Part shown: positions 1 through 64,000 of the stretch, piece after piece | How the letters are laid out: each line of letters opens with the position of its first letter | Numbering within the stretch: the stretch's first letter is position 1 | Source of the DNA: Candidatus Levybacteria bacterium RIFCSPHIGHO2_01_FULL_37_17 | Lineage (GTDB): Bacteria; Patescibacteriota; Microgenomatia; Levybacterales; UBA12049 | Assembly: GCA_001782035.1 (NCBI GenBank) | Contig: MFNL01000002.1 | Location: 124,865 to 188,864, forward strand | DNA: 64,000 nt | Direction of reading: 5' to 3' | Made by a program: the position numbers and the translations under genes | Notes under the pieces: generated by a model | Told to the model about the DNA's origin: nothing | What the model saw: the letters and a program-made list of their open reading frames with translations, nothing else | Database searches by the model: none

Positions 1-1
1 G

Positions 2-958
2 GAGACTAAGCTGCAATTCTTAGGAAAAAATGGAAGACTTACTATAGCAATAAAGGATATTAAAAAAGTGCCAGAGGATAAAAGGGCAGCGGTTGGGATG
101 CTTGCAAATGAAGTTAAAGAAACAATTGAGCGAGCAATTGAGTCTAAAAAACAAAATCTAAAAGAAAAGAGCCTAAGTCATGTTGTTAAAAAAATCGATG
201 TTACCAACCCGGGAAAAGCAGCCCCGATAGGACATTTGCATTTAATTACCCAAGCAATTGAGGAAATCACAGATATATTCAAAAGCATCGGCTTTACAAG
301 AGTTAAATATCCTGAGGTCGAATGGGACTGGTTTTCTTTTACTGCCTTAAACTTTCCCCAAAATCACCCTGCAAGGGATGACTGGGAAACGTTTTTTATT
401 GACGAGAGACAGAGCGATAAATTCGGACCAATGCTGCTGACCCCACATACGTCAAGTGGACAAATAAGAGAAATGCTTTCTAATAAACCCCCGATAAAAA
501 TGCTAAACATTGCTAAAACATACAGAAGGCAGGCCGATGTAGGCCACACCCCCATGTTTCATCAGTTTGAAACTCTAGCTGTTTCGGAAAATCTTTCGAT
601 TGGACACTTAAAAGGTACGCTTGAGTATTTTGTTCGCTCATTTTTTGGACCAAACATAAAAACTAGAATACGCCCTTACCATTTTGAGTTTACTGAGCCA
701 TCTTTTGAGGTAGACATAACGTGTACAGTCTGCTTAGGAAAAGGATGCAAGCTCTGCAAAGAAGGCTGGCTTGAAATGGGTGGAGCGGGTATGGTTCACC
801 CTAATGTTTTGAAAAATGGAGGAATTGACCCGCAAAAATACAGAGGCTTTGCATCAGGATGGGGAGTAGAAAGGGTGCTTCTTATGAGGGAAAACCTAAA
901 TATAGATGACTTGAGACTAGTTTACTCAAGCAAACTGGAATTTTTAGAACAGTTTTAA
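2..958 (+). CDS. pheS: phenylalanine--tRNA ligase alpha subunit (5' partial, frame open to window start)
   Basis: Class II aaRS core motifs (FPQNHPARDDWETFF, GWGVERV). Frame 2 is open from nt 2, so the N-terminus lies upstream of the window. Immediately followed by pheT. Confidence 0.9.
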   Translation, partial: ETKLQFLGKNGRLTIAIKDIKKVPEDKRAAVGMLANEVKETIERAIESKKQNLKEKSLSHVVKKIDVTNPGKAAPIGHLHLITQAIEEITDIFKSIGFTRVKYPEVEWDWFSFTALNFPQNHPARDDWETFFIDERQSDKFGPMLLTPHTSSGQIREMLSNKPPIKMLNIAKTYRRQADVGHTPMFHQFETLAVSENLSIGHLKGTLEYFVRSFFGPNIKTRIRPYHFEFTEPSFEVDITCTVCLGKGCKLCKEGWLEMGGAGMVHPNVLKNGGIDPQKYRGFASGWGVERVLLMRENLNIDDLRLVYSSKLEFLEQF

Positions 959-965
959 AGTATAA

Positions 966-2909
966 ATGAATATTCTAATTCCAACATCTTGGCTAAGAGA
1001 ACATTTAGCTACGAAAGCAAGCGACGAGATGATTGCTGAAATTTTATCAGCATCCTCCGTTTCTGTTGAGAAAATAAGGAAAAGAAATGATGAGTCAATA
1101 TATGACATCGAAGTAACCACCAATCGACCAGATTTAATGTCAATTAGTGGAATAGCAAGAGAAGCAAACGCCGCGCTTATAAGTCATGGTATTGAATCTA
1201 AATTCAGTCCAATATCGATTAATCAGACTATAAACAAAGGGAATTCTTTTCCAATTGATGTAAAAAGTGACTCAAAAATTGTTAACAGAATTTGTGCAAT
1301 TATCATGGCAATTAGAGTCGGCAGATCGCCTAAGCTTTTCATTGACAGGCTAGAAGCGTGCGGTATTAGATCTTTAAACAATGTTATAGATGTTACAAAT
1401 TATGTAATGCGCGAGGTAGGGCATCCAACGCACGTTTTTGACTTAGACAGACTAAATACGAATTATCTAACAATAACAAGATCAGAAAAGGGTGAACAAT
1501 TGACAACTTTAGATGGCAAAACATATACGCTTTTGGGTGATGATATTATAGCTAAAGACGAAAATGGAAGAATTGTTGATCTTTTAGGAATATTGGGGAC
1601 GCAAAATTCTGTTGTTACAGATCAAACTAAAAGAATTTTATTCTTTGTTGATAACAATAACCCAGCAAACATAAGAAATACATCAATGAACTTAGGAATT
1701 CGAACTGATGCAGCTATATTAAATGAAAAAGGAATTGATCCAAATATTGCAATGACAGCGCTTCTTAGGGGCATAGAGCTTTATCAGGACTTGGCAGACG
1801 GAAAAATTGAATCTGAAATACTAGATATCTACCCAAATAAAACAACAAATAGGCAAATCAGCATTTCCAATGAAAAAATATCTGATGTTATTGGAGCTGG
1901 AATTCCACTTAATGTCTCTAAAAAGATTTTAGACTCACTCGGTTTTATAGTAGAGATGGATAAAGATAGATTAGAAATTCAAATACCCGTAACTCGTGCT
2001 GATGTAAGGATTGAAGAAGATATTATAGAAGAAATAGCAAGAATTTATGGCTACCATAAAATCCCCTCTGTGATACCCGGCTTTTTTAGTACTAAATCAT
2101 ATAAATACCACGACTCATTTTACTTTGAGCAAAGAGTTAAAAACGCTATGAAATATTTGGGCTTTACTGAAGCTTATACATATTCTTTAGTTTCAGAAGA
2201 AAAGTACGAAGGGCCGATTGAGAGTGCATTAAAAATCAAAAACCCCTTAAGTATTGATATGGCATATTTAAGAAATTCACTGGTCCCAAGCCTTTTACAG
2301 GCAGTGGAGGAAAACAAAAAAAGAGATTTGATCCAAATTTTTGAAATAAGTAATATATACGAAAAAAGAAAATCTGAATTGCCAAAAGAAACTCTATTTT
2401 TCGCAGGAATATTAAAAGAGCAGAGTGCGGATTTCTATAAAGTGAAAGGGTTAATAATTGAGGTTTTAAAAGATATTGGAGTTAAGGATTTAATATTTAA
2501 AAATACCAAAAAAGCAGGAGCTGGTTCGTCTATCTACCTAGGTAAGGAATACTTGGGAGAAATAGAAGTTTTAGATACCAACTTAATTGATTTTGAGCTA
2601 AATTTCGAAATTATTTTAAAATTTACCAATGTCAAAAAAACTTACAAACCATTTGCAAAATTTCCGGCAATCCACGAAGATATTTCAGTAATTAGCACAT
2701 TAAACACCCAGAACTTGATAAACGAGATACAAAGCGTAAACAGAATAATTTCAGACGTATATTTAAAAGATGAATATAACGAAAGCCGGACGTTTCATAT
2801 AACTTACCAGGATTTTGAAAAAAACTTAACAAAAGACGACGTAGCAAGCATTCGAGCGAAGATTATAAACCATTTAAAAGAAGGCCTGCAGGTCCAAATC
2901 AGGGAGTAG
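966..2909 (+). CDS. pheT: phenylalanine--tRNA ligase beta subunit (short form lacking N-terminal tRNA-binding OB domain)
   Basis: TNRPDLMSISGIAREA (B3/4 domain) and a C-terminal FDV-type anticodon-binding domain. Synteny with pheS. Confidence 0.85.
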   Translation: MNILIPTSWLREHLATKASDEMIAEILSASSVSVEKIRKRNDESIYDIEVTTNRPDLMSISGIAREANAALISHGIESKFSPISINQTINKGNSFPIDVKSDSKIVNRICAIIMAIRVGRSPKLFIDRLEACGIRSLNNVIDVTNYVMREVGHPTHVFDLDRLNTNYLTITRSEKGEQLTTLDGKTYTLLGDDIIAKDENGRIVDLLGILGTQNSVVTDQTKRILFFVDNNNPANIRNTSMNLGIRTDAAILNEKGIDPNIAMTALLRGIELYQDLADGKIESEILDIYPNKTTNRQISISNEKISDVIGAGIPLNVSKKILDSLGFIVEMDKDRLEIQIPVTRADVRIEEDIIEEIARIYGYHKIPSVIPGFFSTKSYKYHDSFYFEQRVKNAMKYLGFTEAYTYSLVSEEKYEGPIESALKIKNPLSIDMAYLRNSLVPSLLQAVEENKKRDLIQIFEISNIYEKRKSELPKETLFFAGILKEQSADFYKVKGLIIEVLKDIGVKDLIFKNTKKAGAGSSIYLGKEYLGEIEVLDTNLIDFELNFEIILKFTNVKKTYKPFAKFPAIHEDISVISTLNTQNLINEIQSVNRIISDVYLKDEYNESRTFHITYQDFEKNLTKDDVASIRAKIINHLKEGLQVQIRE

Positions 2910-5298
2910 GCGTTAAGCTAATTGGAAGAATGCCTGTGGGAGTTGGGGTGCTTGTCGGTTCATCCTTTTTTTTACTTTCCCCCGGATCGTAAGTAGAAAC
3001 TTCTGTAGGAGGATAATATTCAGCCTTATCAGCAGCAAAGGTTTCGCGCAGCCATGTTGAAATTCCTTCCATCCATCTATTTTTTCCATCATTTGATATT
3101 GGATCGTCTTCTTCAAATACAATATAATCTTTAGTTTCATAATCTCCTTGCTCTATTTCTTTTTCATTGGCAAGTTTACCACTTTGCTGTTTTGATAATT
3201 TAACTTTCTTATATATACTAGAGGCGCTAGTTGGCTCTGTACCTTTTATATAGTATTCGCTTCTGGTCGGACGCCCCTCAACGGGCAACCCGCCTCCATA
3301 TGCGTCTACTTGAAGTGCAACGACGTTATCAGGCTTGCTGGGTGCAACATCCAGTTTACCTTTTAAAACATGAGCCATAATCCTATTCCAGATTGGTGCT
3401 GCTCCGGTGATTCCAGATGCAATATTGCCCATTGGGGAGTTATCGTTATTTCCTACCCATGTGCCTACCACGAAATCCCTCGTATATCCTACTGTCCAAT
3501 TATCTCTTTTTTGGTCCGTAGTACCAGTTTTAACAGAGACATTTGGATGACCTGATACAACCAAGTATGAATTGGTACCAAACGTTGGACTTCTTGCGCT
3601 ATTGTCTAAAAGTATATGTGAAATAAGAAACGAGATTTCCTCTGAAAAAATTCTTTGGGAAGAAGGAGGTTTGTATTTATAAATAGTATTTCCTTTCGCA
3701 TCTTTTACTTCAAGTATTGATACTACTGGCATTTTTGCTCCATTATTTGCAAACACGCCATAAGCCTCGACTTCATCAACCAATCTTACATCTCTTCCTC
3801 CTAAAACCAGGGAATAGCCGACATTTTTTAGATTTTCCTCCGTCGGCTGCCAGTTTTCTATTCCCATCTCATAAGCTTTTTGCATAACGTTTTTTACGCC
3901 AACCCTTGCAACCATTTTAACTGCAGGAACGTTCAAAGAGTTAGCCAAAGCAAACCTAACCAGCACGGGACCTCTGTATTTACCGTCGTAGTTTACAGGA
4001 ATATAATCTTTCTCCGAATCATTAGCTTTAAAATTTGTTTTGGTGTCCATAAGCAGAGTAGAGGCGGTATAACCTCTTGAAAAAGCCACTGCGTAAGTAA
4101 TCGGCTTTAAAGAAGAGCCAGGTTGCCTATAGCCTGTTGCTGCATTAAAATTTCCATCATTATCGGTGTCAAAATAATCTGCGCTACCAACCATTGCTAA
4201 AATTTCACCTAATTTTGGATCAGTTACCACAGCAGCGCCGTTTCCTACTTTAAAACCTTTAAGCTTCTTGATTTCTTCATTTACTATTTTTTCAGCTTCT
4301 TGTTCAATTTTATAATCCAGAGTCGTGGTAACTCTTAAGCCACCTGTTTCAACTGCTGCTTCTCCAAATTGCTTAACTAACTGCTGCTTTACGTACATAA
4401 CAAAATGTGGTGCCTTTATTCCGATATTTGTTTGAGTAAACTTTTTATCTTGAATTTCTTTATATGCATCGTCTGCTTGTTTTTGATTAATATATCCCTG
4501 CTTAACCATCTGGTCTAAAATGGTTTTAGTCCTTTCTATGTAATATTTATTACCCGAATAAGGCGAATATATACTTGGAGCCTGCGGAAGACCAGCAAGA
4601 AATGCGCTTTCCGACAGCGTTAAGTCCTTTACGTCTTTATTAAAGTATATTAAGGAAGCTGTCTGAACACCCAATGCTGTTCCACCATACGGTACGCTAT
4701 TGAGGTACATCTCAAGAATTTGATTTTTCGTATATTTTCTGTCCACCTGAATGGAAAGCATGAGCTCTTTTATTTTTCTAGGGATAGTACGCTCCGACGT
4801 TAAGAGAGCATTTTTTACTAGCTGCTGGGTAAGCGTTGAGCCTCCTGTAATCCTTTGCCTGAGTATTGGATCTATAATAAGCCCTCTTATATAACCCGTG
4901 ACAGAGAATCCACGATTTGTGTAAAAGTCCTTATCCTCAATTGCAATTGTTCCTTGTTGTAAGTACTTCGGGATATCTTTGAGCTTTACATATATTCTGT
5001 TTTGATTTTGATAAACAGAATAAAGCAACTCACCATTTCTATCATAGATACCACTTGACTGATTAGCCTGAGCTTCGATAAGCTTTCCCGGAGCAGGCAA
5101 ATCCCTTCCATACCATACAAATAAAAACATAAGAATGACTACAAATCCGATGGTTGCAAAAAAAGCATATTTAGCAAGTCGGCTTGCCACTGTAATTTTA
5201 GGCGTATTTCTTAAATAATTATTCCTTCCTAAATTAAATCTGGGGAAGCTGAAAGTGAGATAATTTTTTCTTCGTGCCCTACGTGAGTAATCCAACAT
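2899..5298 (-). CDS. class A penicillin-binding protein (transglycosylase/transpeptidase, PBP1A-like) with TP-rich C-terminal tail
   Basis: N-terminal TM. GT51 motifs (EDKDFYTNRGFS, RKIKE). Transpeptidase SxxK (GSSLKP), SLN and KTGTT motifs. Confidence 0.9.
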   Translation of the reverse strand: MLDYSRRARRKNYLTFSFPRFNLGRNNYLRNTPKITVASRLAKYAFFATIGFVVILMFLFVWYGRDLPAPGKLIEAQANQSSGIYDRNGELLYSVYQNQNRIYVKLKDIPKYLQQGTIAIEDKDFYTNRGFSVTGYIRGLIIDPILRQRITGGSTLTQQLVKNALLTSERTIPRKIKELMLSIQVDRKYTKNQILEMYLNSVPYGGTALGVQTASLIYFNKDVKDLTLSESAFLAGLPQAPSIYSPYSGNKYYIERTKTILDQMVKQGYINQKQADDAYKEIQDKKFTQTNIGIKAPHFVMYVKQQLVKQFGEAAVETGGLRVTTTLDYKIEQEAEKIVNEEIKKLKGFKVGNGAAVVTDPKLGEILAMVGSADYFDTDNDGNFNAATGYRQPGSSLKPITYAVAFSRGYTASTLLMDTKTNFKANDSEKDYIPVNYDGKYRGPVLVRFALANSLNVPAVKMVARVGVKNVMQKAYEMGIENWQPTEENLKNVGYSLVLGGRDVRLVDEVEAYGVFANNGAKMPVVSILEVKDAKGNTIYKYKPPSSQRIFSEEISFLISHILLDNSARSPTFGTNSYLVVSGHPNVSVKTGTTDQKRDNWTVGYTRDFVVGTWVGNNDNSPMGNIASGITGAAPIWNRIMAHVLKGKLDVAPSKPDNVVALQVDAYGGGLPVEGRPTRSEYYIKGTEPTSASSIYKKVKLSKQQSGKLANEKEIEQGDYETKDYIVFEEDDPISNDGKNRWMEGISTWLRETFAADKAEYYPPTEVSTYDPGESKKKDEPTSTPTPTGILPISLTPTP

Positions 5299-5349
5299 TT
5301 ACTAGCTAAATTATACCAAAAAAAGCACCTCCTATGCTATACTCAAGCT

Positions 5350-6522
5350 ATGGATAAAGCGGCAGAACTTTTAGAAAGAGGGGTAGCAAATATCATTCCT
5401 GATAAGAATGTTTTGTTGGGAAAATTAAGAGGTGAAAAAAAATTAAATATATATCTTGGTATTGATCCAACGTCCACAAAAATTCATCTTGGTCATGCAG
5501 TAGCACTTAGAAAGCTTCAACAATTTGCAAAGCTAGGACACAATGTCACATTTTTAATTGGTGACTTTACGGCACTAATTGGGGACACTTCAGATAAAGA
5601 ATCGGAAAGACCGGCTCTTACTAGGGGGGAGATCTCCGAAAACTTTAAAACATACAAAAAGCAGGCGCAGAAAGTTTTGGATTTTTCAAAAGTAAAAATT
5701 AAATACAACGGCGAGTGGCTAAAAAAACTAATTTTTGAAGACATACTAAAACTAATGCAACATTTTAGCGCAGGCGATTTTGTAGGAAGAGAATTGATTA
5801 AAAAAAGACTCTCGGCTAATAAAAGGGTTGGCCTACATGAGCTTCTATACCCGGTTATGCAAGGCTACGACAGCTTTATGCTTGATACCGATATCCAGAT
5901 TGGTGGGACAGACCAAACTTTTAATATGCAGGCAGGAAGAACACTACTTAAAAATTTGAAAAATAAAGAATCTTTTGTCTTAACGACACCGATTCTCGAA
6001 GGAGCAGACGGTCGCAAAATGAGCAAGTCATTTGGAAATGCGATTTGGTTGGATGATTCGCCCACTGACATGTTTGCAAAAATTATGTCGATAAATGATG
6101 ACTTAATTATTCAATACTTTACTTTGAGTACAAACACGCCCCTTTCAGATATTAAAAACATTGAAAAAAGACTTGAGAAAGAGAATCCGATAAATATAAA
6201 GAAACAGTTGGCCTTTGAAATAGTTCGAGGGTTAGATGGCGAGAAAGCGGCCACCCTAGCTCAGCAAGATTTTGAGAGACTAGTTCAAAAAAAAGAAATG
6301 CCTCTGCAACTCAATACATTTACACCCACAAGTGGAGCATCTATCGCAAGAACAATTTCTGAATGGGCTAATATTAGTGCTTCGGAAGTAAAAAGAGTTA
6401 TAAATCAAGGCGGAATTGAGCTTGATGGGCAAAGAATTGATCTTTCCGAAGCAAAAAAACCAATTAAGATAGGGTCTATTGTTAGAGTGGGTAAAAAACC
6501 ACCTTTCAGGATCGAGAAATAA
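5350..6522 (+). CDS. tyrS: tyrosine--tRNA ligase
   Basis: HIGH-type motif (IHLGH), KMSKS, QGYD, and a C-terminal S4-like domain. Confidence 0.85.
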   Translation: MDKAAELLERGVANIIPDKNVLLGKLRGEKKLNIYLGIDPTSTKIHLGHAVALRKLQQFAKLGHNVTFLIGDFTALIGDTSDKESERPALTRGEISENFKTYKKQAQKVLDFSKVKIKYNGEWLKKLIFEDILKLMQHFSAGDFVGRELIKKRLSANKRVGLHELLYPVMQGYDSFMLDTDIQIGGTDQTFNMQAGRTLLKNLKNKESFVLTTPILEGADGRKMSKSFGNAIWLDDSPTDMFAKIMSINDDLIIQYFTLSTNTPLSDIKNIEKRLEKENPINIKKQLAFEIVRGLDGEKAATLAQQDFERLVQKKEMPLQLNTFTPTSGASIARTISEWANISASEVKRVINQGGIELDGQRIDLSEAKKPIKIGSIVRVGKKPPFRIEK

Positions 6523-6659
6523 TTTGATACAATAATCATATGGAATTTTTTAGAAAACATCAGTGGATTGGAAAGATTATTATAATAGTTGCAGCACTTG
6601 CGTTAATTGCAACTTCGGTTCTTGCCTTTATTCCTCCTCCGCAATAAAATCTATACATT

Positions 6660-8660
6660 ATGGATTTAAATACCCCTGTAGGGCTCGTATCAAGATCTTA
6701 CAAAATGTATGCAGGAAGGCTTTCAAAGCTTGGAATTTTTACAATCTATGATTTTTTGCTCCATATTCCATTCAGATACGAAGACTACTCTTTAATTTCA
6801 AAAATAGGACAAGTCCAAGCAGAAGAATTAATAACTGTAAAAGGCAAAATTGAAAAAATTGAAAATAGATACCTAAGGCGATGGAAAACCCTACAAAAGG
6901 CGCAAGTAACCGACGGCACTGGAACGCTTGATGTTATCTGGTTTAACCAACCTTATATTCCTAAAGCTATAAAAGTAGGCGATGAAGTATCGCTATCCGG
7001 CAAGATAGAGTTGGATAAAAACAAATTGATAATGAAATCACCGGACTATGAATTAGTAGTTGACAATGAAACTATCCATACAGGTAGAATTGTGCCTATT
7101 TATCCTGAAACTAAAGGAATATCATCTAAGTGGTTAAGAAGGCAGGTTTATAAAGTTTTAGACCAGTTTAAAGACCTCCAAGACTATTTACCAAAGGAGA
7201 CTTTGAGAAAAAATAACTTAGGCGATCTATCATATGCAATAAACTCAATCCACTTCCCCAAAAGTATGCAAGAAGTCGAAAGAGCAAAAGAAAGACTTTC
7301 ATTTGATGAAATGCTAAAACTACACTTGTTATCTTTAAAAAGAAAAAAAGAATGGAAAAAAGATAAAGTTAATCCTTGGAAAATTGACAAAAATAAGATT
7401 AATGAGCTTATTAAAATACTTCCTTTTGAATTAACCGATGCCCAAAAAAACGCAGTTGAGGAAATTTTAAGAGACTTATCTTCCAATCTTCCCATGAACA
7501 GGCTTTTAGAGGGAGACGTAGGAAGCGGTAAGACCATTGTTGCCGCAATTACAACATATGCATCCTTCCTAAATGGATTTCAAACTGCTTTTATGGCTCC
7601 AACTGAAATTCTTTCCTCCCAGCATTTCCAAACACTAGACAATCTGCTTTCACCCTTAGAAATAAAAGTCAAATTATTCACCTCAGGCTCTAAAAAAATA
7701 GACGACTTTGACGTTGCTGTCGGGACACATGCTTTAATCTATAAAAAAGTGCAGTTTAAAAAACTTGGACTTGTTGTAATAGATGAGCAACAAAGATTTG
7801 GGGTAGAGCAGAGAGCAAAACTGAGGCTCAAGGGTAAAAATCCTCATATTTTAACAATGACTGCGACTCCAATTCCGCGTACAGTTGCACTAACTATGTA
7901 TGGCGACTTAGACCTTTCGATTTTGGATAAGATGCCCAAGGGAAGAATTAACATCAAAACCTGGCTTGTTCCTCCTTCTAAAAGAGAAGGCGCATATAAA
8001 TGGATAAAGGAAAAGATAGAGCGAGAAAAAGACCAGGTTTTTATAGTATGTCCATTTATTGAGGAGTCAGAAAATATGATTACAGTTAAGGCAGCTAAAA
8101 AAGAATTCGAGCGATTATCAAAAGAGGTTTTTCCTAATTTAAAACTAGGACTTTTACATGGGAAGCTTAAATCAGGCGAAAAAAATGACGTTTTAAATGA
8201 CTTTAAAAACAAAAAGATAGATATTTTAGTTTCAACTCCGGTTGTTGAGGTTGGTATAGATGTTCCTGCGGCAACAATTATGCTAATCGAGGAGGCGGAA
8301 AGGTTTGGTTTGGCTCAATTACACCAGCTAAGGGGAAGAGTGGGAAGGAGCAGCAGGCAATCTTACTGTCTTCTTTTTACATCAAGCAATAATCCATTAA
8401 CGCTGAGGCGATTAAAATCTATGGAAAAAATTTATTCAGGCCCAGAGCTTGCGGAACTGGATTTAAAACTTAGAGGCCCAGGACAAATTTATGGGACCAC
8501 GCAACACGGAACTTTTCAGTTAAAAGTAGCTAGCTTTTCAGACATTGAGCTTATCGCGAAAACTAAAAAGGAAGCTGAAATTTTATTTGAAAAACTTCAC
8601 AAGTATCCAAAGTTAACAGAACAAATAACCCTAGGCGATAAAAAGGTCTCCCCAGACTAA
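6660..8660 (+). CDS. recG: ATP-dependent DNA helicase RecG
   Basis: N-terminal wedge region (FRYEDY), Walker A GDVGSGKT, DEQQRFG, and a helicase C domain. Confidence 0.9.
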   Translation: MDLNTPVGLVSRSYKMYAGRLSKLGIFTIYDFLLHIPFRYEDYSLISKIGQVQAEELITVKGKIEKIENRYLRRWKTLQKAQVTDGTGTLDVIWFNQPYIPKAIKVGDEVSLSGKIELDKNKLIMKSPDYELVVDNETIHTGRIVPIYPETKGISSKWLRRQVYKVLDQFKDLQDYLPKETLRKNNLGDLSYAINSIHFPKSMQEVERAKERLSFDEMLKLHLLSLKRKKEWKKDKVNPWKIDKNKINELIKILPFELTDAQKNAVEEILRDLSSNLPMNRLLEGDVGSGKTIVAAITTYASFLNGFQTAFMAPTEILSSQHFQTLDNLLSPLEIKVKLFTSGSKKIDDFDVAVGTHALIYKKVQFKKLGLVVIDEQQRFGVEQRAKLRLKGKNPHILTMTATPIPRTVALTMYGDLDLSILDKMPKGRINIKTWLVPPSKREGAYKWIKEKIEREKDQVFIVCPFIEESENMITVKAAKKEFERLSKEVFPNLKLGLLHGKLKSGEKNDVLNDFKNKKIDILVSTPVVEVGIDVPAATIMLIEEAERFGLAQLHQLRGRVGRSSRQSYCLLFTSSNNPLTLRRLKSMEKIYSGPELAELDLKLRGPGQIYGTTQHGTFQLKVASFSDIELIAKTKKEAEILFEKLHKYPKLTEQITLGDKKVSPD

Positions 8661-8799
8661 CTTATTGCGATTTAAGCTCAAATCGGATATAATATCATTC
8701 TAGAACTCAAAATGCTTTGCATTTTGAAGGAGGAGAATAAAGCGAAAAGTTGAAGTTTTGACTCTGTCAAAACGAAAATAAAAGCGCAGATTAGACGAA

Positions 8800-9018
8800 A
8801 TGCCACAAGAGCCAAAGAAAAGACATTCACGGCAAAGACAGGGAAAAAGAAGAGCGGCAATAAAACTTGCGGTCTCATCTTACATTTTTTGTCCAAACTG
8901 CCATGAGCCTATTAAGCCTCATGCGATTTGTAAAAATTGCGGGTATTATAAGGGCAAACAGGTAATTGTAAAAAAAGAAAAAAAGAAAGAACAAGCAGTT
9001 AGCACGACGAGCGCTTAA
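8800..9018 (+). CDS. rpmF: 50S ribosomal protein L32 with Lys-rich C-terminal extension
   Basis: CPNCHEPIKPHAICKNCGYYKGKQV matches the L32 zinc-ribbon signature. Confidence 0.85.
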   Translation: MPQEPKKRHSRQRQGKRRAAIKLAVSSYIFCPNCHEPIKPHAICKNCGYYKGKQVIVKKEKKKEQAVSTTSA

Positions 9019-9362
9019 TGAGAAATCCCCAAGACCCAAGACATATACAAAGACAAAAGGTGGTAGAAGATTTATTTAAAACAACTTTTTATGCTCAGCA
9101 AATTGGAGAAAAGGCCGGAAGAATAATACAGAGTCAAGGTAAAATTGATAAGTACATAAAAAAGATTGCCCCCCAATTTCCTCCTGATAAAATAAATAAA
9201 GTTGACTTAGCAATACTTAGGCTTGCAATTTATGAATTACAGATGGAAAAAAAAGAACCTCCAAAGGTTATAGTTGATGAGGCAATAGAGCTAGCAAAAG
9301 AATATGGAGGGGAAACGAGTCCTGCTTTTATAAATGGGGCATTAGGCAAATTAGTAAAATGA
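9018..9362 (+). CDS. nusB: transcription antitermination factor NusB
   Basis: LAILRLAIYEL and VIVDEAIELAKEYGGE motifs. Start overlaps the rpmF stop. Confidence 0.8.
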   Translation: MRNPQDPRHIQRQKVVEDLFKTTFYAQQIGEKAGRIIQSQGKIDKYIKKIAPQFPPDKINKVDLAILRLAIYELQMEKKEPPKVIVDEAIELAKEYGGETSPAFINGALGKLVK

Positions 9363-10018
9363 TTAAACTTCCACAGTTTAGGAATAAGAAATTGTTCGAG
9401 CAGGCTTTTATACACAGAAGCTTTCTAAATGAGACAAAGGAAAATATTTCTTCAAATGAAAGGCTTGAGTTTTTAGGTGATAGTATTATTTCATTCTTGA
9501 TATCACAAAATCTTTACCTGCAATACCCACAATTTAACGAAGGGATATTAACAAACATGCGGTCCTTGCTTGTCAACACTAAAAGCTTAGCTCTTATTGC
9601 AAAAGAGTTGGAGTTTGGAAAGTATTTAAAACTTTCAAAAGGAGAGGAAGAGTCTTTGGGAAGACAAAACCAGTCACTTCTTGCAAATTCTTTTGAGGCA
9701 TTTGTCGGAGCATTATTACTGGATCAGGGAATTGAGGCTGTAGATGTTTTCCTTAACCAGATTTTTGGGGGAAAAATAGTACTTTTGGCTCAAGCAAGCT
9801 CATTCAAAGATCCCAAAAGTCTTTTACAGGAGTATGCTCAATCAAGGAAAAAGGGCTCGCCTATGTATAGAGTATTAAAAGAAACAGGGCCAGCGCATTC
9901 AAAGACTTTTATTGTAGGAGTATTTATAAAAAGTAGTATTGTGGGAAGAGGAGAAGGAAAATCTAAACAGGAAGCAGAAGAAAGCGCAGCTGAAAAAGCA
10001 TTAGAGCGCTTGAGGTAG
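9359..10018 (+). CDS. rnc: ribonuclease III
   Basis: ERLEFLGDS catalytic signature. C-terminal dsRBD (GEGKSKQEAEESAAEKALE). Confidence 0.9.
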   Translation: MIKLPQFRNKKLFEQAFIHRSFLNETKENISSNERLEFLGDSIISFLISQNLYLQYPQFNEGILTNMRSLLVNTKSLALIAKELEFGKYLKLSKGEEESLGRQNQSLLANSFEAFVGALLLDQGIEAVDVFLNQIFGGKIVLLAQASSFKDPKSLLQEYAQSRKKGSPMYRVLKETGPAHSKTFIVGVFIKSSIVGRGEGKSKQEAEESAAEKALERLR

Positions 10019-10045
10019 GCCTCAAATAATGGTAGAATTAAACAC

Positions 10046-10276
10046 ATGTCGCTAGTAATAAGAAGTTCCCGCATGGGCAAAAAGGGTGAAAGAAAATTTA
10101 GGATAGTTATTAAAGAAAAACGGTCAAGGCGTGATGGAGATTCGGTGGAACTTCTTGGGTGGTATGAAAAAGGCAAAAATGGAAAAAAAGAAATCAATAT
10201 AGAAAGATATAAATACTGGCTCTCTAAAGGAGCTCAGCCTTCCATTGCGGTTGAAAAATTGGTAAATGAAAGATAA
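10046..10276 (+). CDS. rpsP: 30S ribosomal protein S16
   Basis: VIRSSRMGKKGERKFRIV aligns to the S16 N-terminus. Conserved rpsP-KH-trmD order. Confidence 0.8.
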   Translation: MSLVIRSSRMGKKGERKFRIVIKEKRSRRDGDSVELLGWYEKGKNGKKEINIERYKYWLSKGAQPSIAVEKLVNER

Positions 10277-10505
10277 ATTAGTTACTCTGGTAAAAAGTAT
10301 CGTAGAACAAGAGGATAAGGTAGAAGTTGAAGAGTCTTCCGAGGGGGGAGTTGTAAATTTGACTATTAAAGTAGACCCTGAAGAAATCGGAAAAGTAATA
10401 GGAAAAGGTGGTAAGGTTATAAAATCTTTAAGAAATGTTATGAAAATTGCCGCAATGAAGCAGAATATAAAAGTTTTTGTGAATTTAGCTGAAAATCCTC
10501 AATGA
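10266..10505 (+). CDS. KH domain RNA-binding protein (YlqC-like)
   Basis: GKVIGKGGKVIKSLR GXXG loop. Position between rpsP and trmD. Confidence 0.75.
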   Translation: MKDKLVTLVKSIVEQEDKVEVEESSEGGVVNLTIKVDPEEIGKVIGKGGKVIKSLRNVMKIAAMKQNIKVFVNLAENPQ

Positions 10506-11173
10506 GAATATCGGTTATAACTCTTTTCCCGCAGATGTTTTCATCTATGTTTAATACATCTATTATAAAAAGAGCAACTGAGAAAAAAATTATGACAATA
10601 GATTTTATTAATTTGAGGGACTTTGGAATAGGAAAACATAAGCTTGTAGATGACACTCCATATGGTGGTGGAGCAGGAATGGTGTTAAGAGTTGATGTTG
10701 TCCAAAAAGCAATCGAATCGGTTAAGCAAAATGGGGGATACGAAAAAATTATTTTATTGTCAGCACATGGCAAACAATTTAACCAAAAAATTGCAAGAGA
10801 ACTTTCATCTTTTTCACATTTAATAATTGTTTGCGGCCATTACGAAGGATTTGACGAAAGGATTAAAAAATACGCGGACGAGGAACTAAGTATTGGAGAT
10901 TTTATAGTAACAGGAGGAGAAATACCAGCAATGCTTATTATTGATAGCGTTGGAAGACTTGTTTCCGGTGTTATAAAAAAAGAATCTTTGGAAAATGAAT
11001 CCTTTTCTCCACATCTAGAATATCCTCAATATACAAAACCAAATGAATATAATGGACAAAAAGTTCCCAATATCTTATTATCCGGAAATCATAAAAAGAT
11101 TTCTGAGTGGAGAAAAGAAAAATCAATAAGTATTACAAAAAAACTGAGGCCTGATCTTATTGGAAAGGGTTAA
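10502..11173 (+). CDS. trmD: tRNA (guanine37-N1)-methyltransferase
   Basis: SPOUT fold motifs (YGGGAGMV, CGHYEGFDER, SIGDFIVTGGE). Confidence 0.9.
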   Translation: MRISVITLFPQMFSSMFNTSIIKRATEKKIMTIDFINLRDFGIGKHKLVDDTPYGGGAGMVLRVDVVQKAIESVKQNGGYEKIILLSAHGKQFNQKIARELSSFSHLIIVCGHYEGFDERIKKYADEELSIGDFIVTGGEIPAMLIIDSVGRLVSGVIKKESLENESFSPHLEYPQYTKPNEYNGQKVPNILLSGNHKKISEWRKEKSISITKKLRPDLIGKG

Positions 11174-11906
11174 TTCTTGCTGAATCAGTAGAAAAGTTTT
11201 CCAAATCAATACTTATTGGAACGCCTTCAAAAACTGCTTCTGACCACATATTTGATTTTGTAATTAAATCCTTATCTTTCTGGGAAAAAGAAACGACGGG
11301 AAGACTATTGTCAAGGCTGACTTGCGGAAGTGCTTTATAGTAAAAAAGGATTTTCATATTTGTATTCCCACTGCCTAGTTTCAGCGTATTAATTTGAGCA
11401 ATTGGAGCAGACTTGTACAGATTTTTTACGAAATCTACAGTTGTTTTATCCGTTCCTGAAACACTCAATGTTATCTGAATTGTAGGAAATGTAACTCCCT
11501 GCTCTTTTTCGTTCAAATCTCCAACGGTGAATTCAAAATTCCCAACAGATACGCCCGACTTTGCAGCATTTGAGGAAATGGAATTTATAATACCTGCAAA
11601 ATCCTTTGTTCCAGGAAGAACTTTATTTAGAGCTGTCAAGTCTTTAGTCAGCTCCTCCTCGTTCATAAGTGAAAGGTTGCTGTTGCTATTTTTTAGGGAT
11701 TCGAGTTTTCGTATTTCCTCCGATTCAGTTGCTTTTGCGGAAATAACTCCCTGCACTTGCGGGATCAAAATTATAAAAAAAAGAATTAAAGAAGCAGCGA
11801 TCACAGCAAATGGCAAGAAAAAATTCTTATATTGCTTGTAAACAGTTAAAAATGTAGATAAATCTGCATTAAATCTAATATCTTTTAAGTCTTTACTTAA
11901 ATCCAT
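11157..11906 (-). CDS. pilO: type IV pilus assembly protein PilO-like
   Basis: Single N-terminal TM plus periplasmic domain. Position after pilM and pilN. Confidence 0.55.
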   Translation of the reverse strand: MDLSKDLKDIRFNADLSTFLTVYKQYKNFFLPFAVIAASLILFFIILIPQVQGVISAKATESEEIRKLESLKNSNSNLSLMNEEELTKDLTALNKVLPGTKDFAGIINSISSNAAKSGVSVGNFEFTVGDLNEKEQGVTFPTIQITLSVSGTDKTTVDFVKNLYKSAPIAQINTLKLGSGNTNMKILFYYKALPQVSLDNSLPVVSFSQKDKDLITKSNMWSEAVFEGVPISIDLENFSTDSARINPFQ

Positions 11907-12442
11907 TATAATACCTCCGCTGAGAAACTTACCGAATATCTACCTGCCTGCGCATTTAAAGTTAGAGACTCTAGTTTTACAGACTTAATTACTTTTCCAT
12001 CAGACCCAAGAGAGACTAGGGAATGTATTACTTCATCAATTGAGCGCAAAGAAGCGCTGGACATTTCTATTTGTATCAACCTAGACTCGATACTCATAGA
12101 ATCGACAGTTACATTTTCCGGAATCTTTGAAAATACTGAATCTATAGATGCGGTGTAATCCATTCGGGAAGCAAGTAAAGAATTAATGTTATTCAGTCTG
12201 TCTTTTATTAAAAAATAGCTTGATAACTTTTTGGGGGAAGCACTAATCTGAGAAAGTGTTTGTGCCTGTTCGCTTTTGATTTTAGATATTGGAATTTGAG
12301 TGGTAATTATAAAAGCTGCGATAGAAAAAAACGCAATAGCTACAAGAAGCACTACAGCTATGACTCGTAGAATCAAAAGCAACCTTTGTTCTCTTTCCAA
12401 AGCGTCACTGCGGGTTGATACTAAATTAATACTGCTATTCAT
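11906..12442 (-). CDS. pilN: type IV pilus assembly protein PilN-like
   Basis: Small bitopic protein with N-terminal TM and coiled region, directly downstream of pilM. Confidence 0.55.
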   Translation of the reverse strand: MNSSINLVSTRSDALEREQRLLLILRVIAVVLLVAIAFFSIAAFIITTQIPISKIKSEQAQTLSQISASPKKLSSYFLIKDRLNNINSLLASRMDYTASIDSVFSKIPENVTVDSMSIESRLIQIEMSSASLRSIDEVIHSLVSLGSDGKVIKSVKLESLTLNAQAGRYSVSFSAEVL

Positions 12443-13469
12443 AATCTCTCATCGCCAGTCCTACTGCGATAGGGTAATCGGAGGCGTTCTGAAGAACCTC
12501 TTTAGGAATTTGTTGGGAAGACAGGGATTTCCATGGATTGGCAATAGCTGTTTCAATTCCTGAGTTTTGAGCAAAAAAGATTTCTATGCCTGGCAGCTTA
12601 GCGGTTCCGCCTGAAAGTATAATTTGTCTTATTTTATCTCCCTCCTTATACTTTTGTTCATAAAAAGCGATTGATTTTTTGATTTCGGTTAGTATAGAAT
12701 TTAAAATTGGTTCAGTGGACTTTCCAATTTTGCCTCCTAAATTTTTTCCGGAAACCCCATAAACTCTTTTGTATTCTTCTGCTTGCTGAGGGGTAAGGTT
12801 AAAATCAGTTGCTATAGCCCTATTTATTGCTGCTCCTCCTATTGACATAGAGTATGTGAATATTATTATTCCGGCCTTAACTATTGCAATTGAGGTACTA
12901 ATTGCTCCTATATTAACTACAAGGCTCGTTGGGAAATTCTCATTAGGAACTAATGCTCTAATTGTTGCAAGGATTTCCGTTTCCATTGTGTTTATCTCAA
13001 GCCCCGCCAGTGTTAGAATTTTCTGGTATTTATTTACAAGAAGTGTAGGGGCACCAACCATCAAGACTTGCATCTTATCAGTCGTAACTTTAGCAATGGG
13101 TCTTTTTAATACATCCCAAACTAACTTAATATTAGAAAGAGGGACTGGAATATATTGCTCGGCCTCCCAGTAAATTGCTGCTGCTATCTCTTTATCGGAC
13201 AAAACGGGCATTTCTAAAACTTTTGTGTATACTTGGTTTTCTGGCAAGGCTATATTTACTCGTCTAGTAGGCACGCCAGCGGTTTCTACGGCTTTTCTTA
13301 AAGCTTGAGCCATTTCCTCTTCATCTAACGGGGCTTCGGAAAGCATTCCACGAGCCGGAACGGGTGCAATTAAGGCTGCTTTTAAAATAAAACCACTTGC
13401 CTCTTTATCGAGCCAAACAAGTTTTAGGGATGTAGCCCCTATGTCTAATCCAAATATTTTTTTATTCAT
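12435..13469 (-). CDS. pilM: type IV pilus assembly ATPase-fold protein PilM
   Basis: Actin-like fold signature FGLDIGATSLK. Size 344 aa. Operon context. Confidence 0.8.
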   Translation of the reverse strand: MNKKIFGLDIGATSLKLVWLDKEASGFILKAALIAPVPARGMLSEAPLDEEEMAQALRKAVETAGVPTRRVNIALPENQVYTKVLEMPVLSDKEIAAAIYWEAEQYIPVPLSNIKLVWDVLKRPIAKVTTDKMQVLMVGAPTLLVNKYQKILTLAGLEINTMETEILATIRALVPNENFPTSLVVNIGAISTSIAIVKAGIIIFTYSMSIGGAAINRAIATDFNLTPQQAEEYKRVYGVSGKNLGGKIGKSTEPILNSILTEIKKSIAFYEQKYKEGDKIRQIILSGGTAKLPGIEIFFAQNSGIETAIANPWKSLSSQQIPKEVLQNASDYPIAVGLAMRDYE

Positions 13470-14281
13470 TAATGGCTGGGAATGAGTAATGAGTATGGGA
13501 AAAAGTCGGCAGGAAGTTCTGGGAAGCCTTGAAAGACTGTTACTTTACGAGTGGCTTGCGAACTTGATGTGCAATCGGGAACACATCCCGTTGCTGAAAT
13601 TATTTTTCCCTGTAAAGGCAAAGGTGTTGCGGAAGTAACAGCCATAAATGAGTCTTTATAAACAGGGATCACTCTTACTAGCATTCCATTGGTTACGGTA
13701 ACTGCTGCTCTGTATCTAAGCGTCTTTCCTTCTACTGTATATCCTGCTGACTCAAAAGGGTCACTAAATCCATTTCCCCTGCCTGCGGGATCAATTGCAT
13801 ATCTTTTAATATTGGCCGAGGCAACATCAGCCCCTGATATAACTGCTATTTCTAAAGCAGCATTATTGAGGGGCGTTGTTGATTCCCCCCAATATATATA
13901 AAGTGTTCCGTTCCACTTCTGATTCCATTGGGTCGCATCTCCGGTATACGGAGAAAGCCAGATATAGGTTCCTTTATCCTGCTCAACTGCAACACCACCG
14001 TTAACTAGGAATGAGGAGCCAGAAACATCATTTATAGTTGTGCTATATTTTGTGTTTGTAAAACTACCATTGGCTATTGCGGTTCCGCTTTTTATAGTCT
14101 GCTCTATTCCGGCCTCTGCTGCTGCTAGAGCTTTCTGTGAGTCGACCTGTTCCTGAGTGGTTCTAAGATTAACAACTGCTCTTGATATAACAGAAAGGGT
14201 AATAGTTAAGGCCACAACCATTACCAAAACAATAATAAGTAAGGCCTGGCCTTTACTGTTTAGTATTTGTCGTTTGAGCAT
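13469..14281 (-). CDS. PilX-like minor pilin
   Basis: N-terminal KGQALLIIVLVMVVALTITL hydrophobic segment typical of the PilX N-terminal domain. Confidence 0.6.
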   Translation of the reverse strand: MLKRQILNSKGQALLIIVLVMVVALTITLSVISRAVVNLRTTQEQVDSQKALAAAEAGIEQTIKSGTAIANGSFTNTKYSTTINDVSGSSFLVNGGVAVEQDKGTYIWLSPYTGDATQWNQKWNGTLYIYWGESTTPLNNAALEIAVISGADVASANIKRYAIDPAGRGNGFSDPFESAGYTVEGKTLRYRAAVTVTNGMLVRVIPVYKDSFMAVTSATPLPLQGKIISATGCVPDCTSSSQATRKVTVFQGFPELPADFFPYSLLIPSH

Positions 14282-14321
14282 AATTGCCTACTTATAGAGT
14301 AACAACAAAATCGAAGTTTTG

Positions 14322-14921
14322 TCAATCTCCACTGTTTCTAAATACTACAGACGTAGAGAAGGGAACCGATAACTTATTTTCGATAAAACTGGAGGATCCG
14401 GTTGCGGAAAGTGTAAAATAAATATCTATTGAGGGAGGTAAGGCAGTATTGCTTTGCCTACATATAAAATAGCAGCTACCTTGGTCGATGGTAACCTCTC
14501 GTGCATTTATAAGATTTGCGCTGTTAGATGAAATTGTTTTTGGACTATCTGAAGCATTATCTTTGCATATAAACTCAGTTTGTCCTCCGTCAAAATTCGT
14601 AAACTTTAAATATTTATACTTAATGGGAGTAGGCGTAGGGGAGGGAGGCGGAGGCAGAGTTACTATACAATTGGGATCATAAGAGCTCCCATTTACGCTT
14701 GCACCATCAAATCCTTGGGAATACCTTATCATTTTTGCCATTTGAGTTATGGCAAAGTTTCCTTCTTGTCTCACCTCATTAACAGTTACGCTTCTATTGC
14801 CGCCTCGCAGTGAAGAAGTAATAATTGCCGTTACAATCCCTCCGACGGTAATTAAAATTATCATTACAGCTAAAAGCTCAATAAGTGTATAACCTTTTTC
14901 TAAATTCTTAATTCTAATCAT
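14322..14921 (-). CDS. minor pilin (prepilin-type N-terminal cleavage/methylation domain)
   Basis: KGYTLIELLAVMIIL class III signal peptide. Confidence 0.7.
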   Translation of the reverse strand: MIRIKNLEKGYTLIELLAVMIILITVGGIVTAIITSSLRGGNRSVTVNEVRQEGNFAITQMAKMIRYSQGFDGASVNGSSYDPNCIVTLPPPPSPTPTPIKYKYLKFTNFDGGQTEFICKDNASDSPKTISSNSANLINAREVTIDQGSCYFICRQSNTALPPSIDIYFTLSATGSSSFIENKLSVPFSTSVVFRNSGD

Positions 14922-15409
14922 GGTGTTGGGACGCTATTAATATTATTTAGACAAGTTTCAAGTAGGGCATTGTGGCAATAATCAGTGTCGTTTGCACACT
15001 TGCTATCTGACCAGGCAACTGTTACGGTAGCTTTCCTTGCGCCTGTGCCACAATTTAACGTGCTGATATCAACTGATCTTACAAATAAATTATTGATATT
15101 TTTATTACAACTCGTAACGGGCCCCCCCGAAACCTCGGATACTCCCTCGGCCATGCAATACTGACCTACAGCTAGAGTAGAAAAACTAGCCCAGTCATTA
15201 CGGGCTTGAGTTCTTATGGACTCCAAACCCTGCTCAGCATAAGTTTTTGCTAAGTTTTGATTTTTTGAAAAATCAGAGTTGCTTACAGCAGTAATTACGG
15301 CAACAGCAATAGTCGAAATTACAATTACAGCAGCGCCAAGGGCAACTAATGCTTCAATTAAGCCCTGTCCAATTTGTCTTCTAAGGACTTGTGACAGATA
15401 TATTTCCAT
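14918..15409 (-). CDS. pilin-like protein with atypical N-terminus
   Basis: GQGLIEALVALGAAVIV has a hydrophobic alpha1 and E5-equivalent but a noncanonical cleavage site. Operon context. Confidence 0.45.
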   Translation of the reverse strand: MEIYLSQVLRRQIGQGLIEALVALGAAVIVISTIAVAVITAVSNSDFSKNQNLAKTYAEQGLESIRTQARNDWASFSTLAVGQYCMAEGVSEVSGGPVTSCNKNINNLFVRSVDISTLNCGTGARKATVTVAWSDSKCANDTDYCHNALLETCLNNINSVPTP

Positions 15410-15905
15410 CGTTTTGAATAGTAATTGTTCTTGTCATATTTTGCCCCACCCAGGCTCCAGTAAGTGTAATGGTAGCAGGAGTTATTCCCCCCGACAATAC
15501 ATTGTAGGAAATATCCGCTGTTGATGTATTTACGCTAATAGGAGACGGAAAAGAATGTAATATATTTGACGTTCCCTCTATTGGCACATCAACCTTTAGA
15601 TCTATTCCACCCGCCTGCACGCAAACTACGTATAATCTGTAACTGTTATCGTTGTTACTTATATTAACTCTGTATTCCTTTAAAATGTCATTGCTACTAC
15701 AATCGCTTGGTTTAACCTGCGACTGGGCTTTAGCTTTTGCTAAGTTAAGCGTTGAAACCAATTGATTTGCTTCGTTGTCAATAGCTTGAGTTCTGCTATA
15801 TGTAACAAACGATGCAAATCCCACAACAGAAATTATGGAAATAATTGAAAAGGCGACAATTAGCTCAATCAGAGTGAAGCCTTTTGAGCTGTGAATTCTT
15901 ATCAT
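15381..15905 (-). CDS. minor pilin (GspH/FimT-like)
   Basis: KGFTLIELIVAFSII prepilin signal. Confidence 0.7.
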   Translation of the reverse strand: MIRIHSSKGFTLIELIVAFSIISIISVVGFASFVTYSRTQAIDNEANQLVSTLNLAKAKAQSQVKPSDCSSNDILKEYRVNISNNDNSYRLYVVCVQAGGIDLKVDVPIEGTSNILHSFPSPISVNTSTADISYNVLSGGITPATITLTGAWVGQNMTRTITIQNDGNISVTSP

Positions 15906-16366
15906 GGGTTAGTAACGGTGAATGACCAATTAGTAGATCCACCCGTACAATAAGTTGAATTATTTGATGGATCTTTCTGAGCATCACTTGTGTTTTCAAG
16001 ACAAGCATATAAACAATAAGCCGCTGTACATCCACCAGCTCCATTTATTCTATAGCTATATATACTCTGTCCGCTATTTAAGGGATCGGTTGGCACTTTT
16101 TGCATATATGTAGTTCCCCCGGAAGTTAGTGCTTGCCCAGAAGTAACAGTATTTGGATAACTGGAAAGATCAGATCTATAAAGCTCAAGTGCCGATTGTA
16201 TTTGGCGTAAATCTGCTTTTCTTTGGGAATCTCTTGCGCGTTGCCTTACTCCGATAAAATTTGCCATTAAAAGAGCTGACAATACCCCAATTATCGCAAT
16301 TACAATTAGAAGCTCTATTAATGTAAAACCTCGGCTCCTATTATAAACTCTTAATTCTAAATTCAT
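15902..16366 (-). CDS. pilin (GspG/PilA-like)
   Basis: RGFTLIELLIVIAIIGVLSA followed by RQRARDSQRKADL, characteristic of the GspG family. Confidence 0.75.
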   Translation of the reverse strand: MNLELRVYNRSRGFTLIELLIVIAIIGVLSALLMANFIGVRQRARDSQRKADLRQIQSALELYRSDLSSYPNTVTSGQALTSGGTTYMQKVPTDPLNSGQSIYSYRINGAGGCTAAYCLYACLENTSDAQKDPSNNSTYCTGGSTNWSFTVTNP

Positions 16367-16374
16367 AATTCTAT

Positions 16375-16875
16375 CTATGGTGATGTATTAGGACTCGTAA
16401 CGCCGTAATTACAAACTCCTCCACATGCTGCAGGAGCATTTGTGCATTTAGCACCGCTTGAGAAACATGCTTGTGGATCTTTACCTCCTTTATCTAGGCT
16501 AGCATAAAGATAGTAAGATTGTCCATCAGAGGCGTCAACGTATACATAATTATTTGTTGTTTTTGAATCTTTTGGAAGTACGCTCATATAAGGCGCCCAG
16601 CTTGCACCCCAATCAATTATATTTTTCTGTCCGACTCTGTCATCGTAAATACGATAATCATTTGCAGGGTTATTAATCGGATATTTGCCCGTGTCCTGAT
16701 AATAAGACTCCAAGGCTTTCTGCACTTGTGAAAGGTCTGATTTTCTTTTTGCATCGCTTCCTTTTTGAAATTGTGCAAAAGGATCCAAAGTTGCAATTAG
16801 AGCTGCCGACATAATCCCAAGTATCCCAACAACTACGAGTAACTCAACAAGTGTAAATCCACGGGCAGATCTCAT
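16375..16875 (-). CDS. pilin (GspG/PilA-like)
   Basis: RGFTLVELLVVVGILGIMSA followed by GSDAKRKSDL. Confidence 0.75.
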   Translation of the reverse strand: MRSARGFTLVELLVVVGILGIMSAALIATLDPFAQFQKGSDAKRKSDLSQVQKALESYYQDTGKYPINNPANDYRIYDDRVGQKNIIDWGASWAPYMSVLPKDSKTTNNYVYVDASDGQSYYLYASLDKGGKDPQACFSSGAKCTNAPAACGGVCNYGVTSPNTSP

Positions 16876-16890
16876 ATATTTATTATATTA

Positions 16891-17745
16891 CTATTGATAA
16901 CTTGTGCAAATCGGTTCAATGCAAGTATTTCCAGATCTGTTTTGATAACAAGTAAGAGATCCTCCCGCAAAATCACATTGCGTAACCGGACTTATGGAAT
17001 TGCAATTTTGTGACCCTAGAGGTTTTGCATAAACGGTTCCCGTGCAAGTAAATGGCGGCGGGGTGGGGGAAGTAGAGGGCGTTATGGTGGGAGTATTTGT
17101 TGGACCCGGCGTTGGGGTATTTGTTGAAGTAGCATCTGGTGTTGGGGTATTTGTTGAAGTGGGACCGGAAGTAGGAGTTACTATGGGCAGACTAAAGCCA
17201 TTTATAAAGCTACAATCGACCTGGCCCGATACAGAACAGTAATTGTAACCCAGAGAACTGTAGTTGGTTGGGAGACAATTTGATAATTGCTCAAGTGGAC
17301 AGTTAACGCTTGTGACTAAAGACTTATTAAGCTTTACAAAAATAACATTCCATTGCGGACAACTAACTCTGTCATCAACGACGTAAATATAACTCCCGCC
17401 ATCAGGGTCTGTTGGGATATTTTTTATATAATTTTGATTTAGGTAGGTAGACGTAAGCTGCAGAGGGTAACAGTTAATATCGTTATAGTAAGTGTCTGCA
17501 GCTGTTTGGATTTGCTTAATATCGCTTTGCTTCTTTGTGTCTTTTGCTTTCTGAAGCTGGGTAAATGGATTAAGTGTAAATATTAAAAAACCCACTAAAA
17601 CGCCTAACAACCCGATTGCAATTAGAAGTTCAACCAACGTGAAACCAAGGACAAAATTTTTTCTCCTAAATAAAGCGTTATAAATGTTCCTAAGACTAAA
17701 AAAGGGCCGAAGGGAATTGCGTCTTTTAGCTTTAATCTTCCCCAT
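16891..17745 (-). CDS. pilin-like protein with Thr/Pro-rich repeat linker and Cys-rich C-terminal domain (start uncertain; ORF overlaps pilD by 124 nt)
   Basis: LGFTLVELLIAIGLLGVL prepilin motif. The C-terminus has TSTNTPTP tandem repeats, then about 14 Cys. Confidence 0.65.
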   Translation of the reverse strand: MGKIKAKRRNSLRPFFSLRNIYNALFRRKNFVLGFTLVELLIAIGLLGVLVGFLIFTLNPFTQLQKAKDTKKQSDIKQIQTAADTYYNDINCYPLQLTSTYLNQNYIKNIPTDPDGGSYIYVVDDRVSCPQWNVIFVKLNKSLVTSVNCPLEQLSNCLPTNYSSLGYNYCSVSGQVDCSFINGFSLPIVTPTSGPTSTNTPTPDATSTNTPTPGPTNTPTITPSTSPTPPPFTCTGTVYAKPLGSQNCNSISPVTQCDFAGGSLTCYQNRSGNTCIEPICTSYQ

Positions 17746-18404
17746 AAAATAAGTATGAGCGAGTAGAATGCACCTGTCAAGAACGCTATATAAAAAGCTA
17801 TGACTATGTTTGGAAAGCCTAGAATAATCCCCATCAAGAAGGCAAATTTTATATCTCCTCCGCCCATGCTTTCTTTTTTCCTAACAAAATAGTAAACTGC
17901 CGAAATTAAGATAAGAAATAGGGAAGCCCCAATTGCAGTGAGTAAATGATTAATTACTAATGGCTGGTGATTAACAATTAGCCAAAGAACTGTTACACAA
18001 ACGGCAGGAAAAACTATTTTATTGGGAATTATTCCATATTTTAAATCTGTAAAGAAAACGACAATCAAGTTGGAAATAATAAATAAGTAGAATATTAGAT
18101 TGTAGGTAGTAGATTGTAGGTAGTAGATTGTAAGCCAGTAGGTAAACGCAAATAATATGCCTGTAGTAAGTTCAATGGCCGGATAAAAGATTGAGAGCGG
18201 CTTTTCGCAATTTCTGCATTTCCCACTCTGTATAATAAAAGACAAAACAGGTATTAGCTCATACCACCTAAGTTCTTTTTTACAAAAGTCACACCTAGAG
18301 TGTCCAAGTAAAAAGGGTTTGTTTTTGGGAATTCTATCAACCAAAACTCCCAGAAAAGATCCAACGAACAGACCAAGAATTGCTAACAAGACGACAAATG
18401 GCAC
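17622..18404 (-). CDS. pilD: prepilin peptidase (A24 family)
   Basis: CxxC...CxxC zinc motif (CDFCKKEL...CRNCEK), GGGDIKF catalytic Asp region, and multiple TM segments. Confidence 0.85.
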   Translation of the reverse strand: MPFVVLLAILGLFVGSFLGVLVDRIPKNKPFLLGHSRCDFCKKELRWYELIPVLSFIIQSGKCRNCEKPLSIFYPAIELTTGILFAFTYWLTIYYLQSTTYNLIFYLFIISNLIVVFFTDLKYGIIPNKIVFPAVCVTVLWLIVNHQPLVINHLLTAIGASLFLILISAVYYFVRKKESMGGGDIKFAFLMGIILGFPNIVIAFYIAFLTGAFYSLILILWGRLKLKDAIPFGPFLVLGTFITLYLGEKILSLVSRWLNF

Positions 18405-18431
18405 AATGAGGTAATTATATCATTCTGAAGG

Positions 18432-19001
18432 TTACTGGATGCACCAGTAGCATACTGTAGTTCCAGATCCTTGTCCAATACAAGTGGCGGAAGGGTTAGC
18501 AATCGGTGTGCCGGTGATAGTATATTTTGTATTTACATCGCTTCTTTGTGCTTTGGATTGCGGAGCAAAACAAGCTATAACCTCATTGTTTGAGGAAGTT
18601 GAAGTTACTGCAACCCCATCTAAATTAGCCGAGCTACTAAAAGCAGTTTTCAACTCACCATCATTAACAAGATCAGTAGTGCAACCCACCATTCTTGATG
18701 TATCTAATAATTCTCCGCTTGGAAAACCAGATCCAATGCAAGTAGCTGAGCCGCCTGTTGCCCATGGTAATCTGTTATGAGTTGTATAGTATCTAATATT
18801 TGCATTTACGAATTCAACAGCAAGATTCTTAACATTTGCATCTTGAGCTTTTTTAAGCTGCTCAAAGGGGTCGATTGTGGCAATTAATGCTGCTGCTAAA
18901 ATTCCAAGAATTCCAATTACTACGAGGAGCTCAATAAGGGTAAAGCCTTTTACTCCCTTAAAGCGAGCGAGCAGTTTTCTCATATAATTAATGATAATCA
19001 T
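18432..19001 (-). CDS. pilA: type IV major pilin candidate
   Basis: KGFTLIELLVVIGILGILAAALIATI. Located immediately downstream of pilC and upstream of pilD. Confidence 0.75.
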   Translation of the reverse strand: MIIINYMRKLLARFKGVKGFTLIELLVVIGILGILAAALIATIDPFEQLKKAQDANVKNLAVEFVNANIRYYTTHNRLPWATGGSATCIGSGFPSGELLDTSRMVGCTTDLVNDGELKTAFSSSANLDGVAVTSTSSNNEVIACFAPQSKAQRSDVNTKYTITGTPIANPSATCIGQGSGTTVCYWCIQ

Positions 19002-19034
19002 ATATGAATTTCCTTGTCAATAGCCAGTTTAAAT

Positions 19035-20237
19035 CTATTGGATGTTTGAAATTAGACTGTATATTGGTGTAATAACCGAAATGATTAAAAAAGCAACCCC
19101 AATTCCCAAAATAACCATAATAAAAGGCTCCATAGCTGTAGTTAGGGTTTTGACGGTCTGATCTACTTCTCTTTCAAAGTACTCTGATGCTTTCTGCAAG
19201 TTCTCATCCATTTTGCCTGTTTGTTCACCAATTTTTACAAGTTGTACTAAAAGCTGGGGGAATAGGGGAGAATAGGACATAGACTGTCCGACACTAACCC
19301 CCTTTTCAACTTGGTTTGAAACTGCCAGTATTGCATTCTTATAATGTACGTTCCCTGCGATATTTGCCGTTTCGTTTAAGGCCTCAACCACCAAAGTTCC
19401 GGTGCCAACCAAAAGACCGAAGGTTCTAGAAAATTCCGCAAGTATTGTTTTTTTAATTAACTCACCAAATATCGGAAGCTTGAGGATTAAATTATCGATT
19501 ATAAGTCTTCCTCCGACTGTTGCAGCCCATTTATGATACCCTATGTATCCAAGCACTGCCCCAACTAGAATCACCGGCCAAAGAAACGCAAAGCCTTTGG
19601 ACATGCCCAAAAGTATTTGGGTTGGAAGTGGAAGTTCTATATTTAAGTTTGAATATAAAACAGTAAGCTGCGGAATAACAAAAACCATCATAACTACCAT
19701 AACAACTATCATTAATACTATGACTATTACCGGGTACATCAAGGCACCTCTTATTGTGGATTTTAACTTTGCCTCCTTTTCTAAATTATCGGCAAGCCTA
19801 AGTAGCACCCTATCTAAAAGCCCGGATGATTCCCCAGCTTGGATAATGGAAACATAAATCGGGCTAAATACTTTTGGGTGTTTTTGCATTGCCTGGGAAA
19901 ATGTTCTTCCTTCCGAAACGTCGTTTATAATAGCAGTAACGACTTCCGTCATCGCAGCATTTTCGATTTGTTCTTTTAATATTTCAAGTGCGCGAAGCAA
20001 AGTCAGTCCGCTTGAAAGCATTGATGACATTTGTCTTGTAAAAATAATCAAATCCTGAGTTTTTACCCTGTTTAAAAAGGGGATATAATTGCTCAGCTGG
20101 TTTTCAACTTCGGTGATAGAAATCGGAAGAAGTTCCTTTCCACGTAGATAAGCAGCTGCGGATGTTATATCTTTTGCTTCAAGTAAGCCTTGAGTTATTT
20201 TTCCATCTTTTGTGGCAGCCTTATAACGTAATCTCAT
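19035..20237 (-). CDS. pilC: type IV pilus platform protein PilC (GspF family)
   Basis: 400 aa with two GspF repeats and three TM blocks. Confidence 0.85.
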   Translation of the reverse strand: MRLRYKAATKDGKITQGLLEAKDITSAAAYLRGKELLPISITEVENQLSNYIPFLNRVKTQDLIIFTRQMSSMLSSGLTLLRALEILKEQIENAAMTEVVTAIINDVSEGRTFSQAMQKHPKVFSPIYVSIIQAGESSGLLDRVLLRLADNLEKEAKLKSTIRGALMYPVIVIVLMIVVMVVMMVFVIPQLTVLYSNLNIELPLPTQILLGMSKGFAFLWPVILVGAVLGYIGYHKWAATVGGRLIIDNLILKLPIFGELIKKTILAEFSRTFGLLVGTGTLVVEALNETANIAGNVHYKNAILAVSNQVEKGVSVGQSMSYSPLFPQLLVQLVKIGEQTGKMDENLQKASEYFEREVDQTVKTLTTAMEPFIMVILGIGVAFLIISVITPIYSLISNIQ

Positions 20238-20238
20238 A

Positions 20239-21306
20239 TCAACCAGTCTGTCGCAGAAGCTCTTCCGGTCTTAAAGCGTAAGATTTTGCGGTTTCCAAAC
20301 TTATTGCGCCGGACAAGACTAAAGACGCAAGCGAAGACTCAAGCGTCACCATTCCTTGCTGCTGAGAAGTTTGAATAATTGAATCTATTAAATGAGTTTT
20401 GCCTTCTCTGATGTTTGAAGCAACAGCATTGTTTCCTATTAAAATTTCGACTGCAGGAACTCTTCCGCCATCTATCATGGGGATTAGCCTTTGTGAAACA
20501 ATGCCTTTTAATGTCGAAGCAAGCTGTACTTTAATTTGTGTTTGCTGGCTGGCGGCGAATGAGTCTATTATTCTATCAATCGTTTGGGCTGCAGAGTTTG
20601 TATGAAGTGTAGAAAAAACCAAATGGCCTGTTTCGGCTATGGTAATTGCAGCTGCCATTGTGTCTGGGTCTCGCATTTCTCCGATTAATACAACGTCGGG
20701 GTCTTCTCTTAAAGCGCTTCTTAAAGATAGGTTCCAAGACAGAGTATCAATTTCCATTTCTCGCTGTGAAATTATACTTTTTCCTTTGGGATAGACATAT
20801 TCAATAGGGTCTTCAATCGTTAAAATGTGTGCGGACCGGGTTAGGTTTATTTCATTAATTAAGGCTGCAATTGTTGTCGATTTTCCATGGCCCGTTGGAC
20901 CAGTTACCAAAATAAATCCTTGCTTTAGGGCTGCAAAGTTGTGAGCTGTTTTTGGAATTTTAAGTTCCTCCAGAGTTCTAATAGTTGGCTCAAGAAATCT
21001 AAATGCTCCTGCCAAAACCCCTCTTTGATAATAAAGGTTTGCTCTAAACCTTCCTAAGTCTCCATACGCTCCTCCTCCAAAACCAAATGAGAAGTCAAGT
21101 TCTTTGTTGTGAATTAATAGCTCTTTCTGGTCGGGTTTAAGAATTGAAAAAGCCATTTCTTCAATTTGTTCTTTTGTTAAAGCCGGGTAATTAGTAAGAG
21201 GGTGCAAGACACCATCGATTCTAATAGTAGGAGGAATCCCAGCAAGCAAATGCAAATCAGAAGCTTTGTTTTTAATTGTCTGGTCTAATAACTGTCCTAT
21301 CTCCAT
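20239..21306 (-). CDS. pilT: twitching motility/retraction ATPase PilT
   Basis: Walker A GPTGHGKST and the PilT-specific AxxNIREGK motif (ASNIREGKTHLI). Confidence 0.85.
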   Translation of the reverse strand: MEIGQLLDQTIKNKASDLHLLAGIPPTIRIDGVLHPLTNYPALTKEQIEEMAFSILKPDQKELLIHNKELDFSFGFGGGAYGDLGRFRANLYYQRGVLAGAFRFLEPTIRTLEELKIPKTAHNFAALKQGFILVTGPTGHGKSTTIAALINEINLTRSAHILTIEDPIEYVYPKGKSIISQREMEIDTLSWNLSLRSALREDPDVVLIGEMRDPDTMAAAITIAETGHLVFSTLHTNSAAQTIDRIIDSFAASQQTQIKVQLASTLKGIVSQRLIPMIDGGRVPAVEILIGNNAVASNIREGKTHLIDSIIQTSQQQGMVTLESSLASLVLSGAISLETAKSYALRPEELLRQTG

Positions 21307-21337
21307 AATTCTAAATTCAGAACTCTAAATTATTAAT

Positions 21338-23089
21338 TTATTCCTGTGCTACTCTTAGTACTTCTTCTATTGTGGTTAATCCTTGTAAAACTTTCAAGTA
21401 ACCGTCTTGTTTCATTGTAATCATACCTTCTTCTATCGCTTGTTTTTCTATTGCATTGCTGTCCGCGTGTTGCAAAATTAAACTTCCAATCCTCTCAGAT
21501 ATATTTAACGATTCAAATATTCCGACTCTTCCAATATATCCTGTACCGCCGCACTCATCGCATCCTTTGCCTTTATAAAACTTACTGTTCCTCTCCTTAG
21601 GAAAAAACTTGCCCAAAACTACTTTCATTTCTTCAACCATCGCAGCCGGCGGGTCGTATTCAGTTTTGCAAGTTTGGCAGATTTTCCGAACAATCCTTTG
21701 CGCCAACACCGCATTCATAGTAGAGGCAAGCAAAAATGTTTCAGCTTTTAGGTCCAAAAGGCGGGGAAGTGCTCCTGCAGCAGAAGATGTATGAAGGGTA
21801 GAGAATACTAAATGGCCCGTTAAAGCAGCCTGAATTGCAAGCTCGGTCGTTTCTTGATCTCGAATCTCTCCAACCAATATTATATTTGGGTCTTGTCGCA
21901 AGAACGATCGCAAACCTTCTGCAAAAGTAAGGCCAACTGCGGGATTTACCTGAACTTGGTTAATTCCTGATATTTGATACTCAACCGGGTCTTCAAGCGT
22001 TGAAATATTAACCTTTGTAGTGTTTAGCTTAGAAAGCACCGAATACAACGTTGTTGTTTTACCAGATCCTGTAGGTCCGCATACTATAATAATTCCGTGC
22101 GGCCGCAAGATTGCATTTTCCAAAGTTTTTTTAGTTGTACCAGTTAAACCAAGCTCCTCCAGGGTGGGTATTCCGCCGCTCTTTCTTAAAAGTCTCATTA
22201 CGATTTTTTCACCATGTGTTGTTGGCAAAACGCTTATTCTTAGATCTACTTCTTTATCTTCCACTTTAAAATTAAACCTTCCGTCTTGCGGGCTTCTGTG
22301 CTCGTCAATTTTCATTTCAGATAAAATTTTTATCCTTGAAAGAACTGCTTCCTGAACCGTTTTTGGCAGCGAAAGCCTGTCATACAAAATGCCATCAATT
22401 CTATACCTTACTCTAACTCTGTCTTCCTGGGGCTCTATATGAACATCGGAAGCTCTCGAAGTTACAGCATATTCCAAAATAGTTGATACAATTTTTGCAA
22501 TTGGAGCTTCTTTAATAATTTGAGCAATCTGTTCGGAATCAATTGTTCTTATTGTTTGCAAATCTTCAGTTTCTTTAATGGCTTCGCCAACTTCTCCCAC
22601 TAACTCTTGCCTATATTGTTGTCCTATGACCCTAGTAACATCTGACGGCGTTGCCGCAAAGGATTTGATATTTAAACCGGTTTTCTCCCTTACAAAAGTG
22701 GCTGCTTCCAAATCAACCGGATTTCCCATTGCGATTGAGAGCGATTTATCTTTTTCATCAAAAGAGAAGGGGATTAGGGAAAATCGCTCTGCTACGGCCC
22801 TAGGTACTTTTCCTAAGGCTTCGGGAGAAAAGGAAACGTTGTTAATATCAACAAATGGGATTCCTAAAATTAAAGCTTTTGCCTGATATAATTTATCTTC
22901 GGGTACAATTTCCAAAGACTCAATCATTGTGTCCTCTGAAACACCTTTACTTGCGCTTTTAACTTTTACATCATCATACTGCTGCTTGGTAAGGAATTTT
23001 TGCGCAAACAATATATCAGCAAGTGATTGCGAGGTGAAGGTATTTGAATCTTGAGTTAAATCTGTAGTTACGGCTTGCAAATCGGGCAT
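21338..23089 (-). CDS. pilB: type IV pilus assembly ATPase PilB (GspE family)
   Basis: N-terminal GSPII domain, Walker A GPTGSGKTT, and the tetracysteine motif CQTC...CDECGGTGY. Confidence 0.85.
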   Translation of the reverse strand: MPDLQAVTTDLTQDSNTFTSQSLADILFAQKFLTKQQYDDVKVKSASKGVSEDTMIESLEIVPEDKLYQAKALILGIPFVDINNVSFSPEALGKVPRAVAERFSLIPFSFDEKDKSLSIAMGNPVDLEAATFVREKTGLNIKSFAATPSDVTRVIGQQYRQELVGEVGEAIKETEDLQTIRTIDSEQIAQIIKEAPIAKIVSTILEYAVTSRASDVHIEPQEDRVRVRYRIDGILYDRLSLPKTVQEAVLSRIKILSEMKIDEHRSPQDGRFNFKVEDKEVDLRISVLPTTHGEKIVMRLLRKSGGIPTLEELGLTGTTKKTLENAILRPHGIIIVCGPTGSGKTTTLYSVLSKLNTTKVNISTLEDPVEYQISGINQVQVNPAVGLTFAEGLRSFLRQDPNIILVGEIRDQETTELAIQAALTGHLVFSTLHTSSAAGALPRLLDLKAETFLLASTMNAVLAQRIVRKICQTCKTEYDPPAAMVEEMKVVLGKFFPKERNSKFYKGKGCDECGGTGYIGRVGIFESLNISERIGSLILQHADSNAIEKQAIEEGMITMKQDGYLKVLQGLTTIEEVLRVAQE

Positions 23090-23130
23090 TACTATTATAG
23101 TAGGGGAATTTTAGATATAATGTCAACATT

Positions 23131-24063
23131 ATGGAAGTCAAAGAAGCGGCCGAAAATCAACCTTCAAATCCATACTTTGAAGTTCTTGCATCGGGAAATT
23201 TTAGCAAAGAGCAAGTCAATGCAAAATTAGTTCCACCTCCACATAAACCCGTAGAGCTTGTTACTGAAACTGAAAGAGTGTGGGAAGAAAAAAATAAACA
23301 AAGGATAGAAAATGGCAAACCACCAATGACAGATAATTCTCAACTGGCTATAAAAACTGTAACAGTAATAGATGGACAATTAGAAATTGATACTTACCCG
23401 GCAAAATATAGTGATTTAATTGCGATGCAAGACGCGTCTGTAAAAGCTAGATTTGGAGAATACGCTCCGCAGATTTTAGGAACAAATGTACTTACAAAAA
23501 CTGCAGACGGAAAGCTGATTATCGCGCAACGTGGTTTTAATGTTGCTACAAAACCAGGAGCCATGAGCGCCCCGGGCGGATACCCAAACCTATCGACTGA
23601 TTTAAGTGCTGAAGACGCTTGGGCTCCGTTTTCAACAGTAGGAAGAGAACTTAAAGAAGAAACCGGAATAGATGAAAGTGAACTTAAAAATGTAAACGCT
23701 GCAGGAATAATCTTTAACAAAACTGTAGGAAACCCTAGTATGATTTTTTTTGCAGAAACTGCACTTACTGCTGCGGAAATTGAAAAAAGAACTACTGATA
23801 AGGAAATAAATGTAAAGATTCTTCCCGATACCAAAGAAGATTTAGAGCATGCAATTCTTTGGTGGGCGTTTTCACCTAGTCCGAGTGGCGCATCTGCGCT
23901 TGCTTTATATGGAAAGCAGAAATATGGAGATGAATGGTTTAATTGGATTAACGAAAGGCTGACAAGAAGAGATATCGTTTATACGAGCATGGATGAGCAA
24001 CAATTGGCAAAGTTAAATAAAAGGGCGGCGGATAGGCTTACCAAACTTGTAGATAAAAGTTAG
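23131..24063 (+). CDS. NUDIX hydrolase family protein
   Basis: Nudix box core GRELKEETGI. Confidence 0.55.
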   Translation: MEVKEAAENQPSNPYFEVLASGNFSKEQVNAKLVPPPHKPVELVTETERVWEEKNKQRIENGKPPMTDNSQLAIKTVTVIDGQLEIDTYPAKYSDLIAMQDASVKARFGEYAPQILGTNVLTKTADGKLIIAQRGFNVATKPGAMSAPGGYPNLSTDLSAEDAWAPFSTVGRELKEETGIDESELKNVNAAGIIFNKTVGNPSMIFFAETALTAAEIEKRTTDKEINVKILPDTKEDLEHAILWWAFSPSPSGASALALYGKQKYGDEWFNWINERLTRRDIVYTSMDEQQLAKLNKRAADRLTKLVDKS

Positions 24064-24708
24064 ATGCAGAGTTTTTTAATAATTTCTAAAGATAAACAAA
24101 AAGCAAAGGACTACGTACTAGATTTTGCAAAAGAGAAAAAAATTTCAAAATTTGATATCTATACGCTGCAAACAGAAAAAGCTCTAGGAATTGAAGATGT
24201 AAAAAACCTTTTCTCCAAAATATTTTTAAAACCAATAAAAGGCGATAAGAAAATAGTTGTGGTAGAGGCCTTTTTGGGGGCAACAGTCGAGGCTCAAAAC
24301 GCATTTTTAAAAGTTTTAGAAGAGCCGCCATTTTCTACTTTTATTTTTTTACTAGCTTCTGAGAATTATTTTCTCTCCACAATAAATTCAAGGACGAAAC
24401 TGGTGCAATTAGATAGAGAAATAAAATTTACAGAGGAAGATGAAAAATTATGTTCTGAAATTGTTGAAAACTTAAAAAGCGAAACTATTGGATATAGATT
24501 AAAGCTGGCACAGGATATGGCAGGCGATAAAAACGAAGCAATACTCTTTTTAGAGAAATTTATAGTTTTTGCAAGAAACAACATGGTTAAAGAGCTATCA
24601 AGCGAATATAAAAAGAAAATTGACGTTTTAAATAAATACTACAAAAAAATAAAGGAATCTAATGTAAACTTGCGCCTTGCTTTGGAAAATTTATTCCTAG
24701 AACTTTAG
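24064..24708 (+). CDS. holB: DNA polymerase III delta-prime subunit-like (short)
   Basis: AQNAFLKVLEEPP, the clamp-loader sensor-1/NALLKTLEEPP-type motif. Confidence 0.6.
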   Translation: MQSFLIISKDKQKAKDYVLDFAKEKKISKFDIYTLQTEKALGIEDVKNLFSKIFLKPIKGDKKIVVVEAFLGATVEAQNAFLKVLEEPPFSTFIFLLASENYFLSTINSRTKLVQLDREIKFTEEDEKLCSEIVENLKSETIGYRLKLAQDMAGDKNEAILFLEKFIVFARNNMVKELSSEYKKKIDVLNKYYKKIKESNVNLRLALENLFLEL

Positions 24709-24755
24709 TTTTCCACAATTTGATATAATACCAACTTGTGGAAAGAGACAGACTG

Positions 24756-24771
24756 TTTGGTTTAAGAGCTG
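24756..24771 (+). repeat. degenerate sixth copy of island motif (TTTGGTTTAAGAGCTG)
   Basis: Matches the 3' half of copy 5 (TTTGGTTTTGAGCTG) plus a following AT-rich stretch. Lacks the CGAAAA 5' part. Confidence 0.4.
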
Positions 24772-24971
24772 ATAATAAAATTGAATGGCATTTAAACCCC
24801 CAAAAAACTACACGAAAGCAAATACAGATTTGTTGCAAACGATAACCCAATACTGGACAAAATTTACAGATTAAAAATGGAAGATGCTCTTTGGGGTCCG
24901 TTAAGTCGTATGCCGCTACCAAGGCCAGAGCGTCTTTTTAGTATTCGTCACGCCTCGCAGAAAAGGTAGGC

Positions 24972-25757
24972 TTATTGAAGCCGTTTTTTATAGTCATCCT
25001 GCTCAAATCTTCCGAAAGGCTGACTCGTTAAATGAGCAAGCATTTCTTCTTCTCTTATGTCTTTAGCTTGCAAAAGTCCGATATTATGCCTTGCTATATC
25101 GTGAATTCTGTCCGGGCTCTCCCCCTCCAGACAATAGTAATCCGTGCCTAAATAAACAGACATAAATAGTGCTTCAAATGCATCTGCTTTCATTTCTTCA
25201 AAGACTGGATCTTTTAGATGCTCGCCCAACGTGTGTCCATGCTCATGAGCGAGAACAGATATTACATCTTCTTCTGTTGTATTTTCTTCTTGTCCTCTAA
25301 AACCTAACCTTATTCTAAACATGCCCCCAGAACGTCTCTTACAATCTCCAATTATAGTTCTGAAAATGTCTTTGCCGTATCTTGCCATCATAAATTCTCT
25401 TTCCAAAGGATTTTTTGGCATCAACTCACGCTGATCAACAAATAGTACCTGTCTACCTGCAGTTGGAAGATATACACCGCTTTCATGGCTTATTAGGGAG
25501 AGAACGTCTCTGTAATCTGCCATCACTCTTCTTCTGCTCCAACCTAACTCTTCTACATGATCATCTTCTGCTTCTTGAAGCCCAGTAATATCTGTTATTC
25601 TTTCAAAGACTACAACAGGCAAATGTTCTAAATTTATGGGATCAGGGTTGTCAACGGGAATTAGCTCTGGGGATTTAACAGGGGAGGGTGCACTAAACTG
25701 TACCTCTGGAAAAAAGACTTGGGTTGGTCTTAACATTTCAGTTCTCTCAACTCTCAC
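24972..25757 (-). CDS. ImmA/IrrE-family-like zinc metallopeptidase (HExxH)
   Basis: LAHEHGHTLGEHL matches the AHELGHxxxH zinc-binding motif of COG2856-type peptidases. GC elevated relative to flanks. Confidence 0.5.
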   Translation of the reverse strand: MRVERTEMLRPTQVFFPEVQFSAPSPVKSPELIPVDNPDPINLEHLPVVVFERITDITGLQEAEDDHVEELGWSRRRVMADYRDVLSLISHESGVYLPTAGRQVLFVDQRELMPKNPLEREFMMARYGKDIFRTIIGDCKRRSGGMFRIRLGFRGQEENTTEEDVISVLAHEHGHTLGEHLKDPVFEEMKADAFEALFMSVYLGTDYYCLEGESPDRIHDIARHNIGLLQAKDIREEEMLAHLTSQPFGRFEQDDYKKRLQ

Positions 25758-25815
25758 AATGGGGGATTATAGCATAAATTGCAGCTTTGAAAACATATGA
25801 TATAATCGCATCAAT

Positions 25816-26121
25816 ATGGCAGCAGGAGTAGAAACAACAATTGCAAAACCACCAAAGTTGTCCCACTCACAGAAAATTTTGGAAGCAATCGATTTACTGG
25901 CTGCGGATGGGATAAGAGGCGCAACCCCAGATCAAATAATAGAAAGGGCAAAAAGGAAGCATCCTTCAAGACTCAATATCATTTTTCAACCATGGTGGGA
26001 TAATGCGTTTAGCAAATTGGAGGCTTCGGGAGAAATTCACGGCATACGAAATCCTGTATATACCCAAGACTCACCGTCCAATAGGCTTTATCAAAGACCC
26101 CTAAAAGAAAAAACTCGATAA
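25816..26121 (+). CDS. small putative winged-helix DNA-binding protein
   Basis: SHSQKILEAIDLLAADGIRGATPDQIIERAKRKHP resembles linker-histone/winged-helix globular domains. Divergent from the peptidase gene. Confidence 0.3.
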   Translation: MAAGVETTIAKPPKLSHSQKILEAIDLLAADGIRGATPDQIIERAKRKHPSRLNIIFQPWWDNAFSKLEASGEIHGIRNPVYTQDSPSNRLYQRPLKEKTR

Positions 26122-26137
26122 ATTTGGTTTGAAGAAG

Positions 26138-26614
26138 TTAATCCCAGCTTAGAGGATGTTCTGAATCTAATTGTCCAGCGTGGCGAATAAGGGAATTTAA
26201 TTCCGATCCAGCAATCCTATGATGACGAGAATAAATATGTCCTAGTTTATCCCAAAACTCTTTTTTTTCTGCGTCCGTTTCAACCTGGCCACTATGTTTA
26301 CCCCTAAAAGTTCCGAAATACCAGTCTACTCTTGTTCTGTTGTTAGCACGTCTGTGATCTTCGATTATTATAATATTTAGTGCGCCTTCTTTTGAATATC
26401 TATCAATTTGCGTCATATAAACAGTCGCCGGCATATCCGATCTTCCAGTGTCTAAGCCTAAAGAAGGCTCCCAATAATTGAATAGCGCGTCTTGAATTGT
26501 TTCCCAAGGAACAAAAGTGGCAAATGAAGATGGGCCCTTTCGGTTAAATTCTCGGCTTCTGGGCAGGTGAGCTGGTTTGTTTTCAACTCCCATTAGCGGA
26601 GTATAAAACCACAA
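26138..26614 (-). CDS. hypothetical protein
   Basis: 158-aa ORF in the GC-elevated island. Consensus minus-strand promoter (TTGACA-17-TATACT) 6 nt upstream of the ATG. Confidence 0.5.
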   Translation of the reverse strand: MWFYTPLMGVENKPAHLPRSREFNRKGPSSFATFVPWETIQDALFNYWEPSLGLDTGRSDMPATVYMTQIDRYSKEGALNIIIIEDHRRANNRTRVDWYFGTFRGKHSGQVETDAEKKEFWDKLGHIYSRHHRIAGSELNSLIRHAGQLDSEHPLSWD

Positions 26615-26630
26615 ACCAAAATTGTCAACC

Positions 26631-26646
26631 GAAAATTTGGTTTTGA
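26631..26646 (+). repeat. island motif copy 1 (GAAAATTTGGTTTTGA)
   Basis: Exact 16-mer between back-to-back -35 boxes (minus-strand TTGACA at 26623-26628, plus-strand TTGACT at 26649-26654). Confidence 0.8.
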
Positions 26647-26648
26647 AC

Positions 26649-26676
26649 TTGACTTTGCGAGCAGAAAAAGTATAAT
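26649..26676 (+). promoter_or_regulatory. sigma70-type promoter TTGACT-16-TATAAT
   Basis: Consensus hexamers with 16-nt spacer, read directly. Confidence 0.6.
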
Positions 26677-26774
26677 AAAATCATGAAAATAGAATTTTTT
26701 AAATTAGTAAGAAGAAACACCTCCCTCGTAGGCGGTGTGCTTTCTTTTGCGTAAAAAATAAATAAATTAGGAGC

Positions 26775-26799
26775 AACCGCCGAAGAGGCGGTTTTTTTG
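26775..26799 (+). terminator. intrinsic terminator (ACCGCC-GAAGA-GGCGGT + T7)
   Basis: GC-rich 6-bp stem followed by TTTTTTT, about 100 nt downstream of the promoter at 26649. Confidence 0.6.
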
Positions 26800-26829
26800 T
26801 GGCAAAATGCCGAAAGGAGGTGAGAAATT

Positions 26830-27156
26830 ATGACAGAAAAATTAAAACCAGCATATGAACAATTTCATATGTTAGAGGAACCTATAAAAGGAGTCCTAGT
26901 TTATCATGGAGAAAACTCTATTCCAATTGTTGGTACACTTATGGGATATGAGCATCACGAATATGCACGTTTTGCATTCAATACCCCAATCCTTGAGGAC
27001 ACTATTCACAAGGTCTCAGAGAGCACAAGGATGGGAGAAATTTACGTGCCATATTCGGTATATGCAAGAGCTCTTCGAGAGCTAGAGAGATATGGGCTCG
27101 GACAAAATCTTCAAAAAGAAGTAGGCGGAGCAAAAAATAGCAACCCTACTTCTTAA
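26830..27156 (+). CDS. hypothetical protein
   Basis: 108-aa ORF with strong RBS AAAGGAGGTGAG. Followed by a hairpin terminator. Confidence 0.55.
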   Translation: MTEKLKPAYEQFHMLEEPIKGVLVYHGENSIPIVGTLMGYEHHEYARFAFNTPILEDTIHKVSESTRMGEIYVPYSVYARALRELERYGLGQNLQKEVGGAKNSNPTS

Positions 27157-27160
27157 AACT

Positions 27161-27183
27161 AAAACCCCCGTTGCGGGGGTTTT
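27161..27183 (+). terminator. bidirectional intrinsic terminator AAAACCCCCG-TTG-CGGGGGTTTT
   Basis: Perfect 6-bp GC stem flanked by an A-run and a T-run. Confidence 0.7.
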
Positions 27184-27210
27184 AGTTTGGATAAGCCTCG
27201 AAATAACCCC

Positions 27211-27226
27211 GAAAATTTGGTTTTAG
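27211..27226 (+). repeat. island motif copy 2 (GAAAATTTGGTTTTAG)
   Basis: 14/16 identity. Preceded by AAATAACCCC. Confidence 0.8.
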
Positions 27227-27234
27227 GATACATG

Positions 27235-27262
27235 TTGACATTTATTTAGTTAGTTATATAAT
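27235..27262 (+). promoter_or_regulatory. consensus promoter TTGACA-16-TATAAT, 6 nt upstream of ATG (leaderless arrangement)
   Basis: Read directly. ATG at 27269. Confidence 0.65.
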
Positions 27263-27268
27263 CCCATT

Positions 27269-27502
27269 ATGGCGCAACAAGGAGAAAGAGGAATCTTCCC
27301 ACCAATAGATGAGCTCATGAAACAGGTTAGGGCAGAAGAAGCGAGAGAGCCGTATCGCGGACATGATATGCCACAAAGAGAAATAACATGTACTCCAGGA
27401 CAATCAGCTGAAATGACTCCGGGATTACTTCGCCTTGCCAAAAAGTGGGGGGATCAACTTAGACAGCCTAAACCTCGAAAAAAAACACAACCAAGAAGAT
27501 AA
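27269..27502 (+). CDS. hypothetical small protein
   Basis: 77-aa ORF, about 46% GC, with a leaderless-type promoter. Confidence 0.45.
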   Translation: MAQQGERGIFPPIDELMKQVRAEEAREPYRGHDMPQREITCTPGQSAEMTPGLLRLAKKWGDQLRQPKPRKKTQPRR

Positions 27503-27506
27503 CCCA

Positions 27507-27522
27507 GAAAATTTGGTTTTGA
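27507..27522 (+). repeat. island motif copy 3
   Basis: Exact 16-mer preceded by AGATAACCCA. Lies 5 nt after the upstream stop codon. Confidence 0.8.
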
Positions 27523-27554
27523 AAATATATTTTATTTAAGCTACATTTATATTA

Positions 27555-28874
27555 ATGACTGTAGACAGAAAAGAGGGTCCTGCAGGTACCACCACGCTCA
27601 AACAACTTGAATCTGATAGGCGCAAAATAGATATTAAAGTTAATTCAGGAAGAATACGCACTCTGGAAGGAAAAATTTTGCGTGGAACTGCCCGTCCTGA
27701 TCAAATATTTGAATGGTATTTAGTACAGGATCCTTTTGTAGAACAGCCTGCATTGAAAGTTTTGAACGGGGATATATCTTCGGTGCTTAATTTTCCTATC
27801 GAGATGACTCAGAAATCTTACGCCTATGGAAAAGCAGCAGATATTTTATTAGCAGCTTGCGGCGTAGAACCGGAAACAATGGATGACTTCAAACAAAAAC
27901 TACTTACAGAGCAACCAATAGATTTTTATAGAAACCTTTTTTTAGCAGCAGAATTAATGTGGGAATCCAGCGGAAATCTAAGATTGGCCGAACCACTACT
28001 TCAACAAATGGGTATAAATACTATATTTAATAATGATCCCGTATTTAACAACACAAGAGGGCGGCAAGAGCTTTTAGGACAGACGTCTCATGTAATATTT
28101 GATGCAATAGGAAATTCGATATTGCAAAATGATCAAATAAAAGATCCTGAAACCCTAATGATTGGGCTGGACGCCCACTGGAAACTTCTAGCGGACTTAA
28201 TGCAAGGACGAGAAGGCGATGAAGTAAGCATACAAAAAATATTAAAAAAGAAATTACTTCAAAGTATGATATCTGATCTTAGAACTGTGTTTTTAACAGA
28301 TAGAAGTCCACTAAAAAACAAAGATGTTCCAAAATCTTTATTAAAAGGCAAGCTTATGGAATACGTATGGCTTTTAGATTCTCATGTTTTTTTAGCTGCT
28401 GAAGAAGATTTTATAACCATGGTTTTTCCTACTAATTATTATGTTGATATGCCACACTTGGGCCATCCCGTTCTAAAAAGAGGAGCTGATATCCAAATAA
28501 GAAATATTGACAGAAGTATAGATTATTACGTACAACTTAAGTCTTCGCACGCTCAAAGTGGCAGGCCATATCATCCTGCAATTACTGTTGTATGTGAAGA
28601 CAACTTCCAAGATATAAATCCTGGAAGATTATTCAAAAAACTTGAAGCTTACCAAAAATTTGTAGACTCAGATTTTTCAACAGAAGATGGAAACGCAGCT
28701 AGAAAATACATTCTTCCATCGGTAGCTGAAACTCTAAACTTAAGGGAGACAAACAAGCATATAGTGGCGGAACTTGCGAAAATTCATGGAATTCCAAGAA
28801 ATGAACAATTATCAGAATTTACTTATAGACGTTTTATGGATTTTGTTAGTCCGCGAAGAAGGACATTAAAATAA
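27555..28874 (+). CDS. hypothetical protein (439 aa)
   Basis: Long ORF without recognisable family motifs. The segment GADIQIRNIDRSIDYYVQLK is weakly reminiscent of a PD-(D/E)xK nuclease core. Confidence 0.55.
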   Translation: MTVDRKEGPAGTTTLKQLESDRRKIDIKVNSGRIRTLEGKILRGTARPDQIFEWYLVQDPFVEQPALKVLNGDISSVLNFPIEMTQKSYAYGKAADILLAACGVEPETMDDFKQKLLTEQPIDFYRNLFLAAELMWESSGNLRLAEPLLQQMGINTIFNNDPVFNNTRGRQELLGQTSHVIFDAIGNSILQNDQIKDPETLMIGLDAHWKLLADLMQGREGDEVSIQKILKKKLLQSMISDLRTVFLTDRSPLKNKDVPKSLLKGKLMEYVWLLDSHVFLAAEEDFITMVFPTNYYVDMPHLGHPVLKRGADIQIRNIDRSIDYYVQLKSSHAQSGRPYHPAITVVCEDNFQDINPGRLFKKLEAYQKFVDSDFSTEDGNAARKYILPSVAETLNLRETNKHIVAELAKIHGIPRNEQLSEFTYRRFMDFVSPRRRTLK

Positions 28875-28878
28875 CCGC

Positions 28879-28894
28879 GAAAATTTGGTTTTGA
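28879..28894 (+). repeat. island motif copy 4
   Basis: Exact 16-mer preceded by AAATAACCGC. Lies 4 nt after the stop of the 439-aa ORF, in a convergent gap. Confidence 0.8.
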
Positions 28895-28899
28895 AATTC

Positions 28900-29088
28900 T
28901 TATGCAGAAGTTCTGTGCGGTCGTAATCCTGCTTTTCTTTGCCTGTGATATTCGCTGGCTGTGATTCCTTCTCCTCGATCAACAGCGTCAATTTGTCCTT
29001 GAACCATTTTGCCAAATGCTTCTTTTCCACCGGCAGATCGATATAAAGCTGAAAGAACCCTTCCCTGTACGCTTCTTTCTACTGGCAT
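28900..29088 (-). CDS. hypothetical small protein (62 aa, Gly/Arg/Lys-rich)
   Basis: GC-rich (about 52%) ORF with its own minus-strand TTGACT-16-TATTAT promoter abutting motif copy 5. Confidence 0.35.
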   Translation of the reverse strand: MPVERSVQGRVLSALYRSAGGKEAFGKMVQGQIDAVDRGEGITASEYHRQRKAGLRPHRTSA

Positions 29089-29127
29089 AATAAGTCAATA
29101 ATACTACTTAAATGCTAAAAGTCAAGC

Positions 29128-29143
29128 GAAAATTTGGTTTTGA
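29128..29143 (+). repeat. island motif copy 5
   Basis: Exact 16-mer. TTGGTT within it serves as a -35, with 17-nt spacer to TATAAT (29157-29162), then 6 nt to the ATG at 29169. Confidence 0.8.
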
Positions 29144-29168
29144 GCTGCAATAGTAATATAATTCCTTC

Positions 29169-29693
29169 ATGTGGAATTTAATTCAAAATGAATGGGAAAA
29201 AATTCCTCAAAGTTTAAGAACGTTTATAGAAATAGGCGTTGTGCTAGTCTTTAACTCCTGGCTACTTGATCATTGGAACTTAAGCGGAACTTTACCCTAC
29301 AAATATCTTGGTAAATTTGATTTGAGAGAAATCAGTTATAACCTTGGAATGACTGCTATCTATGTATCGCTAGGGATAATTGTATTAAGGCTGATTATTA
29401 GTTTTCCCCAAGTAGTAAGTAATTATAAAAATAAATATCCAACAAAAAATATTGGTAAAACTTTTGAGCTAGTGTGGTTTAATGGTAAATTAATGCTTTT
29501 TGAACATAAAAAGAAATTATATTATCATGTCTATCCTTGGGAAACTGCTCAAGACCTAGACTTTATTTCATATGGAACTCACGTTGAAGATCATTTTCCT
29601 AATCCTAATAACGTAAAGGTAAAACTAGATAGCGGTAAGATGCTCGACACCTCAGAATACAAAAATGGGGGTAGTATAAACACTACTGTATAA
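29169..29693 (+). CDS. hypothetical membrane protein (2 TM)
   Basis: Two hydrophobic helices. AT-rich native composition. Confidence 0.5.
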   Translation: MWNLIQNEWEKIPQSLRTFIEIGVVLVFNSWLLDHWNLSGTLPYKYLGKFDLREISYNLGMTAIYVSLGIIVLRLIISFPQVVSNYKNKYPTKNIGKTFELVWFNGKLMLFEHKKKLYYHVYPWETAQDLDFISYGTHVEDHFPNPNNVKVKLDSGKMLDTSEYKNGGSINTTV

Positions 29694-29737
29694 TCCTATC
29701 AAGTTGATTTAAAAATAGGAAGAGATATAATTTCTCC

Positions 29738-30637
29738 ATGGGAAAAGATGTATTTAAAGAAATAGATGATATCATCGCGCAAATTATTAAAGTTTTAGAA
29801 ACTGAATATGACAATCTTATAAAAAGCGGTTATGGGCTTCAATTAAAATCAGATATTGCACGAGGATTAATAAAAGTCAACGGTATATACAGACCTTTCT
29901 CTGAAATGGAACATAAAATTTTATTTGATGGTTACGAAACAACTTTTATAGAAATGTTCCTAGAATTACATAAAAAAATGTATGAAAGATGGTACGAACC
30001 GTTGACTCAATTCGCCATAAGAACAATACATGAAATGGGTTTTAAGCGTACTCAAATATTATTTAATAAAAAACTAAACCCCCAAAAAATAAAAAAGTTT
30101 AAACTATTACTCATGTTAGCTGATTACGCAATGATCTCAGACATTCCTCTTCATAAAAATCACTATATAAAACTTTTGAAAGAATACAAAAATTTACTAA
30201 CCAAGAAAGAATTAGATTTTTATAAAATTCTAATTCCTGAAATAGAAAAAGCTGATCCGTTAGCTAGATACGAAAAAATAAGAACTGCTCGACAAAAAAT
30301 TAATACATTACAAGAAACTTTATTTTTAGAAACCGAAATATTGTCAATTTTCAGAAAAATAAACGTGATGTCTGTTAATTCTAGTTTTTCACATCTATTG
30401 CATGGAAATATTCTTTTGTTAAAAGACGTCTTACAGCTAAAGAGAGGTGACTCACCTCGGCTCAGGGTATACTGGATACTATTATTAACAGGGGTAAATG
30501 TAATTACTTATGTTGGAAATTTTTTAAATGAGTCAAATATCAATAAGGATGTTGAAAAAATTACAAAACAATTTATAGGTAAATCAGAATATATTAAGAA
30601 ATATTGGGAAGACCTAACCTCTAGAAATCCTTCATAA
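29738..30637 (+). CDS. hypothetical protein
   Basis: 299-aa ORF with no recognisable motifs. Confidence 0.5.
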   Translation: MGKDVFKEIDDIIAQIIKVLETEYDNLIKSGYGLQLKSDIARGLIKVNGIYRPFSEMEHKILFDGYETTFIEMFLELHKKMYERWYEPLTQFAIRTIHEMGFKRTQILFNKKLNPQKIKKFKLLLMLADYAMISDIPLHKNHYIKLLKEYKNLLTKKELDFYKILIPEIEKADPLARYEKIRTARQKINTLQETLFLETEILSIFRKINVMSVNSSFSHLLHGNILLLKDVLQLKRGDSPRLRVYWILLLTGVNVITYVGNFLNESNINKDVEKITKQFIGKSEYIKKYWEDLTSRNPS

Positions 30638-30710
30638 AATTTGCTCCATTCGACAGTGCTCTGGATCAAATTTAGATACTAGAAAAGCCTGTCTAAATTT
30701 GATAAACTGA

Positions 30711-32843
<2,133 letters not shown>

Positions 32844-32849
32844 CTTATT

Positions 32850-32878
32850 TTGACTTCAAACCCCACTTTTTGTATAAT
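32850..32878 (+). promoter_or_regulatory. consensus promoter TTGACT-17-TATAAT
   Basis: Read directly. Lies 8 nt upstream of the ATG at 32887. Confidence 0.55.
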
Positions 32879-32886
32879 TTGCCCCT

Positions 32887-33306
32887 ATGAGTAGCGTTGA
32901 GCCATTAAAAGAATCTCTGCTTCCTCGATTTGAAGCAGGAAGGGTAGTTAGACAAACCACTCATTTTAGAGTTGTAATGGATTACAAGCCTGGGCTAGAA
33001 AAAACTGAGGCTGGAGAAAGATTTTTTATCGAACCCCTAAGCGATAAAGCCGAAATTATGTTGGGACTTGCAGCGTTAGCTCATAATGTTGGCGTTAACA
33101 ATTTTAATTTTCGGGAAGTTGCTGTAGGTGATATAAAAACATTAAGAAAAAGTTTAAGAGCTGATTTTATTGCGGTAAATGTTGCCTCCTTATTTTTAGG
33201 AGTAACAGAAATTCCGAAAGAAGGAGCAGATACAATTCCTTCTCCTAAGAGAATGGAAGAATGTTTGGCGTCACATCCCGACACGTACACATTCTCTGAC
33301 AAATAA
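32887..33306 (+). CDS. hypothetical protein
   Basis: 139-aa ORF with a consensus promoter. Confidence 0.5.
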   Translation: MSSVEPLKESLLPRFEAGRVVRQTTHFRVVMDYKPGLEKTEAGERFFIEPLSDKAEIMLGLAALAHNVGVNNFNFREVAVGDIKTLRKSLRADFIAVNVASLFLGVTEIPKEGADTIPSPKRMEECLASHPDTYTFSDK

Positions 33307-33327
33307 AAACTCTGATATAATTTCCTC

Positions 33328-33900
33328 ATGTTTAAGGATAAAATTTTAAATAAGTTGGTTGAGCAATATGGGCCACCTCCGAATAGGAAAGAGAGAAGCG
33401 AATTTTTATACGAGGAGATAATTGAATCTATAATTGGCCAGCAATTATCAGGAAAGGCTGCGGACACTATATTTAATAGATTTTTATCTTTGTACAAAGG
33501 AAAGAAATTTCCCCGCCCGAAGACTCTTTTGAACACGGATATTGAAAAGCTAAGAGGCGCAGGAATGAGCTATAGCAAAGCAGCATACATTAAAAATGTT
33601 GCGCAAGCATTTTTAGACAAAACTATTGATGTTGAAAAATTAAGAAAGATGAGCGATGAGGAGGTAATTTCGGAGCTTACGAAAATAAAAGGAGTAGGCA
33701 AATGGACTGCAGAAATGATTTTAATTTTTACATTTAAGCGAAGCGATGTTTTTTCACTTGGCGACGCAGGACTTAGACGCGCAATTAAAAATTTGTACAA
33801 GCTTGAAAAGGAGGCGCAAATTTTAAAGCTCACAGAAAAGTGGAAACCAAACCGAAGCCTTGCCTGCTGGTATTTGTGGCGAAGCTTGGAAAATAGATGA
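33328..33900 (+). CDS. HhH-GPD family DNA glycosylase (AlkA/3-methyladenine glycosylase II-like)
   Basis: Helix-hairpin-helix GVGKWTAEMIL followed by a catalytic Asp region (SLGDAGLRRA). Confidence 0.6.
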   Translation: MFKDKILNKLVEQYGPPPNRKERSEFLYEEIIESIIGQQLSGKAADTIFNRFLSLYKGKKFPRPKTLLNTDIEKLRGAGMSYSKAAYIKNVAQAFLDKTIDVEKLRKMSDEEVISELTKIKGVGKWTAEMILIFTFKRSDVFSLGDAGLRRAIKNLYKLEKEAQILKLTEKWKPNRSLACWYLWRSLENR

Positions 33901-34469
33901 TTAAAGTTATTGCTTTTGATTATACAGACGTTATTGCTCCTTCTCCTGTTTCAAAATGGATGAAACAAAATCTAACCCCAACCGATAAAAAATATATTTA
34001 TTACAAAAACCATTCACAAAGATGGAATGTTGGGGAAGCAAAAAGACAAAAAGTTTATGAAGTTTTGTATAAAATGACCGGAGTCCCTGCGCATCAAATT
34101 TGGGAAAAATTCTATAAAAACTATATTGCAGATAAAGACGTAGTAGAAATAATCAAATCACTTAAAAATAATTACAAAATTATTTTATTTTCAAACTTCG
34201 TAGGAGAAATACTCCGAGAGCTTTTAGAAAAAGACGGTATTGCAAAACTTTTTGATGAGATAATAATTTCCTCCGAACATAAAATGCAGAAACCAAATAC
34301 GGACTTTTTTAATTTGTTGATTCAAAAGAGTGGTGCAGACCGAAAAGAAATTCTTTTTATCGACGACAAAATTAAAAACGTTGAAGGAGCAAAAAAATCC
34401 GGAATAAAATCTTTGCTTTACAAAAACCCTCAAAAGCTTAAAATTGGGCTTGAAAAAGTGTTGAAATAG
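33897..34469 (+). CDS. HAD-superfamily hydrolase
   Basis: Motif I AFDYTDVI (DxD) and C-terminal FIDDK motif. Confidence 0.6.
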
Positions 34470-34501
34470 AGCTATCTTTCCACTATAATTACAAGGTTGT
34501 C

Positions 34502-36526
34502 ATGGACTTATCTTTCATATTAGCCAATAAGTTATTGCTATCTGTTTCCGCGGCACTTCTTTCCATAGCTTATGGGGCATACCTCGCATATACAGTTTTA
34601 AAACAACCTAAAGGTGACGCAAAAATGAACGAAATCTCAGACGCAATTGCCGAGGGCGCAAACGCATATATGAAAAGGCAATATAGCGTGGTTGCCGTAA
34701 TTGGGATCGTAGTTTTTGCAATTCTTTATTTTACATTTGGTGTTTTTAGCGCGATAGGGTTTGCCGTTGGCGCCATTCTTAGCGCAGTTGCAGGCGTTGC
34801 CGGAATGGCAATTGCTGTTCGAAGCAATATTCGAACAGCTCAAGCCGCAAAAACAGGACTTCCCTCTGCTTTTTCCCTAGCCTTTAAAGGAGGCGCAGTA
34901 ACAGGACTTTTGGTTGCAGGACTTGCGCTTCTTTCTGTTGCAGGTTTTTACTGGGTGCTCGAAACATATACGCCTGGTGATTTAGCTCCATTGGTTGCTT
35001 TGGGTTTTGGAGGAAGTTTAATTTCTGTTTTTGCAAGACTTGGGGGAGGGATATTTACAAAATCAGCAGACGTTGGAACAGATATGGTTGGAAAAATAGA
35101 AAAAGGAATTCCGGAAGATGACCCAAGAAACCCTGGTGTTATAGCTGATTTAGTGGGGGATAATGTAGGGGACGATGCAGGAATGGCAGCTGACCTTTTT
35201 GAAACTTATGTAATCACCGCGGTTGCTGCAATGATTTTGGGAAGCCTTTTGTTTCCCAATAATCCGAATGTTTTATTTTTCCCGATGTTAATAGGAGCGG
35301 TATCAATTGTTGCTAGCATTATAGGAACTTGGTTTGTAAAAATTTCAGGGAACTCTATTATGAAAGGCTTGTATCAAGGATTAATAGTCGCAATTGCAGT
35401 TTCTGTAGCGGGCTTTTGGATCTTAACTCAGTACGTTTTCCAAAACAACTTAGGAATTCCTTCCATGAACTTATTTTATACTTTAATAGTTGGTCTTGTA
35501 GTTACAGTTGGAATGGTAGTAATTACAGAATACTTTACATCTAAAAAATTTTCTCCGGTTAAAACAATTGCAAATGCTTCATCTACCGGACACGGAACAA
35601 ATGTAATTGCAGGACTTGCAGTTTCAATGAAATCAACCTTTGCCCCCATTTTATTAATTGCAGGAGCAATTCTAGTTTCATATACGCTGGGCGGACTTTA
35701 CGGAGTAGCGGTTGCCGCCATGTCCATGCTTTCTTTGGCAGGAATAATCGTTGCAATTGATGCATTCGGTCCAATTACAGATAACGCCGGCGGAATTGCA
35801 GAAATGGCAGGACTTGATAAAAAAGTTAGAGACGTAACAGACCCATTAGATGCAGTAGGAAACACGACAAAAGCGGTTACAAAAGCATATGCAATTGGAA
35901 GCGCGGGACTGGCTGCTTTAGTACTTTTTGCAAGCTATACACAGGAACTTGCTAAAGGGACAAAAATATTTACTTTTTCGCTTTCAGACCCGACAGTATT
36001 GATAGGGCTTTTTATCGGAGGGGCACTTCCATATTTATTTGCTGCACTCGCAATGGAAGCTGTTGGAAAAGCAAGCGTTGCAATAGTAGACGAGGTAAGA
36101 AGACAGTTTAGGGAAATAAAAGGACTAATGAGCGGGAAAGTAAAGCCAGAATATGGAAAAGCAGTTGATATTGTTACAAAAGCAGCAATTAAAGAAATGA
36201 TTTTACCAACCGCTATAACCGTAATTGCACCTATTGCTGTAGGATTTTTGCTTGGTCCCCAAGCATTGGGAGGACTCTTAATTGGCAGCATTGTAACGGG
36301 ACTATTTATTGCAATATCTATGACAACGGGCGGAGCAGCGTGGGACAACACTAAGAAATATATAGAGGAAGGAAACTTGGGAGGCAAAGGAAGCTTTGCT
36401 CACCAAGCTGCCGTAACAGGAGATACGGTTGGCGATCCATACAAGGATACGGCAGGACCTGCAATTAACCCAATGATTAAAGTTTTAAATATTGTTGCTT
36501 TATTAATTGCATCCTTCTTAATTTAA
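34502..36526 (+). CDS. hppA: membrane-bound proton/sodium-translocating pyrophosphatase
   Basis: [18 protein letters not shown] and [14 protein letters not shown] signature motifs. Multi-TM. Confidence 0.95.
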
Positions 36527-36593
36527 TTGAGAGGTGGCCTTTTTCTCAAAATCTAAAAGATTTTGAAGAGGAGGAATTTGCCGAAAAGCCAAA

Positions 36594-39107
36594 ATGCGAA
36601 AAATTGAGCATGAAGGCACAAGGCAAAATTTTGACGACATGGCAGATATAGGTAAACTTCAACAAACAGAAATATCGGAAGAAATGAAACGCGCGTATTT
36701 GGATTACGCAATGAGCGTTATAGTTTCCCGCGCCCTTCCGGATGTCAGAGACGGTTTAAAACCGGTTCATAGAAGAATTCTTTTTGCAATGCATGAAATA
36801 GGACTTACACATGCTGCAAAATATTCAAAAAGCGCAACAGTAGTTGGAGAAGTAATGGGAAAATATCATCCTCACGGAGACGTACCGATTTACGACGCGC
36901 TAGTTAGGCTTGCGCAGGATTTTTCAATGCGCTACCCCCTAATAGATGGGCAGGGAAACTTTGGCTCCATGGACGGCGACCCACCGGCTGCAATGCGCTA
37001 CACAGAAGCGAGGATGGCAGCTATTACTGCTGACTTGCTCTTGGATATTGAAAAAGAAACCGTAGACTATATGCCAAACTTTGACGCAAGACTGAAGGAG
37101 CCAGTATTTTTACCAAGCTTGCTTCCAAATTTACTTCTTATGGGGTCAGAGGGAATTGCCGTTGGTATGGCAACCAAAATTCCACCCCACAATTTAAGCG
37201 AAGTGGTAGACGGATTGGTTCATTTAATAGGTAAAGCAAAAATAGAGCTTGCGCCTTTTTCAATAACAAGCAATGTTACAGTCGATGAGCTTTTAGAATT
37301 TATAAAAGGCCCGGATTTCCCAACGTCTGGTGTCATTTACGACTGGGCTGAAGTAAAAAACGTTTATACAACCGGAAGAGGAAGAATAATTATAAGGGGC
37401 AAGGCGGAAATAGAAGATATCGGACAGGGAAAATCCGCCATTATTATTACGGAGCTTCCATATCAGGTTAACAAAGCACTCCTGGTTGCAAGAATTGCAG
37501 AACTTGCAAAAGAGAAAAAAATTGACGGAATTTCGGATTTGCGGGATGAATCTGACAGACACGGGATAAGAATAGTGGTTGAGTTAAAAAGAGACGCAAC
37601 GCCAAAAAAAATATTAAACAATTTGTTTAAGCAAACAAGCTTACAAACCACTTTTCCTGCAAATATAGTTGCGTTAGTTGACGGAACTCCGCAAACCTTG
37701 AATCTTAAAACAATTTTAGAAGAATTTCTAAAGCACAGATATTTAGTCGTAAAAAGAAGAAGCGAATTTGAATTAAAACAAGCGCAGGCAAGGCTGCATA
37801 TTTTAGAAGGATTAAAAATCGCCGTAGATAACATAGACGCCGTAATTAAAACTATTAGAGCATCTAAAGACCAGGAAGAAGCAAAAGCTAATTTAATGAA
37901 AAAGTTTAAGCTTAGCGAAATACAGGCAACTGCAATTTTAGACATGCAGCTTAGGCGTTTGGCAGCACTTGAGAGGCAAAAAATAGAAGACGAATACAAA
38001 ATGGTAAAAGAGACAATAGAGTATTTGGAAGACCTTCTTGCTCATCCGGTAAAAATGTTAGCTGTTATAAAAGACGAGCTAACCAAATTAAAAGAAAGAT
38101 ACAACGACGAAAGAAGAACTAAGGTATTCAAAGGAAAAGTCGGGGAATTTTCTGAGGAGGATTTAATTCAAAATGAACCAACTGTAATAACTCTAACCGA
38201 CACAGGCTATATTAAAAGGCAATCTACTCTAAGTTTCAGAACTCAACAAAGAGGAGGAAAAGGAATAATCGGCATGACAACCAAAGAGGAAGACACAATT
38301 CTAAATATTACATATGCCGAAACCCATGACAACCTTTTATTCTTTACAAATAAAGGCAAGGTCTATCAGACAAAAGTATACGAAATCGCAGAAAGCAGCA
38401 GAACGAGTAAGGGAACTGCAATTGTAAATTTACTAAACATAGAAGCAGGAGAAAAAATAGAATCATTTATAACTTATGGCAAAAACGATAATTTCTCCTA
38501 CATAACACTTGCAACGAGAAATGGCACAATAAAAAAGAGCAAAATTTCGGAATTTGAAAATATAAGAAGAAGCGGAATTTTAGCGATAAAACTAGACAAA
38601 GGAGACGAACTTGTTTGGAGTAATTTAACAGGAGAAGGCGATGAAATCTTCCTGTTTACAAGAGACGGAAAAAGCATTAAATTTAACGAGAAACAAGTCA
38701 GACCAATGGGTCGAAATACAATGGGGGTAAGGGGAATTTTACTTAGAAAAGATGACGAAGTAATTCAAATGGACGTAGTTACAAAAGGCGAGAAGCCATA
38801 TGTTTTAACAATTATGCAAAATGGTTATGGAAAGAAAACTGCTATAGACCAGTTTCCAAAACAGGGAAGAGGAGGAAAGGGTGTCAAAGTAGCAGAAGTA
38901 ACTGCAAAAACAGGCAAAATTGCAGCAACTCAAATAATTCCTCTAGGTGCAAAAGAGTTGATTGTAACATCAAGAAAGGGACAAATCGTAAAAATGGATA
39001 TTAACTCAATACCTGCGCTATCGCGTTCTACCCAAGGCGTAATACTCATGCGCTTCAGTAAGGTTGGGGACAGCGTTGCCTCTGCCACCTGCATCGAAGA
39101 ATTCTAG
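36594..39107 (+). CDS. gyrA: DNA gyrase subunit A
   Basis: [10 protein letters not shown] active-site Tyr region, the GyrA box-like QRGGKG, and beta-pinwheel repeats. Confidence 0.95.
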
Positions 39108-39119
39108 TATAATCAGTAA

Positions 39120-39944
39120 ATGAAAATTGATGGTAAATTAATAGCCCTGGAATTAATTAATCAACTAAAAATTCGAGTTCAAAGACTCAAAGAAGGCGGG
39201 ATTACTCCTCATCTTTACATCATCACTTTTGGAGAAGATACACAGACCGAAAGCTATTTAAAGCAAAAAAAACTTCGTGCGGATCAAATTGGAGCCAAAA
39301 TAACAATAAAAAGATTTGGTAATAATGCTGCGCCCAAACAAGTTTATGAACTTATTGAGAAATTGAATAAGGAAAAAACGGTCAATGGAATAATTGTACA
39401 AAGGCCTCTTCCAAAGCAGTTAGATCCGGAAAAAATCTCACTTTCCGTAAATCTTCCTAAAGACGTTGACGGTTTTCACCCCAAATCCACATTTTCTTCT
39501 CCCGTCGCACTTGCTGTTTTCGAGCTTTTGAAAATGGCAGCAGTAGTAGATTTTGGAGATAAAGATGTAGTCCTGGCAGGAAAGGGAGTTACCGCAGGAA
39601 AACCAATTATTAATTTTTTTGCCAGGAAAGCAGTAACAACAACAATTGTAGATAGTAAAACTGCCAATGGGGATGAAATATTTAAAAACGCAGATATAAT
39701 TATTTCTAGCGTTGGAAAAAAGATTTTGAGCTCAAATAATATTAAAAAGGGTGTTATTTTAATCGGCGTAGGGATGCATGTAGTAGACGGAAAATTAAAA
39801 GGGGATTATGATGAAAATGAGATTGAAAATATTGCTTCATTTTACTCTCCAACGCCGGGTGGAGTGGGACCGGTAAATGTAACAATGCTTATGAAAAACC
39901 TTGTAGAAGCTACCGAAGCTCAATCTGCTATAATAAAAAGGTGA
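39120..39944 (+). CDS. folD: bifunctional methylenetetrahydrofolate dehydrogenase/cyclohydrolase
   Basis: THF_DHG_CYH two-domain pattern. PTPGGVGPVNVTML C-terminal motif. Confidence 0.85.
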   Translation: MKIDGKLIALELINQLKIRVQRLKEGGITPHLYIITFGEDTQTESYLKQKKLRADQIGAKITIKRFGNNAAPKQVYELIEKLNKEKTVNGIIVQRPLPKQLDPEKISLSVNLPKDVDGFHPKSTFSSPVALAVFELLKMAAVVDFGDKDVVLAGKGVTAGKPIINFFARKAVTTTIVDSKTANGDEIFKNADIIISSVGKKILSSNNIKKGVILIGVGMHVVDGKLKGDYDENEIENIASFYSPTPGGVGPVNVTMLMKNLVEATEAQSAIIKR

Positions 39945-40708
39945 TGAGTTTTTGGAACGAGTTCAAAAAACCACTCGTAATTATTGCAGGATTTTTCCTT
40001 CTTCTTTTTATCTATACAAAGCTTGCCGGCCCAATTCCTTTTTATATTAATTCTGTCAACACGACCAAAACCGATCTTTTCTCAAGTAGCGGAGAAGGGG
40101 AGGCAACTGCAGTGCCCGACCAGACAACAATCAGCTTAGGTGTTACAAAAAACGCCTCAACTGTAGATGAAGCTCAAAAACAGGCAAATACAGTCGCGAA
40201 TAAAATAATTGCCGATTTAAAAAAACTTGGCATAAAGGACAAAGATATTAAAACAACGAACTATAATGTTCACCCAAATTACGAAGTCCAGCCTTTACTT
40301 CCAACTAGAGGAGGGCAAGCAGGATATAGCGTAACACATAATATTGAAGTTAAAATTAAACCAATTGAGCTGATTAATAAAGTAATAGATACTGCAACGG
40401 CAGATGGGGCAAATTTAGTAGGTGGAGTTAATTTTACTTTCAGCGATGATTTACAAAAAAAATTGGAAGAGGAAGCTACAAAAGAAGCGGTTGCAAATGC
40501 AAAACAAAAAGCCCAAACTTTAGCCAGTTCTGCGGGTGTACGCTTGGGAAAAATAATAAATGTGGTATCTAGCAGCAATAATCCTCCGTTTTATCCTTTA
40601 AGTGCAGCTGAAAAAGGTGAAGTCGTAGACCAAGAACCAACCACAAATGTAACTCCGGGGGAAAATACAGTAAGAGTTGGCGTAACAATCTACTACGAAA
40701 CCTACTAG
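39941..40708 (+). CDS. SIMPL/DUF541 family secreted protein
   Basis: N-terminal TM. TTNYNVHPNYE and GENTVRVGVTIYYE are typical of BP26/SIMPL. Confidence 0.65.
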   Translation: MMSFWNEFKKPLVIIAGFFLLLFIYTKLAGPIPFYINSVNTTKTDLFSSSGEGEATAVPDQTTISLGVTKNASTVDEAQKQANTVANKIIADLKKLGIKDKDIKTTNYNVHPNYEVQPLLPTRGGQAGYSVTHNIEVKIKPIELINKVIDTATADGANLVGGVNFTFSDDLQKKLEEEATKEAVANAKQKAQTLASSAGVRLGKIINVVSSSNNPPFYPLSAAEKGEVVDQEPTTNVTPGENTVRVGVTIYYETY

Positions 40709-40716
40709 TTTCTTGC

Positions 40717-41544
40717 TTACTTATTTTTGCTATTAAGCCAGGGGATTTTTATCTGTAAAAACTCTACAAAAGCAAAAGCCGAATATATAAAAGGTATATA
40801 TCCTAGGAATCCTGCAAGAGGCATTTGTGCGTATTTTGTAGTGATAGGGGCTGGAAGTTCCCAAAACCATGGAACAATCGGATAGGTCCATTTTGGAATA
40901 AGAAAGTTGATCGTTTCCCACCAAAATCCTGCAAAAATAGCTCCAATTCCCAAAACTATCAACGGTTTATAATTTTTTTTCAATATCTGAAGAATAAGGC
41001 TTCTTCTGCCTTGTATTGCATTTAATGGATCAAGAATTAAAAACGTCACAATCCAAATCAAAGGAAAAAGATAAATTGGCAAATAAATAACCAGTGCCAG
41101 ACTAATTAGACCAAGGGACATTAATAAAATTGTCAGCTGTGAACTTATTTTCGCTTTTACAAAGAAAATGTTACTTTTTAACACACCTGAAATAATATTT
41201 GTTGAAATAGCCAAATGGGGAAGAACGGTTACGAATGCAGCCGTAGACAAAATGCCCCACTCTGTCTGTTCGTATAAATGCTTAGTCGGATAAAACCAAT
41301 TTTTCAAAAATATATTTGCCCATTCGTAAAACCACCAAAAGAATGCGCTTGCAAAAGCTAAGCTTAAAAAGTTTCTCCAGTTTGAAAAAATGGATTTGCC
41401 GGAAAACCTAAAAGCTATATTATCCGACACAAGAAGAAAACCAAACCATGCTAAGTGGAAATTGAAATCGATGAAAGGACGAATATTATATTGGGATAAA
41501 TAAATCCCTATTGAAATTAAAATAACACCTAAAATTAGTTGCAT
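40717..41544 (-). CDS. hypothetical integral membrane protein
   Basis: Seven or more hydrophobic segments, Trp/Phe-rich. Confidence 0.5.
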   Translation of the reverse strand: MQLILGVILISIGIYLSQYNIRPFIDFNFHLAWFGFLLVSDNIAFRFSGKSIFSNWRNFLSLAFASAFFWWFYEWANIFLKNWFYPTKHLYEQTEWGILSTAAFVTVLPHLAISTNIISGVLKSNIFFVKAKISSQLTILLMSLGLISLALVIYLPIYLFPLIWIVTFLILDPLNAIQGRRSLILQILKKNYKPLIVLGIGAIFAGFWWETINFLIPKWTYPIVPWFWELPAPITTKYAQMPLAGFLGYIPFIYSAFAFVEFLQIKIPWLNSKNK

Positions 41545-41567
41545 TGAAACAATTATATCAAACTACT

Positions 41568-41584
41568 TATTTCCGCTGTGGAAG
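41568..41584 (+). repeat. 17-bp direct repeat TATTTCCGCTGTGGAAG (left copy; attL-like)
   Basis: Identical to 43850-43866. On the minus strand it reads ..IFHSGNK-stop, a pseudo 3' end of the recombinase gene. Confidence 0.8.
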
Positions 41585-41622
41585 ATTAAATTCCGCAAAT
41601 AGATTTATGATAAAATTTAATT

Positions 41623-51068: not shown

Positions 51069-51821
51069 CTAAAATTGAAAACCTTTAATATTTTCCTTCC
51101 CTATTATTATTATAATATCTGCGACTTCCCTTTTCAAAAGCTTGGAAGTTTTAAAATCTAAGAATTTATTTAACCTTTCTAACGTATAACTTTTTTCGCC
51201 GTAATACATAATTTGGGAGCTTGCTTTCGAATCTTCGGACTTAACCAATATTACATTTCCTCCTAGGTTAGATATAAAATTTGCCAATTTATTTCCTAAG
51301 CCCGCAACCTCCGTTGAGTTAATTATCTCTATGCTTTTTGCTTCCTCAATAATTTTGGGGTCCCGAAATGTTGTTTTGCTTTCTGCTTGACTTACAAAAC
51401 TTCGCTCGTATACCGAAGTTTCAGGGACTGACCTTGAAAAAAGCGCAATCCTTACTAGATCTATCACGGTCATATCTTTGTGGGACGAAGGCGAGATAAG
51501 CTGAGATACAAGAGTTGATGTAATTTTTTGACTATCTAGTTTTGAGTTTATTATTCCATCAACGGGCGCAAAAACATCGTCATTTTCTTGAGCTCTTAAG
51601 ATAGATATCGATTTCTCTTTAGGGGAAAATGAAGCATATACTCTTTTTTGTCCATCTACAAATTCAACATTATAAATATTTTTCCCATCAAAGCTGCTGT
51701 TTTTAACTAAAACTACGAATCTAAATGAAACTGAAATTACAATAAAAAATAGGAATATAGCAAAAAACAAAGTCGCAAGCTTTAAGTTGTTTTTGGGCTC
51801 TTTTCTTCTTATTCGCTGCAT
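51069..51821 (-). CDS. membrane-anchored LytR_C-domain protein (LCP-family-like)
   Basis: N-terminal TM. C-terminal VEIINSTEVAGLGNKLANFISNLGGNV matches the LytR_C pattern. Confidence 0.4.
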   Translation of the reverse strand: MQRIRRKEPKNNLKLATLFFAIFLFFIVISVSFRFVVLVKNSSFDGKNIYNVEFVDGQKRVYASFSPKEKSISILRAQENDDVFAPVDGIINSKLDSQKITSTLVSQLISPSSHKDMTVIDLVRIALFSRSVPETSVYERSFVSQAESKTTFRDPKIIEEAKSIEIINSTEVAGLGNKLANFISNLGGNVILVKSEDSKASSQIMYYGEKSYTLERLNKFLDFKTSKLLKREVADIIIIIGKENIKGFQF

Positions 51822-51999
51822 AAAAACTAGAAATCCTTCTTCTTTCTGGAGATTATCTCGGGCATGGTATATGTGGGGGAAGAAAGCCCGAAGCTTTGAC
51901 TTTTATTCTTATTACCTTTTTTAGGCTTCTTTTTATCGCCCTTATAAAATCCACCGAAACTTCCCATATGTATAATCAAATCAAAATTCGAGGCTAAAG

Positions 52000-52713
52000 T
52001 CAACTCCGCAAGCTTACAAGAAATGAGTTTAACTCTTCAGGCAGAAAGCATTCAAAGTTAACATTTTTACCGTTTTTTGGATGCTTAAAAGAAATTTTTG
52101 AGGCATGCAAAAAAATTCTTCCTAAAATCTTGCGATCCTCTCTTGCTGTTTTTCGTCCTGCGTACAGGGAATCGGAAAAAATGGGGTGGTTAAAATACTT
52201 TAGGTGAACTCTAATTTGATGTGTTCTTCCGGTTTTAGGATTTAACTCAAGAAGAGTTAATCCCCCACTTGTCCGGAACCTATCAATAACTTTATATTGG
52301 GTTTCCGCAGGCCTTCCCCCAGCCAAAACTCCGAATCTTTTTCTATTCCAAGGAAGTCTTCCAACGGGCACATTGATTTTCCCACTATCCCCTTCTATAT
52401 TTCCGTGAACTAGCGCTTTATAGGTTTTTTCAACTGATCTTTCTTTAAATTGCTCCTGAATATTTTCAAATGCATCCTTTGTTTTGGCCGCAACTAAAAT
52501 CCCAGAAGTCTCCTTATCTATTCTATGAACAATCCCGGATCTTTTGTAAAAATCCGAATCTCTATCTGCGTTTTTAGAAACCAGATGTTTTTCATCTATA
52601 AAATCTTGGACAGTATACTGATTAGTGGTTGTATCCGAGCGGTTAACAGTAATACCCGCAGGCTTGTCCATTATTAAAATACTCTCGTCATCGTAGATTA
52701 TGTTTAAATTCAT
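52000..52713 (-). CDS. RluA-family pseudouridine synthase
   Basis: HRIDKETSGILVAAKT catalytic Asp motif. Confidence 0.85.
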   Translation of the reverse strand: MNLNIIYDDESILIMDKPAGITVNRSDTTTNQYTVQDFIDEKHLVSKNADRDSDFYKRSGIVHRIDKETSGILVAAKTKDAFENIQEQFKERSVEKTYKALVHGNIEGDSGKINVPVGRLPWNRKRFGVLAGGRPAETQYKVIDRFRTSGGLTLLELNPKTGRTHQIRVHLKYFNHPIFSDSLYAGRKTAREDRKILGRIFLHASKISFKHPKNGKNVNFECFLPEELNSFLVSLRS

Positions 52714-53405
52714 TTCTTGTTAAGTAGTTTGTTCATCACTTCCTGATTAATAAGAAGTACAATTGATAAAAATATAACTACAAAGGATAAAAGATTTTCT
52801 ATCCTAAGAAATGAGAAGTTAGATAAATTAGAAAAAAGTTTAACCAAAAAATAAAGCAAGGAAAAAACCGTTAGAAAAATTAAGCTAAAGCTTCCGTCTT
52901 TTAATTCCCCTTTTTCTGAAAGTTTATATACGCCTTTTATAAATACTAAACTGATTACAAAAGACAGAAACAAAAATATATTAAAAAATGTGTCTGTTTT
53001 CCCAAGTTTGAGAATAAAAAAAAGAATATATGCAATTGGTAAAACTCCTAAAAATGCAACTGTAAATAAATCGATAACTCTTCCAATCGGATATTTTCTG
53101 TATTTAGAATATATTGCAACAAATAATAATCCACCTGCAATTGCTCCAATTAACGAAAGTCCTGGAATATGCGTAAACGCAATAAAACCAAGAACGTTAT
53201 TGAATGCAGAATTAGGATATGAAACTACGTGGAAAAGTCTTGAAAAAAATAAGGAGGCAAAGGCTGAAATTATTGAGAGATTAAACATCTTATATATCAA
53301 GACGTCTCTTCGTATTAAAAGACTATCATCTTTGCTTACCAGATAAAGATTATATAAAAAAATTACAAAGCAAATTATTAATGTTAAGAAATACAAATAC
53401 ATCAT
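52710..53405 (-). CDS. hypothetical membrane protein
   Basis: Multiple TM segments. Overlaps rluA by 4 nt. Confidence 0.5.
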   Translation of the reverse strand: MMYLYFLTLIICFVIFLYNLYLVSKDDSLLIRRDVLIYKMFNLSIISAFASLFFSRLFHVVSYPNSAFNNVLGFIAFTHIPGLSLIGAIAGGLLFVAIYSKYRKYPIGRVIDLFTVAFLGVLPIAYILFFILKLGKTDTFFNIFLFLSFVISLVFIKGVYKLSEKGELKDGSFSLIFLTVFSLLYFLVKLFSNLSNFSFLRIENLLSFVVIFLSIVLLINQEVMNKLLNKK

Positions 53406-54670
53406 TTTTTATCTGTTACAAAAATTCTAACGAACGCGACTAAAAGCACTATTGCTCCAATAATTGTAATTACGCTCCTTACCCCAATTAAATCGGCGAC
53501 AATACCAACTAATAGTACAGGGAAAAATGAAAGTATTCCGATCATTGTGTTTAGCACTCCGTAGATCTTTCCTCTACTCTCATCGGTGGACTCCTCCTGC
53601 AATGTGGTATTTGCAGGAACAAATATAAAAGCAGTTGCAAAACCTATAACAAATGCAAGTGCTACTAATATATGAAGTGCGTTTATCTTAATAATGTTAG
53701 GTAGATACATATTTGCAAATTGTACAATTTGCCTTGTCTCGAATTTATCTCCAAATGGCATAAGAAGTATTGAGACTCCAAGTATAAGTAAACCAAACTT
53801 TGTAAGAGAGGATTTATCAAAATTATGAAAAAAGCTTCCAATCACCAAAGCACCTAATGCAATTCCAACCACAGCAGGGGTGATAAAAAGAATTGGAAAA
53901 TCCTCTATAGCTATTTCTAAGACTCTCTCGGCATATCCAGGGCCAATAACAGCCAACACATATACAAGCACCTGCGAAAGTGTTAATGCGAAAAGCGCAT
54001 GATATAAATTTTTAGTCTTAGAGAGCAATGTCAAAACCTGTTTGATCTCGCTAGCAAAACCAACGGCAACAGGGGTAATCTCATTTGACAACTTACTTTT
54101 GACTTGTATCAATGAAGCAAAAAGTGCAGCGATAAAAAATAATAGGCTTGTGAATACAAACACATTTGTTTTTCCGAAAATATAAAGTATTGGACCGGAT
54201 AGCGCATATGCAAGAAAAATTGAGATGTACATAGTCATTCCGAATATTGCATTGGCTGAAAGCAAGAGTTTTCTACCTACCAAAACAGGGATTATAGGAG
54301 TTTCTGCAGGAATAAAAAATTGCGTTATCAACGATACGCTAAACGTTATTAAATAAATTGAAAGTAAATCGCCCTGTAAAAATATTAATGGAAGAAGAAG
54401 TAACCCCCTCAAAACATTGCTCATAAAAAGGACATTTTTTTTATTCCACCTATCAACTAAGACGCCTGCAAGTATTCCGAATAAGATCGCAGGAAGAGTA
54501 AAGGCAATAACAACGCCTGAGACTGCCAAGTTGGATTTTGCAACAGCAAAAACCACTATCAGAAGAATGAAGTTGAAAAGATTCATTGAAAACTGGGAGA
54601 AAAATTCCGAAAGAATAAGAAGTAAAAAGGGTTGCACTGCCAGCGCTTTTAAAATGAGATTGTTTTTCAT
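53402..54670 (-). CDS. MFS transporter
   Basis: 12-TM architecture with MFS loop motif (GVLVDRWNKK). Confidence 0.75.
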   Translation of the reverse strand: MKNNLILKALAVQPFLLLILSEFFSQFSMNLFNFILLIVVFAVAKSNLAVSGVVIAFTLPAILFGILAGVLVDRWNKKNVLFMSNVLRGLLLLPLIFLQGDLLSIYLITFSVSLITQFFIPAETPIIPVLVGRKLLLSANAIFGMTMYISIFLAYALSGPILYIFGKTNVFVFTSLLFFIAALFASLIQVKSKLSNEITPVAVGFASEIKQVLTLLSKTKNLYHALFALTLSQVLVYVLAVIGPGYAERVLEIAIEDFPILFITPAVVGIALGALVIGSFFHNFDKSSLTKFGLLILGVSILLMPFGDKFETRQIVQFANMYLPNIIKINALHILVALAFVIGFATAFIFVPANTTLQEESTDESRGKIYGVLNTMIGILSFFPVLLVGIVADLIGVRSVITIIGAIVLLVAFVRIFVTDKK

Positions 54671-55231
54671 TTAGTTCGCTTTTTCACTGTAGGAACCTGT
54701 TCTTGTATCTATTTTTACCTTATCCCCGGTCTTAATAAACAAAGGAACTTTTACCGTCACGCCATTATCAAGTTTTGCCTCTTTAAAAACGTTAGTTGCG
54801 GAATTACCTTTTACCCCAGGAGGCGTATCCTCAACTGCAAATATCATTTTTGGAGCAAGATTAATAGCTAATGCCTCGTTTCCCAAAAAGCTAATACTAA
54901 AATTTTCTCCTTCTTTTAGATAATAAATATCTGAGCCGATAATATTTAATGGGATTTCTACTTGTTCAAATGTTGAGCCATTCATAAAATAAGCGCAACT
55001 CGAGTCTTTATATAAATATTGCAATTCTTTTTTTGCAACAGTTACATCTTTTACCTTTGCCCCATTTATGAAACTTTTATCTGTAACTGAGCCGCTTCTT
55101 AAATTTTTTACCTTTACTTTTATATTGGCGCTTCCCCGCCCCATTTTAATGTGCTCGTATGAGAGTACTTGAAGTAGATTTCCATTTTCCTCAAAAATTG
55201 TACCTGCTCGAAGCTCTGTTACTCCAATCAT
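54671..55231 (-). CDS. efp: elongation factor P
   Basis: KMGRGSANIKVKVKNLRSG region and three-OB-domain length (186 aa). Confidence 0.9.
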   Translation of the reverse strand: MIGVTELRAGTIFEENGNLLQVLSYEHIKMGRGSANIKVKVKNLRSGSVTDKSFINGAKVKDVTVAKKELQYLYKDSSCAYFMNGSTFEQVEIPLNIIGSDIYYLKEGENFSISFLGNEALAINLAPKMIFAVEDTPPGVKGNSATNVFKEAKLDNGVTVKVPLFIKTGDKVKIDTRTGSYSEKAN

Positions 55232-55232
55232 T

Positions 55233-56186
55233 TTATTTTCTTTTAACGCGGATAAGTCCGGAGCATGGGATTACCGAAACGCCCTTTCTTTCCAACTCGT
55301 CCAAAAATAAGTTTGCTCCAATTGAATCAGCAGCCATATGTCCGCAATCTATAACATTAATATGCGCTTTTTTAAGCTCGCTTAACGCATCTTCTGGAAG
55401 ATGCATTTCAACTATTGTCCCTACTCCTGCTTTGGCCATTTCCATATAAAGTTCTTTTGAAGAACTTGTTCCACCCGTAAAACCGACAGCTACTTTTCCG
55501 GCTCTTGAATGCTCGCCTCCTGAAACAATACTGGGCCCTGCTTTTCCTTTTATTGCTTCTACAAATTCCGGAATCTCGTTTACATATTCAAAAACCTCTC
55601 CAACTGTTTCAAGCTTCTTTTTGCTTAAATAATCCTGCATGAATCTGTTTCCCAAATTATCCCAGACTGTGTGGATTACCAAAAGTGGAATATCTAAAAG
55701 CCTTGCTGCATCTACTGCCTGATTATGATTTGCAGGAGCCAGTTTTCTTTTAACTTCTTGCTGTTTTTCTGATAAAAGTGCATGGGCAACATTAATTGGA
55801 ACTCCTGCTTCTGCAAACATTTCTGCTTGAACTTCCATAACCTCGTAGAGTGCGGCTAAGGCGTGTCCTGCTGGATGGTGGGAAATTAAAAGATCTATAT
55901 TTTCTCCTTTTTGGTTAAGCCTATCAGTAAGCAGAATTTCGGAAGCATCGGCGTCTATTCCTGCCAATACCTTTTTTACAGCTTTCGAAGGCTCTCCATA
56001 TAAAATCCTCGTATCTGCAAATGGGTTTTTAAGCGTATCCTTGTCGAAGTATCTCTTTTTTTTCTCGGGTAATTCGTCAAATCTTTTTTTTGCTCTTTCT
56101 AAAAATCTTTTAACACCTGCGTCCCCTCTTGGATCCGCTTTAATTCCCATGTCAATAGCTAGTTCATAAATTTGTTGAAGCTTCAT
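55233..56186 (-). CDS. NIF3 (DUF34) family dinuclear-metal-centre protein
   Basis: KKVLAGIDADASEIL...DLLISHHP and LLVIHTVWDN match the NIF3 conserved His clusters. Confidence 0.5.
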   Translation of the reverse strand: MKLQQIYELAIDMGIKADPRGDAGVKRFLERAKKRFDELPEKKKRYFDKDTLKNPFADTRILYGEPSKAVKKVLAGIDADASEILLTDRLNQKGENIDLLISHHPAGHALAALYEVMEVQAEMFAEAGVPINVAHALLSEKQQEVKRKLAPANHNQAVDAARLLDIPLLVIHTVWDNLGNRFMQDYLSKKKLETVGEVFEYVNEIPEFVEAIKGKAGPSIVSGGEHSRAGKVAVGFTGGTSSSKELYMEMAKAGVGTIVEMHLPEDALSELKKAHINVIDCGHMAADSIGANLFLDELERKGVSVIPCSGLIRVKRK

Positions 56187-56225
56187 AGCTGAAAGTATAG
56201 CTTAATTGTGCTTATAACTCAAACT

Positions 56226-56308
56226 GTGGGCAAGGAGAGATTCGAACTCTCAAGGCCTTGCGGCCAATAGTTTTTGAGACTATCGCGTATACCGTTCCGC
56301 CACTCGCC
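56226..56308 (-). tRNA. tRNA-Leu (anticodon CAA), CCA not encoded
   Basis: Reverse complement folds as a cloverleaf: acceptor GGGCGAG/CTTGCCC, anticodon stem ATAGT/ACTAT with loop CTCAAAA, long variable arm GGCC-GCAA-GGCC, T arm GAGAG-TTCGAAT-CTCTC. Confidence 0.8.
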
Positions 56309-56407
56309 CGCGAGCATAATTATATCAGTTTCATAAAAAAATTAAACTAACCCTGCAATTTCTTTTAGGATTAGTTTAATTTGTAATAATCTAATATCAG
56401 ATTACAT

Positions 56408-56686
56408 TTATTGGGCTGGGGGCATACTGCCTCCACCCATATTTCCACCCGCACCTCCGCTTTGATCATCATGATTTTGATCATCGCTTGGAGTTTGCAT
56501 AGGCTCTTGCTGCCCCATTGGTTCACCCGCTCCAGGTTGTGGCATTGGTTCGCCTCCACCTGCTGGTGCACTTGGTTCCCCTGCTGGTGGCATTTGATCA
56601 TCTACAGGTGGATTCTGCATAGGATCTTGTGTTGGAGCATTTGCTCCACCTTGATCACCCATTGGTTGTTGATTTGGATCGTCCAT
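56408..56686 (-). CDS. Pro/Gly/Gln/Met-rich low-complexity small protein
   Basis: ATG overlaps the dnaB stop, suggesting translational coupling. Repetitive PxGxEPM units. Confidence 0.4.
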   Translation of the reverse strand: MDDPNQQPMGDQGGANAPTQDPMQNPPVDDQMPPAGEPSAPAGGGEPMPQPGAGEPMGQQEPMQTPSDDQNHDDQSGGAGGNMGGGSMPPAQ

Positions 56687-58017
56687 TAACTTTCACCTCC
56701 TTCCCGTTTTTTATCCATATTATAAAATCTTATCCTATCTCCCCTAAAAAGTAAATCGATTTCTCCCATTGGCCCGTTACGGTGTTTGGCTACTGCAAGT
56801 TTTGTTGGTATAACATTGCCGGTAACTTCTATGTCTGTTCTATATAAAAACATTACAACGTCAGCATCCTGCTCTATTGCTCCTGATTCTCTTAAATCTG
56901 CAAGCTGGGGCTTTCGCTCTCCTCTATGCTCAACGGCACGAGAAAGCTGTGAAACAGCAAGAACGGGAATTTTTAATTCCCTGGCTAAATTTTTTAACCC
57001 TTGCGAAACAATCGATACTTCAACAACTCTACTGTCATATTTTTTACCCGGATCCGCAAGCTGCAGATAGTCAACTATTAGAAGTTTAACGCCATATTCA
57101 AGTTGTAGTCTTCTTGCTTTAGTTCTTATTTCCGATATTGAAAGCCCAGGAACATCATCGATGTAAATTGGCGCATCGGCAAGTTCCCCCATAGCAGTAG
57201 ACAATTTTGTAAAATCAGCTTCAACCAATTTTCCTGTTTTAAGTCTCCATGCGTCGATATCTGCTTGTCCAACCAAAAGTCTATCGACCAGTTCCTCTTG
57301 ACTCATTTCCAAGGAGAAAATTCCAACAGGAAGTTTTTGTGCAACAGCAACGTTTTGTGCAATATTTACAATCATTGCAGTTTTCCCCTGTCCGGGACGG
57401 GCAGCCAAAATTAAAAGATTGCTCTCCTGCATTCCAGAAAGTATATTGTCCAAATCATTAAAACCTGTTCTAATTCCTCTGTACCCTGCGCCCTTCTTGT
57501 GCAACTCATCAATTCGCTCAAAGCTTTCCGCTAGGCTTTCTTTTAAGGAGGTAAAACCTCTTACATTGTGCCCTTGGGAAATTGAAAAAATTGAACTTTC
57601 CGCCTTATCCAAAAGTCTTTCTAATGCCTCTTGCTCATCGAATGCATTTTCTGCAATTTTTCCCCCCGCCGAAATTAAACTTCGCCTAGTTGATGCCTCT
57701 TTAATAATTTGAGCATATTCTTCAATATTTGCAGCAGTTGGAACTTTATTGACAAGCTCTGTAAGATAAGACGTATCGACAAATTTGTCTTGTTTTTTAC
57801 TTTTAAGTTTTGATTTTAAAGTTAAAACATCAATTGGCTTTCTTTCCTCAAACAAAGAAAGCATTGCATCAAATATTATCCCGTTTATTTGGTTATAAAA
57901 ATCAGAGGCAGAAATAATACCGGACACAAGTCCTATTGAGTCTTTATCGATTAAAATCGCCCCTAAAACACTTTCCTCCGCATCGCTATTGTTTGGTGGA
58001 ACTTTTATGTTTGCCAT
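56686..58017 (-). CDS. dnaB: replicative DNA helicase DnaB
   Basis: N-terminal EESVLGAILID, Walker A GQGKTAM, and the RecA-like C-terminal domain. Confidence 0.9.
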   Translation of the reverse strand: MANIKVPPNNSDAEESVLGAILIDKDSIGLVSGIISASDFYNQINGIIFDAMLSLFEERKPIDVLTLKSKLKSKKQDKFVDTSYLTELVNKVPTAANIEEYAQIIKEASTRRSLISAGGKIAENAFDEQEALERLLDKAESSIFSISQGHNVRGFTSLKESLAESFERIDELHKKGAGYRGIRTGFNDLDNILSGMQESNLLILAARPGQGKTAMIVNIAQNVAVAQKLPVGIFSLEMSQEELVDRLLVGQADIDAWRLKTGKLVEADFTKLSTAMGELADAPIYIDDVPGLSISEIRTKARRLQLEYGVKLLIVDYLQLADPGKKYDSRVVEVSIVSQGLKNLARELKIPVLAVSQLSRAVEHRGERKPQLADLRESGAIEQDADVVMFLYRTDIEVTGNVIPTKLAVAKHRNGPMGEIDLLFRGDRIRFYNMDKKREGGES

Positions 58018-58066
58018 AACGTATAAAAACTTTAGTTTAAAATTTCTTTTTTGTAAAGTGGTAAAA

Positions 58067-58585
58067 TCAGCTTAATTGATACAGAACCGTTTCTTCGGGA
58101 AGCTTGTCTTCCGTAATGCTTATTTTTGAAGAAGATGTACTTTCTTTGCCCAAACTTTGAACAGCAGATTTTGACATTCCGCCATAAAAAACTATCGCTC
58201 TTGGCTCCATGGCGGTAATTACGTTTTCGGGGATTTCGGAATTTGCATTAATTATTGCTATCTCGCATTCCCTAACCCTATCTGGTGGAATTTTAGATAA
58301 AACGGAAGATGTGCTCCAAACAATCTGTTTCCCATCGGAGCTAAAAACAAAAACTAAACCACTCTGCTCCTTTATAGCTGAGATTTTTAAGCCGGAAACC
58401 TCATATTCTCCGGAGGCGCTTATAAGTAGTCTATAATCATTTACTCGAGTCGGATCAGCGTCCTCATCTGTACTAATTACAACATCTGCGTCATTTTTGG
58501 GTGTTTTTGTGTTTGGATTTATTATTACGCTGGTTTTTTTTATTTTAAGCTTCAGAGAGTTTTCCGAAAGAAGAACAACATCCAT
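58067..58585 (-). CDS. hypothetical protein
   Basis: 172-aa ORF with no confident family assignment. Confidence 0.45.
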   Translation of the reverse strand: MDVVLLSENSLKLKIKKTSVIINPNTKTPKNDADVVISTDEDADPTRVNDYRLLISASGEYEVSGLKISAIKEQSGLVFVFSSDGKQIVWSTSSVLSKIPPDRVRECEIAIINANSEIPENVITAMEPRAIVFYGGMSKSAVQSLGKESTSSSKISITEDKLPEETVLYQLS

Positions 58586-58614
58586 ACGGATAATCCTAAC
58601 ATATTGATTTTACC

Positions 58615-59073
58615 TTGACAATACATTCTATTTTTCGTATTATGGGTTACCTGAGCATGAAACAAGAAAAAGTAATTCTTTCTTTTGTGGCAATTTTAAT
58701 AGGTCTTGCAGTTACAGGAGCAGCTTTTTTCCTTTATCAAAATTCTAAAAAAATAATAACACCTACAGCTATCACTAAAATCATAGCACCAACTCCAGCT
58801 TCTTCTTTTTATTTAATTTTGGACGAACCTAAGAATGAATCATTAGCTGATAAGAAAAGCATAAAAGTGTCAGGAAGAACATTACCTACAGCAATTGTTG
58901 TAATTATCACAAAAGCAGCTCAAGAAGTCTTATTACCTTCCTCGATAGGTAATTTTTCAACTACTATTCAAATCGAGGAAGGAATTAATTACTTAAGAGT
59001 ATCGGCAATTGATAAAAATGGAGAAACACAAACTATTGAAAGAGTTATAGGATATACAACGGAGGATTTTTAA
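58615..59073 (+). CDS. hypothetical membrane-anchored protein
   Basis: N-terminal TM. Confidence 0.45.
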   Translation: MTIHSIFRIMGYLSMKQEKVILSFVAILIGLAVTGAAFFLYQNSKKIITPTAITKIIAPTPASSFYLILDEPKNESLADKKSIKVSGRTLPTAIVVIITKAAQEVLLPSSIGNFSTTIQIEEGINYLRVSAIDKNGETQTIERVIGYTTEDF

Positions 59074-59074
59074 T

Positions 59075-59821
59075 ATGGGTGCTCGTACTAAAATATTGCT
59101 TATTACATTTGCTTTTTTGTTTTTTTTCTTTTTTGGAATTAATTCTGTATATGCACAAAGCCCTGATTTGCAAAAGCAGGTAGATGAACTTAAAGAAAGA
59201 ATTGCATCGAAGGTCGCAGAGCTTAATCTAGTTGAAAAGAAAGCGATACTAGGAACAGTAAAAGACGTATCTGATAGCCAGATGACATTGTCCACATTAA
59301 ATGAGGAGATACGATTCATAGATATTGATGAACTTACTAAATTTTCTTCGGGTACAATTGATAATTTTGGTATCTCAGACATTAAGCAAGATATGACAAT
59401 TGGAGTTATTGGCCTTTTTAATAAAGACTCGCGAAGAACTCAGGCTCGCCTTGTTTATGAAGAGCAAAAACTTCCAACAATTATTTACGGCGCGGTTTAT
59501 GCAATTGATGCAGAAAATTTTAATATTACTGTTGCTAAAGAAAATGGTGCTAAAAATATTGTCGAAATAGAAACCATAACTAAAACATCAAGCTTTGAAG
59601 ATGGATCGCTTGTCAAGGCAGGTTTCTCTAAAATTAAAGAAGGACAAACTATAATTGCAATTGGGGTATTAGATATTGCAAATAAAAATAAGATTGTTGC
59701 ATCCAGAGTTTTACTTTTTCCAGAAATTGCAGTCAGTTCTAAAATTAACTTAGATAAAAACATCCCTACAATTCCCGCTTCAACAGGTTCCGGAGTCAAA
59801 GTTCAACCTATCATTAAGTAA
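59075..59821 (+). CDS. hypothetical secreted/membrane-anchored protein
   Basis: N-terminal hydrophobic signal-like segment. 2-nt spacing from the previous ORF. Confidence 0.45.
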   Translation: MGARTKILLITFAFLFFFFFGINSVYAQSPDLQKQVDELKERIASKVAELNLVEKKAILGTVKDVSDSQMTLSTLNEEIRFIDIDELTKFSSGTIDNFGISDIKQDMTIGVIGLFNKDSRRTQARLVYEEQKLPTIIYGAVYAIDAENFNITVAKENGAKNIVEIETITKTSSFEDGSLVKAGFSKIKEGQTIIAIGVLDIANKNKIVASRVLLFPEIAVSSKINLDKNIPTIPASTGSGVKVQPIIK

Positions 59822-59850
59822 TAAAACGCCACTTATTGTATAATTAGTCT

Positions 59851-61047
59851 ATGCAAAATGTGCAAACCCTTAAGGGTTTTCGTGATTTTCTGCCCATCCA
59901 GGCAAGAAAAAGAGCTTATGTTTTAGAAACTTTGAAAAAAGTGTTTGAGTCTTATGGCTTTGAGCCGCTCGAGACTCCTGCCTTAGAGTATGAGGAAATA
60001 CTAACTGGAAAATACGGAGACGAAGGTGACAAGTTGATCTACAAATTTGAGGATAATGGGAAAAGAAAAGTTGCTATGCGCTATGATCAAACAGTACCTC
60101 TTGCCCGAGTTGTTGCGCAGTATCAGAATGAACTTCCTATTCCATTTAAACGCTACCAAATCCAAAATGTCTGGCGGGCGGAAAATACACAAAAAGGAAG
60201 ATTTAGAGAATTTTTGCAAGTCGACGCAGATATTGTCGGCTCCTACTCTCCCCTAGCCGATGCAGAGGTAATTTCTCTTGCCCTAAATTCAATGAAAGTG
60301 CTCGGATTTAAAAAATCTCAAATTTGGATAAACGATAGATCTGTAATCGATAGATTATTCCGAGATAAAAAACTATCTTCTGTATTGGATAAGTTAGAAA
60401 AAATTGGCAGAGAAAATGTCATATCAGAATTGCAAAAATCAGGAGTAGATAATGCAACAGAGATGCTTTCAGAATTAGAAAAATCTGAGCGCACTGAGAA
60501 GTTGCAAGAAATATTCAATGTTCTTGAAAAAGAAGGATACAAAGAGAATGAAGATTTTAAATTTGTTCCTAATTTAGCAAGAGGATTAGATTACTATACG
60601 GGAATTATTTTTGAAATAAAAATTCCAGATTCCGCTTATTTGCTCTCAGTTGCCGGTGGTGGCAGATATGATAATTTAATTGGCATGTTTGCAAATAAAG
60701 ATATCCCTGCAGTCGGTTTTTCATTTGGATTTGATAGGTTGATAGAAGCAATGGAAGAACTTGATTTATTCCCTAAAGAACTGAATACGAATGCTCTTTT
60801 TGTTGCTTTTTCCTCTTCTGAATTACAAGAAAAAGCAATGAAAGTAGCACAAGACCTAAGAAATAAAGGCGTTAATGCCGAGTTTTATCTGGATGATGCA
60901 ACTCTTGAAAAACAACTTAAATACGCAGATAAAAAGCGAATTGCTTATGTTTTAATTGTTGAAAAAGACAAGTTTAATTTGAAAAATATGAGTACTGGAA
61001 ACCAAGAAGAAGTAAAAATTGAAGAAATAGGAAAAATATTGACTTAG
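59851..61047 (+). CDS. hisS: histidine--tRNA ligase
   Basis: Class II motifs (RYDQTVPLAR, FQVDADIVG, GGGRYDNL) and a C-terminal anticodon-binding domain. Confidence 0.85.
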   Translation: MQNVQTLKGFRDFLPIQARKRAYVLETLKKVFESYGFEPLETPALEYEEILTGKYGDEGDKLIYKFEDNGKRKVAMRYDQTVPLARVVAQYQNELPIPFKRYQIQNVWRAENTQKGRFREFLQVDADIVGSYSPLADAEVISLALNSMKVLGFKKSQIWINDRSVIDRLFRDKKLSSVLDKLEKIGRENVISELQKSGVDNATEMLSELEKSERTEKLQEIFNVLEKEGYKENEDFKFVPNLARGLDYYTGIIFEIKIPDSAYLLSVAGGGRYDNLIGMFANKDIPAVGFSFGFDRLIEAMEELDLFPKELNTNALFVAFSSSELQEKAMKVAQDLRNKGVNAEFYLDDATLEKQLKYADKKRIAYVLIVEKDKFNLKNMSTGNQEEVKIEEIGKILT

Positions 61048-61529
61048 CACTTTCTTCCGCTTCTTCTTCTTAACATCTTATTATATATTTTTAAAGCTTT
61101 ATCAAATTCTTTTATAGATATCTTTTTTGCTATCTTTAACTCTTCTGTAATTGCAGCCATTATTCCAAGTTCTGCAAAAGACACAGCGCCTCTTAAATGA
61201 ATAAAATCTTTATCATCATCTGATCTGGGTAAACCAAGCGTTAATTCTGGTCGGGTTACTTGACCTCTATACGTATTGAAACTTTCAAGAATCAATCCAT
61301 TACTCAAATCTCCTGATGAAACATATTCTTTACCCACTCTTACAACGTTTGCATCTGTTAAGCGTATAAATCTATTATCTTTTACAAAGATAGCGACTCG
61401 CTGATAATCTATACGTCTTTGAACATTACCCTCTTTAACTTTTTCCATTGCAATTACCACCAACGGTCTTCCCACCCTGGCAATTTCAAACTTTGACGGT
61501 TTTCTTTCAAAAAGTCTTTCCACGATCAC
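61044..61529 (-). CDS. hypothetical protein
   Basis: 161-aa ORF. Confidence 0.4.
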   Translation of the reverse strand: MIVERLFERKPSKFEIARVGRPLVVIAMEKVKEGNVQRRIDYQRVAIFVKDNRFIRLTDANVVRVGKEYVSSGDLSNGLILESFNTYRGQVTRPELTLGLPRSDDDKDFIHLRGAVSFAELGIMAAITEELKIAKKISIKEFDKALKIYNKMLRRRSGRKC

Positions 61530-61553
61530 CCATTATACAGAAGAAGTAAGTTT

Positions 61554-64000: not shown

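Follow-up and report, generated by a model that had tools for sequence, protein, structure and literature searches.

An array of single-gene cassettes occupies a variable slot between holB and gyrB in an uncultured groundwater Candidatus Levybacteria (Candidate Phyla Radiation, CPR), and many of its gene junctions carry a 21-nt element that, with a probability we put at about one half, is a cassette-boundary recombination site doubling as a -35 box. The recombination itself we infer from sequence comparison. Because relatives carry the same element in the same slot with other genes, it looks like an integron-like gene-swapping site, and one that looks like a previously undescribed kind.

The junction element

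The core of the element, GAAAATTTGGTTTTGA, has five copies in the window (the whole 64-kb stretch analyzed), all on the + strand and within 2.5 kb, which confirms the positions and shared orientation given in an earlier, sequence-only reading of this DNA. Four of the copies are exact and the one at 27211 has two mismatches. That reading had found the motif nowhere else in the 64 kb and had judged it not to be a random repeat. Both statements hold: no further copy exists in the window at up to two mismatches, and shuffled sequences contained 0.24 copies on average, with none of 100 shuffles reaching five.

The extent of the element was defined by aligning 22 copies, taken from five arrays, in a position matrix. 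The full element is 21 nt long, CYCC-GAAAATTTGGTTTT-GAA, and 14 of the 16 core positions are invariant across the 22 copies. On either side of this block each position carries only about 0.1-0.5 bits of information, and the bases 1-5 nt beyond it are unrelated. The element is non-palindromic and keeps one orientation throughout, whichever way the cassette gene points. All 11-mers repeated at least three times in the element-bearing arrays belong to it. Its copies in the window are spaced 249-1372 nt apart and enclose complete genes. A scan covering the 64 kb and another 90 kb or so from related loci placed the element in the slot only, in line with the restriction that the sequence-only reading had proposed to check.

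Cassettes of the window array

The slot is bounded on the left by holB (24064-24708, + strand; DNA polymerase III delta', PF13177) and on the right by gyrB (30717-32843, + strand). Both flanks are conserved; holB homologues flank the same slot in nine lineages, and the hypervariable array between the two genes is present in some Candidatus Levybacteria. None of the cassette proteins of the window array has a match in Pfam or PADLOC. The array had been described as a GC-elevated island, for which the evidence is weak, since GC is 0.39-0.405 at 25-28 kb and ranges from 0.31 to 0.43 in the window.

Next to holB lies a 35-codon remnant of cassette family B (24741-24848, + strand). Its promoter, TTGATATAAT, and its first codons, with the start GTGGAAAGA, match this family at junctions of three related loci (L267-L269), and its product has weak similarity to a 75-aa protein of L261. 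A supposed sixth copy of the motif at 24756 falls inside this remnant, has only TTTGGTTT in common with the motif, and can be discarded. The remnant is followed by a pair of genes. The first (24972-25757, - strand) encodes a 261-aa metallopeptidase-like protein with an HEHGH motif, below Pfam cut-offs, whose homologues (38-47% identity) are placed differently in the arrays of L268 and L281. The second (25816-26121, + strand) encodes 101 aa, and its stop codon (26119-26121) lies inside a degenerate copy of the element, CTCGATAAATTTGGTTTGAA (copy 0, 26114-26133, + strand). The 101-aa product had been suggested as a protein that binds the motif. Its homologues, found in the L268, L269, and L272 arrays, all occur without the element and none was found in the other element-bearing arrays, which speaks against that role.

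The five full copies, all on the + strand, then alternate with cassettes. A reversed gene for 151 aa (26138-26593, - strand) has its own promoter, TTGACA-17-TATACT (26628-26600), the -35 box of which abuts copy 1 (26627-26647, core 26631-26646). The cassette after copy 1 (26649-27184, + strand) begins with the promoter TTGACT-16-TATAAT (26649-26676) and contains a leaderless 23-codon ORF (26683-26754), a terminator (26775-26793), a Shine-Dalgarno-led gene for 108 aa (26830-27156), and a terminator hairpin (about 27162-27184). A weak Trp_leader-like Rfam match, below threshold, was also seen in this cassette. Copy 2 (27207-27227, core 27211-27226, ending in AG) precedes a cassette (27235-27502, + strand) with the consensus promoter TTGACA-16-TATAAT (27235-27262) and, 6 nt further, a leaderless gene for 77 aa (27269-27502). 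The core of copy 3 (27503-27523, core 27507-27522) starts 4 nt past the TAA of this gene, and that of copy 4 (28875-28895, core 28879-28894) lies 4 nt past the TAA of the next, which encodes 439 aa (27555-28874, + strand). The 439-aa protein belongs to a rare family of no assigned function, for which a set of 5.8 billion proteins contains only four homologues; in L281 the gene directly ahead of gyrB encodes one of these (37% identity). The structural model of the 439-aa protein (pLDDT 69.5) gave no informative fold match. The shared upstream flank (ATAACC-N-C) reported for three copies is real for copies 2-4, and at copies 3 and 4 the ORF upstream ends with the TAA of this flank.

Beyond copy 4 is a reversed gene for 62 aa (28900-29088, - strand) with its own promoter, TTGACT-16-TATTAT (29125-29098), whose -35 box abuts copy 5 (29124-29144, core 29128-29143). 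A 40% identical homologue in L267 is likewise reversed, with an element copy 5-6 nt beyond its stop. Copy 5 itself contributes TTGGTT (29134-29139) as the -35 box of a hybrid promoter, whose TATAAT box is at 29157-29162, with an ATG at 29169. This ATG opens the first of two further slot genes, for a membrane-like protein of 174 aa and a protein of 299 aa (29169-30637, + strand), after which there is no junction element. The claim that every gene junction carries the motif was thus overstated: many do, and the junctions between the 174-aa and 299-aa genes, between the latter and gyrB, and next to holB do not.

Arrays of relatives and population variants

Of the two roles that the sequence-only reading had offered, an operator or activator site and a recombination signature of a cassette array, the comparative evidence favors the latter. 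The element stands at gene junctions of the same slot in four other Levybacteria assemblies (L261, L262/L263, L267, and L259), each of which has at most one cassette in common with the window, and it is present in samples and sites unrelated to that of the window. The holB gene of L262 is only 43% identical to that of the window and no L262 cassette protein is common to any other array, yet five of the six element copies in L262 are exact. Two distant clades have the element identical base for base and no genes common to their arrays. Cassette families recur among arrays at changed positions and in changed order. No array-encoded protein co-occurs with the element across the arrays.

Arrays without the element offer a comparison at equal holB divergence. 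The L268 and L269 arrays, which lack it and have 75% holB identity, have at least six colinear cassettes in common, whereas element-bearing pairs at 75% holB identity have zero, one, or four (shuffled). Fewer cassettes are therefore common to element-bearing arrays in this comparison, which comprises very few pairs.

Among population variants, one (L247) matches the window exactly for 2564 nt, up to a point 4 nt beyond copy 4 where it switches to a different promoter and gene. This is the only break point at an element copy in the population data; other variants diverge away from the copies, at 29666 and 30087. Neither an excised circle nor a clean empty site was observed among the assembled contigs.

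Recombinases and known cassette systems

No array contains a recombinase, and we found no recombinase domain among genes up to 10 kb to the left and right of each. The only recombinase in the window is a XerC/XerD-like tyrosine recombinase (43845-44762, - strand; PF00589 and PF02899), the sole Phage_integrase protein in the 64 kb and 15 kb from the array; no serine recombinase is present in the window. The Xer-like protein could conceivably act in trans on the element. Folding of 51-nt stretches at the element, on both strands, gave -1 to -3 kcal/mol (z of -0.7 to +1.1), hence no hairpin, and on reading the consensus the only symmetry is one of A4 and T4, with no dyad and no stem. With neither dyad symmetry nor a hairpin, the element is unlike a typical tyrosine or serine recombinase core site. 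Rfam returned no family at gathering score and two sub-threshold matches, neither of them on the element.

The closest parallel is with sedentary chromosomal integrons and CALINs. These too have mostly single-gene cassettes of no assigned function in a fixed chromosomal place, with a one-orientation repeat after each cassette that often overlaps the stop codon. Their genes differ but their repeats are near-identical, both inside one array and from array to array; cassette order and content vary between close relatives, and some cassettes are reversed and have their own promoter. The differences are in the site and the machinery. An attC site is an imperfect palindrome of about 55-140 nt, arranged R''-L''...L'-R', that forms a hairpin as single-stranded DNA, whereas the element here is 21 nt long and is neither palindromic nor folded. 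No intI adjoins the array, no distinct attI was recognized in it, and there is no single common Pc promoter, which in integrons drives mostly promoterless cassettes, the cassettes here having either their own promoter or a -35 box borrowed from the repeat; the host, moreover, is a CPR bacterium. We therefore rejected assignment to the integrons and also to the CALINs, which need at least two bona fide attC sites. The array follows the logic of an integron and is not one.

Other classes of repeat were rejected as well. The spacings of 249-1372 nt with complete genes are not the regular spacers of tens of bases of a CRISPR array, and a MITE or REP-type repeat would have terminal inverted repeats or a stable hairpin, and dispersal. 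The hix/gix sites of Hin and Gin are 26-bp sites with two inverted 12-bp half-sites. The stretch GGTTTTGAA / GGTTTTGGATAA presumably resembles one such half-site, which we take as a lead only; the left half of the element is not an inverted copy of the right and the window has no serine recombinase.

Other mobile or repeat-bearing systems also invite comparison. In staphylococci, SCC elements integrate at the 3' end of orfX/rlmH, as islands do at tRNA 3' ends, and integration leaves direct repeats at the ends of the insert. As in those islands, inserts here gather beside a conserved housekeeping gene, some units have no recombinase of their own, and short direct repeats separate the inserts. 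In SCC-like islands these repeats are identical to the end of the target gene, whereas here their likeness to it is only suggestive. The units here are single genes of 0.25-1.4 kb, however, in place of multi-kb elements, and none contains a ccr or integrase gene, while in an SCC-like island the recombinase is carried by at least one unit. A dif-like site for Xer recombinases is about 28 bp long, with two partly symmetric 11-bp arms and a spacer of 6-8 bp, and the pdif modules of Acinetobacter plasmids and the IMEX elements combine short sites with a host recombinase encoded elsewhere. The window resembles these in its small gene modules between short sites and its Xer-like gene, but pdif sites alternate in orientation and the 21-nt element is always in the same one. 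The rAID-1 clusters of Bacteroidales likewise contain many small genes and repetitive intergenic sequences (Ross et al., bioRxiv 10.1101/471110). A XerD-family recombinase heads the rAID-1 array, whereas holB and gyrB flank the array here directly, and the recognizable immunity genes of rAID-1 contrast with the lack of Pfam or PADLOC matches here, although cassette genes of the window may still have an immunity function.

A candidate mechanism

If the element is a recombination site, cassettes would be gained, lost, and reshuffled at it. This could be the work of a sequence-specific recombinase whose gene lies elsewhere in the genome or, as a less specific option, of direct-repeat recombination. 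As a site of cassette gain and loss, the element would make each cassette "content plus element," comparable to the "ORF plus attC" of integrons. It would also have been co-opted as a portable -35 box, so that a cassette with only a -10 box could be transcribed as a leaderless mRNA wherever it landed. A possible ancestor of the element is the holB 3' end, in that case the original attachment point.

A more specific version, which we advance tentatively and at less than even odds, is a previously unknown cassette-capture system of Levybacteria with a 21-nt linear double-stranded site that is not an attC and a recombinase or integrase encoded elsewhere. Through the action of this enzyme, single-gene cassettes would enter, leave, and change places between holB and gyrB. 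The site, possibly derived from the holB 3' end, would be regenerated or duplicated at each event, as are CRISPR repeats or long target-site duplications, and would supply the -35 box of the next cassette.

Position relative to stop codons and promoters

The element is tightly coupled to the upstream stop codon and not to the downstream start. For 17 of the 22 copies, a same-strand ORF of 74 codons or more ends 3-12 nt (median 4) before the element, and the other five come after a reversed cassette or a terminator. On the downstream side, TTGGTT is exactly 17 nt before TATAAT (at most one mismatch) in 7 of 22 copies, for which our own rough estimate of the chance rate is about 0.015 per copy, and a leaderless start codon follows these TATAAT boxes by 6-8 nt. 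The exact spacing shows a transcriptional role, which alone could explain the conservation of the element.

The element might accordingly be a pure transcription signal, either a strong -35 or upstream promoter module or an operator through which a regulator encoded elsewhere controls the slot genes together, with cassette turnover having some other cause. This reading, which we consider doubtful, draws on the hybrid promoters and their leaderless starts, on an overlapping TTGAAA 17 nt from TACATT at copy 3, and on leaderless promoters of the form TATAAT-N6-9-ATG being the norm in this genome. In addition, the family C promoter of L267, AAATTTGACTTTAG, resembles the element with TTGGTT changed to TTGACT. 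However, about half of the copies precede a complete promoter belonging to the cassette itself, at an element to -35 distance that varies from 2 to 12 nt, and there is therefore no fixed phasing. Several copies have no + strand gene downstream at all (copy 4 of the window, 12279 and 14545 in L267, and 7285 in L262). The element is found between convergent genes and also between two genes on the reverse strand, positions at which it cannot act on a + strand gene as promoter or operator. Its 14 invariant positions far exceed what a -35 box needs, the other promoters of the 64 kb do without it, and, as noted, no array-encoded protein accompanies it. The operator or activator role of the sequence-only reading is thus supported in part, by the 17-nt spacing in 7 of 22 copies, and weakened by the lack of phasing. 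Its observation that every copy abuts sigma70-type hexamers applies to copies 1, 2, and 5, where the four strongest copy-abutting promoter-like matches lie (three of them the best in the region), less so to copy 3, and not to copy 4.

Resemblance to the holB 3' end and remaining alternatives

The last 16 nt of holB match the core at 10 of 16 positions in the window and at 14 of 16 in L268, where the two-mismatch fit exceeds that of 99.9% of the windows of the L268 locus. Inside the L262 array (6900-6995), the holB 3' end and first promoter recur as a diverged 80-nt duplicate, and a motif junction of L261 aligns to this duplicate with one 9-nt gap. The resemblance of the element to the holB 3' end is only suggestive. 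The genes adjoining holB are the conserved ones in L267-L269, so the holB end is not the current insertion point.

These similarities are also what would be expected if the copies were passive scars, now functionless, left when the holB 3' end was repeatedly duplicated together with the first promoter or when DNA integrated there long ago, as direct repeats are expected from 3'-end integrations of the SCC and tRNA-island kind. We regard this as quite improbable. Scars should decay, yet the core is invariant at 14 of 16 positions and clades with 43% holB identity have identical copies. In none of the present arrays is the holB end broken or a hybrid with the element, and that of the window matches at only 10 of 16 positions.

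The pilB-pilT-pilC-pilin cluster directly adjoins the array in every lineage, and the motif, being short, asymmetric, and perfectly conserved, shares these traits with the DUS and USS uptake sequences. It is nevertheless very unlikely that the element is an uptake-type tag for this type IV pilus or competence machinery, with cassette DNA of relatives preferentially taken up and exchanged by transformation. Uptake sequences occur in hundreds to thousands of copies genome-wide, about one per kb, and the element does not occur in the remaining 58 kb or so of the window or in the flanks of related loci. It is also absent from five related lineages that have both the pilus cluster and a variable slot, and such tags require no fixed strand or stop-codon position.

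A chance repeat or assembly artefact, for which nothing speaks beyond the AT-rich composition of the motif, is refuted by the shuffles, by independent NCBI, JGI, Logan, and ENA assemblies of several samples in which the region is 100% identical, and by the related arrays from unrelated samples.

Implications for the Candidate Phyla Radiation

CPR bacteria, whose genomes are tiny, are presumed to rely on host cells, and little is known about how they acquire genes. If the element is a gene-swapping site, a dedicated, fixed chromosomal slot that collects and reshuffles small genes would be a mechanism of rapid adaptation in a large uncultured group. The 21-mer is a specific probe with which such arrays and their gene pool could be retrieved from metagenomes, and leaderless genes have a compact expression signal in the hybrid promoter (TTGGTT, 17 nt, TATAAT, 6 nt, ATG). 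The finding bears on how often integron-like cassette arrays arose and on whether a short linear site can replace a folded attC. If the more specific, cassette-capture version of our reading is true, the array would be an integron analogue of independent origin in the Candidate Phyla Radiation.

Junction element copies in the holB-gyrB slot

The repeated motif first noticed in the sequence-only reading is genuine and reaches beyond its initial description. A pattern match with the core GAAAATTTGGTTTTGA, allowing up to two mismatches, returned five matches, all on the + strand, at 26631, 27211, 27507, 28879, and 29128, where 0.24 are expected on average. None of 100 dinucleotide-preserving shuffles reached five, and no further match at this threshold was found in the remainder of the 64-kb window. 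By reading the flanks, we found an additional degenerate copy at 26114-26133 (CTCGATAAATTTGGTTTGAA), which contains the stop codon of the 25816-26121 ORF; we refer to the window copies in order as c0 (this degenerate copy) to c5. A different degenerate copy, proposed earlier at 24756, has only TTTGGTTT in common with the motif. This position is inside a 35-codon cassette-gene remnant, the promoter and opening codons of which are found again in related arrays, and it is therefore not a copy. The GC elevation that had been attributed to the island is present but slight.

The copies sit in a 6-kb stretch (the slot) between holB (24064-24708) and gyrB (30717-32843), adjoining a type IV pilus cluster, in a Candidatus Levybacteria (CPR) host from Rifle groundwater. 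The slot holds nine ORFs of 62-439 aa, none of which matched a Pfam or PADLOC family, and copies separate the slot genes one by one. With genes named by protein length, p261 (reversed) and p101 are located before c0, p151 (reversed) between c0 and c1, a leader and p108 between c1 and c2, p77 between c2 and c3, p439 between c3 and c4, and p62 (reversed) between c4 and c5; p174 and p299 follow c5 and are themselves followed by gyrB. For p439, the predicted structure yielded no useful fold match. The p108 cassette is the sole cassette with a long leader (26649-26830), comprising a consensus promoter, a leaderless 23-codon ORF at 26683-26754 (MKIEFFKLVRRNTSLVGGVLSFA), a terminator hairpin at 26775-26793, and then a GGAGG ribosome-binding site. 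Judged by these parts, it looks like a leader-peptide attenuator; an Rfam Trp_leader match at this leader was far under threshold (24 bits vs 41).

Conservation among related arrays

Metagenome scans with the extended pattern identified related loci (L-numbers) with six copies (L262/L263), four copies plus one degenerate (L261), and two copies (L259). A further locus reached via holB homologues, L267, had four copies with at most two mismatches, plus several more degenerate copies. In every fragment that includes holB or gyrB, the array lies in this same slot, and the genes between copies nearly all differ from array to array. L262, whose holB is 43% identical to that of the window, has no cassette protein in common with any other array, yet five of its six copies are exact. 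Five more lineages (L268, L269, L272, L273, and L281; holB 48-68% identical) carry small slot genes of unknown function, with no element copy and no other repeated 11-mer in their slots. Two separated clades thus have the element and lineages between them lack it, a patchy distribution that implies strong conservation along with transfer or, alternatively, repeated loss. A 16-mer scan of genome and viral contig collections found only single chance matches. Metagenome contigs L260, L264, L265, and L266, found with a 20-base pattern, were also rejected as chance matches, the L260 copy being inside a glycosyltransferase-like ORF.

Several features of the flanking genes were recorded along the way. 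In L272, gyrB and gyrA (13269-15686 and 19718 onwards) carry intein insertions (PF14890), and the window's genes are without them. In L261 (4153-5958), the NUDIX-like gene that separates pilB from holB (window 23131-24063) has a fused C-terminal extension of ~290 aa; most of the other lineages compared (L262, L267-L269, L272, L273, L281) have no such gene there. Most lineages, whether they have the element or not, conserve the sequence TAACCTCTAGAAATCC..ATTTGCT ahead of gyrB (window 30655-30700; L259, L272, L273, L281); this sequence has a loose likeness to the element's C-rich prefix and GAAAAT. We rejected TAACCTCTAGAAATCC as a boundary site; the simpler reading is that this is probably the gyrB promoter region.

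Element anatomy and transcription

The 22 non-redundant copies of the element (written as a pattern, CYCCGAAAATTTGGTTTTGAA) define a 21-nt block, C-Y-C-C-G-A-A-A-A-T-T-T-G-G-T-T-T-T-G-A-A, in which 14 positions are invariant and on either side of which information content drops to background. Seventeen of these copies start 3-12 nt (median 4) past the stop of an ORF on the same strand with 74 codons or more, and the remaining five come after a reversed cassette or a terminator. Where a cassette gene is reversed, the strand of the element is unchanged, and the gene's own -35 box abuts or is near the left end of the following copy. Copies were also found between convergent genes (c4 in the window; 14545 in L267) and between two reverse-strand genes (L267 12279). 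The element does not fold, so a hairpin, attC, or intrinsic terminator was rejected, and no Rfam family matched to support an RNA family. A stop-codon read-through peptide (PRKFGF, in frame at 4-nt spacing) was rejected because the range of spacings places copies in all three frames.

Window-wide, TATAAT (up to one mismatch) ends 6-9 nt before the start codon of many operon-first genes, with no Shine-Dalgarno; examples of these leaderless-type starts are at 5350, 16375, 33328, 39120, 40717, 47025, and 59851. Given how frequent this spacing is, leaderless mRNAs are probably the norm for this Levybacteria genome. Outside the island, -35 boxes are mostly poor. Many cassette ORFs start M/V-E-R/K (ATGGAAAGA, GTGGAAAGA, ATGCACGAAAGA, ATGTACGAGAGA; L261, L267, L268, L269, and window 24741), which may be a shared N-terminal signal or a favoured context for leaderless translation.

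For 7 of the 22 copies, the element's TTGGTT is exactly 17 nt ahead of TATAAT or TAAAAT, with ATG or GTG 6-8 nt further on, an arrangement expected by chance in ~0.015 per copy by our own rough estimate from base composition. An example is window copy 5 (-35 at 29134-29139, -10 at 29157-29162, ATG at 29169). Other cassettes have their own full TTGACx-16/17-TATAAT promoter, which begins 2-12 nt past the element without fixed phasing. The element therefore appears to supply a -35 box to cassettes without one. A purely transcriptional element would fit this arrangement and is a possible, if rather doubtful, explanation, since the predicted -35 role cannot explain the copies without a downstream gene or the 14 invariant positions. 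A generic promoter element was rejected from the window motif matches and the window-wide promoter survey, and the 25816-26121 product was rejected as the cognate binder on comparison of its homologues across related arrays.

Possible origin at the holB 3' end

The last holB codons (LENLFLEL*) in L268 read GAAAATTTGTTTTTGG, which is two mismatches from the core and better than 99.9% of locus windows; the holB 3' end has three mismatches in L261 and L273 and six in the window. Within the L262 array, 6900-6995 is a diverged duplicate (~80 nt, compared with L262 3390-3480) of the holB 3' end and first cassette promoter. An L261 junction, which has the element together with a promoter of this family, aligns to this segment with a single 9-nt gap, and the promoter family of the duplicate, ATTGACAATyCAATyTAAt.TGCTATTAT, also follows element copies in L261. 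These similarities suggest, but do not prove, descent of the element from the 3' end of holB. Islands inserted at gene 3' ends obtain their flanking direct repeats in the same manner. Against a simple 3'-end insertion model, present holB ends are intact, and the holB-adjacent genes in L267-L269 are the conserved ones. A passive scar derived from holB would share this descent, but we consider it improbable beside the strong conservation of the block.

Proposed exchange at the element

The reading we favour, with a probability of about 0.5, is a cassette-boundary recombination site that was co-opted as a -35 box. The population variant L247, obtained from a different Rifle sample, matches the window perfectly for 2564 nt and diverges 4 nt past copy 4. 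Beyond this break are a different promoter and gene start (MHERIRERPVEQ...), the promoter being like one after a copy in L261. Cassette families recur across arrays with changed position and order: the p261 and p101 pair adjoins holB in the window and is close to gyrB in L268, L261 has three families in the order A-B-C and L267 has them as B-C-A, and a p439 homologue in L281 is the final gene before gyrB. The reversed p62 and its 40% homologue in L267 each have a copy 5-6 nt past the stop, on the opposite strand. In a small sample compared at equal holB divergence, L268 and L269, which are without the element (holB 75%), have at least six colinear cassettes in common at 62-80% identity, and the pairs with the element have zero (window/L261, 75%), one (window/L267, 71%), and four, shuffled (L261/L267, 75%).

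The breaks in other population variants are not at copies. For L246, the divergence is at window 29666; L288, a 98% variant, starts at 29142 and diverges at 30087; and several contigs end at 29707-29732. Such breaks, in variants and assemblies alike, are concentrated at the 3' end of p174 and within p299, a part of the slot that is polymorphic among Rifle populations' members too, though not at an element copy. Look-ups of p174 and P0121 added no other variant with its junction at a copy. The difference between L262 and L263, three deletions internal to L263 of which two fall within gyrB, probably reflects an assembly problem and not a cassette event.

Comparison with known systems

No integrase was found beside any array, and the sole recombinase in the window is an Xer-like gene at 43845-44762. 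This XerC/D-like gene adjoins that of a 739-aa Fic-domain protein (41623-43842). Cumulative GC skew peaks near 44-47 kb, where gene orientation switches, and the region may mark the replication terminus and dif region. Island DNA had no match in phage and plasmid collections, and viral contigs scanned with a 17-mer had just two single matches, so nothing points to an attP from a phage or plasmid. Within the window and the related loci, the element does not show the features that define attC, dif sites, hix-type sites, uptake sequences, CRISPR repeats, and MITEs. For all its conservation, it is very unlikely to be a DNA-uptake tag. Chance or an assembly artefact is barely credible for repeats in a region recovered at 100% identity in several independent assemblies.

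A search of the literature found no description of such arrays in CPR bacteria. The array would work much as an integron array does but is not a member of that family; apart from integrons, its closest counterpart in the literature is the Bacteroidales rAID-1 cluster (bioRxiv 10.1101/471110). In some Levybacteria, the element is the conserved 21-nt junction of a hypervariable cassette array held in a fixed chromosomal slot.

What the first reader, a model, noticed from the sequence alone, without database searches (positions are those of the whole stretch)
26649..26829. Promoter-terminator-framed leader/sRNA of about 120 nt carrying an anti-Shine-Dalgarno sequence upstream of a gene
TTGACT-16-TATAAT (26649-26676) is followed about 100 nt later by a GC stem plus T7 terminator (26775-26799). 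After that come the RBS AAAGGAGGTGAG and the ATG at 26830. The transcribed stretch contains CACCUCCC (about 26720-26727), complementary to that RBS. This is the layout of a transcription-attenuation leader or riboswitch-like element, or alternatively an independent sRNA.
Basis: seen in the sequence. Interest (0 to 1): 0.55.

Follow-up and report, generated by a model that had tools for sequence, protein, structure and literature searches.

The report
Arginine-codon leader-peptide transcription attenuator
The promoter-to-terminator stretch is most likely a switch in which a ribosome translating a tiny upstream gene with two arginine codons decides whether transcription continues into an unknown 108-amino-acid gene, a gene whose distant relatives are instead controlled by an arginine-tRNA-sensing T-box RNA.

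Summary
All exceed chance.

That is the modal leaderless-mRNA geometry in this Candidatus Levybacteria genome. It opens a 23-codon ORF with tandem AGA-AGA (Arg) codons just 5' of a four-segment 1:2 / 2:3 / 3:4 layout (anti-antiterminator, antiterminator, terminator).

The whole leader is conserved in L012, upstream of a homologue only about 38% identical in protein. The leader is 89% identical; the CDS, at 72%, is no better than unrelated DNA. TATAAT-N6-ATG, MKI.F.K..RRNT, all stems, the terminator and the SD are kept. Differences fall in loops, spacers and one mismatch position.

Two other homologues are preceded by T-box leaders whose specifier reads AGA (Arg).

Best reading: a trp-type, ribosome-mediated attenuator with a leaderless leader peptide that senses charged tRNA-Arg. 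The anti-SD is strong in the window but weak in L012, so it is an add-on at most. It is not a riboswitch and is unlikely to be a free sRNA.

This is a new variant of a known kind. The regulated protein has no known function. Only two leader sequences exist and there are no expression data.

The parts
26631..26644 (+). GAAAATTTGGTTTT motif just upstream of the -35 box, lying between two divergent -35 boxes. It may be a shared operator or UP-like element of the gene island. Its role is not established.
   Evidence: Five copies lie on the + strand between 26.6 and 29.1 kb, each beside a promoter.
26649..26676 (+). Sigma-70-type promoter TTGACT-16-TATAAT
   Evidence: Matches 11 of 12 consensus positions. 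The equivalent in L012 is TTGATT-16-TATAAT.
26683..26754 (+). Leaderless leader ORF of 23 codons plus a TAA stop: MKIEFFKLVRRNTSLVGGVLSFA. The ATG sits 6 nt after the -10 box, at the predicted TSS.
   Evidence: Read directly. The same TATAAT-N6-ATG geometry opens real genes at 27269, 29169, 29738 and 26593(-). In L012 the ATG, the N6 spacing and MKI.F.K..RRNT are conserved.
26710..26715 (+). Tandem AGA AGA (Arg) codons, numbers 10 and 11 of the leader ORF. These are the proposed stalling site.
   Evidence: They are identical and in frame in L012. AGA makes up 53% of Arg codons in the window. T-boxes upstream of homologues have an AGA specifier.
26717..26724 (+). Segment 1, ACACCTCC. It is the 5' arm of the 1:2 anti-antiterminator hairpin and contains the anti-SD CACCTCC. 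The extended arm begins at 26709.
   Evidence: Folds. The 1:2 duplex is -13.5 kcal/mol and the 1:SD duplex is -12.6 kcal/mol.
26731..26746 (+). Segment 2, GGCGGTGTGCTTTCTT. It pairs either with segment 1 or with segment 3, where it forms the antiterminator.
   Evidence: The 2:3 hairpin is -15.4 kcal/mol and the 2:3 duplex is -17.2 kcal/mol. The shuffle test gives p of about 0.0015.
26771..26781 (+). Segment 3, GAGCAACCGCC. It includes the 5' arm of the terminator and pairs alternatively with segment 2.
26787..26798 (+). Segment 4, GGCGG plus the T7 tract. It is the 3' arm and U-tract of the intrinsic terminator, whose full stem spans 26775-26793.
   Evidence: (-12.2 kcal/mol). The stem is identical in L012 and only the loop differs, GAAGA versus GAAAA.
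26813..26824 (+). Shine-Dalgarno AAAGGAGGTGAG of the regulated gene
   Evidence: This is the strongest SD among 62 crude gene starts, of which only 6 have any SD-like motif. GGAGGTGA is conserved before all four homologue lineages.
26830..27156 (+). Regulated gene: a 108-aa protein of unknown function (OGH02563.1, Candidatus Levybacteria)
   Evidence: It has no Pfam, PHROG, PADLOC, NCBIfam or PDB match.
27159..27190 (+). The gene's own 3' hairpin, AAAACCCCCG..CGGGGGTTTT. It closes a monocistronic unit.
   Evidence: Inverted repeat I3

Best explanation
This is a trp-type, ribosome-mediated transcription attenuator whose leader peptide is translated from a leaderless mRNA.

Proposed mechanism (inferred, not shown):

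- Transcription from P26649 starts at or next to the A of ATG 26683, so a ribosome can load directly on the 5' AUG.
- **Arg-tRNA plentiful:** the ribosome runs through the AGA-AGA codons and over segment 2. The stop is at 26752 in the window and inside the hairpin loop in L012. Segment 3 is left free to pair with segment 4. The terminator forms and a roughly 115-nt RNA is released.
- **No translation at all:** hairpin 1:2 forms and termination follows again.
- **Charged tRNA-Arg(UCU) scarce:** the ribosome stalls with AGA in the A site. Its footprint covers segment 1 (26717-26724) but not segment 2 (from 26731). Segment 2 pairs with segment 3 as soon as segment 3 is transcribed. The terminator cannot form and RNA polymerase reads into the 108-aa gene.
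- **Extra lock in the window only:** the same stalled ribosome keeps the anti-SD in segment 1 away from the SD. Read-through RNAs without a stalled ribosome can fold 1:SD and be translationally silent.

Shown here: all sequence elements, the alternative pairings and their energies, conservation of the unit, the leaderless geometry of the genome, and the T-box with its AGA specifier in homologues.

Inferred: the TSS, translation of the sORF, stalling, and the regulatory outcome.
For: 1. **Leaderless start.** TATAAT-N6-ATG at 26671/26683 matches the genome's modal leaderless geometry. Among 105 promoter-like sites, an ATG lies at N6-7 in 10 cases against about 2.8 expected, and 7 of these open ORFs of at least 60 codons. 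Examples are at 27269, 29738 and 26593(-) and 29169. SD motifs are rare, at 6 of 62 starts.
2. **Four-segment layout.** The energies are 1:2 -9.3 (extended -13.5), 2:3 -15.4 and 3:4 -12.2 kcal/mol. Complementarity between the leader and the terminator arm has p of about 0.0015 against shuffles.
3. **Footprint test.** With a ribosome footprint imposed on the AGA codons, the nascent RNA folds into the 2:3 antiterminator in the window (A site on the first AGA) and in L012 (both positions).
4. **Conservation.** The L012/L013 leader lies upstream of a homologue with 38-40% protein identity. It is 89% identical over aligned positions. The CDS is 72% and unrelated upstream DNA scores 73% with the same aligner. 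The -10 box, the N6 spacing, the ATG, 27 nt without any indel up to AGA AGA AAC ACC, all stems, the terminator and the SD are kept. Four indels and the substitutions fall in spacers, loops and the single 1:2 mismatch position.
5. **The C-terminus of the peptide is dispensable.** In L012 a 1-nt deletion moves the stop into the hairpin loop, giving the 15-aa peptide MKIKFIKSTRRNTTS. This fits a leader peptide rather than a functional protein, and both stop positions lie before segment 3.
6. **Independent pointer to Arg.** Homologues P0003 and P0006 are preceded by T-box leaders (RF00230; E 1.6e-16 and 6.4e-13, full-length matches). Their specifier loop ends in AGA followed by G just before the lower stem GGAAG/CUUCC. 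This follows from the CM register, from independent folds and from the published rule of codon plus conserved purine (PMC4574755).
7. **Codon usage.** AGA is the major Arg codon, at 53%.
8. **Precedents.** Leaderless leader-peptide attenuators are described in Deinococcus (PMC4007540) and in mycobacteria (10.1101/834739). Sensing by two consecutive Arg codons is described in Salmonella speF orf34 (PMC6386406).
Against: - Only two distinct leader sequences exist. All stems are invariant, so there is almost no covariation.
- The swap test is one-sided. One 2:3 chimera weakens (-13.5 against -17.2 and -17.6) and the other does not (-17.0).
- The AGA-AGA codons also lie in the extended 1:2 stem, where AAGAAG pairs with CUUUCUU. 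RNA structure alone could therefore explain their conservation.
- All five substitutions in the 5' part of the sORF are non-synonymous, so there is no coding signature.
- In the window with the A site on the second AGA, the terminator and antiterminator states are nearly isoenergetic.
- The T-box matches fall below Rfam's gathering score (79.5 and 65.6 against 93 bits). Their specifier is read by rule, not by experiment.
- The regulated protein has no known link to arginine.
- No TSS, 3'-end or expression data are available.
- Pattern scans of metagenome, genome and viral collections found no further members.
Confidence: 0.55

Rival explanations
1. It is a transcription attenuator with the same 1:2 / 2:3 / 3:4 switch, but set by a trans-acting RNA-binding protein or another factor that binds the A-rich 5' region or hairpin 1:2, in the manner of PyrR, TRAP or L10. 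The ATG is incidental and the sORF is not the sensor.
For: The alternative structures are real and conserved. There is no synonymous-substitution signature in the sORF. The AGAAGAAAC tract is part of the extended stem, so its conservation does not need translation.
Against: In a genome where an AUG at N6 after a -10 box is the normal way to start translation, a 5' AUG would be translated anyway. The ATG, the N6 spacing and the frame up to the AGA codons are conserved while nearby spacers carry four indels. Both stop codons lie before segment 3. The T-box AGA specifier in homologues matches the only tandem codon the two peptides share. No candidate binding protein is known.
Confidence: 0.15
2. 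It is a ribosome-mediated attenuator that reports general translation stress, for example ribosome-targeting antibiotics or global starvation, rather than Arg-tRNA specifically. This would resemble the leader-ORF attenuators of resistance genes.
For: The architecture of sORF, hairpin and terminator is the same as in the best explanation. The regulated gene is an ORFan in an island of ORFans. One homologue lies next to an AbiEii toxin gene.
Against: Tandem AGA-AGA is conserved at codons 10-11, placed so that a stalled ribosome covers segment 1 but not segment 2. Homologues use an amino-acid-specific T-box whose specifier is the same codon.
Confidence: 0.12
3. It is a small two-gene unit. A leaderless gene for a functional 23-aa micropeptide has its own leaky terminator, and the 108-aa gene is expressed by constitutive read-through with no switch.
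For: The promoter, ORF and terminator form a complete unit. No promoter fits between the terminator and the SD, so the 108-aa gene depends on read-through.
Against: The C-terminal 9 residues are lost or changed in L012 through a frameshift, and all 5' substitutions change the amino acid. This is poor conservation for a functional peptide. The model does not explain the highly non-random complementarity of segment 2 to the terminator arm (p of about 0.0015) or its conservation (-17.6 to -19.0 kcal/mol in L012).
Confidence: 0.08
4. It is an independent trans-acting sRNA of about 115 nt that happens to lie upstream of the gene.
For: It has its own strong promoter and a strong intrinsic terminator. 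Attenuator-derived RNAs can act in trans, as rnTrpL does (PMC6614838, listed).
Against: In both genomes it is fused to the same gene family with no intervening promoter. It carries a conserved 5' AUG ORF. No Rfam sRNA family matches above noise. A trans role could at most be secondary.
Confidence: 0.05

Closest known systems
Classical leader-peptide attenuators of amino-acid operons (E. coli trpL and the his, leu, thr, phe and ilv leaders; Rfam RF00513 and relatives)
   Same: Both have a short leader ORF with tandem regulatory codons at positions 10-11. Both have four segments forming 1:2, 2:3 and 3:4 pairings, and an intrinsic terminator just before the regulated gene. The best sub-threshold Rfam hit of the window leader is Trp_leader (24.3 bits, E 0.009, 26703-26800). 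From my own knowledge, E. coli TrpL is [14 protein letters not shown], against MKIKFIKSTRRNTTS in L012.
   Different: The codons are Arg (AGA), not Trp. The leader ORF is leaderless and has no SD. The regulated gene is an ORFan and not a biosynthetic operon. The host is a CPR bacterium. The hit falls below the gathering score of 41, and L012 gives no such hit. The likeness is one of layout and does not establish membership.
Leaderless leader peptides predicted to attenuate aaRS and amino-acid genes in Deinococcus deserti (PMC4007540); similar cases are described in Corynebacterium (PMC3890552, PMC11857589)
   Same: The TSS coincides with the AUG of a short peptide rich in the cognate amino acid, upstream of an SD-led gene. 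The host genomes are rich in leaderless mRNAs.
   Different: Those cases control tRNA synthetase or biosynthesis genes. No Arg case is mentioned in the main text of that paper. Here the target is unknown and the host belongs to the CPR.
Mycobacterial polycysteine leaderless sORF attenuators (bioRxiv 10.1101/834739)
   Same: Both have a leaderless sORF. In both, a ribosome stalled on repeated codons blocks an RNA structure that would otherwise sequester the RBS of the downstream gene. This parallels the segment 1 anti-SD to SD pairing in the window.
   Different: The mycobacterial system acts on translation only and senses Cys. Here an intrinsic terminator is the conserved core, and the anti-SD is weak in the second member.
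Salmonella speF leader orf34 (PMC6386406)
   Same: Two consecutive arginine codons in an upstream ORF make ribosome speed report arginine supply and choose between alternative mRNA structures.
   Different: orf34 works through Rho-dependent termination, RBS unfolding and RNase G sensitivity. It is SD-led and 34 codons long, and it controls ornithine decarboxylase. There is no intrinsic terminator switch.
T-box leaders (RF00230) and the B. subtilis anti-TRAP operon rtpA-ycbK
   Same: The same protein family is placed under an AGA-specifier T-box in L010, L011 and L014. Two unrelated devices therefore appear to read the same signal, tRNA-Arg charging. From my own knowledge (Sarsero et al. 2000, cited as reference B34 in PMC2494555), anti-TRAP is a small regulatory protein controlled by a tRNA-Trp T-box plus a Trp-codon leader peptide.
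   Different: The window leader itself has no T-box sequence and no Stem I. Whether the 108-aa protein is a regulator like anti-TRAP is unknown.

Membership tests
Ribosome-mediated (leader-peptide) transcription attenuator | A short ORF at the 5' end of the leader with a usable translation start | tested here: met
   ATG 26683 lies 6 nt after TATAAT, which is the modal leaderless geometry of this genome. It is conserved in L012. Translation itself has not been shown.
Ribosome-mediated (leader-peptide) transcription attenuator | Two or more codons for the sensed amino acid, placed so that a stalled ribosome masks segment 1 but not segment 2 | tested here: met
   AGA AGA lies at 26710-26715. A footprint of about 13 nt beyond the A site reaches 26723-26726. 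Segment 1 is 26717-24 and segment 2 starts at 26731. The geometry is the same in L012.
Ribosome-mediated (leader-peptide) transcription attenuator | Mutually exclusive 1:2, 2:3 and 3:4 pairings, with 3:4 an intrinsic terminator directly upstream of the regulated gene | tested here: met
   Shuffle test p of about 0.0015. Conserved in L012.
Ribosome-mediated (leader-peptide) transcription attenuator | Structure supported by compensatory changes across homologues | tested here: inconclusive
   Only two sequences exist and their stems are invariant. The 2:3 extension is kept in a shifted register. One chimera loses about 4 kcal/mol and the other does not.
Ribosome-mediated (leader-peptide) transcription attenuator | The regulated gene is functionally tied to the sensed amino acid | tested here: inconclusive
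   The protein has no known function, and the AlphaFold model is unusable at pLDDT 41. An indirect link exists, because homologues lie behind AGA-specifier T-boxes.
Ribosome-mediated (leader-peptide) transcription attenuator | Termination and read-through respond to amino-acid supply | not testable with these tools
   This needs RNA 3'-end mapping or reporter assays.
Rfam Trp_leader (RF00513) | Score at or above the gathering threshold, and Trp codons in the leader peptide | tested here: not met
   24.3 bits against a gathering score of 41. The sORF has no Trp codon, and L012 gives no hit at E of 1 or below.
T-box leader (RF00230), window leader | Stem I with a specifier loop, and the conserved T-box antiterminator sequence | tested here: not met
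   No hit in the window at the gathering threshold, and none at E of 10 or below in 26500-26900.
T-box leader (RF00230), leaders of homologues L010, L011 and L014 | A full-length match with Stem I, a specifier loop, the AGGUGGUACC antiterminator and an overlapping terminator | tested here: met
   E-values are 1.6e-16, 6.4e-13 and 4.3e-6, and the first two cover model positions 1-219. A terminator overlaps the antiterminator. The scores (79.5, 65.6 and 39.1 bits) fall below Rfam's curated cut-off of 93.
Independent trans-acting sRNA | A non-coding unit whose occurrence does not depend on the downstream gene | tested here: not met
   It carries a conserved 5' AUG ORF, and in both genomes it is fused to the same gene family with no promoter in between.
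Metabolite riboswitch | A conserved, structured aptamer domain 5' of the expression platform | tested here: not met
   No Rfam match. The first 34 nt or so are AU-rich and unpaired in the centroid folds.

The most novel reading that the evidence does not exclude
The 80-160-aa ORFan family (OGH02563.1 and its relatives) could be a previously unrecognised effector or regulator of the response to uncharged tRNA-Arg. Two lines of descent have wired it independently to that signal, through an AGA-specifier T-box in one and a leaderless Arg-codon leader-peptide attenuator in the other. On that reading, this would be, as far as the searches here show, the first intrinsic-terminator attenuator keyed to arginine codons, and a peptide-based amino-acid sensor in a CPR (Levybacteria) bacterium that probably depends on external amino acids. 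The family's presence in ORFan or mobile-looking neighbourhoods, next to AbiEii or MazG-like genes, leaves open a role in stress, host-dependence or phage-triggered tRNA-Arg depletion.
Probability: 0.3. Interest if true: 0.7.

Novelty: new variant of a known kind. Interest (0 to 1): 0.55.

Why it matters
Ribosome-mediated attenuation is textbook biology for Trp, His, Leu, Thr, Phe and Ile/Val operons. The searches run here found no intrinsic-terminator attenuator keyed to arginine codons.

If the reading is right, it would show three things:

1. CPR bacteria, which have tiny genomes and few recognised regulators, use coupled transcription and translation on leaderless mRNAs as an amino-acid sensor.
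2. T-box and leader-peptide devices are interchangeable modules placed in front of one gene family.
3. An uncharacterised small-protein family belongs to the arginine or tRNA-Arg stress response. That gives a concrete handle for finding its function, following the established practice of annotating hypothetical genes from T-box specifiers (PMC2494555).

It also shows that in SD-poor, leaderless-rich genomes, any strong promoter followed at N6-7 by an ATG should be read as a potential sensory sORF.

Tried and rejected
- **Rfam.** The whole window at gathering threshold gave only a tRNA. Sensitive mode on 26500-26900 gave only sub-threshold noise plus Trp_leader at 24.3 bits.
- **Near-identical contigs.** L001-L009 have a leader that is 100% identical, so they give no information. 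L001 has 7 SNPs, all in CDSs. L162 lacks the leader.
- **More leaders by DNA pattern** (AGAAGAAA[CY]ACC..GGCGGTG). Metagenome contigs gave 17 hits. Viral contigs gave 10 hits. All were chance matches: ordinary hairpins, coding sequence, or an unrelated Saccharibacteria repeat.
- **More family members.**
  - A word-index search found only a 97% variant.
  - Full HMMER against 1.84 billion representatives found three true distant clusters.
  - A profile search added nothing.
  - The genome-contig and viral protein scans were empty.
  - tblastn against phages and plasmids was empty.
- **Function of the 108-aa protein.** Pfam, PHROGs, PADLOC, NCBIfam and PDB profile searches were all empty. AlphaFold2 on the 4-sequence alignment gave pLDDT 41, so no fold search was run.
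- **Covariation.** Two sequences are too few, and the chimera test was one-sided.
- **Anti-SD as the main mechanism.** Rejected as the conserved core, because L012 has CACCACC with a central mismatch (-7.2 kcal/mol).
- **A promoter between the terminator and the SD.** None fits in the 30 nt available.
- **Literature on the accession and on T-boxes in the CPR.** Nothing was found.
Full report
**Observation**

- TTGACT (26649-26654), a 16-nt spacer and TATAAT (26671-26676) form a promoter matching 11 of 12 consensus positions.
- A 7-bp stem, AACCGCC/GGCGGTT (26775-26793), has loop GAAGA and is followed by T7. It is the top terminator-like site in 20-34 kb and the cleanest compact GC hairpin plus T-run in the whole window.
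- AAAGGAGGTGAG (26813-26824) precedes ATG 26830, which opens a 108-aa ORF.
CACCTCC is the exact complement of GGAGGTG.

Against 2000 dinucleotide shuffles of the leader, the leader-SD duplex (-14.8 kcal/mol) has p of about 0.0075. No shuffle reached both.

An ATG lies at 26683, exactly 6 nt after the -10 box, where transcription should start. It opens a 23-codon ORF, MKIEFFKLVRRNTSLVGGVLSFA, with a TAA stop at 26752-54.

This geometry is how genes start in this genome.

- TATAAT-N6-ATG opens the 77-aa, 174-aa, 299-aa and (on the minus strand) 151-aa neighbours. Spacings of N6 to N9 open many others.
- Among 105 promoter-like sites, an ATG falls at N6-7 ten times against about 2.8 expected. Seven of those ten open ORFs of at least 60 codons.
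- Only 6 of 62 crude gene starts have any SD-like motif, and the SD of the 108-aa gene is the strongest of them.

The organism is a Candidatus Levybacteria MAG (CPR), GCA_001782495.1.

**Anatomy of the switch**

- Segment 1: ACACCUCC, 26717-24. With AAGAAG upstream it extends to 26709.
- Segment 2: GGCGGUGUGCUUUCUU, 26731-46.
- Segment 3: GAGCAACCGCC, 26771-81.
- Segment 4: GGCGGUU plus the U-tract, 26787-98.

Pairing 1:2 gives a hairpin (-9.3 kcal/mol for the core, -13.5 extended). Pairing 2:3 gives an antiterminator (-15.4). Pairing 3:4 gives the terminator (-12.2).

The tandem AGA AGA codons (26710-15, codons 10 and 11) sit immediately 5' of segment 1. A ribosome stalled there would cover segment 1 and leave segment 2 free. 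With such a footprint imposed, the nascent RNA folds into 2:3 in the window when the A site is on the first AGA, and in L012 at both positions. In the window with the A site on the second AGA, the two states are near-isoenergetic.

A ribosome that reaches the stop codon covers segment 2, so 3:4 forms. With no ribosome at all, 1:2 and 3:4 form. This is the logic of the trp attenuator.

**Comparative evidence**

The 108-aa protein is nearly an ORFan. Nine contigs carry it with a 100% identical leader, which is uninformative. A full HMMER scan of 1.84 billion representatives found three true distant clusters, P0003, P0004 and P0006, at 37-41% identity.

The P0004 loci (L012, L013) carry a homologous leader. 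Its parts, in order, are:

- TTGATT-16-TATAAT, then N6, then ATG.
- AAA ATA AAA TTT ATT AAA TCA ACA AGA AGA AAC ACC ACC TCG TAG.
- The same hairpin.
- A stronger 2:3 pairing, GGCGGUGUUC/GAAUACCGCC (-17.6 to -19.0 kcal/mol).
- The same terminator stem, with loop GAAAA.
- The same T7-GTGG tract and SD.

Leader identity is 89% over aligned positions. The CDS is 72%, and unrelated upstream DNA scores 73% with the same aligner.

The differences are a 12-nt and a 9-nt spacer deletion, two 1-nt indels, a loop base, the single mismatch position of 1:2 (U to A), and five substitutions in the 5' part of the sORF. The ATG, the N6 spacing and the 27-nt frame up to AGA AGA are untouched.

The 1-nt deletion moves the stop into the hairpin loop, giving a 15-aa peptide. 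The C-terminus of the peptide is therefore dispensable, as expected for a leader peptide.

Covariation proper cannot be assessed with two sequences. The helix extension of 2:3 is kept in a shifted register. Only one of the two swapped combinations is weakened: -13.5 and -17.0, against native values of -17.2 and -17.6.

**The T-box link**

The other two homologues (L010/L011 and L014) have a different leader, a T-box. The Rfam RF00230 matches have E-values of 1.6e-16, 6.4e-13 and 4.3e-6. The first two are full-length matches that include AAAGGUGGUACCACGGG and an overlapping terminator about 8 nt before GGAGGUGA. The bit scores fall below Rfam's curated threshold of 93, so I call them T-boxes on E-value and anatomy.

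In both full-length copies the lower Stem I helix is GGAAG/CUUCC. The 3' side of the specifier loop is (C)AAAAAGAG. Three lines of evidence place the specifier at AGA followed by G:

- The CM register aligns GAAauuca with AAAAAGAG.
- Independent minimum-energy folds give the same loop.
- The published rule says that in the 8-nt loop class the codon is followed by a conserved purine, which is G in S. aureus glyS (PMC4574755).

AGA is the Arg codon that is tandemly repeated in both leader peptides. It is the only tandem amino acid they share. It is also the main Arg codon of this genome, at 53%. Two mechanistically unrelated leaders in front of one gene family thus point to the same signal, charged tRNA-Arg. 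I regard this as the strongest single argument for the Arg-sensing reading. It is still an inference.

**The anti-SD**

In the window the full read-through RNA has a minimum-energy fold with 1:SD and 2:3 together (-37.9 kcal/mol, against -36.9 with the terminator forced). Read-through RNA without a ribosome on segment 1 could therefore be translationally silent, a second lock like the one in mycobacterial poly-Cys sORFs (10.1101/834739).

In L012 the equivalent sequence, CACCACC, has a central mismatch (-7.2 kcal/mol), and the minimum-energy fold leaves the SD free. Any sequence that pairs with GGCGGUG will nearly pair with GGAGGUG, so the anti-SD may be partly a by-product.

**Comparison with known systems**

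The closest known kinds are:

- Classical leader-peptide attenuators.
- Leaderless leader peptides predicted in Deinococcus deserti (PMC4007540) and described in corynebacteria.
- Mycobacterial leaderless poly-Cys sORFs.
- Salmonella speF orf34, where two consecutive Arg codons sense arginine through Rho and RNase G (PMC6386406).

The window leader is not a member of any Rfam family. Its Trp_leader hit is sub-threshold (24.3 bits against 41), and it has no T-box.

It is a new variant. The codons are Arg, the leader ORF is leaderless, the switch uses an intrinsic terminator, the host is a CPR bacterium, and the target is an ORFan family that elsewhere carries an Arg T-box.

T-boxes mostly control tRNA ligases, amino-acid transport and biosynthesis, with 8% in front of unknown or unrelated genes (PMC2494555). 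The family is therefore a candidate arginine-related function. From my own knowledge, the small regulatory protein anti-TRAP of B. subtilis is a precedent for a small protein under tRNA-charging control.

**Limits**

- Only two leader sequences are available.
- There are no TSS, 3'-end or expression data.
- The function of the regulated protein is unknown. There are no family hits and the AlphaFold model is unusable.
- The AGA codons also lie in a stem.

My confidence that this is a cis-acting terminator/antiterminator attenuator is about 0.8. That it is ribosome-mediated through the leaderless sORF, about 0.65. That it senses tRNA-Arg, about 0.55.

Noticed in passing
window 26631-26644, 27211-27224, 27507-27520, 28879-28892, 29128-29141 (degenerate copy near 26113-26132): An invariant 14-mer, GAAAATTTGGTTTT, occurs five times on the + strand within 2.5 kb. 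No copy with fewer than 3 mismatches occurs elsewhere in the 64 kb. Each copy lies in an intergenic gap beside a promoter of an ORFan gene. Two copies lie between divergent -35 boxes (GTCAA|motif), and three follow ATAACC. It could be a shared operator or UP-like element for the island between holB and gyrB.
   Followed up: partly
whole window: The genome is SD-poor and rich in leaderless mRNAs. Of 62 crude gene starts, 6 have an SD-like motif and 16 have a -10 box 5-9 nt upstream. None has both. N6 is the modal spacing.
   Followed up: yes
L010 1239-1477, L011 1-132, L014 1-235: Divergent T-box leaders with an AGA (Arg) specifier lie upstream of small ORFan proteins, P0003 (159 aa) and P0006 (80 aa). 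They have non-canonical K-turn and S-turn sequences (AAA in place of GAA) and score below Rfam's gathering threshold. The source organisms are unknown.
   Followed up: partly
window 26807-26823 versus L014 272-292: The segment between the terminator and the start codon, ATGCC(C)G(G)AAAGGAGGTGA, is shared by the peptide-type leader in the window and the T-box-type leader in L014. This suggests that the sensing modules were exchanged upstream of a conserved SD segment.
   Followed up: no
L053 ~2790-2850, L069, L088 (Saccharibacteria MAG CAYQFQ01) and L031: A repeated double-hairpin element, GGAAATTTTC..GAAAATTTCC followed by AGAAGAAACACCGCG..GGCGGTGTTTCT, occurs at least three times in one Saccharibacteria genome. 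The pattern scan picked it up by chance, and it is unrelated to the leader.
   Followed up: no
P0002 (1954 aa) and P0005 (605 aa): Two long repeat proteins match residues of about 50-98 of the 108-aa protein many times over (26 and 5 stretches). P0005 is made of repeats like TPYTIAVSDTAAHVAAAIDALNANSH. The match is probably compositional, but this was not checked.
   Followed up: no
window 24972-25757 (-): A 261-aa ORF contains an HEHGH motif, the HExxH pattern of zinc metalloproteases. It has no Pfam, PHROG, PADLOC or NCBIfam match.
   Followed up: no
L010 341-1060; L012 912-1208: Homologues of the 108-aa gene lie next to an AbiEii toxin-family gene (L010) and a weak MazG-like gene (L012). 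This hints at a mobile or stress-island context for the family.
   Followed up: no
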